Of a stretch of DNA of 64,000 nucleotides, positions 1 to 64,000 are shown one piece after another. The notes beneath the pieces are model-generated. The model saw only the letters and a list, made by a program, of their open reading frames with translations. It made no database searches and was not told the origin of the DNA. Origin of the DNA: Octopus bimaculoides (Eukaryota); NCBI RefSeq assembly GCF_001194135.2, contig NC_068984.1:60301634-60365633 (forward strand). The letters are read 5' to 3'. Numbering within the stretch: position 1 is the stretch's first letter; each line of letters opens with the position of its first letter. The translations under genes were made by a program, and so were the position numbers.

Positions 1-78
<78 letters not shown>

Positions 79-274
79 ATAGTGCTACTGATTTGGCTAA
101 CTTAAGGCTTCAGTAAAAGGTACAATTTACTTAGAGAAGCTTTTGAAGAACATAGTTCATATGTGGACTTTCATGGTTCTCTTCCTGCCTTGTATCTTTG
201 ATTTTCCACGTCTGTCTAACTGATTCTTTTGAATACTTTCATAGCCATAATTTTAATGAAATTTGCTCCACATA

Positions 275-680
275 GGCACAGGCATGGCTGTGTGGTAAGA
301 AGTTTGCTTCCCACCCACATGGTTCCAGGTTCAGTCACCTTGGGCAAGTATCTTCTACTGTAGCCTCAGGCTGACCAAAGCCATGTGAGTGGATTTAGTA
401 GACGGAAACTGAAAGAAGCTTGTTGTATATTTATGTATATGCATTTTTATGTGTGTGCTTCTTTGTGTCTGTGTTTGTCTCCCCACCATTGCTTGGTAAC
501 CGATTGTCGGTGTGTTTATATCCTCATAACTTAGTGGTCCAGTAAAAGAGATTGATAGAGTAAGTGCTAGGCTTACAAAGAATAAGTCCTGGGATTGATT
601 TCTTTGACTAAAACCCCTTTAAGGTGATATCCTAACATGGCCACAGTCAAATGACTGAAACAAGTAAAACAATAAAAGAA
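275..680 (+). mobile_element. tRNA-derived SINE, family A (working label), near full length
   Basis: Head GGCATGGCTGTGTGGTAAGAAG...GGTTCCAGGTTCAGTC with A/B-box-like motifs, a central TA/TG-rich tract, and tail CATGGCCACAGTCAAATGACTGAAACAAGTAAAA. The same modules recur more than 10 times in the window. Confidence 0.85.
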
Positions 681-1214
681 TATGTTTCTATTTACTTCAT
701 TATAAGTATGCAAGAAATTTAGTTGCCTTTAGTTCTATAACTAAGTTCTCCATTATTAATCTGGTGTCAACCTTCCACTATCATCACAACAACTAACAAC
801 ACAAGCAGAGCAGCAACAACAATTACAAGAAGAGCAAGAACAACAACACAGCCAAACTGATGGAAACTCAGTCTATTTATGTAGTCTACCTGGTTTAGTT
901 CACTAGTCTCGGTCAGTTAGGATGTAGTCATGTTGAACATCACCTTCACCTTTGTTTTCAAGGGTTTTAGTTCACATATTGCACTGAGTACTTATTTAAC
1001 TGTGGTAATTAATTTATAGGTCATTATTTTTACTTCATATTTTCTTGTTTTGCAAAGGGATGTAACTCAGCATACCAACTTACACTACGATACTGAAAAA
1101 CACACACACTACTACTACTACTACTACTACTACTTGCTTCAATCATTAGACTGCTGCTATTCTGGGGCACTGTCTTGGAGAATTTTTCTTTTAGTTGAAT
1201 TTTGTTTTTACGCC

Positions 1215-1465
1215 TAGTACTTATTCTATCATTCTCTTTTGCCCAAACTGCCAGGTTATGGGGACATAAACACACAGTTATCAAGTGGTGGTGTGGGGAC
1301 AAACATAGACATCAAGACACACACATACATGTATGTATATATGATGGGCTTCTTTCAGTTTCCATCTACCAAATCCACTCACAAAGCTTTGGTAAGCCCA
1401 AGGCTATAGTAGAAGACACTTGCCCAAGGTGCCATGCAGTGGAACTGAACCTGGAACCATGTATA
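1215..1465 (-). mobile_element. SINE family A, partial
   Basis: Reverse complement of the head and body of 275-680 (GGGCTTCTTTCAGTTTCCATCTACCAAATCCACTCACAAAGCTTTGG...CCCAAGGTGCCATGCAGTGG). Confidence 0.8.
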
Positions 1466-2265
1466 ACCTGCAAATATACAAGCACACAACAGTTTTCACA
1501 GTTTCCATGTAGCAGATTTATTTCACCCTTTCACCCATAAAATATTTATTAACGTGAAGTTGCAATTGCATAAGATGTTACAGAGTGTGAATAAACATAG
1601 ATCCACATTTTACTAATAAAATGCTTGAGATTTGAAACAGAAACATTTGCATCACATGTAAACTAATGTTCCTTTTTCTCAGTGCTGCAGAGTAGACATG
1701 AAAAAAGAAAAGTAAAAATCAAATAAATAAACATAAAACAAAAGCAATGGCTATGAAAAGGAATCTTGCAGAGAGAGTGGTAACAAACACCAGATATTTG
1801 CTGGAACTGAATATTGACGAAACATTGTTAAGTGTCAGACTAAAGATAGGTTCTCAAAGAAAAATTGCTAACCTGACTAATATCAAGGTGTTGGATTTCA
1901 TTAAGAATTTAAGAGTTTTGTCATGACAAAAGTAGTCATTTATTCGTGAGAATGAAATATTGTGTGGTTTAGAATCTGATAAAGTAGTTTTCACTCAGCT
2001 AGGTAGCTGGCTAGCTAGCGTTTGCTTTACATTGCATTAGTACTAATGATACTAAATAAAACTATCCCGACCACAACGATAAAATAAATGGAAGAGCCAA
2101 GTTAATTGCAACTAGTTAGAGTTAGAACATTCTGGAACCATTGAAGAGAAGTGCTTATTTTTTTTAATTTTCTACTATCACCAAAGTTTAGTCATCATTA
2201 GTTTTAATGTGTGTTTTTGTGTGTATCTTTGTATATGTGCGTTTTTTTGTTTGTTGTTGTTGCAG

Positions 2266-2370
2266 AAAGTTTTTAAAATTACAAGACTCTAGTTCAAAAG
2301 ATGAAATGATACCAACTGGGCAATTTTCAATGGTTTTGCTATTTATTCTGCTCCAGCTATCACTTGTTAG
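2266..2370 (+). CDS. Candidate host-gene exon, 105 nt, phase 2-2, encoding KFLKLQDSSSKDEMIPTGQFSMVLLFILLQLSLV (hydrophobic end, signal-peptide or TM-like)
   Basis: Acceptor tttttttgtttgttgttgttgcag| and donor AG|GTAATG. Only one of three frames is open, and the sequence is non-repetitive. No homology recognised. Confidence 0.4.
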
Positions 2371-2904
2371 GTAATGTGTTGAATGGAAGCTAGTTTCCAT
2401 TGAACAAGTTGATGAAAAACACGCAATCACCATATGATCATGCCCACTGTTATTGTGCACCATTACCATTATTTTCTATCATCTCTTCCCCACCAATACA
2501 ACGTATTTAACTACTGAAAAATTTAGGTGCTTCTGTTTTTATCCAATATGTTTGCTTGATTGATTGCTAAAGCGTCTACTTCAGAATCTCCGAAACTATT
2601 GAAGCTAAGATATTCTAACATTTTAAGGAATAAAACATGACCTGTTTTCTTTCTGCATATTAAAATATTGGCTTTTTAGCACGTTCTTTTGATATATTCT
2701 GTGTGAGCTATAAGCTCGCTATACTAAACACAAAATCACTGACATGATAATAGAAAGAAAAAGAAAATATGCCTGAAAATGCAGGTTATTTAAACTACGA
2801 TGTCAGGTCTGTTCACACACATAGATATAATGCAACATTATGTATTTTAAATGATGCTAACTATAATAGAAAATAGTCCAAAATATATTCAGACATTGAC
2901 CATA

Positions 2905-3250
2905 TATACACTTTTACTGGCTTCATTCATTGGACTGCAGCCATGCTGGAGCACTGCCTTTATGGATTTTAATTGAGTATACCAACCCTATTACAAGTGC
3001 TATTTTATTGTTCTATATTTATAGAAGGACTATATTGCCAATCTTGACATAAAGGGATATAACTTGAAACACTGGTTTACACTAGTAAATGTAAATACTA
3101 TGTATGTATTCAAATACATACAGAAACACATTTATGTATGTTTCCATATACCTAGTTTTGCATACATTAGTCAACCTGGGTCTACTGTAGAAGATACATC
3201 CAGTGGGATCAACTTTGGAACTATGTGGTTGTAATGTAAACTTCTTAGTC
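2905..3250 (-). mobile_element. SINE family A, degenerate
   Basis: Reverse tail (TCATTGGACTGCAGCCATGCTGGAGCACTGCC) and a decayed head. Confidence 0.6.
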
Positions 3251-3337
3251 ACATCGATTGGTCTGTACCCCTATGTAGAGGATATGTTTCTGTTGTTTTC
3301 ACTTGTTAACTTTTGAGTTAATATTGTGTTAAGTAGA

Positions 3338-3562
3338 GGCAGTAAGTAAGCTGGCAGAATTGTTAGGACACTGTGCAAAATACTTAGCAGCATTTCACCC
3401 GTCTTTATGTTCTGAGTTCAAATGCTGTCAAGGTTGACTTCACCTTGCAATCTTTCAGTGTCGATAAAATAAGCACCAGTTGAGCATTGAGGTTGATGTA
3501 ATCAACTTAACTCACTCTCCCCCAAAATTGTTGGCCTTGTGCCAAAATTCGAAATCAATGTT
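3338..3562 (+). mobile_element. tRNA-derived SINE, family B (working label)
   Basis: AGCTGGCAGAATTGTTAG...CTGAGTTCAAATG (A/B-box-like), body AAGCACCAGTTGAGCATTG, tail GGCCTTGTGCC. About 10 similar copies in the window. Confidence 0.85.
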
Positions 3563-3714
3563 GTGTTAACTACTTATTTTGGTACTACATTTGGTTAACC
3601 ATCACTGATTGTTAATTGTTGGTCAGGAACATATTCAAGCACTACAACACACACATATGCAAACACACACACACACACACACACACAGGAAAAATAGAAG
3701 GTGAAAATGCAATG

Positions 3715-4290
3715 AGAATCATCATCATCATCATTATCATCATTTAACGTCCGCCTTCCATGCTAGCATGGGTTGGACGACTTGACTGAGGACTGGTGAA
3801 ACCGGATGGCAACACCAGGCTCCAATCTAAATTTGGCAATGTTTCTACAGCTGGATGCCCTTCCTAACGCCAACCACTCAGAGAGTGTAGTAGGTGCTTT
3901 TACGTGTCACCTGCACGAAGGCCAGTCAGGCGATACTGGCAACGGCCACGCTCGAAATGGTGTCTTTTATGTGCCACCCGCACAAGCCAATCCACTGGCA
4001 ACGATCTCGCTCGAAAATCCTATGGGAGAAAAGTCAGGCGGTACTGACAACGGCCACGCTCAGAATGGTGCATCTTATGTGTCACCCGCACAAGAGCCAG
4101 TCCAGGGGCACTGGCAACGATCTTACTTGGCTTGCCGGGTCTTCTCATGCACAGCACATTTCCAAAGGTCTTGGTCAGTAGTCATCGCCTCGGTGATGCC
4201 CAATGTACGAAGGTCTTGCCTCACCACCTCAGCCCAGGTCTTCCTGGGCCTACCTCTTCCACGGGTTCCCTCAACTGTTAGGGTGTGGCA
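3715..4290 (-). mobile_element. 5'-truncated RTE-clade LINE (ORF C-terminus, long 3'UTR, (GAT)n tail)
   Basis: Minus strand encodes HTLTVEGTRGRGRPRKTWAEVVRQDLRTLGITEAMTTDQDLWKCAVHEKTRQAK*, with the GRPRKTW motif typical of RTE ORF ends. It is followed by a UTR and a GATGAT tail. Confidence 0.85.
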
Positions 4291-4567
4291 AAATATTTTT
4301 TATTAATATATTTGAAGCATTAACCGGTTTCACAATTTACACTGATTTTCAAAAAGTTTAAATAGAAAGACATTTCTTTTGTTGCACCTGTCTTACTTCT
4401 GACTAGTGTTTGAAGTTTGCTCTATTTTTATAGGGAGTTCATGGCTCAAATTAGCATATGTTTTGAATAGGATTTGGGTAGAGGATAGTCACATTTTAAC
4501 TATTCTCAGTGCATTTTCAGCTTCTATTTTTCCTATAGTTCTACTCGTGTGAAATACAATAACTTTC

Positions 4568-4715
4568 ATCATCATCATCATTGTTGTCGTTTAACGTCCG
4601 CTTTCCATGCTGGCATGGGTTGAATGGCTTCACTGAGGACTGGCAAGCCAGAAGACTGCACTGGCTCCAATCCGATCTGGCAAAGTTTCTACAGCTGGAT
4701 GCCCTTCCTAGCACC
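4568..4715 (-). mobile_element. RTE LINE 3'UTR fragment
   Basis: CATCATCAT...TTTAACGTCCGCTTTCCATGCTGGCATGGGTTG...CAGCTGGATGCCCTTCCTA, the same as 3720-3870. Confidence 0.8.
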
Positions 4716-4769
4716 ACATGTGAAAAGCATTGGTGTGGGTACTGATGCCACTTGAAAGCACTGGTAATG

Positions 4770-4955
4770 GTGCCGCATGAAAAACACTCAGTACACTCTG
4801 TGGAGTGGTTGGCATTGGAGAGTGCATCCAGCTGTAGAGATCAAGCCAAAGCAGACTATGGAACCAGGTGTGGCCCCTGGCCTTACCAGTTCATGTCAAG
4901 CCATCCGCCTCATGCCAACATGGAAAACAGTTGTTAAATGATGATGATGATGATG
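4770..4955 (+). mobile_element. RTE LINE 3'UTR fragment (opposite orientation)
   Basis: GAGTGGTTGGCATTGG...CATCCAGCTGTAGA...CATGCCAACATGGAAA...GTTAAATGATGATGAT. Confidence 0.8.
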
Positions 4956-5164
4956 ATAAATATATATGATGGGCTTCCACACAGTTTCCCTCTACGAACT
5001 TCACTCACAAGTTATTGATCAGCCAAGGACTATAAAGACAGTTGCCCAAGGTGGTGTACAGTGGGACTGAACCTGAAACCACATGCATGCAAAGCGAGCT
5101 TCTTTCCAACACAATCATGACTATTTATTTATATATTTTTTGTCCTTTTGTTTTGTTTTTCCCT

Positions 5165-5360
5165 GGGGTCAGTCCTGATCCAGAAGATCTGTGATTAAAA
5201 GAAAAATATTTTAGCAATGACTATCCTGTGCAATTTTTAAGGCATAGTGCATCTATAATCACATTAACCAATGTGCATCTTTAGTTTTTTTCTCCCCTTA
5301 CACAAGGGATTTTTGACTGCTATTTCTAGAAGGTCAAATTATCACATAGAAATTTTCTCA
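5165..5360 (+). repeat. Interspersed repeat family D (probable SINE 3' part)
   Basis: Motifs GTCAGTCCTGATC..AG.AGATCTGTGAT and GACTGCTATTTCTAG.AGGTC also occur at about 20200-20390, 20640-20830, 21215-21290, 24550-24745, 27430-27545, 28725-28810, 31300-31470 and 52165-52350. Confidence 0.6.
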
Positions 5361-6067
5361 TCTGCTGTTTTCTTATTTTTCTGAAGTCCTTTTTTTCTTT
5401 TGTTTTTGATCTGTAACATGAGAGAAAAAAAAAGCAAAAAAAAAAAAAGCTCAAAAGCCTCCCAGACATCTAATTAATTGCAAAATTTGAATATTCTGTT
5501 AAATAGTTAGGATAGCGGGAAACTAAGTTTCAAGAATCTTTTATATAGCTGGATGCCTGCAGAAAATGTATTAAACTAAGTAGTCTGCTGTGGCACCACA
5601 TAGCGTTGTTATTGTGCACACCTGTAGAAAACAAATTGTGTAAATAAATATGATTATATTTAGAGTTGCATTTTGTTAGAGTTAAAACTAAATGATATGA
5701 GGGTTTTTTTTTTTAATATTTTCTGAAATCATTTTCTATTTTATAAGATTTAAATTGGCTTGTACATATGTTCTTACAATATAAGTGTGTTTGTACATGT
5801 GTCTGTTTGTATATTGGTACACATATGTGTGTGGATGTGTGTTCGTGCATGTCTGTATATTGATACATCTGTGTGTGCGTGTGTCTGTGTTTGTGCGCGC
5901 ATTTGTATATTGATACATGTGTGTGTGTTTGTATATACATCTGTATATTAGTACATGAGTGTGTGTGTGTGTTTGTACATGCATTTGTATATTGGTACGT
6001 GTGTGCATATGTGTGTGTAGACAAATATCAGGCTTTAGATTTTCTAACTTACATCTTTTTTCCTTAT

Positions 6068-6437
6068 TTTTGTACTTGTTTCGGTCATTAGACTGTGGCC
6101 ATGCTGGAGTACCGCCTTGAAGAATTTGTATTTTTTGCCTTTGAAGCTTGACACTTATTCTATTGGTCTTTCTTGCTGAACTGCTAAGTTACAGCAACGT
6201 AAGCACATCAACACATGGTGCTGGGGGACAAACACAGATGTAAGAATACACTTACATACACACACATAGTCACACATACATATACAATGAGCTTCTTTCA
6301 GTTTTCCTCAATCAAATCCATTCACAAGGCTTTGGTTGGGCTATTGGTCTCTTTTTTCCTGAACTGCTAAGTTACAAGGACATAGACACACCAACACTAA
6401 TTGTCAAATGGTGCTGGGGGACAAACACAGGTATAAG

Positions 6438-6517
<80 letters not shown>

Positions 6518-7365
6518 NNNNNNNNNNNNNNNNNNNNNNNNNNNNNNNNNNNNNNNNNNNNNNNNNNNNNNNNNNNNNNNNNNNNNNNNNNNNNNNNNNN
6601 NNNNNNNNNNNNNNNNNNNNNNNNNNNNNNNNNNNNNNNNNNNNNNNNNNNNNNNNNNNNNNNNNNNNNNNNNNNNNNNNNNNNNNNNNNNNNNNNNNNN
6701 NNNNNNNNNNNNNNNNNNNNNNNNNNNNNNNNNNNNNNNNNNNNNNNNNNNNNNNNNNNNNNNNNNNNNNNNNNNNNNNNNNNNNNNNNNNNNNNNNNNN
6801 NNNNNNNNNNNNNNNNNNNNNNNNNNNNNNNNNNNNNNNNNNNNNNNNNNNNNNNNNNNNNNNNNNNNNNNNNNNNNNNNNNNNNNNNNNNNNNNNNNNN
6901 NNNNNNNNNNNNNNNNNNNNNNNNNNNNNNNNNNNNNNNNNNNNNNNNNNNNNNNNNNNNNNNNNNNNNNNNNNNNNNNNNNNNNNNNNNNNNNNNNNNN
7001 NNNNNNNNNNNNNNNNNNNNNNNNNNNNNNNNNNNNNNNNNNNNNNNNNNNNNNNNNNNNNNNNNNNNNNNNNNNNNNNNNNNNNNNNNNNNNNNNNNNN
7101 NNNNNNNNNNNNNNNNNNNNNNNNNNNNNNNNNNNNNNNNNNNNNNNNNNNNNNNNNNNNNNNNNNNNNNNNNNNNNNNNNNNNNNNNNNNNNNNNNNNN
7201 NNNNNNNNNNNNNNNNNNNNNNNNNNNNNNNNNNNNNNNNNNNNNNNNNNNNNNNNNNNNNNNNNNNNNNNNNNNNNNNNNNNNNNNNNNNNNNNNNNNN
7301 NNNNNNNNNNNNNNNNNNNNNNNNNNNNNNNNNNNNNNNNNNNNNNNNNNNNNNNNNNNNNNNNN

Positions 7366-7411
<46 letters not shown>

Positions 7412-7565
7412 GGACTTCCATACAGTTTGTGTCTCCTGAATTCACTCAAGGCATTGGTTGGCTTGGGGCTATAGTAGAAGTCACTTGCTCAAGGTGCTAT
7501 GTAGTGGGACTGAACCTGAAACCACATGGTTGCAAAGTGGGTTTCTTACCCACACAACTATGTCT
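6068..7565 (-). mobile_element. SINE family A, with a duplicated or nested segment and an expanded internal (CA)n spanning an assembly gap
   Basis: Tail at 6068-6117, body twice (6160-6340 and 6341-6440), (CA)n from 6438 across the gap to 7390, head ending near 7565. Confidence 0.75.
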
Positions 7566-7671
7566 CTCAGACAAGAATATTTCTAATACCTAAATAGTAT
7601 ATTTCTGTATTTGGTTTACTTAACCATTTTTGCATTCAGATTTCTCTGTCAAATGTTATGCTTATTTATCC

Positions 7672-8015
7672 AGGGTGCATAGCTCAATAGTTAGAGCATT
7701 GGGCTCACAATCATGAAGTAGTGAGTTCGATTCCTGGATCGGGCTATGTGTTCTTCAGCAAGACACTTTATTTCACATTGCTCCAGTTCACTCAGCTGTA
7801 GAAATGAGTTGCGATGTCACTGGTGCCAAGCTGTATTGGCCTTTGCTTTTCCTTTGGATGACATCGGTGGTATGGAGAGTGGGGGGCTGGTATGCATGGG
7901 CGACTGCTGGTCTTCTATAAACAACCTTGCCCAGGCTTGTGCCTCAGAGAGGAACTTTCTAGGTGCAATCCCTTGGTCATTCATGACTGAAGGGAGTCTT
8001 TACCCTTTTTTACCC
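7672..8015 (+). mobile_element. tRNA-derived SINE, family E (working label)
   Basis: A-box TAGCTCAATAGTTAGAGC (7680-7697) and B-box GTTCGATTCC (7725-7734), followed by about 280 bp of non-tRNA body. Confidence 0.85.
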
Positions 8016-8017
8016 TG

Positions 8018-8165
8018 TAACCTTGAGATTTCAGTGATGTGTTTCTTTTTTTTTTTCAGACTCACATTGTAGGGTAGGTGTGAGATGCTGGATCTGGCCA
8101 GTTTGAACACAAAACAAATGAAATGAGTTTGATATTATAGCTGGTGTGAAATACTGAAGGGTTAA
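8018..8165. mobile_element. piggyBac-like MITE fragment
   Basis: Ends AAGGGTTAA. Contains TGTAGGGTAGGTGTGAGA..GGATCTGGCCAGTTTGAAC, the reverse complement of the 30627-30853 family. Confidence 0.6.
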
Positions 8166-8730
8166 CATGCAGTTTAGTTCTTTGGAGGTGATTCCTGCCA
8201 CAAGAAAGAAAGGTCTACAATCATTTTCATTTGTTTCATTCCCTACCTCCCCCAACTCCATCTTATTTAGTCTTGTGGCCAGCAAACAATGGCTAAACTG
8301 TCACCAACATATGAGCTTTTAAGCTTGCAGCCTGTGACTACTCACATTCTTCTCTTAAAATTGGCTGACAAAGGTAAGTGACAGTGTAGCTTGTATAAAA
8401 AAAAAAGCAAAAAAACAAAACAAAAACAAAACAAACAAAAACAAAGCAAAACAAAATAAAACTGTGCTACGTTCTGATATTGTAATGAATAATGCATTTA
8501 TTTATGTTGTATAATATTTTCTATGGGGTTCTAAAACTATGTTATTTCAACATTATTTAGAGAAATGTGAAAGCTGTACATTTTCTAGCTTATAGTTAAT
8601 TTATTATTGAACACTTCCTCCCTGCACACCTTGACGAAATTGTTAAAGCTTAGTCTCTTCCAGACATCATAAAATAAATATAGACACGGCCAAACTCCAA
8701 AAACGAATACAATATATGTCTATGTATGTA

Positions 8731-10018
8731 TTGAGTCATCCCATAAATAATGCGGTTTTTGTATACTACTACTTTTATTTTTTTAAATTAAGATAAAGAA
8801 AGTTCTTTTTTCATCTAAAATATACTCTCCATCATTTTCTACAATGCTCCTCCATCTATTTGGTAGACTTGCAAGGCCCTCTTCCAAAATTCACTTATCT
8901 GCGATGAAAAATATTCCTCCAGTACTGTTCTGACCTCATCTACAGAATTCATATTTTTTCCGTCCAAATGATTTCAAAGACTGCAGCATAAATGATAATC
9001 AGATGGGGCAATGTCTGGCGAATATAGTAGGTGGGGCATCGTTTCCTATTCAAATTGCTCCAGTCTTTGGAATTTCATCCTTGCTGTATGTGGCTGAGCA
9101 TTATCCTGATGGAAGAACACCTTTTGTCTTGAAACCAAAGATGGTTGTTTTTCTTCTAGCACTGACTTAAGCCACTCAAGCTGCTTGCAGTAGATCTCGT
9201 CTGTTATCATTTGGTTTAGGTTTAAAAGTTCAAAGTGGACTAGATATTTCATATCCCATCAAACAGATAACAACACTTTATGTGGGTGAAGACCTTCCTT
9301 AGCCTGGGGTGCTGGTATTTCTCCTTTCCCTACCCACTGTCTTCAGCACTTAACATTTTTATAGAGAACCCATTTCTCGTCACCACTCACTATTTGGTCC
9401 AAAACAGGTTCATTTGTGAGACATAATAGCAAAGAAGAGTATACATTCACCCTCTGCATGCAATTAGACTTGGAAAGTTTATGAGGAACCCATTGACCTA
9501 ATTTGCTGACTTTTCTGATGGTATGCAGGTGTCGATGAATGGTTGAATGACCAAATCCAAGCTTCTCTGCTAGTTCCTCAACAGTTATGATGGGATTTTG
9601 TTCCTGCAGGTTTTGCAGGACATCCTCCTCGAGCTCTACAGATCTTCCAGGATGAGGTTCATATTCTAGGCTGTAGTTTCCAGCCCGGAATTTCTGGAAC
9701 TACCATTGACACAGGCTTATGCTTACCATCCGATCGTCATATATTGCATCAATATTCCTTGCACTTTCTGTTGGGTTGTTGCCTTTATTGAACTCATGAA
9801 GTAAAATATGCCAAACATGCTCCTTTGTCACTTCTATTATAGCTTCGAAAAAATAGCTGTTAAAATCGAACTTCACTCTTCAAACTTGCACCAAGAATAA
9901 GGGTGAAGTAAAATTACTACCTACTTTTATAGCAAGTTGATGCAAGTAGTTTATCCCATCCCCTTCTGACTTTAAGTTCATGCAATTGAAAAACTGCATT
10001 ATTTATTGGATGACTTAA
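8731..10018 (-). mobile_element. Full-length (1288 bp) decayed mariner transposon, DD34D type
   Basis: TIRs TTGAGTCATCCCATAAATAATGCGGTTTT and AAAACTGCATTATTTATTGGATGACTTAA with TA on both sides. Minus strand shows GDEKWVLY, HQDNAQPH and YSPDIAPSDY, with stops and frameshifts. Confidence 0.95.
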
Positions 10019-10199
10019 TATATGCCTGTGTTTATCCATCTCTTTTTCTTTTCTCCTCCAGTCCCTCTCTTCCTCCTCCTCTCATGTATTTGTGTGTGTG
10101 TATGTATGAATCTATCTATCTGTCTGTCTCTCTGCTTTCTTTCTTGCCTGTGAGTGATGGCTGGCTTTACATGTATATTTGTTTAATATCCTTTCTATT

Positions 10200-10360
10200 A
10201 TAGACACAAGGTCTGAAATCTTGTGGGAGGAGACTAGTCTATTACATCAACCCCAGTGCTCAACTGGCACTCATTTCATTGAGCAAAGTTGACCTCTGGA
10301 ATTTGAACTCAGGACAGAATGCTTGATGAAATGCTGCTAAGCTTTTTGTCCATCATGCTA
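10200..10360 (-). mobile_element. SINE family B, degenerate
   Basis: CACAAGGTCTGAAA...CCCCAGTGCTCAACTGG...GGAATTTGAACTCAG. Confidence 0.7.
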
Positions 10361-11362
10361 TAACAGATGACAAACAATAGAATCACTAATTGCAGGTTCT
10401 TTAGTAGGCCAATTACTGGTTCACATACACCTTGATACTAAAGCGTCTAGGGAGTGTTTGTATCTCGGTGTGGAGCAAAAATCACAAGGGACTTCTAGAA
10501 GCAATATTTACATTCTTTTACATCAGGAAAAGACACAACATGTATTCACAAACATGCAGACGTGTGGGTGTGTGTGTGTGTGTGGGTGTGTGTATAAAAG
10601 CATATATGTGTAAGAAAAATACTCAGTTGTTCAACAACTAAGACAGTTAATGGTTATTGCATCAATATTCTACTTCTTCCCTATTAATTTTCTCTTTTCC
10701 TTCTTTGGCCCTCAACTCTTTTCTTTCTCCCTTACATTTTTCTTTCTACATACCATAATGAATCATCATAAATAATTAATATTTTACTGTTTATTTGTTA
10801 TTGTTCTTTTAATCATTACGTTTTTGCTTCAATTTTATTTCACTTTACAGGTTTTTGCTCACATGTGATGTTTTGAATTTTAATTTGTCTTTTTGTCTTT
10901 TTTTTTTTTCTCTCAGCTTCCATTGCTAAGTTTTATGTGACAACAAGCTGTGTTTTCTATTTTTTTTTTTTTGTTATAGCACTTCTTGTACTCTCCTTAG
11001 GCTGCAAAGTTGTTGTTGTTGTTGTTGTTGTTCTTCTTCTTCTTCTTCTTCAATGCAAATGTTAGAAAATCACATTGCATAACCTCCTAGCTTGTACGTA
11101 TACATCCTACCCACATCTACATATTCATCGCATTTCCGCAACCATCAACAGTTTTGGAGAATATAGAACTTAAAGAGCAAAGAAACACACCACACACACA
11201 CACACACACATGGCAAGAAAATAAGGAAAAAAAAAACAAAATGAAAACCTCAATAAATATATAAGTAATCAAAAATACATGAATATATATGTATATGAAT
11301 GAATGAATTATTGTGGAATATTGCATAATCACTTCCAGACAACCATCAGCAAATTATCTCTC

Positions 11363-11375
11363 TCTATACACACAC

Positions 11376-11417
<42 letters not shown>

Positions 11418-11515
11418 ACACACATATATATACACATATACATATGTGCATGTGTATATATATACACACACGCACACACATTTATCTATATAGATATATA
11501 CATATATGTACATGC

Positions 11516-11550
<35 letters not shown>

Positions 11551-11551
11551 T

Positions 11552-11582
<31 letters not shown>

Positions 11583-11685
11583 CATACACACACACACATA
11601 TACACATATACATCTGTGTTTGTATATATATACATTTATATGTTTATATATATGTACATCTATATATGTATCTATGTATGTATGT

Positions 11686-11745
<60 letters not shown>
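11363..11745. repeat. Compound (CA)n/(TA)n microsatellite
   Basis: Directly visible. Confidence 0.95.
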
Positions 11746-11746
<1 letters not shown>

Positions 11747-12311
11747 AAACAATCAAAAAACAAAAACAATCATATTAATAGGCTGAATGTTGCATAATCA
11801 TTTCTATTCTCTATCTGTTGGGTTCCAAATTCTATCTACATTTCGTTTTTTTTTTTGGTTATATAATTGCTGTTTCCTGTTCTCTGCTTACCCCCCCCCC
11901 TCTCCTCCTCTTCCCCTCCCTGCCTTCCCTCTACAATAGATGGCCATCACTGCAAGTCATTCATTAATTGTAATAGAGTCTACCTTGCTGCTACTGCTGC
12001 TGCTGCTGCTGCTGTTGTTGTTGTTGTTGTAAGTCAATGAGTATAGTACCTTGCCATATCCTATCATTACCAATATATTTCAATATATGGTTTGTCTACT
12101 TCTTTGTAGGAAGGTTCTTTTTGTTTCGTTGGTTGTATGCATGTGTGTGTGTGTGTGTGTGTGTTTGTACTTGTTTCTATTTTTTTTTTCTTGTTTTTAA
12201 ACAATCTTTCTTCCTTTTTTTTTGCTTGGTATAATGAATTTCATTCTGTGATGAGAAATGATTCATGATTGCAAGATCGTTTATAGGTATATGTGTGTAT
12301 GTATTTATATG

Positions 12312-12363
<52 letters not shown>

Positions 12364-13361
12364 GGGTAGATAGATATATACACGCATATTTCTATGTGTT
12401 TCTATGTGTTTCTATGTGTGCATGTGTGTGTGTTTATGTAATATATTTCTTTCTTCTCCTCTTTCTGTCTCACCAACCTTGGAACTGGTGGATGACCAGA
12501 GATGAGAGAAGTGGGTTCTTGCACTGCCTGTCAGTGTCTAAACATTTATTCACCCTTTACTCCTTTTCTTTTTTTGTTTGTTTGGTTGCTTCACTCTTTT
12601 ACTTCAACTTCTCCCGCACCAGACACAACCACCACTATATATATATTTCATTTCATTTCAAAGTTTCAGCTCAGAGCTGCGGCCATGCTGATGCACATAT
12701 ATATATATATATATATATTTGAAAGATGTATACTCATATATATAAATACATTCACACACACACATATATATATATGCCATTTTTATATATATATACTTTA
12801 TATAGATGTGTGTATATATATATATATATATATGTCATTATTTCTGTCTCTAACAGTTTCTTTCTCTTCACCTCTATCTATCTGTCTGTCTTTCTGTCTG
12901 TCTTTCTGTCTGTCTTTCTGTCTGTCTGTTTGCTTTATTCTGCACTCAATGATTTTATGCCATTCAGGCATGTAAATATATAGTTGAACTAATTTAAATC
13001 CCTCTCTGCCATCATCATTAACTGTTTTACATGAGTTTCTGCTGCACCACAATGTGTGCATCCTCTTTATTATTGAACTGCAAGTATGGACAGCATTATG
13101 TTTTTTCACGATGGGTCAAAAATTATGTTTATGTCTGTGTTTATATACTCTTCTGTTTTCCTTTAATGAAGGATTCGTTTTGTGTGTTCTCAAGTTATTA
13201 TAGTGCTTAGTCGCTTTGTTTTGTATAATGTATGCAATATGAATTGTGATATTTTGTTGGGTGATTATCATATTTCATGTGTGTTGCATAAGTTGTGAGT
13301 TGTTTTATCTGTTTCAGTTTCTGATGATGAGTGTGTTGAATGTGTGTTGTCTGAACTGTGT

Positions 13362-13575
13362 TGGTGAGCTGGCAGAATTGTTAGCACTCTGGGCAAAATG
13401 CTTAGTAGTATTTCATCCATCTTTAGGTTCTGAGTTCAAATTCTGCCATGGTTTATTTTTCTTTTTGTCCTTTCAGGGTTGATAAAATAAGTACAAGTCG
13501 AGTACTGGGATCACTATAAACAATTTACTCCTTACCCCAAAACTGCTGGCCTTGTGCCAAAATTTGAAATCAATG
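13362..13575 (+). mobile_element. SINE family B
   Basis: GGTGAGCTGGCAGAATTGTTAGCAC...CTGAGTTCAAATTCTGCC...GGCCTTGTGCC. Confidence 0.85.
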
Positions 13576-14716
13576 TTAGATGGACAGTGGCTGTGAGTAG
13601 ACGCGGTATGCATTTACTTAGTTCAGAAGAACAAAGGCTGTTGTAACAGCAGAGAAGAGAAAAAAAAGAAAGTGGAGATAGAGGTAGTCTTTTGATGGGT
13701 GGGTTTGTCAAATCAGTCTGATGATCATTTGTGAGATGCAGTGGCACATGTGTGTGTGTGTGTGTGTGTGTGCTTGTGCAAGTGTGTGCATAGCACCAGC
13801 AACAACATGCACCCCAAATGTGGAGCTGTATGTCATTGTGGGTTTTACTTGGAATCTGTAGAGAATAAGTAACTGATCAAAGCTGAAGTATTCTGAGACC
13901 TTGAAGACGAATGTTAATCTGTGGAATGCGGTAATTTTTTTGGTCATTTGTTGTAGTATTATACATGGGAAATCTCTTGGAAAAGGTCAACAAAGGCTTT
14001 AAGGTCTATTATTTAAAAACACTTTGTGACTTTTATAATTACTTGTTGTCCAAAGCTAGAGAGATTGGTTCCCTGAATTGCTTCCTTGTAGATAGTGTAG
14101 ATTGCTTCCTTGTAGGTACCCTAGTAGATAGTGCCTGTATATGATATATTTAATGTGGAATGGCCTGATGAACACAAGCCATCAGGCATACTATATAATT
14201 AGAACCAATGTCTGAATTAAAGTACATGACAGACTGAGGCTGGTAGGAACTCTGATTTCAGGCCAAGCACTTCAGTATCTTCTCCAGCAGCACAGCAATG
14301 CGAACTAATAAATCACTTCCTAATTCTTACAGCACTAAGTTGTTCCTACTTTATAATAGCAATATAGATGGTGTAATATGACTAGACAGATTACACCACC
14401 CACGTAACAATCTGCTTATTCATTCACTTGTTATACATTAAGTTAATTAGAGAGGTGGAGGTGGAGTGAGAGAGAGGAGTGAAGAAAAGAGAGGAAGTAG
14501 AGAAAGATGATTAATATTAATACACTTAGGCCAAATGGTCATATGGTCAGCTGAAAGTGGAGATGAAGAACAAGAGAAAAAGATGATGAGAGAAAAAGAA
14601 GGAGAGAGAAGTGTTAACAGTGTGCAGTGGGGTAGGGAAGGAATACTTATTACATGCTTAAAAAGTTAGCTGACTGCAAAGGTAGATAGAGAGAGATGGA
14701 CAGGGGAGGCAGTTAT

Positions 14717-14766
<50 letters not shown>

Positions 14767-14846
14767 GCAGATGACAGTGGGGGTAGTTGTGATGTGTTGA
14801 TAGTGCAGAGTATTTGTTTTTATTGAACTAATTTGTTTTTTTATAG

Positions 14847-15113
14847 CAACCGTTGAATACGCATAAATGCAGTTATTTATCATCTGCTCACTTAAAAAAT
14901 TATTTGTTTATAAAGGTTGATTTAGCCTAAATTCTGGACTTGCAAGAAACATGGCTGCAAGCTGCCTGAGAAAGGATGCACAGATATAGAGCATGGATCA
15001 GAGAGGAACAGCGAAAAGATAAAATGAAAAAAGGAAAAAGATGACACCGACGGAGACGTAAAGAAATGGATGTAGATGAACATCAAGAATATTCCAAGAA
15101 AGCTAAACTATGA
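14847..15113 (+). pseudogene. Decayed terminal-exon-like reading frame with a basic C-terminus
   Basis: After acceptor ttgtttttttatag|: QPLNTHKCSYLSSAHLKNYLFIKVDLA*ILDLQETWLQAA*ERMHRYRAWIREEQRKDKMKKGKR*HRRRRKEMDVDEHQEYSKKAKL*. The three internal stops can each be explained by one C>T change. Confidence 0.4.
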
Positions 15114-15924
15114 ATGCTATAAAAATGGGAATCATCCTTTCTTTCTTAAATAGGTCCTCTTATTTTTTTCCATTCTATGGAATTTCCATGGGTCCCACTT
15201 GTATGACAGTTGACTTAACCATGGACACAAAACTGTACTCTTTACAAGATACAAACGGCTAATCTCTTGGATGATTGTCTTGCACTATATACACTCAGTT
15301 ATCAATCCTCTCTGTTGTTTATCTTTATTGCTTGGAGTTTAAGAAAAGATGTTAAATCCATTATTTTGGTTAGATTTGAAGAAAAAAAATGCTATTTTTT
15401 TCGTTTTTGAAGTGTTGTTGCTATTTTAAAATATTTCACATTAAGGCCTGAAGATTATCAATAAATTTAAATCATCTATCCATTATTAGGTCTTGTTTGA
15501 ATAATCTCTCTCTCTTTTTTTAAATTACCTTTGGCAAAGATGCTGTTTGTATTAAAATATTTATTAATATGTATTTTGGTTTGCCACCTGTGAATTCTTG
15601 TTATACTTTAAGGTGGTATTTTGTTAAAATTTTATTTCAAATTCCTTGGAACACTGAAGTCTTGTTTTAAGTTTTCAGATTAGTATTCAACTGTTATTTG
15701 ATGTTATAAATGCATAATGATTGATACAGTGGCAGAAGTTCATGAATTTGTAGGTGAGGGGAGTTCCAGTTGATTTAAATTTAAAATTAGTTATATTGAC
15801 TTTAGAGGGATGGAAAATAAGCATTGAGTTCCAAATACTTCATCAATGTCATCACCACTTTTTCCATGGGTAGGATTAGATTTAAAGAGGCAGAATTCTA
15901 TGACCAGATGTCTTTCTTATCTAC

Positions 15925-16360
15925 TACTTTCTTACTTGCTACTTAGGACCTTTGCTCCCTATGGACCAGCATTGACTTCTATCTACCCTTCTCAATTCTG
16001 GGTTATCTTATCTGCTTCTTTGCAGTTGGACCCTTCCTTTATCAACTCTGCTTCAATATCCTTTCAGATTTTACTGCACTACATCATATATTTCCCTGAA
16101 GAAAGGCTTTCCTCTCTTAGATCGTGTTAGATCTGAATTGTCATCAGTGTTTCTGTTATTTTGCTTTTTGTATTAGGTAGGGGTATTGACCCAACACAAA
16201 CCCATATTTTATCTCTGAGAAGAGATGGTCCATTTTAGTCTTGCCCCTACCCTTTGACCTGTCTGGTATGGGAGACCCAATAAAGAGCTTGCACTACTCT
16301 GCTAGCATAGCTCTTAAGATCAGTAAGGCTCACAGGCCTCCAAACTGCAACAAGGACTGA
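15925..16360 (-). mobile_element. Short RTE-derived element (5'UTR-like segment joined to ORF 3' end)
   Basis: Minus strand begins CCTTGTTGCAGTTTGGAGGCCTGTGAGCC...GATCTTAAGAGCTATGCTAGCAG...CAGACAGGTCAAAGGGTAGGGGCAAGAC, resembling RTE/Expander 5'UTRs. It ends ...LVHREQRS / WSIGSKGPK* plus a simple tail. Confidence 0.5.
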
Positions 16361-16785
16361 TTCTTGTGGTGGGTTCTTCCTTTCCCCAACCCTTCTTTGT
16401 TATTCAAGTAATGTATTTTTTATTCCACTAGTTTAAGTATACAGGATCTTTAAATTTATCTGAGGAGAAATTCTCACCTCTTTGATGACATGATTCTTGT
16501 CAGAGGCAAACTATGTTTCTGTATGCACTGTTACTTTTCTAAGTCTGTCCACTGTAACTGACAGTGAGTGCTGTGGCAAGATGAAAAAAGGGAGAACATA
16601 AGCTCTAACTCAACATGAGGGATAACATAACAAGAAATAGCTGCCAATAATCCATATCTGCACCTGAGAAGAACTAGGCTTACCAACTAGTTGATAAAAT
16701 TAGTTTATTGTAATTACATCAAGTAAAGCTACACTAAAGAAGATTTGTAAGACGGAACTGTCTTCTCTCCTCTTATATTATATTA

Positions 16786-17250
<465 letters not shown>

Positions 17251-17743
17251 ATACTTTTACTCATTATGTTTATGAATTTTTAAAATGGTGGGATAACATT
17301 TGAAGGTCATTTGGTTTCTAATTCCAGGTGGTGAAACAACTGCATATGGGCATTAAATTTGGCACACTATCATTTCTGTTTCGTGATTGTTTGAATGTCA
17401 TAAATAAATGTTAAATAATAAAGTGTATCTTATCTGCGCATCAGATGATAAACTAGGATATGCATACAAATACATAATACATCAAGACAGTATAGAAATT
17501 TCCAATTCCAATTGTACTGAACTATACAGACTGGTGAACATTCATGTTTACAAACAAAAACAAAAAGTACTTGATACATAAAGTACATCTTATTAGAAAC
17601 TGATTTAAACACACACACACACACACACACATACACACACACTCTTTCACACACACACACACACACATGTCCACACACACACACACACACAGAGTCTCTT
17701 TCACACACAGTCTCTTTCTCACACACGCACATGTGCATGCGCG

Positions 17744-17789
<46 letters not shown>

Positions 17790-18849
17790 CTCTTTCTCAC
17801 ACACCACACAACATACAAACATGCTGTCATTCACTCACTCATGTGATATACAGCTCAAATACTGAACTTATTCCAGTTTCAAACTTTCTTAAGATCCTGT
17901 CAAAATTCATTCAACTCTGGCTACTGTGATGTTCAGAAGAAACAGCTTGTAAACCATTCTGAAAATGGGACTTCACTCACTCCAAGGGTGAAACTACTAA
18001 TAAATCAGCATAGCTTGAAAATTTAAATATTCATTATTGACTTTGTGTAGAAAGCGATTTGAAGAATATATATATGAAAGTTCTTAGCAGAACAGCCCAA
18101 CACTGCATTGATAATGTTTAAAATTTTCTTCACTTCTCAGAATATTTTTACTCCTGTTACTTTGCTGGCATATTAATAATTTCTTAAGAGTTGAGGGTGG
18201 TTAACTGTTACAAGTTGGTACAAAGTGGACAAAGTACTAAGCTGTGTACTTAATTATGTTTCTTTATGCTCAAAGTTCAGATCCTGCGAGGGAAGAATTT
18301 GCATTTCAGCCATCCGGTGTAGACAAAATATAAGTACCAGTAAAAGTATTGGGTTGATTTTGTTAGCTGTTCTCTCCCTTAAAATTTGCGGCTCTGTGCT
18401 GATGTTAGAATTCAACTCTTTCTTTATAGCTATGAAGCCAACAGATATATGCAAATTAGCACGACCTTATTTGAACTAAGTCACTTTTCTGTATAGTTAT
18501 TAGCCATTTTATTTTCTCAACATCATAATGTTGGGAGTTAAGCACACACTCATAAGAATTTAGTAAGTTTCAGACAAGTTTGTCAAACTCATGCATGTTG
18601 TTGAGAACTTGGGGCATATCTCCAATCTTCATTCCACAAGGCTTGTATATGTACACACACACACAAGTCTGACTATAATGGTTTGAGGGAGGTGATCTAA
18701 TTCCTTTATAGCTAAAACGATCACCAAATTCTTTCTTATCTCCTTACTTATTTTCTGGGGTTTCTTCTCTCTCTCATTTTTTCTTCCTCTTTCTTCTTAT
18801 TTCTCTCCTCTTCTACCTTTTTATTTTTTCTATTACCATTCTTTTGAAC

Positions 18850-19375
18850 TTTGGTATCCAAACTATTGTCTATATGGGTCAATAGACCTGATATTGAGAT
18901 TTAAAAAATCCTATTGACAAAACTTGTCTGCTCACAGATATGTGAACCCAACAGACTGCAACACTTCTCTAAAAACGTTTGAGAAGCTAAGTAAATATAA
19001 GCACGTTGAAATAGAGGTATCAAAAATGTGGCATCTAAGAAACAATGATCATTGGAGAATTTGGAGACAAAACCAAATGGTGCTCTTAAATCACTATGGC
19101 CAAATACCAGGAAACCCTAAAGTATCAGAAAAAGTTGTTCTCATGGATACTATCCACATTCTAGGAAAAACATTGTCAACTTGAAAATATCTGTTTCTCT
19201 TAAAACTGAAATGTTACAAATTTGATGGAATCTTAGTTCTTAGACTCTAGTCTTCTGCTGTAATATATATCATTACTAATCATGAATAACACACATAGCA
19301 AAACATCCAGCTTGCTGTTACATAAAGTCTCTGGGTGAGACTTGGAACAGAATTTTATACAAAGCAACAATAACA
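18850..19375 (+). mobile_element. R4/Dong-like (RLE-type) LINE 3' fragment
   Basis: NRPDI...PTDCNTSLKTFEKLSKYKHVEIEVSKMW...QIPGNPK..EKVVLMDTIHILGKTL is a restriction-like endonuclease C-terminus. The 3' end CTCTGGGTGAGACTTGG...TACAAAGCAA is shared with the copy at 46760-47668. Confidence 0.8.
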
Positions 19376-19611
19376 TAAACATGACCACCACCACTACCAC
19401 AATAATAATAAGGAATTATTTCTTTTAGTTCTTCATAGTACTCTCACCCAATATTAATTTCCAAGCATTTTTGGCTGTATTTGAATTAATTAATTAATTA
19501 ATTAAATATTTGGCAACCTTCATTGCATCATAACAAAAATGAGTTCCTTCCATTTCAGTAAAAGTAATTCCATTAGCTTGACATGCTACAGTAGTGTTTC
19601 TCAAAGTGTAA

Positions 19612-19799
<188 letters not shown>

Positions 19800-21721
19800 C
19801 AAATACTTCCATTTACTTCTGGTTGCATTTTTTTCCTTTTTATTTCTTTTTCTGCTATAAATATTTCTAAATTTCTAAAAACCAATAAAGATGTCATGAT
19901 TTTCTTGATTATCTATAATTACATAAATTGGCTTATACTATTATTTGTCCTGTATGATCTTGTTTATTCCATATTTTTATTTAAAAAATGTTTCGGTCAA
20001 ATTTAGAGTTAGTTTTATGACGTACATAAAAAAAATATGTTTTCAAAATTTTAATACTTATTCTTGATGGTGCTTCCTTAAGGTCACTAAGATATGAAAA
20101 GCAGTGAGCTGTAAGAGAAGCACTAGACCAGTAATTTTTTGATTCATGCCTCATTCTCAGATTTCTTTTTGGTATAGCATTGATGTTGTCATTGTTATTA
20201 TTTCTTATCCTAGCTCATCTCTGATTGAGCAGACTTATGATCAAAAGCATTCCATCTCAACTTCTTATTGTTATCATTACATTGCCTAATGTACCTACCT
20301 TTTTTTCTTTTTAAGACAGCATAATTTGCTGTAAATTTGCCTGCCACTTCTTGCATATCAAGTTCCATGTAGAGGCCTCTTCGTTGGGTTGGGTATTGCT
20401 CTATTCAGCAAAGTGTAATAGATTAGATAATAGGAAGTACCAGCAATGAATATTCAAATGAGGAACAATAAACATAATACCTTAAGGTTATCGCATTACT
20501 TATCCTTGAAGTAAGGTGGAATGGGATTCATTCAAGGAACTGCTATATGAGGTTGTAGTGGAGATATAATATATCTGTCATGTATTTGTTACAATGAAAA
20601 TTTACTGAATAAATACCTAATTACTATTATTCACTTTGAAGTCAGCCCTGACTGAGGAGACCTATGACAAAATGTGTTCCAGCTAAGACCTTCCTGTTTC
20701 TTTTTCTTTTTTGTATTTTTTAAACACATTGTCCAGTGTGGCCTTTAAAAAGTGTAGAGGGTGATTTGAGGAAGATTTGGTCGCTGTTTTAAGCAGGTAG
20801 AGCCATAACATAATCATTCTTCATTGACTTGTTGAATGACTCTCAGACTATGTAAAGTTGATATTACTAAATGGAGTTCACCAACTTTTGTTGTTGTTGT
20901 TCTCTACCATTTTGGACTGTTTTTGTTTTTGCTGAGTTAGCTTCTGGTGATTTCAACTGATTTCAGGATCAGTTTTGAAGAATACTCTCACAGATTGTTC
21001 CTTTTATGTAGCTCAGAACCATTGGTGAACTTGAACTCAACATTGCAAACCAATAAAACACTTTGTAATTATACAGTACTCTTACTTTTTATTCCAGTAA
21101 CCTAGAAAAAGCTGCACAATAGCCATTTACAACTAGCTGGAGTGGTGAAGACAATTGAGAATAGCAAATGATCTGGCCTCTCTACCAGTTGTGTTAGTTG
21201 TTGCTTAACCAGTAACAGCCAGCCCTGATCAAGCAGATCTGTGATCAAAGATATTTCATTTAGGATCATCCCATCTCTTTTTATGTGTAAAGAGCCTAAA
21301 ATCATATTATTCAATATGTACTTTCTGACGTTGGTGGTATGTGATGCAAAGGAGATTTGGTTACTATTTCTCACAGGTTGGGCAACCATTTACTTGAGCT
21401 GCGTTTGTCTTAGAAGAGTGAGAGCCAATTACATTTGAGTGCATTGAAATAAATGAAAATGATGACTTCTGAGTGCCCTAAGTTCAGGTTAGTGACTTCA
21501 GTGCAAGATGGGTTGCCTTTGTTATGACAATAGAAACTATCTCTCTAATGGTCTTTTCTATGTTTTTAAATATTTAGCAAGTAGTAAAAACAAAAGATTA
21601 AAAATCCTGCTTTTTAAGATGTTGTACAAAGGTTTCTTAAAATTGGATGTCTTAAGGGAAATATGAAGAAGCTACTCAGAAATTTTTTTTTTCACAACCA
21701 GTGCTTGTGTGCCAAGATATA

Positions 21722-22385
21722 TCATCGTCATCATCATCATCATCATTTAACGTCCTCTGTCCATGCTGGCATGGGTTAGATGGTTTGACTGGAACTGGTA
21801 AGCCAGATGGCTGCACCAGGTTCCAGTTTGATTTGGCATGGTTTCCTACAGCTGGACGCCCTTCCTAACACCAACCACTCTGAGAGTGTAATGGGTACTT
21901 TTTACATGACACCAACAATGGCCATGACTATGATTTCATTTAGTTTGACAAGTCTTCTCAAGCACAGCATATCACTAAAGGTCATGGTTGCTTGTCATTA
22001 CCTCTGTGAGGCCTAGCATTCAAAGATCATGCTACCAGCAATGGCCATAATTACAATTTTGTGGGTACCATTCATATGACACTGGCAATGGCCATGACTA
22101 CTATGACTTCACTTGATTGATAAGCCTTCTCAAGCACAGCATATCGCCAAAGGTCTTGGTCACTTGTCATCAACTCTGTTAGGCCCATCATTCGAAGATT
22201 GTGTTTCATAACCTTGTCCCATGTCTTCCGGAGTCTACTTGTTCAGTTTCCTCCAGAGTTAGAGCTCAGCACTTCTTTACACAGCTGTCTTCATCCATAC
22301 ACATCACATGACCATATCAGCATGTTTGTCTCTCTTGCACACCACATCTGATACCTCTTATGCCCAGTTTTTCTCTGACATATTT
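21722..22385 (-). mobile_element. 5'-truncated RTE LINE with a duplicated ORF-end segment
   Basis: Minus strand gives EKLGIRGIRCG...LRKTWDKVMKHNLRMMGLTELMTSDQDLWRYAVLEK. The segment 21906-22032 repeats at 22076-22205. (GAT)n tail. Confidence 0.8.
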
Positions 22386-23137
22386 CAATTGCTAAAGGCA
22401 AATTGTCACAACATATTTCAATTAACCTAAAATTTGCTTATGCCTAAACACTGCTTGGTGCTTATATTACTGTAATTATATATATGTGTGTGTGTGTGTG
22501 TGTTTTATTTAGTCACAAGAACAATTTTTATTCAGAAGGTCTATAGTTGATTGAATTAAAACTCTAGTAAATCACTGGTATATTACTGGTATTTATCTCA
22601 TTAATCCCAAAAGGATGAAATACAATGTCAAAAATGACATGGCTTGAATTTGGAATTGGAAGGGACAAAAACTTAATGTTACATGTTTAATTCAGCATGC
22701 TGTCATCTCAGTCATTTCCCTACCACCACCAGCAACCATTCTGTTTAGATATTCATCAGTTGTAACTTGGCTCATGTTATTCTATAAAAACTAATTTAAA
22801 TTTATTTTGTTTTCCTCTCTACATACCTATCAAAATGTTGTGCATCATGTACAATTGTAATGTTTTCGTTTCTATCTGTTATTTTACCATTTCAATTGTC
22901 ACAGTTGATCTTTCTGAAAGTAATTTGTTGCAGTTTTCCTCTGTGTAATGACATCTGAAATCCTATTCACTTGAAACAAGCATATTTTATCCCTTTTGAG
23001 ATCAAATACAAACAAAAGAGATGCTAAGAACGATTTCTAACTCAGATAACAACTAATAGACAAGTAAAGTATATAGCTATATATTGTATCTTTAATTAAA
23101 ATTGAGCATTTACAACTTTCTGTAAATCAATTAGTCT

Positions 23138-23397
23138 GTGTACATGTGTATGTATGTGTGTGTGTGTATTCATATATATCATCATCATCGATTAATGTCC
23201 GTTGTCCATATGTATGTATGTATGTATGTATGTATATGTGGGTGTGTGTGTATGTATGTATATGTGTGTATGTATGTATGTATGTGTGTGTGTATGTATG
23301 TATGTATGTATGTATATGTGTGTGTATTATGTATTTGTGTGTGTGTGTGTATGTATATATGTATGTATGTATATGTGTGTGTATGTATGTATGTATT

Positions 23398-23430
<33 letters not shown>

Positions 23431-23440
23431 ATGTATGTAC
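23138..23440. repeat. (TATG)n/(TG)n compound microsatellite
   Basis: Directly visible. Confidence 0.9.
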
Positions 23441-24776
23441 TGAGAATGGATGTTTCTCTCCTTGTCCACTGGAACCTTCATTTGCTTATTTTATTACGCT
23501 GTTGTTTTCTTTCTGTGAAATGTTTGCTTTTGTTTGTTTTTCACCCTTGAGAATTTTTCTCTTGTTTTCCTAATAACATTAGCACTTCTGATTAAGTCAA
23601 GAGTACTTTTATTCTAATGGGATTTATCAGTAATTTATGTTCAGCTTAAAAGAATTTACTAAAGTCTCTCTCTATTTGTTCAATTAAATTACTCACAAGC
23701 TAGCTCGCTTGCCAGGGTTTTTGTCCAAATCATTTCTTTCTTTTGAATTTATGACTAATTCTATAATTATATTAAATAATCGAGCAACAAATGAAATGAA
23801 TATTAAATGCTACTTATGCATTGAATAGAGTTTGTTAAATCAATTTTTTTTTGTTCTCTTGCTTGATTAATGAAAAGACTCTTTAAATGTTTGACTACAA
23901 GGCATTCTGCTATTTCTAAAAATTTTAGATTTTAATTTCTGACTTGTCTCTTTCAAATGTCTTTAATTAATTTTAAAAATAAAATAGAATAGAATGAAAT
24001 AACATAAAATAAGATCTCATAAACCACTAATGTTCCATCTTGTACCAATTTCCCCACCAGAATCTAGACTTTTGAAGAATTTAACATACATTAATGTTCA
24101 GATACGAAACTAACTTTAAAGTTTGTTGGCATTCAGCAGTAGAGCAATTACTGTGTAATACTGATGTAAGTATGTAGACATCTGAAGAACCTTTCTCAAG
24201 AGATTTTTTATTTCATTTTGTTTTACTTTGTTTTCACAGTCTGTAGAGTAACTGTTAGCATTGCTAATTCTGTTAACGTGATCACTTCCATCCAAAGTCT
24301 TTTATAGAAGAGACCATTACAGAGAATAATGGCTTGCCAATTACTGAAACAGTTGATTCCAAATAGGCTATGGTTGTTGACATGGATTTCAAGTAGAGGA
24401 GACAATTTATTCTGTTCACCAATCATTCATCAACAAATCATGTCTACATTTTATGATATCACAGACATTCTCTGTGATATGCATATCTAAGAAATCTAAT
24501 TTCATTTGACAGGGAATATATTCAATATGTTCACTCATTAGTCTTGTTGTTTAGCCCTAGGTCAAACCTGGCAGAATAGACATATGATTGAAAGCATTCT
24601 GGTCATGATGATACCATATTTTTCTGAAGTAGCTATGTTCACATCATTTCATATGTCCTTCCTTTTATTTAAAAGTGCATATGGTTTGAAAATGATCTCC
24701 TTGCTATTTTTTGCAGATTGAGTGAGTGCCTAAAAATACTTTCATTGGGTTGTATTTGAATCAAATTCATTTCTGC

Positions 24777-24924
<148 letters not shown>

Positions 24925-24967
24925 TTTAGGTAAGTTAAAGTATGTTTGTGATATATTTCAATTTCTG

Positions 24968-25250
24968 AAGGCAATTTCACTGTAGTTACTGTGGAGAAAA
25001 AAATATCTTATGGTAAAAGGTGTAAAAACACCATATCTACCCAGTGCTGCCTCCTTTCGGATTCCTAGATGTGTTTCTAGCTCTTTAGCCATTATCAATG
25101 GAAAATACTGAAGAGAGGTTTTAGTTAAAGTTATGGCTTTAAAATCTGCCCAGAGTTACCTCTCTTTGGTACAGGGCAGATATGGTGTTTTACACCTTTT
25201 AACATAAGAGAGGATTTTTTCTCCAGGGTAACTGCAGTCAATTTGCTTTT
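24968..25250. mobile_element. MITE with long (about 80 bp) imperfect TIRs, possibly Kolobok-like
   Basis: Left AGGCAATTTCACTGTAGTTACTGTGGAGAAAAAAA...AAAAGGTGTAAAAACACCATATCT pairs with right AGATATGGTGTTTTACACCTTTT...TTTTTCTCCAGGGTAACTGCAGTCAATTTGCTTT. AGG start and decayed TTAA-like flanks. Confidence 0.7.
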
Positions 25251-25639
25251 AGAAGTTGAAATGTGTCACAAACATATTTAAACTGACTTAAAGTTCACTT
25301 ATGCCTAAACACTGCTTTGCTTTGATACTGCTGAGTTTCTGTTTATTTATTTTCCCCATATACTTAGAACTGAAATAGTTAATGATTTGTATCCTATCAT
25401 CACTACCAAGTTGTGTCTGTTTCCAAGGCATTTAACTGTCAAAAGATTAGCCTTCCTCCTTGTAAATAGATACCACTTGAATATGAAGCTCATTGCTGTA
25501 AGGATGCCAGTCCATTAAGATTTTTGGTTTCCTTGCCAAATCTTTCAACTGCTTTATTTATGAGTTAGATTTATTTTTATTGTACCAGAATTATTAACCC
25601 CTCTTCTAGTTTTGGTTGAATTTAATTTCTTGATTAACC

Positions 25640-25884
25640 TTTTATCTTTTATACTTGTTTCAGTCATTAGACTGCAGTCATGTTGGGGTACTGCCTTGAA
25701 GATTTTCATCAGACAAATTGATTCCGGATTTTTTTTTTTCTTTTTATCTTGATACTTATTCAGTCCGGTCTCTTTCCACTGAACCACTAAGTTACCAGAG
25801 ATATAAACAAACCAGCACTAGTTCTCAAGTGGTGGTAGTGGACAAAAATAAAGGTATACATATGTATATTTATATATATTTATA

Positions 25885-25978
<94 letters not shown>

Positions 25979-26138
25979 GTTTCTTTCAGTTTTCATGTAC
26001 TAAATCCGGCCACAAGGTTTTGGTTGGCCTGGGTCTACATCAGAAAACATTTCTCCAAGATGCCATGCTGTGTGATTGAACCTGGAACCATGTGATCACA
26101 GAGCAAACTTCTTACTACACAGCTTCACCTGTGCCTGT
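25640..26138 (-). mobile_element. SINE family A with expanded internal (TA)n
   Basis: Tail, body, (TA)n at about 25895-25973, head. Confidence 0.85.
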
Positions 26139-26444
26139 ATAATTGATAAGTGCTAAGTAGGTGTACTTTATAAAAAAGATAAACTCTACCTGAGTGATTT
26201 GACTCAGATACACTGCATGAAAATTCTTCAATGTTGCCCTATGTCCCCCAAAAATCAATGTGTCATACAGCTTAGCATCACTAGCTTAATCACCATTTAC
26301 TAATTACATTGAGTAAATGAGGGAGATTCTCTGCAGTTGCTTGATTTCCTAGAAGTAAAGTGCAGATACCCTCACTTCACGCATGACTGCCTTGGAAAAG
26401 ATCATTAGATGATGTAGTTTAGGTATATTGTCTGAGAAAAGATT

Positions 26445-26538
26445 AAAAGGACAGAATAATGCTTTGGAATATTTTCACCCTAAATATATATATATATATA
26501 TAGGATGAAAATATTCCAAAGGATTATTCTGTCCTTTT
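26445..26538. repeat. Near-perfect 94-bp palindrome centred on (TA)n
   Basis: 37-bp arms at 26445-26481 and 26502-26538 with 2 mismatches. Confidence 0.9.
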
Positions 26539-26544
26539 CATCTT

Positions 26545-26619
<75 letters not shown>

Positions 26620-26627
<8 letters not shown>

Positions 26628-26810
26628 TTGTCCCCCACCACTACTTGACGACCAGTGTTTATGTATCTGTAACATAGTGGCTTGACAAAAAGAGACTGAT
26701 ATAATAAATACCAGGCTTATTAAAAAGTACTAGGGTTGATTCATTCATCTAAAAGTTCTTCAAGGTGGTGCCCCAGCATGGCCATCGTCTAATGACTAAA
26801 AAGGATGCAG
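26620..26810 (+). mobile_element. SINE family A, 3' half
   Basis: TTTGTCCCCCACCACTACTTGAC...GGTGGTGCCCCAGCATGGCC..CTAATGACT. Confidence 0.75.
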
Positions 26811-26972
26811 GGAAAATTTGTTAGTCATTAGCAATGCTCTAGAGAAGAACATAAAGATGATTGATATTGAAGAAGCTTCTTTTGGTTTTGATTATGAGCA
26901 TTTGATTATTTGATAAACTGACAGCCTATTCATTGAATTAATGTCTAAGTGGCTGAGTATTCCACAAATCTT

Positions 26973-27092
26973 TAATGTAAATCCTCACATCAATGTTAAT
27001 GTAAATCCTCACATCAATGTTAATGTAAATCCTCACATCAATGTTAATGTAAATCCTCACATCAATGTTAATGTAAATCCTCATGTCAGTGT
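26973..27092. repeat. 24-bp minisatellite, 4 perfect units plus 1 degenerate
   Basis: Unit TAATGTAAATCCTCACATCAATGT, contiguous with no spacers. Confidence 0.95.
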
Positions 27093-27544
27093 GACACAAT
27101 ATGCGACAAGGCTGGACATATGAATTGTACAGGGACATATATATATAGGTACATACGATGGCTTCTGCCTAGTTTCTGTTCGTTTCTTTCTACCCACTTC
27201 CAGTTCCACTTTGAAGGTTTGTGTTTACCTGAGGCTATGATAATAGACTCCATGAAGATATTGTATCATGGGATTGAACCTGAAACCTCATGATTGTGAA
27301 GCGAACTTTTTAACCACTCAGTCATGCTATCTATGTCCTGTTAATAGTACAATATCCAAAATTGTGTGTTACACTTTGTCAAAAGAAAACCATTATTCTA
27401 GTGGTAAAATATGAACTATCAACCCTTTGGCTAGTTGTTGACATTCTTTAGTTCCAGGTCAGCCATGCTTGAGCAGATGTACAGATACATTCCAATCATG
27501 ACCTTCCTGTCTTTTATTCATGTTGTATGTAGGATCACATTCTC

Positions 27545-27785
27545 CTTTTAAAACATTATCCCTTTCATTACCAAATTCCTACTAAAATACACTGCTTTGT
27601 TTTAATTAATTTTGGTAATTATGAAGAATTTAGTAAAATAACTTGATCATTATTAAACTGGAGTTTGTGACATAAATTAATATGAAATTTCTATGGAAGG
27701 TTTTAATTTAGTTCACTTTAAAATAGGAAGTTTATATCATAGATCCATGGGTGGGCTTGGGTGGTTTGGTATCTGAAGGGTTAAG
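27545..27785. mobile_element. piggyBac-like MITE (second family)
   Basis: Begins near CCCTTTCATTACC and ends GAAGGGTTAA. A reverse partial copy lies at 30854-31000. Confidence 0.6.
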
Positions 27786-28429
27786 GTATATTTTTAAGGG
27801 GAGTTTGGCTGCTATTATTTGCATTTGAGTGATCATAGGCCAGTATTATAACACCTTAGCTACTTATCAATCTGTTTTATTGTTATTGATGATGTTTAAA
27901 GATCATCTCTATTATTTTTATTGAACATACTATATATATATTATGTAGTGAGTTGGTCTTTCCCTCAGCATCGACATGCCGTATGAAACTTTCGTAAACT
28001 GCAGATATAAAAGTGTGCTCTGAAGATCTGAAACTGATAATTCTTCCTAGTGAAGAATTATTTAATGTCATTTTCATTCAGATGAGAGCAAATCGATTAT
28101 TTACTCAGCAAATGTTCATTCACCATTCATCGTTCACTACTGACATGGTGCACATAAATATGAGATAGCAACATGTACTGTCATATGCAGTTACTGTTGC
28201 TGTTATTGTTGTTGTTGTAAACAGTTTTATGGGATGGAGATAAATGAAGTAGTTAAGCATGGCAGTCTCAAGATATTGTTGTGTGTTTTGTTTCAATGTA
28301 GTAAATTATAGTATCTGTGTACATGTGCATGAATGTATGTGTGTTCATGTGTATGTGTGTAGATATATATATATATATATATATATACATATGCCTACAT
28401 ACAGATATATACCCACAAAAATACTTATA

Positions 28430-28514
<85 letters not shown>

Positions 28515-28523
<9 letters not shown>

Positions 28524-28682
28524 AGAAGAAGAGCAATTTTCCTTCTTTAAGAATATGGCAGGATAACATGAAAGAATGGGCTGGAATGAATGTCTCCAAG
28601 TACAAAATGATAATGAATGCATGTCTGGTGGTTGTTGTTGCTGTTCACCCCATAATGGAATGGATGATCAAAAAAAAAAAAA
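28515..28682 (+). mobile_element. RTE-like LINE extreme 3' remnant with A-tail
   Basis: [12 protein letters not shown] resembles the RTE C-terminal W.DN.KEW motif, followed by poly(A). Confidence 0.5.
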
Positions 28683-29054
28683 GAAAATTCTTTCTTTTTC
28701 TTTCCAAGCAGTGTATCGAAGTCTACATTATCAGATATGGTGGAGATTTGGCTGATATTTCTAGCATGTCAAATAACAACTCATTAGAACTTCCCATTGG
28801 CTTGTGCATGTCTGGCTGTCTTCAACTATGCCTCAGTAGTATCGTTGTTTAGTCTCATTGTAGATAGACATCTGAGTGAATTGGTGCAACAGTGGGCCAG
28901 CAGTGTGACACATATCTAGAGCACCAACCCTCCTCTGTGCTTTAACCATGAGACCATCTTCTGATCACCTCAGGTCAAAAGCAAACTAGGATCATTAGTG
29001 GCTTAGGTTAACTCCATGAACACCCCGCATCCAAGACTCTTGAGCTGGAGCCTC

Positions 29055-29490
29055 ATCACTGTCTTTTACTTGATTCAGTCATTGGACTACAGCCATGCTT
29101 GAGGAATTGAGGGCACCCACCCCAAGGAATTTTTTGTTGAATGAATTGACTCCAGTACTTATTATCTTTGTAAAGCCTGGTACTTTTTCTATCAGCCATT
29201 TTTGCTGAACCACTAAGTTCACAGGAGCATAAACACACAAACACAGGTTATCAAGCGGTGGTAGGAGACAAACACAGACACAAAGACACACACAAACACA
29301 AACACACACACACACACAGACACACAATAGGATTCTTTCAGTTTCCCTCTACCAAATCCACTCTCAAGGCTTTTGTAGGCCTGAGGCTATAGTGGAAGAC
29401 ACTTGCATTTGCCCAAGGTGCCATGCAGTGGGACTGAACCTGGAACGTGTGGAAAGAAAGCAAGCTTCTTACCACACAGCCATGCTTGTA
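29055..29490 (-). mobile_element. SINE family A
   Basis: Complete module order on the minus strand. Confidence 0.85.
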
Positions 29491-29504
29491 CCAATGTGTG
29501 CGTA

Positions 29505-29587
<83 letters not shown>

Positions 29588-30362
29588 NNNNNNNNNNNNN
29601 NNNNNNNNNNNNNNNNNNNNNNNNNNNNNNNNNNNNNNNNNNNNNNNNNNNNNNNNNNNNNNNNNNNNNNNNNNNNNNNNNNNNNNNNNNNNNNNNNNNN
29701 NNNNNNNNNNNNNNNNNNNNNNNNNNNNNNNNNNNNNNNNNNNNNNNNNNNNNNNNNNNNNNNNNNNNNNNNNNNNNNNNNNNNNNNNNNNNNNNNNNNN
29801 NNNNNNNNNNNNNNNNNNNNNNNNNNNNNNNNNNNNNNNNNNNNNNNNNNNNNNNNNNNNNNNNNNNNNNNNNNNNNNNNNNNNNNNNNNNNNNNNNNNN
29901 NNNNNNNNNNNNNNNNNNNNNNNNNNNNNNNNNNNNNNNNNNNNNNNNNAAATGAGGTTTTTTTTTACTTCTTTTTTTTTTCTCTTTTCTCTTTCTTTTA
30001 TTTTTGCTGGTTTGTCATTTTCTTCGCAATCAGCTGTTATTGTTTTTTCTTTAGTTGCTTTGTTTAAGTTTTGGTTCAGTAAATCTGTGACAAATATTTG
30101 ACAGGCAGTGTGTGGTGGTGATGGCTGCGTTGGTAGCGGCATCAGTGGTGGTGGTCATGGGACACTACAAACTTTGACATGCTTGAAGTATTCTAGTTTC
30201 ACAACAAGTTGGGTTGATATTGTCTTTGTCAGAAAGATGAGAAGGTTAAGTCAACTGTATCATATTCATAACTCAAGAGTTATGAGCTAATCAACTTTTT
30301 CTCAGTTATCCAGTACAATATCGACTATCTGTCTCATACAGACTGTCATGGAAGAAATGACA

Positions 30363-30411
<49 letters not shown>

Positions 30412-30626
30412 AATGATTCATTATATTGACAGAAGGCCAAGAATTTGTTGGGAAAGGTTTGATTGTATATAGGATTGAATAATCCACAGTATGTAACTGG
30501 AAGTTAGTAGTCATTTGGCCTACAAGAAATAGCTGCAAAACCTCCCTCAAAATCATATCTTATCATCTTAACCATTTTGAACTTGGTCCTGTGGTAACAA
30601 GCCACCTGTTTAATAATGACCAAAAT

Positions 30627-30853
30627 CTGCCCTTTAACATTTAAACTGGTCAGATCCAGCCCAATTATTCTAACTGTTATATGTTCAAATTGGCCAGATC
30701 CAGCCAATCACACCTACCCTACAATATCGTTCTGAAAGTAAATAATCACATCATGAAAATCTCAAACCTATGAGATAATGTGTGATTAATTCAAAACAAT
30801 GTAAATAAATAAGCATTACATTTGACCGAGTAATCGGAGCATGGAAGGGTTAA
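30627..30853. mobile_element. piggyBac-like MITE
   Basis: CCCTTTAACATTTAAACTGG...CACACCTACCCTACAAT...AAGCATTACATTTGA...GAAGGGTTAA. Homologous copies at 8018-8165 and 40430-41070. Confidence 0.7.
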
Positions 30854-31754
30854 AACCTCCTATCAAAGTTTCATGTTAATTTGTGCTCCAAACGCCAGCT
30901 TAATAATAACAAAGATATTTTAATACACTCTGTATTTTTTCAGAATTAATTTATACAAAGGCAGTGTATTTTAATAGAAATATGGCAACAAAAAGATTAA
31001 ACATAGAAAATCAACAATAATAATCAACAATCATCATCACTATGATCCCTTTATTTTCCCTTCTATTGGTATATGTATAAATTTCTCTTTTGTCTTGCTA
31101 CCTGAGTAGAATATGTTTCACTGAGGAGGTCTGATAAGACTGGAACATGTCTATTGCATTTACCAGTTGGCTTTAAAAACCGGATCCATTCCAATATAGA
31201 GTATGTGTATGTGTATGTGTTTGCGTGCATGCATACATGTGTGTGCATGTATGGTGTTGGCATATGCTTGTGTGCATTGTTGCTGATGCTGTTACCCTAT
31301 GTCAGCTCTGACTGAGCAGTCCTGTGATCTAAAGTATTCCAACTTTAACCATCTTGTCTTTTTCCTTCGGGCAAGCAATCAAGGAGCAGATCAGTGAATA
31401 TGATTATTGTAAAAGGTGGGCATATGATTAGAGTGAGATTTAGCTGCCATCCTAGAAGCTTCTGTGTGCAGGCTCATGCAAAATTGGTAACAAGTCCACA
31501 TCAGATATGAGATCTAGTTCCCTTTCCAAGTACAAAAAGGCCTGTGTCAGAAATAAAGTGCAGGTCCCCATTTCAACTGAGAATTGGCTGGGGCCAGATG
31601 TGAAATGTAGGCCCTTATTTCAACTGAGAATTGTCCCTGGTAAGATGTGTAATATAAACCTCATTTCAAACAGCTTCTCAAGTATTTCAGTAATCAGTGA
31701 TAAATACATATAGCTTATATATGAGTTACAGATATGCACTTGTGCATGTAGTCA

Positions 31755-31927
31755 CAGGTGTGGCTCTGTGATAAGAAATTTGTTTCCTAGTCCTGTGGAT
31801 CCTGGTTCAGTGCCACTGCATGGAAGTTGGACAAGTATCTTCTAATATAACTGCAAGCTGACAAAACCCTCATGGGTGGGTTTGACAGATTAGATCTGAA
31901 AGATGTGTGTGTGTGTGTGTGTGTATG

Positions 31928-31984
<57 letters not shown>

Positions 31985-32320
31985 ATATGTATATATGTAT
32001 GTATATATATATATGTATATATATGTATATATGCATGTATGTGTATATATGTGTGTCTTTGTGTTTGTCCCCCAGTACAACTTCGCAACCAGTGTTGGTT
32101 TGTTTACATCCCTACACTCACAAACGTTCATTCTATGCGTAAGCAATACATACATATACGATGGGCTTCTTTCAGTTTCCATCAGCCAAATCAACTCACA
32201 AGGCTTTGGTCATACAGGTGCTGCTGTAGAAGACACTTGCACAAGGTGTCATAAAGTGGGACTGAAACCAAGGTCATGTAGTTTGGAAGTAATCTTGTCA
32301 CCCTTCAACCTTTACTGTGC

Positions 32321-32360
<40 letters not shown>

Positions 32361-32496
32361 GATGACTCTTTGAGTTTTTGTCTACCAAATTTACTCATGA
32401 AATTTTGGTCAGCCCAAGGCTATAGCAAAAGAAACTTGCCCAAGGTGCCACCATGTGAACAGGAAGCAAGCTTCTTACCACACAGCTATGCCTGCA

Positions 32497-32500
<4 letters not shown>
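31755..32500. mobile_element. Cluster of SINE family A fragments in both orientations
   Basis: Plus-strand head at about 31755-31870 and body at 32060-32110. Minus-strand heads at 32150-32290 and 32360-32500. Confidence 0.7.
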
Positions 32501-32533
<33 letters not shown>

Positions 32534-32896
32534 TCATATATACATATATATACTTATGCGTGTGTGTGGGTGTGCATGTGTGTGTCAGAGTGATTCTGAC
32601 TGATTAGATATTTTAGGATCTGTTATTATGATATTGCCTGATTGAGTGTGTTATATATTACACAAGTGGATTTGATATGAAATGACATTGTTATTGATTA
32701 GCTATTGTATGATAGATATTCCCACTGAATATGATGTGATATCATATTCTAAAGTGTAGTGGTATTAGTTGTTGTAATTGGTATAGTATTATCTAATGGG
32801 ATATTGCTAGATGCTGTCTGATATGATATTGTGTTGTCAAAATTGGCTATGCAAGAAAGTTTTCAATTAATCACTAATTTAATGTTTATGAGTGCA

Positions 32897-32935
<39 letters not shown>

Positions 32936-33105
32936 NNNNNNNNNNNNNNNNNNNNNNNNNNNNNNNNNNNNNNNNNNNNNNNNNNNNNNNNNNNNNNNNN
33001 NNNNNNNNNNNNNNNNNNNNNNNNNNNNNNNNNNNNNNNNNNNNNNNNNNNNNNNNNNNNNNNNNNNNNNNNNNNNNNNNNNNNNNNNNNNNNNNNNNNN
33101 NNNNN

Positions 33106-33143
<38 letters not shown>

Positions 33144-33244
33144 GGCATGGTTGTGTGGTTAAGAAGCTTGCTTTGCAGCCATATGGTTTTGGGTTCAGTT
33201 CCATTGTGTGTGGCACCTTGGGCAAGTGTCTTCTACTGTACTTC

Positions 33245-33420
33245 CTAATGCCAGCCGCTCCAAGAGTGTAATGGGTGCTTTTACATGCCACTGGCAAGGG
33301 TGCCTGTTGCATGACACCAGTATCTACCATGAGTATGATTTCACTTGGCTTGATGGGTCTTCATCTCAAGTGCAGCATATTGCCAAAGGTCTCGGCCATT
33401 TTTTATTGCCTCCATGATGT
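33245..33420 (-). mobile_element. RTE LINE 3' fragment
   Basis: GAGAGTGTAATGGGTGCTTTTACATGCCACTGGC...GCAGCATATTGCCAAAGGTCTCGG. Confidence 0.7.
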
Positions 33421-33649
33421 ACATATTTATAAAACACGGTTTGGAATATATGGTACCATTTTCATGGTACCATATATTCTAGGATTTGTTTTAATTCATA
33501 CTTACTCAGCAAATATTATAATTCACCAAGAATCTCAACTTGTATGTATCCTTTTCTTATTTAAAAATATGCCATTTACATGCAAACGTTTGCTTAATTG
33601 AATATATAGATGTGCTTCATGAGAACACAGCTTGAATTATAATCCCTTT

Positions 33650-33684
<35 letters not shown>

Positions 33685-34019
33685 GTGTGTGTGTGTGTGT
33701 ATATATTACCTGACGTATACAGTATTATATATCCATTACAGCCGATCTTACCGGTCAGTTTCATGCTCGAGATTTAGTGGAGTGTTAGGTAACAATCCGA
33801 TAATTAGATCGTTACTTAACACACTGTTCAATCTCTAGTATAATGCAATGCTGATTGGTAATATTGGCTGTCATGGATATATAATACTGTACACTTTGGA
33901 TAATATACCCACTCTATTTACACATATACAAGTGCATTTTTTCCTGACTTATTGACTCTTAGATGACTTACACATATACATGCGTGTGTACATGTGTGTG
34001 TGTATTCATTTTATATATC

Positions 34020-35562
34020 TTGGGTTGGCAAGAAAGTAATTTTGTTTTTTTTGTGTGAAATAAAAGTCATCTTTTTCATGTAAAGAATGAACTTTAATCA
34101 ATTATATATTTTCCACTTTGTTTGATGACCTTTTGCCATCTTTCTGGCAACTTGATGATTCCACGCTCATAGAACTTCTGGTCCTTATCAGCCAAAAACT
34201 GAAGCAAGTGTGATTTCAGATCATCATCATTATTGAAAGTTTTACCATTCAAAGAATTTTGCAAACTTTGAAATAAATAGTAATCTGATGGTGCAAGGTC
34301 AGGGCTATATGGTGGATGTGACATCACTTCCCAAGCTCCAGTACTTTTTCATGAGTTAACAAAGATGTGTGTGGTCTAGCATTGTCATGGTGGAACATGA
34401 TTCCTTTACAATTTGCTGATTCTGGCCGTTTTTCTTTGATTGCTTCCTCCAGTTTCATTAGTTCTTGACAGTAAACAGCTGAATTGATTGTTTGGTTCTT
34501 TGGAAGCAGCTCAAAATACACAACACCTTTGTAATCCCACCAAATTAACATCATGATCTTTTTTGATGCAATTCAGCTTTTGATGTGGTTTGTGCTGGTT
34601 CATTACGTTTGGGCCATGATTGTTTTTGATTGATGTAATTGTAGACCAGTGGTTCCTAAATTTTTTTGGGCTGCCACCCCCTTGACACCCAGGCCACATT
34701 CCCACCGCCCCCACCCCAACTAACCATTACAAACATAGACATCTTTCCAAAGCAAATTCAAAGCAACTGTATTTCACAAATAAAACGTAACCTAATGAAC
34801 CCATTATTTTGTGTTTTTACATGAATTGCCACCTCATTATTGCCCCAATTTTTACATGAATTGCTACCCCATCATCGCCCCACTTTTCTTCAATGACCCC
34901 TTGGAACTTTCCACTGCCCCCAGGGGGTGCAATACTGCCCACATTGAGAACCACTGCTTTAGACAATCCATTTTTCATTACCAGTGATAATTTGTTTTAA
35001 AAGAAGGTCAATTTCATTGTGTTTGTGATGCATATCACAAATATTGATTTGTTATGTTAAATGAATCTCTTTCAATTTATATGGAACCTAAATATTGAAC
35101 TTCTTAACAAGTCCAAGACATTTTAAGTGATTTCCGATTGTTGCTTGTGATACATTGAACTTCTCTACAATGTGTCGCTCAGTTATATAATAATCATATT
35201 CAATTATGGCTTTAAGTTGGTCATGATCAACTTCAATAGGTTGACCAGAATGTTGGTCATCTTTGAGCGAAAAATCTCCAGAACAGAATTTATTACATAT
35301 CTTTTTGTGAGCCTCAGCAGCTTTCATGCCGTTACAGAAATAAGAAAGCAAAATATGCTGAAAATGTTTGTTTTTGCACTCCATGTTAAAATTGAAACTG
35401 AACTAACAGCTGTAAACAAAATTTTTTACAATTTGCTTCTAAAGTAAGCTAAAAGTAACAGCTATCAAATGTCAAAAGGAAAAAAATCATAACATTGACA
35501 AAAGTCATTCAAAAGTCGTAACTCTATTTGTGAAAAACGAAATTACTTTTTTACCAGTCCAA
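34020..35562 (-). mobile_element. Decayed mariner transposon (Hsmar1/cecropia-like TIRs), interrupted by a hAT MITE
   Basis: TIRs TTGGGTTGGCAAGAAAGTAATTTTG and CGAAATTACTTTTTTACCAGTCCAA. Motifs TGNEKWIV (first D replaced by N), HHDNARPH and HPPYSPDLAPSDYYLF. The N-terminal HTH region is ORF 35088-35384. Confidence 0.95.
34647..34956. mobile_element. hAT (Charlie-like) MITE nested in the mariner
   Basis: TIRs CAGTGGTTCCTAA and TTGAGAACCACTG. Imperfect 8-bp TSD TTGTAGAC / CTTTAGAC. Confidence 0.85.
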
Positions 35563-36528
35563 TATATATATATTTGAATGTGTGTTAATGTGTGCACAGA
35601 TGTGACACAGTAGGAAAGAAACACCACCCCTCTTTCTTCTTATCATTATGTTAGGTTAAATACCATGTAGTCTGTTTCTTCATTTATTTGTTTTACATCC
35701 ATGCTGCAAAGGCTTATTATTCAGGTGTTATTTTACAGCTGAATGTCATTTCAGTAAACATCACCTGTTTTAAGTAAGGGATTTCTGTTTCTTCAAAAGT
35801 ACAAGGCTGCAAGGCAGTTTGTTGAGTGATAATGAAACAACACAAGACAACTGGATATCCTAGAATATCCAATTTAAAGGCAAAATTTTTGTGTTTAATA
35901 ATAGTTATTATCTAATGTTCCATTCTAAACAGATAGTGCAAACAAACAGACAGCCAGACAGACGTCCCTGACATTCTTGAATACAAGAAACTTGTTCCAC
36001 CTCACTTAAAACCAAAAAAAAATGTATTTTATTTCTTCTGTATAGAAACAGTTGTTTTGCTCTAATCTCCTTCACATTAAGAGAAATTCACTTCACACAA
36101 TTTCATTTCTTACTTTTCTTTAATTTATTGCTATTTTAGTTAGAAGTGTTTATGTAGCAAAATCTTCTTGACAGACAAATGGCATGGAAAATACTGAATA
36201 GTTGTCATTAAAGGAAATCTGTGACCACCATGGTCATATATCTGTCTTATTTATGCATCTAACCACCCCCACTCTCTTTATCCAGTTGCCTCTTACATTA
36301 ACCCATTTATGTAATTCTCATGTGTATGTGTGCATTTATACACTCACAATCATATACACACTCTACACATTTACATATATATGTAGGTGCATGTATGTAT
36401 ATCTGTAGTTTATCATATGCATATGTGCCTATATATATATATGCTGCTCTCTAGCATTCTTTATGATCTTATGTACATAGAGAGAGGTATACATTTTTAT
36501 TTCTTATTATTTTTCTCTTTCTTTATGC

Positions 36529-36590
<62 letters not shown>

Positions 36591-37309
36591 TGAGACAGAA
36601 AGTGATAGATATATGTACACACATATACATATATATGTATGTGTGTGTATGTGGTATGGTATGCATTCTTATAAATTTAGTCATGATGAATTCATGTATA
36701 TTGCTCTTGTGTGTGTGTGTGTGTGTAGATAGATAGATATAATATTGGCAGTAATCTTCAGAAAATATAAGTTGACATGTTTATGGAGGTGTAAGTTATT
36801 TTTTATAGATAGCTTATGAAAATAAAAAAAAATTAATGTGGTTAGATCTTGAGACAGTGCAAAAATAATTTAAGTTGAAGGGTGGTAAGGACAGATATTC
36901 TAAGTTATTTTCCTTTGCCAAATTATACATCTTTTATATATTTTTTGCCCTCTTGACTACACATGCACACTTGCATGTTTACACATGTGCATGCATATCC
37001 ATGTACAGTATGGTAAGTTCACCATATGAATTTTTTTACTTAATTTTTCAACTTCAATTTTTCTCTTGTTTTTTTTTCTTCGTTTTCAATAAAATAGTTT
37101 TAAACTGTTAATGGTGAGATACTATGGCTATATTTTCTTGGTAAACTTTCCTCAAGGTGAACTTTCTTCATGAATTGATGGTGGTGAATTCTCCTGTGAT
37201 GAATTAATGGTGGTGAACTTACCTGTAATCATGTATATCTGCTCACTTTCACATTGCAATAAAGTTAATATGGCTTACAGGCTGTGCTCCTGAATCTGCA
37301 GCACTTTCT

Positions 37310-37880
37310 GGTCCAGAGACTCAGATGTCATCATTCCCCTTTGCTCCTTCTTTGTATAGCTACGCATGGAATACTGCTGGCCCCTGTGATCTGCACATAT
37401 CAAATCAAATATTATGAGAATAGAGCAATCATTAAAAAATTAAAAAGCATGACTGATCACTTCAAAACATTGAAACTTTATTCTCTCCAATCTTGATGTG
37501 ATTACATCATTTGGATAATAGAGAATTTACCATCAGCATTGCCCAAACAACCTTAACATCAAATACAGAATTCATACAAGACTAAGGCTCCATGCTGTAC
37601 ACCCCAAACACAAGCTCACAACACAGAAATTCACTGCAGTATGATTATTTTTCCTCAACAGGCCCTTCTCTGTTTGGTATCATCCCAAAACAAATGAAAC
37701 AAGAAAAAGATCCTATCACATTCAAACTATATCTAGGTATAGGTAAATATCTTCAAAGAATCTCAGACAAGCCACCTGTACATGGATACATCTCAGTCAA
37801 TAACAACTCCCTACTTGAATGGGCTATGACACCACAACACTTGACTTAAACATGACTTAACAGATTTTATCAGATGGTGC
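37310..37880 (+). mobile_element. CR1-like LINE ORF2 3' fragment
   Basis: KLYSLQ...FSSTGPSLFGIIPKQMKQEKDPITFK...KYLQRISDKPPVHGY..NNNSLLEW resembles the invertebrate CR1-group RT C-terminus. Frameshifted. Confidence 0.75.
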
Positions 37881-37944
37881 TATTAAGTTAGAGCTTTGAA
37901 ATGCACATTGTAAGGTTATTACAGTGTCAGTGTCTCATAAAAGG

Positions 37945-38135
37945 GCTGGTGTCAGTGCTAGGTTAAAAGCACCCAGCACACACTGTAGAATGGTTGGTGT
38001 TGGGGAGAGCATCCAGCCATTGAAACCAAGCCAAATCAGACTGGAACTTGGTGCAGCTCACTGGCTTGCCAGCTCTGGTCAAACTGTCCCACCCGTGCCA
38101 GCATAGAAAATAGATGTTAAAGGATAATGACGATG
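37945..38135 (+). mobile_element. RTE LINE 3'UTR fragment
   Basis: AAAAGCACCCAGCACACACTG...CATCCAGCC...CCCGTGCCAGCATAGAAAA...GTTAAA. Confidence 0.7.
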
Positions 38136-38419
38136 CTATTAAATACATGGATAGATACATAGGTATGTAATGAATGTATTTATGTATATGCATACATATT
38201 TGTGAATGTCCACACATACACAAATATATAAAATCTATATATACATACCCTCATATAGATTGCAAATGTTTTGTTATAAAGCAAAAAAAGCAAAAAAAGA
38301 CAACAAGCAAACCAGGAACCAGAGCAAACAATCACCCTTCTCTTTCTTAACCTTTCTCCAATTATCCCCACCAACCTCTGGCGCCATGTTGTCTCCTTTA
38401 TTAGAGATTGATTTAGTGG

Positions 38420-38725
38420 ATGGTGGTGGTGATAGTGTGATAGTGATGATGATGATGATAGTGGTGGTGGTGATGATGGTGGTGCTGACAGTGGTTACGT
38501 TGGTAGGGTATGTGATGGTGATGGTGGTTTTATTTGTTGTTGGTGGCAGTGGAAGTGGTGGTGATGATGATGATGATCATCATCATCATCATAGTGATAG
38601 TGATGGTCATGATTATGAATGTTGATGTTTGTAGTGATGATAGTTATAGCGCTGGCAAAGGTGGTGATGGCAGTGGTGGCAGCAGCAGCAGTGGTGGTGG
38701 TGGCGGCAGCGGTGGTGATGGTAGT
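38420..38725. repeat. Mosaic (GGT/GAT/AGT/GGC)n trinucleotide low-complexity tract
   Basis: Directly visible. Confidence 0.85.
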
Positions 38726-39146
38726 GGTAGGTTGCAGAGACAGACCATGTGTAGGTCATATAGGTTTTCTGACAATCATCAATATCCATGTGTCTTGTGA
38801 AGTATTTTAGATGAGCTGTCAAAGGATGGAAGCAAGCAAAATGTGTGTGTTTGTGTATGTATTTGTGTGTGTGTGCATGTGCATATGTGTGCGGTTGTGT
38901 GTGTGTATGCGTGTGCAGATGGGGTGTCATGTAAGATGGGTGTTTGTTGGTTGGTAGGTGGGGTGGGGAAAATCGTTTCTGATAAACACCACTTCACACT
39001 TAGCCATAATTCATATTTAGTTTCACACTTGAGAGATGAGTGGCGCAGGGCTAGGTGGGTTGCGGTTCATATTTAAGGACAGTGTGGAAAAGACGGTGGG
39101 GGGAAAAAGTGAGAAGTAACCAGAAAGAAAGGTTGAAATGAAATAA

Positions 39147-39189
<43 letters not shown>

Positions 39190-39810
39190 ATAGAGGGGGA
39201 AGGGAGGTGATAGCAGATAGAGAAAATAATGTATTAATTAAATTTGGTTTAAATCTTGAAAAGCCAATGAAAAAAATAAATTTTTAAAAAAACCTTAAAA
39301 ATGGTAAGAAAATTTATATTTTTTTTTCTCTCTCCAATCCACCTTTTCCATGCTTTCTAACACATGACATCCCTTTTTTTTTTCACATTNNNNNNNNNNN
39401 NNNNNNNNNNNNNNNNNNNNNNNNNNNNNNNNNNNNNNNNNNNNNNNNNNNNNNNNNNNNNNNNNNNNNNNNNNNNNNNNNNNNNNNNNNNNNNNNNNNN
39501 NNNNNNNNNNNNNNNNNNNNNNNNNNNNNNNNNNNNNNNNNNNNNNNNNNNNNNNNNNNNNNNNNNNNNNNNNNNNNNNNNNNNNNNNNNNNNNNNNNNN
39601 NNNNNNNNNNNNNNNNNNNNNNNNNNNNNNNNNNNNNNNNNNNNNNNNNNNNNNNNNNNNNNNNNNNNNNNNNNNNNNNNNNNNNNNNNNNNNNNNNNNN
39701 NNNNNNNNNNNNNNNNNNNNNNNNNNNNNNNNNNNNNNNNNNNNNNNNNNNNNNNNNNNNNNNNNNNNNNNNNNNNNNNNNNNNNNNNNNNNNNNNNNNN
39801 NNNNNNNNNN

Positions 39811-39861
<51 letters not shown>

Positions 39862-40429
39862 TTTATGTATCGGTATGTATATATATGTGTGTGTGTATAT
39901 GTATGTGTATCAATGTATGCATGTGTGTGTATATGTATGCATGTATGTATGTATGTATATAATGTAGTCATTTCGTTAAGCCATTAGAATATTTGATAGA
40001 ATGTGTCATGATATTTCAGTATTTGTTCCAGCTCCTTGCCCTTTGCACAGAATGTGTTTGGACTCATGAGGCTTATAAATGAAGGAGCAGCTCCTCTCTC
40101 CCTTTGGATAACATATGGTGTGTATGACTTTGTGGGTATGGTGGTGGTGGTGGTGGTGTGTGTGTGTGTGTGTGTGCAAATTTGCAAACTGTGCTGAACC
40201 ATGGTTACAGATGGTGACATCATTGTTTGTGGCTGGTTTGCAACTGGTGGATGTTTGTTGACATTTTCTGTCATCTAATTATCCATTAGCTGTATCTTTT
40301 CCAGTTCTTCTTAAAAAAAAAAAAATCCCTTTCTCATAAAACAAGTTAGTGTTGGCTACTGGAAGAGCATCTGGCTGTAAAAATACTGTCTCAGTTATCT
40401 CACTTCTAAGCTAGTCTAGCATTGAAAAC

Positions 40430-41070
40430 AAGCCTTGACCATTTGGCATTCAAATCAACCATATCTGGCCCAAATATTCTACGTGGTTTACGTTCAAACA
40501 TGCCAGATCTGGCCTCTCACACCTACCCTACAATGTCATTCTAAAAATAAACAATCGCATCATTGATATCTTGAAGTTATGAGACAATGCAGGATTAATT
40601 TAAAACAATGTGAATGGCACTCATGAAATTGTAATCATGGCCGTTGCCAGTAGCATGATCCTCGAATGTTGGGCCTCACGGAGGTGATGACTAGTGATTG
40701 AGACCTTTGGTGATCTGCTATGCTTGTGAAAGACTCATCAAGCCAAGTGAAATAATAGTCATGACCATTGCCAGTGTCATGTAAATGATACTTGTGAAAT
40801 CGTAGTTGTGGCTGGTGTCATGGAAATGGTACCCATGCCGGTGCCATCTGAAAAGCTCCCATTACAATCTTGGAGCGGTTGGCATTAGGAAAGGCATCCT
40901 GCCATAGAAACCATGCTAAATCAGACTGAAACCTGATGCAGCCCTCTGGCTTCCTAGTTTCAATCAAACCATCTAACCCATGCCAGCATGGAAAGTGGAC
41001 GTTAAATGATGATGAATGTGAAGAAATAAGCATTACATTTGTAGAGTAATCAGGATGCTAAAGGGTGAAA
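40430..41070. mobile_element. piggyBac-like MITE interrupted by an RTE insertion
   Basis: The left part matches 30640-30800 up to AAAACAATGTGAA. The right part AAATAAGCATTACATTTG...AAAGGGTGAA resumes after the RTE tail. Confidence 0.75.
40615..41015 (+). mobile_element. 5'-truncated RTE LINE
   Basis: ORF end (CTCGAATGTTGGGCCTCACGGAGGTGATGACTAG..GAGACCTTTGG), the 3'UTR and a GATGATGA tail. Confidence 0.8.
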
Positions 41071-41919
41071 CAAAACAAATAAACAACCTCCCTCCGCACA
41101 CACACATACACATACACTTATACATACTTAATGATTTTTGTGTCTTCTTAGATGATAACTATCTTATGTTCAACCTGATTGTTCTGATTTACCTTCATAA
41201 ATGCAAAATGGACCAAGAAATGAAATGAATTGTGAGGCATCTGTGCATCACTGGATTTAACAAATAAAAGTTTGTCTATAACACTTTTGTCACTCTATTG
41301 GTTGTCATAGTAGGTTCCAGTGACAAGTGTTGCAAGATGATAGGAAGTATTTTGACTGCAAGTTCTATCTCAGAGCATCTTTCTCCTAGAAGAGCTGCTT
41401 TCCCCACAGCTTTATGAAAATTAACAGGAGTCTTCTCTACCCATGGGAAATCTATTTAACCCATAGATGGATCTGCCACATGCATACATACTATGTTTTG
41501 TGGCATGGAAGATGCCTTTGGTTTTTTTTTCTTCTTTTTTTTCTTTTTTTGGATAAAAGCAACATTTCTTTGAAATTACCATGCATCTTTCATGATACTG
41601 GCTGAGAAGTTGTTGCTGTGATTTTCTTAGGTTTTTTTCTGAAATCAACCTTCTTATAAAGCCTATTATACCATTACTTGATAAATGCAAGTATTTTCTG
41701 TACTATATAACATGTTCAGAAAATGTTGAACACTTTATTAAATATAGAGAACTTGGAGAGATTGCATAGATAATTGTTTACAAATGCTTGTGTGTCCAAA
41801 TACATGCACAATACCAGCTTAAACTTGTACTGCTGCCTACAATAAATTTACTCAAAGGTATATACAATAATAGTATCAAAATGCCCACTTCTTAGCATAT
41901 CAATGATTAATAGAAAAGG

Positions 41920-42145
41920 ACAAGGCAGTGAGCTTGCAGAAGAGTTAGCACACCAGGCAAAATGCTTAGTGACTTTTCATCTGTCTTTTAAGTACAGAGT
42001 TCAAATTCTGCTGAGGTTGACTTTTGCCTTTCATCCTTTCAAGGTCGATGAAATAAGATACTAGTTGAACTCCAGGGTTGATGTAATTGACTGAGCCCCC
42101 CCCCCCCGAAATTGCTGGCCCTGTGCCAAAATTTGAAACCAATAT
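41920..42145 (+). mobile_element. SINE family B
   Basis: Complete head, body and tail. Confidence 0.85.
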
Positions 42146-43481
42146 GAATAGAATTATGTCTTTATGAATTTGTTTTGCAAGATTCCTGATGTGAAATCAT
42201 GCAGTGAAACATATTGTTATATATATCAGGATGGCCAGTTTTTAAAATTCCTTGCCAAATAAACACATGTACTTTATATTTATTCTTCCCTCATTTATTA
42301 TTGTTCTTATTTTATTTTATGTCCATTGTCTGGAAATTTTTTGTCACGCATCTGTGACCTCTTCAGCATTTCTTCCATCCAACATCTATATGATAAAATA
42401 AGAACAATAATTAATGAGTGAAGAATGAATATATAATGCGTGTGTTTATTTGTCAAGAAATAAAAAGGCCATCTCGAAATACGTCAATAGAATTATAATT
42501 ACTCAGTAAATAAAAAAATTTTCTTAAATACTACTGCAACTACACTGTCATTGCTGCTGTGCTGTTTGCTTTTTAATAGCATTGGTACAAAGTACCATGT
42601 ATATAAAGTTTTGAAAGGTTGGCTTCTTGTCTCAATAAACAGAAATCTTTTGTTTTTTTCTCACTTGAATGTGTAGAACTTTGCTCATTTACTATCTGGC
42701 CTTCACTGGTGTCACAAACCATTTTCAGTCCAGCAAATTATCTCCCTCATCTCTGGCAGGTGTATCAAGAAGGCATAAATATAATTTTGCATTGAAACCT
42801 GAAGTAGTGGAGTATTTTGTTGTCTTTTGGGTGAATCTTTATGCCAATAAAACTGCAGCTAGTGGTTCTGCTTTATTTCTTTTATTATTGTTATTATTAT
42901 TATTATTATTAGTCAACTAGTTAATCATTTGACAAGACAACTAACTAATCACTTTGTTAATCATGCAAACCAGTGTGTGTGTGTTTATTATTGGGATAAT
43001 GACCCTCTTGGGACACAACCAAGTCTGTTCAACATGCATTTTCACATCAAGAATCTTGCAGACTAAATCCAAAGGCAAAATATTGTAACACTGTATGTCC
43101 ATTGTCTGGTGATTTCATTTAACAGGTATGAGCACTCTGTTGGTTTATCTGGTTTTGCCTGATTGCCTGCTAATTTTGTTTTATGACAGATATTTAGCCT
43201 CAGTCCACCTAGCCCTCCTGGGACATCTGGATGGAACTGTAGTGGAAAGTCTAAATAATTGTTTTGTTTTTGGAGAATTACATTTTCAAAACCAGGATGT
43301 ATCTTCCATAATGTAGCATCTATCATGCTGCAAAATACAATAATACACTCATGCATACACACATGCACACACGCACGCACGCACACGTGTGTGTGTATAT
43401 GTAGTATATATGTGTGTACAAGGGTGAATAATTGTTGTATGTTCCCATTTAACCGAAACACTCAATACATAATGTGTAGTT

Positions 43482-43569
<88 letters not shown>

Positions 43570-43591
43570 TACTACTACTACTACTACTATC

Positions 43592-45430
43592 AATATCTGG
43601 CAGCTGTTGTCATCACACCTGGTTTCGGTCTGGGTTTTTCATAGTTGGATCACTGCCATGTACAGTGACATCTGCTCGGTAGTCTGGGTGAATGGTCACC
43701 TATCAGAACCATTCAACATCGTGTGTTTGGTCCATCAATGGTGCCCACTCTTGTCCATTTTGTATGTACTAACCCTTGAGCCATTACTTCGGAAACTGGA
43801 GTTGTTGAGAGGCATCTTGCGTGAACTAAGATGTGGGAGAGTTGTGTTGGCATATGCAGACGATGTCACCATCATAGTGATGGATGATGAGCACATAGAC
43901 CTGGTCAGCTCTACTGTGAAAGAATACGAGGAAGTAACAGGAGATACAGATTAATCTGGTAAAGTCAGTGAACCTGCAGCTTGGCACCTGGAGAGGCAGA
44001 TACATGCTGACTGACAGCATTGTAGGACATTGGACGGTTGGGCCTGTAAAATTGTTTGGGGTCTGGTTCGGACTGGATCTCCAACTGGAGAAGAACTGGA
44101 GTGAGGTGATAAGCAGGGTAGCCATTCTCACCCAAAAAATGGGCCGAGAGGAAGCTATTCTTGAAAGGTCAGGCAGAGCTGATGAACACATATATTGCTT
44201 CAGTCTTTTACTACTGACTCACTGTTGTGCCTTGCTCCAATTTGTACCTAGTCAAGCTGGAGTATTTGCTTTTCTGCTTCTTGTGGAAATGATGGACTTC
44301 ATTGGTCAGGCACTCCATTTGCTGTCAATACCCTATGAACGGTGGGCTGAGTACGCCATCGCTATTGACGCACAGACAGCACATCCAGTGTTTCCTCAAC
44401 AATGGTGGGTAGGTGTGGTTACCATTTGTCAGACTTGTTTTTCCATAGCTTGTCTCTTTGAGTGAGCTACAATCTTGGATCAAACAGAGACCAATGTTGG
44501 GTGTCTGGCACCTTGAGTATCACCAGATGCTCATGCTTAGCCAGTCGTGCAATGTGGTTAGTGGAAGTTCTACTATGGCATTGTATAGAAGGTTAGTGGT
44601 GAAAGGAAATGACAACGTTCTTGGAGAGACTCTAGGTGTTGATGAATTTCAACTCGCCAGTCTGTTCCAGAGGACTTTTGGGCTGGGATAACTTCCAGAA
44701 ATCCATTGCCTGGCAGTGCTACAGGAGATTTTTGCCTGTTTGAGATAAACTCTACAGGCATGGAAGTGCTGTCAGTTGGACCTGCCTGAGATGTGCGCAG
44801 TGATGAAACCTGAGCATATCTGATATATGGGTTTATGTTGAACACCTGTTGTCATGTGTAGGATGTGTTTGCTTGTTGGCTGATTCCATCATGAAGATTG
44901 CCCCACTGCCTTACTTTGGCCGGCAAGGGGAGGCAGTTTTCATCTGTATTGTAGCGAAAGAAGTTGTGTGGTGGTCTAGACTGAAAGGGCTGAAGATAAA
45001 TACTTTTCTCTTTGGCCTACCCCTCATTAACTTTTTCAGATACTATCTGAAAAGGAATGTGAGGGTTGAGAGAGAACTGGTGACTTTCAGCAATTTTATT
45101 AAAAGGTGGGTGAATGTCGTGAAGATGGTCTGTGTCAAAGGGCCTACTTTGAGCATGCAGTTTTGAGTTTCCAAGGCTGACAAAGAGAGAAAGAAGGGGA
45201 GAAGGCTGTTGCCCTAGTGGTCATAGCCCTTGTGGATTTTTCGTGGGATCTCTATGAGTAGCCCAGAATTGCTTGCCTCTTTTAGGCATTCTCTTTGTTA
45301 TAGTTTTCATTGTTATTAACTTTTTACACAACACTTTATGTAACCCCACTTTGTTCTTCATGTTTTGTAATGTCCAGTCTTATTTTTGTTGGCCCTTGTG
45401 GCTAATAAAGAAAGGATTATTATTATTATC
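43592..45430 (+). mobile_element. 5'-truncated Tx1/L1-clade LINE, decayed (RT domain to 3' end)
   Basis: VNGHLSEPF...PLLSILYVLTLEPLLRKL...LAYADDVT (RT YADD), VKLFGVWFG, a C-terminal TCLRC..ET.EH zinc knuckle, and terminus GGCCCTTGTGGCTAATAAAGAAAGG followed by (ATT)n. Confidence 0.9.
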
Positions 45431-45849
45431 ATCATTATTCTTATTATTAAACAATAAGAAGAGCGTGACTGTTACTGGTAATAAATAAAGATTGACTCTG
45501 TTTATTAAAATGAAAATGAAATGAATGAACAATATTTTGACACTTCGTGTTAGGAAATGCTGAAACTGAATTTCATTTCAGTGTTTCCTAATTTTGAATG
45601 TTTCGGTGTTTCCTATCTTTGAATTTCACTTCATTTCATATTTCGAATTTTTAAAAGACACACAGAGTGTCGAAATATTGTCCATTCCTTTCATTTTCAT
45701 TTTAATGAACAGAGTCAATCTCTATTTATTATCAATAACAGTTGTGCTCTTCTTATTGTTTCTTTACCTTTGTGAAGAGTAACTTCAATCTTGAAATATT
45801 ATTATTATTATTATTATTCTTATTCTTCTTCTTCTTCTTCTTCTTCTTC

Positions 45850-45886
<37 letters not shown>

Positions 45887-45902
45887 TACTACTACTACTA
45901 CT

Positions 45903-46125
45903 AAGGCAGCAAGCTGGCAGAATTGTTAGTATATTGGGCAAAATGCTTTGCAGCATTTCGTTTGTCCTAGCATTTTGAGTTCAAATTCCACCGAGATTGA
46001 ATTTGCCTTTCATCCTTTTGGGGTTGATAACTTAAATAGCAGTCACACACTGGGGTTAGTGTAATCAACTAGTCTACTCCCCTAAAATTTCAGGCCTTGT
46101 GCCTATAGTAGAAAGGATTGTTGTT
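45903..46125 (+). mobile_element. SINE family B inserted after (ATT)n(ACT)n
   Basis: Full copy with tail GGCCTTGTGCCTATAGTAGAAAGGATT. Confidence 0.9.
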
Positions 46126-46136
46126 ATTATTTTTAT

Positions 46137-46735
46137 TATTGAGTGAGATAGTAATGCATGTCACCAAAGTGACACTGGGGTACAACTATACAAAACCCAG
46201 TATACCCATCATGACTACCCATCTGATAAGGGTCCTCAGACACATGCATCACAACCATATATGCGCAACATGGTGATCTCATATTAAGATAAACAGTGCA
46301 TAACCTTGCAGGTAGGGCCCAGTTAGGATTTTCTTTGAATAACCCATCCCTCTCAAAAGGTCCTTGAATAAAGTTTAAAAATGATGAATGAAATACCCAT
46401 GTTTCCAGGGTTGAATTATTCAAGCCCTAAAGAATTCCTCCCAACAAATGGCTATGATGCCCCCCCCCCCCNNNNNNNNNNNNNNNNNNNNNNNNNNNNN
46501 NNCCCCCCCCGACTACTTTTGCTTGTTATCAGAGATGCACATATCATCAGCCACTAAGGGAGATGCTCAACTGGTTAAGGTCAAACAACTGACAAGCAAA
46601 TCTGTGGCATTGAGCAGAATATTTGCTATAGCCCTTTTTTTATACCAAGACAAAACATGTACATGATAACACTTCCAATCAATTAAAATCAGAAGCCATG
46701 AGAGCCACTCACTGGTACTGCATCAGGGCATTTAT
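46137..46735. mobile_element. About 600-bp non-coding interspersed element flanked by ATT/CAT simple repeats
   Basis: The internal part (CCCTAAAGAAT...GATCAGAGATGCACATAT...GGTTAAGGTCAAACAACTGACAAGCAAATCTGTGG) recurs at about 52940-53113. Confidence 0.7.
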
Positions 46736-46759
46736 CATCATTATATGTTTGGCTTTTGC

Positions 46760-47668
46760 TTTGTGTTTGTACAAATGGACTACAAGTCTCATGCAGATCC
46801 CCCAAGAGATAACAAGTTAGAAGTTCAAGTTGGTATTATGATTAGGGTACCATATTTTTAGCTTCGCATAGGGTATTGTTCTAGAGAGTGTCTGTCAAAA
46901 CAAAAGGAAATTAAATGTTTGCTTTAAAAGTAATTTGATGATAAGATGATAATGTGATCTGAAGATGACAGTTAATGTGTTTGCTATTAAGTACATTTAA
47001 AAGTACTTTTGATAATGTTCTACAATTAAGATGTTTTGGGAATTACACTGACAATATTTTTCTTAGGATATGAGCAGTTCCCATCAGCACTATTTTAAAA
47101 ATATCTTCCATTTTTGGATTTCCTGGTATCTGAGATAGGGAACAATCAACTCCTTTTGCAATCATCCCTAGGGCACTTATGACAACAGGCATTGTTCTAG
47201 TCTTGAGATTCCACATTTTGCCAATTTCTATTTCAAGATCTTTATATTTGCTCATTTTTTGGTAGCTCTTGACTGGGATAGTCATATTGATGAGAAGTCA
47301 TGATTTTTGTCTGAAATCCTTCAGTATAATAGCTGACCTATTTGCATCTATCTTTCTGTCAGTTTGAACAGTAATGATCCAAAGGAATGAGATGTGATCA
47401 TTTTCAAGTACTGAAGTTGATTTGGATTCCCACCAGTTTTTATTATAGGAGAGGTCCAGGTCCTTGCAGATTACCCCATGAATATGATGTTCTGTGCTAT
47501 TGAGATGCCCTTCGAGATACTCTGTGGGCACAAGAAGGCTGCACATACAGACAATATGATCAAAGGTTTCTGCTTGTTGTTTACATACATTGGGCTACTG
47601 CCATTCTTTTATAAGTTGGCCTGGTAGCTTCTTGTAGACAGGCATTGATCTTGGGCTGCTCTGATAAA
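46760..47668 (-). mobile_element. R4/Dong-like (RLE-type) LINE, 5'-truncated
   Basis: GFIRAAQDQCLSTRSYQ, a decayed CCHC region ending CSLLVPTEYL, then ILW/TDRKIDANR..II.KD and KMSKYKDLEIEIGKMW..PVVISALG..IVLMGTAHILRKILS*. Confidence 0.9.
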
Positions 47669-47669
47669 C

Positions 47670-47736
47670 CCTTATTATTATTATCACCACCACCACCACC
47701 ACCACCACCACCACCACCACCATCACCACCACCACC

Positions 47737-47790
<54 letters not shown>
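47670..47790. repeat. (ATT)n-(CAC)n-(CAT)n array
   Basis: Directly visible. Confidence 0.95.
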
Positions 47791-47791
<1 letters not shown>

Positions 47792-48190
47792 AGGTGGTGA
47801 GCTGGCAGAATCATTAGCACACTGGGCAAAATGCTTAGCAGTATTTCGCCTGTTACTTTGTTCTAAGTTCAAACTCTGCCAAGGTTGACTTTGCCTTTCA
47901 TCCTTTTTGGGGGTTGATAAATCAAGTACCAGTGAAACACTGGGGCCAATGTAATCGACTAGCTCCCTCCTCTCAAATTTCAGGCCTTGTGCCTTTAATA
48001 GAAAGAATTATTAAATTTCGTCTGTTGCTACATTCTGGGTTCAAATTCTACTGAGGTTGACTTTGCTTTTCATTCTTGCAAGGTCAATAAATTAAGTACC
48101 AGTGAAACACTGAGGTCAATGTAATCAACTAGTCCCCATCCCCAAGATTTCAGGCCTTGTGCCTTTAGTAGAAAGAATTATTATTATTAC
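47790..48190 (+). mobile_element. Two tandem SINE family B copies (second lacks the 5' start)
   Basis: Both end GGCCTTGTGCCTTTA.TAGAAAGAATTATT. Confidence 0.85.
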
Positions 48191-48527
48191 TAGCAGTAGC
48201 AGCAGCAGCAATAGTGTTTGTTAGTCATTATCATTACTGCTACTGTTGTTATTGCTGTTGTTGCTATTTTATGTTTATTCCTCTTGTAATTTCTATCAGC
48301 TTCTTCTGTTTGGCATTGTCATGACAACAAGACAACAGTGGTTAAGTGAAAAACTAATCATGCTTGTGCCAGTAGACATCATTAGCTATGTAGTGTAATT
48401 CCATGTCCTCCTTCTAAGTTCATATAAATGACCACCACACCCAGCTCTGACTTATGGACTGAATGCCAGCTAATCAGTGATCAATGAACAAACTGTAAAT
48501 AGTTTAGAATAGTTCTTTGAGTGCATT

Positions 48528-48579
<52 letters not shown>

Positions 48580-49342
48580 NNNNNNNNNNNNNNNNNNNNN
48601 NNNNNNNNNNNNNNNNNNNNNNNNNNNNNNNNNNNNNNNNNNNNNNNNNNNNNNNNNNNNNNNNNNNNNNNNNNNNNNNNNNNNNNNNNNNNNNNNNNNN
48701 NNNNNNNNNNNNNNNNNNNNNNNNNNNNNNNNNNNNNNNNNNNNNNNNNNNNNNNNNNNNNNNNNNNNNNNNNNNNNNNNNNNNNNNNNNNNNNNNNNNN
48801 NNNNNNNNNNNNNNNNNNNNNNNNNNNNNNNNNNNNNNNNNNNNNNNNNNNNNNNNNNNNNNNNNNNNNNNNNNNNNNNNNNNNNNNNNNNNNNNNNNNN
48901 NNNNNNNNNNNNNNNNNNNNNNNNNNNNNNNNNNNNNNNNNNNNNNNNNNNNNNNNNNNNNNNNNNNNNNNNNNNNNNNNNNNNNNNNNNNNNNNNNNNN
49001 NNNNNNNNNNNNNNNNNNNNNNNNNNNNNNNNNNNNNNNNNNNNNNNNNNNNNNNNNNNNNNNNNNNNNNNNNNNNNNNNNNNNNNNNNNNNNNNNNNNN
49101 NNNNNNNNNNNNNNNNNNNNNNNNNNNNNNNNNNNNNNNNNNNNNNNNNNNNNNNNNNNNNNNNNNNNNNNNNNNNNNNNNNNNNNNNNNNNNNNNNNNN
49201 NNNNNNNNNNNNNNNNNNNNNNNNNNNNNNNNNNNNNNNNNNNNNNNNNNNNNNNNNNNNNNNNNNNNNNNNNNNNNNNNNNNNNNNNNNNNNNNNNNNN
49301 NNNNNNNNNNNNNNNNNNNNNNNNNNNNNNNNNNNNNNNNNN

Positions 49343-49645
49343 TTTTTTATGTTTTATTTATATTCCTGCAGAACCAATGTGGGGTATAGAATATGGAATA
49401 TACAATATATAATATAATATACAAGATACAATATATACTGAAACTCGAGTCGCCTTTATATATTTATATTTATATATTTATATATTTGATCCTTTATATT
49501 GAACACTCAATATTTCGTCTACATTCAATACTTTCTTTCATGGTGCCATCCATTTTTATTTTATTTTATTTTATATTATATATTGTATATTCCATATTCT
49601 ATACCCCACATTGGTTCTGCAGGAATATAAATAAAACATAAAAAA
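49343..49645. repeat. Perfect 75-bp inverted repeat with a 153-bp spacer, abutting a gap
   Basis: 49343-49417 is the exact reverse complement of 49571-49645. Confidence 0.9.
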
Positions 49646-50181
49646 CAGACAGTGTTGGAACTCTTTTAAACAAAATAATATATATATATATAAGTAGTTA
49701 TTTAAAGCTTGGATATACACCTGTTAGTATACCAATTAAAGCACTTTCACTGTCTATGGGTACCTGATGTCATGTACAGCATTGAAATAACTGCCACTGG
49801 ATCTACCTCAGGAATTTCTCAGTGTTTGTCAAGTATATAACAAATGAGAGAAGCAGAAAATGGAATTAGAAGATTCTTTATTAATGACAGAGATCATTTT
49901 GACCCATTTTGCATTGATTCCTAGTGGGTTAGATGCTATACAACTGGTCATGGTGCATCCTTCTGTGCAGATGTGTCTTCTCAGGTGATGTTTCAAAAAG
50001 TAAGATGCTCAATAAACTCAGTCTCACTTGGTTTGATTGTACAGCATATTGTTATTTGCTTGTAGGTGGCTGGCAATAGGCTTCGTGATTTTGAGGGATC
50101 AATGCAATAAGGGTCAAAGAAATGATCACTGTGATTAATGAAAAATCGTGTGAATTTCATTTTCTATTTCTCTAATTTGTG

Positions 50182-50550
50182 ATCATCATCGTCATTTAAT
50201 GTCTGCTTTCCATGTTGGCATGGGTTGGATGGTTCAATTGAGAACTCGCAAGTTGGGAGGCTGCACCAGGCTGGTTTAGCAAGGTTTCTACAGCTGGATG
50301 CCCTTCCTAATGCCAACCACTCCCAGAGTGTAGTGGGTGCTTTTATGTGCCAGTCAGCTGGCACTAGCATCAGTCACACTCGAATGGTGCTTTTTACATG
50401 CCACTGGAATGGGTGCCAGTCAGGCAGCACTGGCATTGGCCATGCTCGAATGGTGCATTTTACATGCCACTGGTACAGGTGCCAGTCAAGTGGCACTGGC
50501 TTCAGCCACGCTTGAATGGTGCATTTTACATGACACCAGCATGGGTGCCA
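50182..50550 (-). mobile_element. RTE LINE 3'UTR fragment with a 66-bp tandem array
   Basis: Same UTR as 3715-3900, followed by about 3 units of ATGCCACTGG...GAATGGTGCATTTTAC. Confidence 0.85.
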
Positions 50551-50553
50551 GTG

Positions 50554-50585
<32 letters not shown>

Positions 50586-50645
50586 NNNNNNNNNNNNNNN
50601 NNNNNNNNNNNNNNNNNNNNNNNNNNNNNNNTATATATATGTATA

Positions 50646-51245
50646 CAGTGTGCGATGGGTAAATTGTCGCCATTTTATATTTTCAATATCGTGCATGTGC
50701 ATTGTTTTGGATTTTGTCAACTACACAATATAGTAGGGTCAGTTGGGCACCGTCTGTGAGAAAAACACCACCATGATGCAATTCACTCTGTCAAATATTT
50801 GGAAAGGACATGCTGTACTACTTGGCATTTGCGCTGGAAGCTCAAATATGAAAATTTCAGTGTTTGGGTGTCATTCTGAGGACATGAATCGAGAGTGATA
50901 AAATCAAACATCCATTCAACTCATGGTGTTTGGAGTGATCACTAGTGGTGGCGATGTTATGCCTCTATTCATCTTCCCACACAACCTCAGACTCAACACA
51001 GAGGCCTGTGTCAAGTGCCTGGAGGAGATAGTGCTGCCCTGGCCCAAGAGGATAGCTGCTGGAAGATCCTATATTTTGTAACAGGACTTTGTACCATTCC
51101 ACACAAACAGGAGAACCCAGTCATGGCTGTCAAACAATTTCTGTGACCACATCACCCCTAACATCTGGCCACGTAACTCCCCGGACTGCTTGTAACACCA
51201 AAGATGAAATGAAAGCAAGGATTATGACAGCATTCACCAACTTAA
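50646..51245 (+). mobile_element. Internally deleted Tc1/mariner relic, maT (DD37D)-like
   Basis: TA|CAGTGTGCGATGGG terminus. MVFGVITSGGDVMPLFIFPHNLRLNTEACVKCLEEIVLPW...QD..P.HT.RRTQSWLSNNF....WPRNSPDC resembles the maT core. Confidence 0.75.
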
Positions 51246-51279
51246 TCAATATATATATTCTTAATATATATATATTCTT

Positions 51280-51651
51280 TTATTCTTTTATTTGTTTCAG
51301 TCATTTGACTGTGGCCATGTTGGAGTACCATATTTAGTTGAACAAATCAGTATCAAGATTTATTCTTTGTAAGCGTAGTACTTATTCTATCAGTCCCTTT
51401 TGCCAAACTGCTAAGTTACAGAGATGTAAACATGCCAACATTGCTTGTCAAGTGATGATGGGAGGACAAACACAAACACATACACACATACGATGGGCTT
51501 CTTCCAGTTTCTGCCTACCAAATCCACTCACAAGGCTTTGGTTGACCCGAGGCTATAGTAGAAGACACTTACCCAAGGTGCCATGCAGTGGGACTGAACC
51601 CAGGACTATGTGGTTGGTAAGTAAGGTACTTGCCATACAGTCACTCCTACG

Positions 51652-51655
<4 letters not shown>
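51280..51655 (-). mobile_element. SINE family A
   Basis: Complete module order, short internal tract. Confidence 0.85.
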
Positions 51656-51686
<31 letters not shown>

Positions 51687-51894
51687 CCTTGTGGAGTTGA
51701 TGATAAAATAAGCACCAGTCGAACATTTTGTTCTGAGTTAAAATTCCGCTGGGGTCAACTTTGCCATTTATCCTTTCAGGGTCGATAAATTAAGTTTTCT
51801 GGCCTTCTGCCTATTGTAGAAAGGGTTATTATCACCACCACCACCACGATCACCACTGCCGCCACCACTGCCACCAAAAACCACCACCACCATC

Positions 51895-64000: not shown

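What the first reader, a model, noticed from the sequence alone, without database searches (positions are those of the whole stretch)
45391..46125. Probable SINE-LINE pair: SINE-B shares its 3' terminus with a Tx1/L1-clade LINE, and both sit in (ATT)n arrays
Seen: the Tx1-like LINE ends GGCCCTTGTGGCTAATAAAGAAAGG(ATT)n at 45391-45430. SINE-B copies end GGCC-TTGTGCCTATAGTAGAAAGG(ATT)n (about 46093-46120, and similarly near 47985, 48150 and 53357). The young variant at 57479 ends AGCCCCTTGTGGGCAATAAAGAAA, closer still to the LINE. The LINE (5' flank 43484-43590) and the SINE at 45903 are both preceded by (ATT)n then (ACT)n, and the copies at 51964 and 53357-53570 also abut (ATT)n. Known: SINEs often borrow the 3' end of their partner LINE, and some Tx1-clade families target microsatellites (Kibi TC, Koshi TTC). 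Inference: an (ATT)n-preferring Tx1 family mobilises this tRNA SINE. That is an uncommon partner clade and may be undescribed in cephalopods. The shared sequence is only about 30 bp.
Basis: partly seen in the sequence, partly recalled or inferred. Interest (0 to 1): 0.7.

Follow-up and report, generated by a model that had tools for sequence, protein, structure and literature searches.

The report
Octopod SINEs share an L1/Tx1-like LINE tail
A dead copy of an L1/Tx1-type jumping gene and the short SINE repeats around it end in the same small RNA hairpin, so this LINE lineage probably copies the SINEs that fill octopus genomes; this is a new example of a well-known parasite-of-a-parasite arrangement.

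Summary
The 5'-truncated LINE at 43589-45449 ends GGCC-CTTGT-GGCT, then AATAAAGAAAGG, then (ATT)n. Every SINE subfamily in the window ends in the same module.

- **More than chance:** all 8 perfect 4-bp-stem/CTTGT-loop hairpins in the window lie at SINE or LINE 3' ends, against 0.26 expected.
- **Stem covaries:** GGCC/GGCY, GACC/GGTC, GCCC/GGGC, AGGC/GCCT, AGAC/GTCT and TGGC/GCCA all keep pairing.
- **Integral to the LINE:** divergent relatives, including a near-full-length Argonauta hians element (ORF1 with CCHC knuckle, APE endonuclease, RT, zf-RVT), carry the module at the end of an alignable 3' UTR.
- **SINE-only profile finds LINE ends:** the window LINE end scores E = 9e-7. The young SINE tail matches the Argonauta LINE over 44 nt (86%).

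So a stringent-type SINE-LINE partnership with an L1-group, Tx1-like LINE is well supported, and is broader than SINE-B alone. Tx1 subclade membership was not tested by phylogeny.

(ATT)n is first of all the LINE's own tail. ATT-tailed copies do sit inside ATT-type arrays. Other copies insert at ordinary sites with TSDs, so strict microsatellite specificity is not shown. No prior description was found.

The parts
43484..43588 (+). (ATT)28 then (ACT)7 directly 5' of the truncated LINE. Probable remnant of the targeted array.
   Evidence: The LINE sequence starts at ATCAATATCTGG (43589). The L002 relative reads GACTATATCAATATCT at the matching position, so there may be ACT microhomology at the junction.
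43589..45415 (+). 5'-truncated, decayed L1/Tx1-like LINE: the RT thumb and C-terminal zf-RVT region of ORF2 (remnants 43634-45163, stop at 45164-45166) and the 3' UTR (45167-45415).
   Evidence: tblastn and stitched translation give 55-62% aa identity to P0003, P0006 and P0007. There are about 7 stops and 3 frameshifts. The only PDB matches are human L1 ORF2p.
45391..45403 (+). Terminal hairpin of the LINE: GGCC / CTTGT / GGCT. In this copy it extends to a 12-bp stem through the U-rich and A-rich flanks.
   Evidence: Fold of 45361-45428: -19.1 kcal/mol, z = -3.9.
45404..45449 (+). A-rich spacer AATAAAGAAAGG, then the degenerate (ATT)n tail.
   Evidence: The L007 LINE, the near-full-length L004 LINE and the L004 3' fragment have the same spacer and tail.
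45798..45902 (+). Compound array (ATT)7 CTT ATT (CTT)9 (ATT)11 (ACT)6, 5' of SINE-B copy 1.
45903..46142 (+). SINE-B copy 1. Full length; hairpin AGGC/CTTGT/GCCT at 46092-46104; tail ATT GTT GTT ATT ATT TTT ATT ATT at 46117-46142.
47791..48014 (+). SINE-B copy 2. Preceded by (ACC)n(ATC)n at 47686-47790; hairpin at 47982-47994; short tail ATTATTAA.
48015..48190 (+). SINE-B copy 3. 5'-truncated and inserted head-to-tail on the tail of copy 2; hairpin at 48152-48164; (ATT)4 tail.
51700..51963 (+). Partial SINE-B with hairpin remnant TGGC/CTTCT/GCCT at 51800-51812, then the array (ATT)2 (ACC)n ... (ATC)n (ATT)20.
51964..52100 (+). Internally deleted SINE copy whose head abuts the (ATT)20 array.
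53299..53605 (-). SINE-B copy 4 (53572-53359). Hairpin remnant AGAC/CTTGT/GCCT at 53383-53371; (ATT)20 tail at 53358-53299; 5' array (ATC/ATT)n at 53605-53573.
10190..10375 (-). SINE-B copy 5. Rearranged 5' part; hairpin AGAC/CTTGT/GTCT (a compensated G-C to A-U change) at 10214-10202; no ATT array.
3339..3559 (+). SINE-A copy. Hairpin TGGC/CTTGT/GCCA at 3532-3544; ends GAAATCAAT; TSD TTGTGTTAA; no ATT tail.
13363..13574 (+). SINE-A copy. Hairpin at 13547-13559.
41922..42143 (+). SINE-A copy. Loop mutated to CCTGT.
57462..57713 (-). Young SINE copy (57697-57478), rich in CpG. Hairpin GCCC/CTTGT/GGGC at 57503-57491; ends AATAAAGAAATAA; perfect 16-bp TSDs.

Best explanation
The finding is the 3' end of a dead, 5'-truncated LINE of the L1 group. 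Its relatives have Tx1-like architecture: ORF1 with a CCHC knuckle, and ORF2 with an APE endonuclease, RT and a C-terminal zf-RVT zinc finger.

The LINE RNA ends in a compact module:
- a short G+C hairpin with the conserved loop CUUGU;
- an A-rich spacer containing GAAA;
- an (AUU)n tail.

The pol III-type SINEs of this genome are one family with at least three tail subfamilies (A, B and young). They carry the same module at their 3' ends, and so do at least two SINE families of Argonauta.

Proposed mechanism (inferred, by analogy with stringent LINE-SINE pairs):
1. The LINE ORF2 protein recognises the hairpin module on SINE RNA in trans.
2. It nicks AT-rich DNA.
3. It primes reverse transcription on the terminal repeat.

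Where the RNA carries an (AUU)n tail, as in the LINE and SINE-B, the tail can pair with (AAT)n on the nicked strand. New copies then land in existing ATT arrays and lengthen them. The result is same-orientation nests such as 43.5-48.2 kb.

Shown here: the shared module, its covariation, its integral position in the LINE 3' UTR, the L1-group domain set, and the flank pattern.

Inferred: recognition in trans, priming on the tail, and the tail-to-target pairing preference.
For: 1. Module enrichment. All 8 of 8 perfect stem/CTTGT/stem hairpins in the window lie at SINE or LINE 3' ends, against 0.26 expected.

2. Structure.
- On 27 aligned tails, 92.6% of cells pair, against 73% in shuffles and 17-50% when partners are slid.
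- 3 of 4 pairs show changes on both sides; the covariation score is 0.50 against 0.15.
- RNAalifold predicts the same helix independently.
- The hairpin appears in 7 of 8 single-sequence minimum-energy folds.

3. The module belongs to the LINE. The 3' UTRs of five LINE members align continuously from the stop codon to the hairpin. These are the window copy, L007, the near-full-length L004 LINE, the L004 3' fragment and L001.
- L007 ends GGGCCCTTGTGGCCAATAAAAGAAATC(ATT)>=24.
- The near-full-length Argonauta LINE ends GCCCTTGTGGCTAATAAAAGAAATA(ATT)4.

4. A profile built from SINE tails only, without microsatellite columns, was searched over 122 kb on both strands.
- Window LINE end: E = 8.7e-7.
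- Near-full-length Argonauta LINE end: E = 7.9e-5.
- L007 end: E = 3.4e-3.

5. The best non-self match of the young SINE tail is the Argonauta LINE terminus: 86% over 44 nt, E = 6e-8.

6. L1 group.
- The window RT fragment hits only human L1 ORF2p in the PDB.
- The Argonauta relative has Exo_endo_phos, RVT_1 and zf-RVT domains.
- It aligns colinearly with L1 ORF2p residues 5-524 (E = 1e-12) and 567-882 (E = 6e-22), against 1e-13 for R2.
- Its ORF1 carries CHRCGLPGHIRSGC. Type-I ORF1 in animal L1-like elements is described as consistent with Tx1 (PMC5203782).
- L1-Tx1 is the only L1-like group among the recently active O. vulgaris LINEs listed in PMC13282606.

7. Tail orientation. SINE-B and the LINE both carry sense-strand (ATT)n.

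8. Flanks. 6 of 7 ATT-tailed copies are preceded by ATT-type arrays or by another element's tail. 0 of 4 non-ATT-tailed copies are.

9. Precedents. Tx1-Mar mobilising SINEU and microsatellite-targeting Tx1 families (PMC4494074). Microsatellite tails linked to the choice of priming site (PMC6007223).
Against: - Only one LINE copy lies in the window, and it is decayed. The source organisms of L007 and L001 are unknown.
- The helix is only 4 bp. In most single-sequence folds the energy is no better than for shuffles.
- The aligned tails are related by descent, so covariation cell counts overstate the number of independent events.
- Outside the hairpin, SINE-B matches the window LINE modestly: 11 of 15 positions after the stem. 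A different LINE subfamily may be its true partner.
- One Argonauta LINE subfamily (L009) keeps the stem but has the loop AGGT.
- The Tx1 subclade was not tested by phylogeny, and cluster look-ups gave no informative names.
- Other octopod LINE clades (RTE, CR1, Dong/R4) could not be surveyed for similar tails.
- No test of overlapping activity periods was possible. Only a crude comparison could be made: SINE-B copies are 85-90% identical to a 5-copy consensus, and the LINE carries about 7 stops in 1.5 kb.
- The tRNA origin of the SINE head was not detected by ARAGORN or Rfam.
Confidence: 0.75

Rival explanations
1. The (ATT)n arrays are only the elements' own tails, expanded by slippage, together with the general microsatellite richness of an AT-rich genome. 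There is no target preference for (ATT)n. The partnership holds but the microsatellite-targeting part does not.
For: - (ATT)n is the conserved tail of four LINE copies from three sources, with lengths from 4 to at least 24 units.
- In 43 kb of Argonauta DNA, both (ATT)>=4 arrays are LINE tails.
- The near-full-length Argonauta LINE has an ordinary short TSD, TATACA.
- SINE-A and the young SINE insert at unique sites.
- Independent ATT arrays exist without any element end nearby, at 24782 and 42893.
Against: - In the window, 6 of 7 ATT-tailed copies have an ATT-type array or another tail directly at their 5' end. Such arrays cover only about 1% of the window.
- Elements form same-orientation chains in the window and in L004 4500-11205.
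Confidence: 0.35
2. SINE-B is mobilised by a different LINE that uses (TAA)n/(ATT)n. Candidates are the RLE-type, Dong/R4-like LINE seen on the minus strand at 46143-47680, or an RTE. The resemblance to the L1/Tx1-like tail would then be inherited from an older SINE ancestor.
For: - An RLE-like LINE fragment flanked by (AAT)n in its own sense shares the microsatellite at 46118-46142 with a SINE-B tail.
- Dong-R4 is the group with the most recent insertions in O. vulgaris (PMC13282606).
- Outside the hairpin, SINE-B is only modestly similar to the window LINE.
Against: - The sense-strand tail of SINE-B is (ATT)n, as in the L1/Tx1-like LINE. The RLE LINE ends in the complementary (AAT)n and has no stem/CTTGT/stem motif near its end.
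- The last 10 nt before the repeat, AGAAAGGATT, are identical in SINE-B copy 1 and the window LINE.
- The SINE-only profile finds no other LINE sequence in the 122 kb of window and fetched loci searched.
Confidence: 0.1
3. Artefact: the LINE-like tail at 45391-45430 is a severely 5'-truncated SINE copy that happens to lie next to the LINE. Alternatively, the similarity is chance in AT-rich sequence that includes an AATAAA signal.
For: - The shared stretch in the window pair is short. blastn gives E = 0.008, and that match includes ATT repeats.
- AATAAAGAAA is low-complexity sequence.
Against: - Five LINE members from independent loci and sources carry the motif at the end of a continuously alignable 3' UTR.
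- Hairpin enrichment is 8 observed against 0.26 expected.
- The profile and blast statistics are significant.
Confidence: 0.03

Closest known systems
Stringent-type LINE-SINE pairs with a shared 3' stem-loop and terminal short repeats (for example eel UnaL2/UnaSINE1; model of Ohshima et al. 1996 and Kajikawa & Okada 2002, as cited in PMC4824008)
   Same: - The SINE 3' end copies the LINE 3' end.
- A conserved stem-loop lies just upstream of a short tandem repeat on which reverse transcription would start.
- Several SINE families share one tail.
   Different: - The partner here belongs to the L1 group, not L2, CR1 or RTE.
- The stem is only about 4 bp, and the repeat is (AUU)n.
- Recognition has not been tested experimentally.
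Tx1-Mar LINEs and SINEU in crocodilians (Kojima 2015, PMC4494074)
   Same: - A Tx1-type LINE is inferred to mobilise SINEs.
- Shared insertion behaviour of LINE and SINE is part of the argument.
   Different: - That link rests on a shared target (Mariner-N4_AMi) and shared snRNA-derived 5' ends.
- Here the link is a shared 3' hairpin and tail, the heads are not snRNA-derived, and the target is at most a microsatellite preference.
Microsatellite-specific Tx1 families: Kibi (TC)n, Koshi (TTC)n, and crocodilian (TTCC)n/(TTTC)n families (Kojima & Fujiwara 2004 via PMC4494074)
   Same: - L1/Tx1-type element found inside a trinucleotide-type array with the repeat on both sides (window LINE).
   Different: - The repeat is also the element's own conserved tail.
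- The near-full-length Argonauta copy sits at a non-repeat site with a TSD, so strict specificity is not met.
Plant L1 lineage with a conserved, structured 3' end shared with maize and sorghum SINEs (Ohshima 2012, PMC3472496; review PMC3747384)
   Same: - An L1-clade LINE that is stringent rather than poly(A)-dependent, with SINEs copying its 3' end.
   Different: - Different kingdom and a different structure.
- Microsatellite tail rather than poly(A).
RTE-related retroposons whose 3' microsatellite correlates with the start of the TSD (Nishiyama & Ohshima 2018, PMC6007223)
   Same: - Tail repeat and priming or target site appear coupled.
   Different: - Different LINE clade.
- Here whole arrays, not single nucleotides, flank the copies.
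Octopus SINEs OR1, OR2 and OK (Ohshima & Okada 1994), annotated today as tRNA-Core or tRNA-Deu (PMC8967140)
   Same: - Probably the same kind of SINE body. It has a B-box-like GGTTCAAATTCC and a CORE-like middle segment.
   Different: - Identity with OR1/OR2 was not tested because no reference sequence was at hand.
- No partner LINE is assigned to them in the papers searched.

Membership tests
Stringent LINE-SINE partnership (shared 3' tail) | The SINE 3' terminus is homologous to the LINE 3' terminus. | tested here: met
   The SINE-only profile hits LINE ends at E = 8.7e-7, 7.9e-5 and 3.4e-3. The young SINE matches the Argonauta LINE at 86% over 44 nt.
Stringent LINE-SINE partnership (shared 3' tail) | The shared region is an integral part of the LINE 3' UTR, not an adjacent insertion. 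| tested here: met
   The 3' UTRs of 5 LINE members align from the stop codon to the hairpin.
Stringent LINE-SINE partnership (shared 3' tail) | A conserved stem-loop in the shared tail, supported by compensatory changes. | tested here: met
   92.6% of cells paired, and 3 of 4 pairs changed on both sides. Caveats: only 4 bp, and the sequences are related by descent.
Stringent LINE-SINE partnership (shared 3' tail) | The same terminal short repeat in LINE and SINE. | tested here: inconclusive
   Sense-strand (ATT)n is present in the LINE and in SINE-B. SINE-A, the young SINE and the Argonauta SINEs end in one or two ATT-like units only.
Stringent LINE-SINE partnership (shared 3' tail) | Overlapping periods of activity. 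| not tested
   This needs genome-wide copies. Only crude figures are available.
Stringent LINE-SINE partnership (shared 3' tail) | Trans-mobilisation shown in a retrotransposition assay. | not testable with these tools
   Requires an experiment.
L1 group of non-LTR retrotransposons | ORF2 with an N-terminal APE-type endonuclease, RT and a C-terminal Cys-rich domain; no RLE and no RNase H. | tested here: met
   Exo_endo_phos, RVT_1 and zf-RVT are found in the Argonauta relative. It is colinear with human L1 ORF2p. The window copy keeps only the RT and C-terminal parts.
Tx1 clade (within the L1 group) | The RT domain branches with Tx1 references in a phylogeny. | not tested
   No labelled reference sequences could be obtained. 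Cluster look-ups gave no informative names.
Tx1 clade (within the L1 group) | Type-I ORF1 (RRM plus CCHC knuckle) instead of Transposase_22. | tested here: inconclusive
   CHRCGLPGHIRSGC is present in the Argonauta ORF1. Pfam zf-CCHC reaches only E = 0.062, and there is no Transposase_22 hit. The RRM was not tested.
Microsatellite-specific Tx1 (Kibi/Koshi type) | Most copies are flanked on both sides by the same microsatellite. | tested here: inconclusive
   Window LINE: yes. Near-full-length Argonauta LINE: no, it has the TSD TATACA beside a SINE tail. Argonauta 3' fragment: its 5' flank is a SINE tail. Only three junctions were available.
tRNA-derived CORE-SINE | A tRNA-like head recognisable as a tRNA. 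| tested here: not met
   ARAGORN finds no genes. Rfam gives no tRNA match at E <= 1. Only a B-box-like GGTTCAAATTCC and an A-box-like TAGCAC..GGG are seen by eye.
tRNA-derived CORE-SINE | Presence of the CORE domain. | not tested
The literature labels the main octopus SINEs tRNA-Core or tRNA-Deu (PMC8967140).

The most novel reading that the evidence does not exclude
One L1/Tx1-like LINE lineage is the engine behind most of the octopod SINE expansion. It would be recognised through a minimal 13-nt hairpin (loop CUUGU) plus a GAAA spacer that many unrelated SINE heads have captured in Octopus-like and Argonauta genomes.

Its (AUU)n tails would also seed ATT microsatellite nests. These nests would then attract further ATT-tailed copies and (TAA)n-targeting RLE LINEs, giving self-reinforcing insertion hot spots.
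Probability: 0.35. Interest if true: 0.65.

Novelty: new member of a known kind. Interest (0 to 1): 0.5.

Why it matters
SINEs make up roughly a tenth of Octopus genomes and are the hallmark of the octopus repeat landscape (PMC13282606, PMC8967140). The papers searched name no autonomous partner for them. Work on active octopus LINEs has centred on RTE and Dong elements (PMC9115989).

A defined 3' recognition module shared with an L1/Tx1-like LINE makes three things possible:
- The question of which LINE drives the octopus SINE bursts becomes directly testable.
- SINE families now labelled "unclassified" could be grouped by tail.
- It adds one of the few cases of stringent, structure-dependent template choice inside the L1 group.

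Tried and rejected
- **Naming the clade through database names.** The two homologue searches aimed at clade names, a full-library HMMER search and one cluster look-up returned only "hypothetical protein"-type names. Tx1 and L1 proper could not be separated.
- **tRNA or other RNA family for the SINE head or tail.** ARAGORN and Rfam found nothing. The Rfam hits are low-complexity miRNA look-alikes below the gathering score.
- **More LINE 3' ends.** P0008 is not on record. L008 and L010 stop inside or before the terminal module. L005, L006 and L002 end within or just after the ORF.
- **Classifying the minus-strand RLE-like LINE at 46143-47680.** No Pfam or PDB match.
- **A longer conserved helix around the hairpin.** It is present in the window LINE (12 bp) and partly in the Argonauta 3' fragment. 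It is not conserved across members.
- **A negative control from another LINE 3' end in the window (61221-61493, minus strand).** The end is lost in an N gap.
- **Chance and adjacent-SINE-fragment explanations.** Rejected.
Full report
**What is there**

The window is AT-rich DNA (33% G+C) full of retroposons.

From 43589 to 45415 lies a single, 5'-truncated, decayed LINE on the plus strand. No second copy is in the window.
- Stitched translation shows the RT palm and thumb (LAYADDVTIIV), the region after the RT, and a CX2CX8HX4C zinc finger. The ORF ends ...GPTLSMQF* at 45164-45166.
- The 3' UTR (45167-45415) ends TTGTT-GGCC-CTTGT-GGCT-AATAAAGAAAGG.
- It is followed by (ATT)4 ATC ATC ATT ATT CTT ATT ATT A.

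The SINE copies belong to one family whose bodies are about 85% alike, with three tail subfamilies:

| Subfamily | Copies (window coordinates) | 3' end |
|---|---|---|
| A | 3339, 13363, 41922 | TGGCCTTGTGCCAAAATTTGAAATCAAT |
| B | 45903, 47791, 48015, about 51700, 53572 (minus), 10375 (minus) | AGGCCTTGTGCCTWTAGTAGAAAGRATT(ATT)n |
| Young | 57697-57478 (minus); CpG-rich, perfect 16-bp TSD | GCCCCTTGTGGGCAATAAAGAAATAA |

**Is it more than chance?**

I searched both strands for a 4-bp stem with at least two G-C pairs around the loop CTTGT.
- There are 8 such hairpins in the window. All 8 lie at the 3' end of a SINE or of the LINE.
- Block shuffles give 0.26 on average.

The stems differ between families yet stay paired:

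| Source | Stem |
|---|---|
| LINE copies | GGCC/GGCT or GGCC/GGCC |
| Argonauta LINE 3' fragment | GACC/GGTC |
| Young SINE | GCCC/GGGC |
| SINE-B | AGGC/GCCT |
| One SINE-B copy | AGAC/GTCT |
| SINE-A | TGGC/GCCA |

On an alignment of 27 tails:
- 92.6% of cells pair. Shuffled partners give 73%, and slid partners give 17-50%.
- Three of the four pairs show changes on both sides.
- RNAalifold predicts the same helix without being told.
- The hairpin appears in 7 of 8 single-sequence minimum-energy folds. In the window LINE it extends to a 12-bp stem (z = -3.9). In the others the energy is unremarkable.

Caveats: the helix is short, and the sequences are related by descent.

**Does the module belong to the LINE?**

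Homologue searches and contig look-ups brought in relatives.
- **L007.** A metagenome contig with an intact 574-aa ORF2 C-terminal part, 62% aa identity. It ends ...CGGGCCCTTGTGGCCAATAAAAGAAATC(ATT)>=24.
- **L004, near-full-length LINE.** An Argonauta hians chromosome contig holds a near-full-length element at about 5363-11205. It ends ...CGTCCCCTCTATGTTTTTGCCCTTGTGGCTAATAAAAGAAATA(ATT)4.
- **L004, 3' fragment.** A 130-bp LINE 3' fragment ends GGACCCTTGTGGTCAATAAAAGAATT(ATT)17.

The five 3' UTRs align continuously from the stop codon to the hairpin. This rules out the idea that the window's LINE tail is an adjacent SINE fragment.

A further Argonauta subfamily (L009) keeps the stem AGCC/GGCT and the AAGAAAGAAAT spacer but has the loop AGGT.

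**Do the SINE tails really match LINE tails?**

- In 43 kb of Argonauta DNA, many SINE copies of at least two families end TGTTCGGCCCTTGTGGCTAATAGAGAAATCTATTT. One family has a CORE-like body. The other is a short element starting CCGGCCGACAACAGCTCAATTGGTAGAGCG.
- A profile HMM built from SINE tails only was searched over 122 kb on both strands. It had no LINE rows and no microsatellite columns. It recovers the window LINE terminus at E = 8.7e-7, a better score than the window's own SINE copies get. It recovers the near-full-length Argonauta LINE terminus at 7.9e-5 and L007 at 3.4e-3.
- The best non-self match of the window's young SINE tail is the Argonauta LINE terminus: 86% over 44 nt, E = 6e-8. 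A 54-nt gapped match to L007 follows.

The shared part is therefore about 30 nt for SINE-B, including the identical AGAAAGGATT before the repeat. It is about 45 nt for the young subfamily.

**Which LINE clade?**

- The window fragment hits only human L1 ORF2p in the PDB.
- The Argonauta element has three ORF pieces:
  - ORF1 of 639 aa with a CCHC knuckle, and no Transposase_22 hit;
  - an ORF2 piece with an APE-type endonuclease (Exo_endo_phos, 5e-11);
  - an ORF2 piece with RVT_1 (2e-18) and zf-RVT (6e-8).
- The two ORF2 pieces align colinearly with L1 ORF2p residues 5-524 (1e-12) and 567-882 (6e-22). R2 proteins reach only 1e-13 on the RT core.

That places the element in the L1 group.

A type-I ORF1 in an animal L1-like element is described as consistent with Tx1 (PMC5203782). 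L1-Tx1 is the only L1-like group among the recently active O. vulgaris LINEs listed in PMC13282606. Even so, no labelled phylogeny could be made, and database names were uninformative. "Tx1-like" is therefore likely but untested.

**Target or tail?**

(ATT)n in the sense orientation is the conserved tail of the LINE lineage, with 4, 17 and at least 24 units in different copies. Both (ATT)>=4 arrays in the Argonauta loci are LINE tails.

In the window, the 5' ends of ATT-tailed copies almost always abut ATT-type arrays or another element's tail:

| Copy | What lies directly 5' |
|---|---|
| LINE | (ATT)28(ACT)7 |
| SINE-B 45903 | (ATT)11(ACT)6 |
| SINE-B 47791 | (ACC)n(ATC)n |
| SINE-B 48015 | tail of the preceding SINE-B |
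| SINE-B 53572 (minus) | (ATC/ATT)n |
| SINE at 51964 | (ATT)20 |

That is 6 of 7 ATT-tailed copies, in at least three separate nests. Such arrays cover about 1% of the window.

In contrast, SINE-A, the young SINE and the near-full-length Argonauta LINE (TSD TATACA, just after a SINE tail) sit at ordinary sites.

Same-orientation chains occur in both genomes. L004 4500-11205 holds six retroposons head-to-tail.

The simplest reading is that the tail repeat pairs with the nicked target, so ATT-tailed RNAs favour ATT arrays. A similar coupling has been proposed for RTE-related retroposons (PMC6007223). An endonuclease with strict (ATT)n specificity of the Kibi/Koshi kind (PMC4494074) is not shown. 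Orthologous empty sites would decide.

**A rival source of ATT arrays**

A LINE C-terminal fragment lies on the minus strand at 46143-47680. It has a CCHC and restriction-like-endonuclease-type motif.
- In its own sense it is flanked by (AAT)n on both sides. It shares the microsatellite 46118-46142 with a SINE-B tail.
- It may be a Dong/R4-like (TAA)n-targeting element, but it could not be classified.
- Its sense-strand tail is the complement of the SINE-B tail, and it lacks the hairpin. That argues against it as the SINE-B partner.

**Known or new?**

These are already established:
- shared SINE/LINE 3' tails and stringent recognition;
- Tx1-type LINEs mobilising SINEs (SINEU and Tx1-Mar);
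- microsatellite-targeting Tx1 families;
- a stringent plant L1 lineage (PMC4824008, PMC4494074, PMC3472496, PMC3747384).

Five full-text searches and the octopus repeat papers read name no partner LINE for octopus SINEs and describe no such module. Repbase and Dfam could not be consulted.

I therefore rate this as a new member of a known kind. It is of moderate interest because it points to the likely driver of the octopod SINE expansion.

Noticed in passing
window 46143-47680 (minus strand); second partial copy at 52930-53120 (plus strand): C-terminal fragment of another LINE. It has a C..C..ET..HI..C motif followed by a restriction-endonuclease-like region (ORF 47301-47594, minus strand). 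In its own sense it is flanked by (AAT)n on both sides and shares the microsatellite 46118-46142 with a SINE-B tail. It may be a Dong/R4-like (TAA)n-targeting element. No Pfam or PDB match.
   Followed up: partly
window 45450-45760: MITE-like 311-bp palindromic element with 15-bp terminal inverted repeats (AACAATAAGAAGAGC). It is inserted in the ATT tail of the LINE.
   Followed up: no
window 47686-47790, 51825-51963, 43484-43588, 45798-45902, 53720-53780: Compound trinucleotide arrays that change by single transitions along their length: (ACC)n(ATC)n, (ATT)2(ACC)n..(ATC)n(ATT)20, (ATT)n(ACT)n twice, and (GAC)n(GAT)n(AAT)n. All lie next to retroposon ends. Both the LINE and the SINE at 45903 are preceded by (ACT)6-7, and the only other (ACT)>=4 array is at 1108. 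The origin is unexplained.
   Followed up: partly
window 53600-53780 (plus strand); also near 3718, 4568, 21730 and 4940 in the opposite orientation: Another abundant retroposon family. Its end ...CCATGCTAGCATGGAAAGCGGACGTTAAAT is followed by (GAC)n(GAT)n-type repeats. This may be an RTE-style microsatellite tail. It has no stem/CTTGT/stem motif.
   Followed up: no
L004 4500-11205 (Argonauta hians, BAAFZT010000007.1): Six retroposons lie head-to-tail in one orientation: a CORE-like SINE, a LINE 3' fragment with (ATT)17, three tandem short SINEs, and a near-full-length L1/Tx1-like LINE. ORF1 of the LINE is open. ORF2 is split into two ORFs with a 92-nt gap between them (9099 to 9191).
   Followed up: partly
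L009 12255-12300 (Argonauta hians, BAAFZT010000001.1): A second LINE subfamily (P0190, 65% aa identity) ends CAGCCAGGTGGCTAAGAAAGAAATTTAATT. The stem AGCC/GGCT is kept, the loop is AGGT instead of CTTGT, and there is no clean ATT tail.
   Followed up: no
window 24782-24924: Palindromic microsatellite (ATT)17 AT (AAT)16 followed by (AAC)12, with no recognisable element end beside it.
   Followed up: no
window 9346-9699 (minus strand) and 35091-35402 (minus strand): ORF fragments that look like the N-terminal helix-turn-helix part of mariner-type transposases.
   Followed up: no
window 61221-61493 (minus strand); N gap at about 60793-60973: C-terminal ORF of a further LINE (...LCWTGHLIRMKNSRIPKQMLYGEL...). 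Its 3' end is lost in an assembly gap. The window holds 4696 N in all, including 46473-46503.
   Followed up: no
window 50347-50552: Tandem repeat with a 66-bp unit, 3.1 copies, inside another abundant octopod repeat.
   Followed up: no
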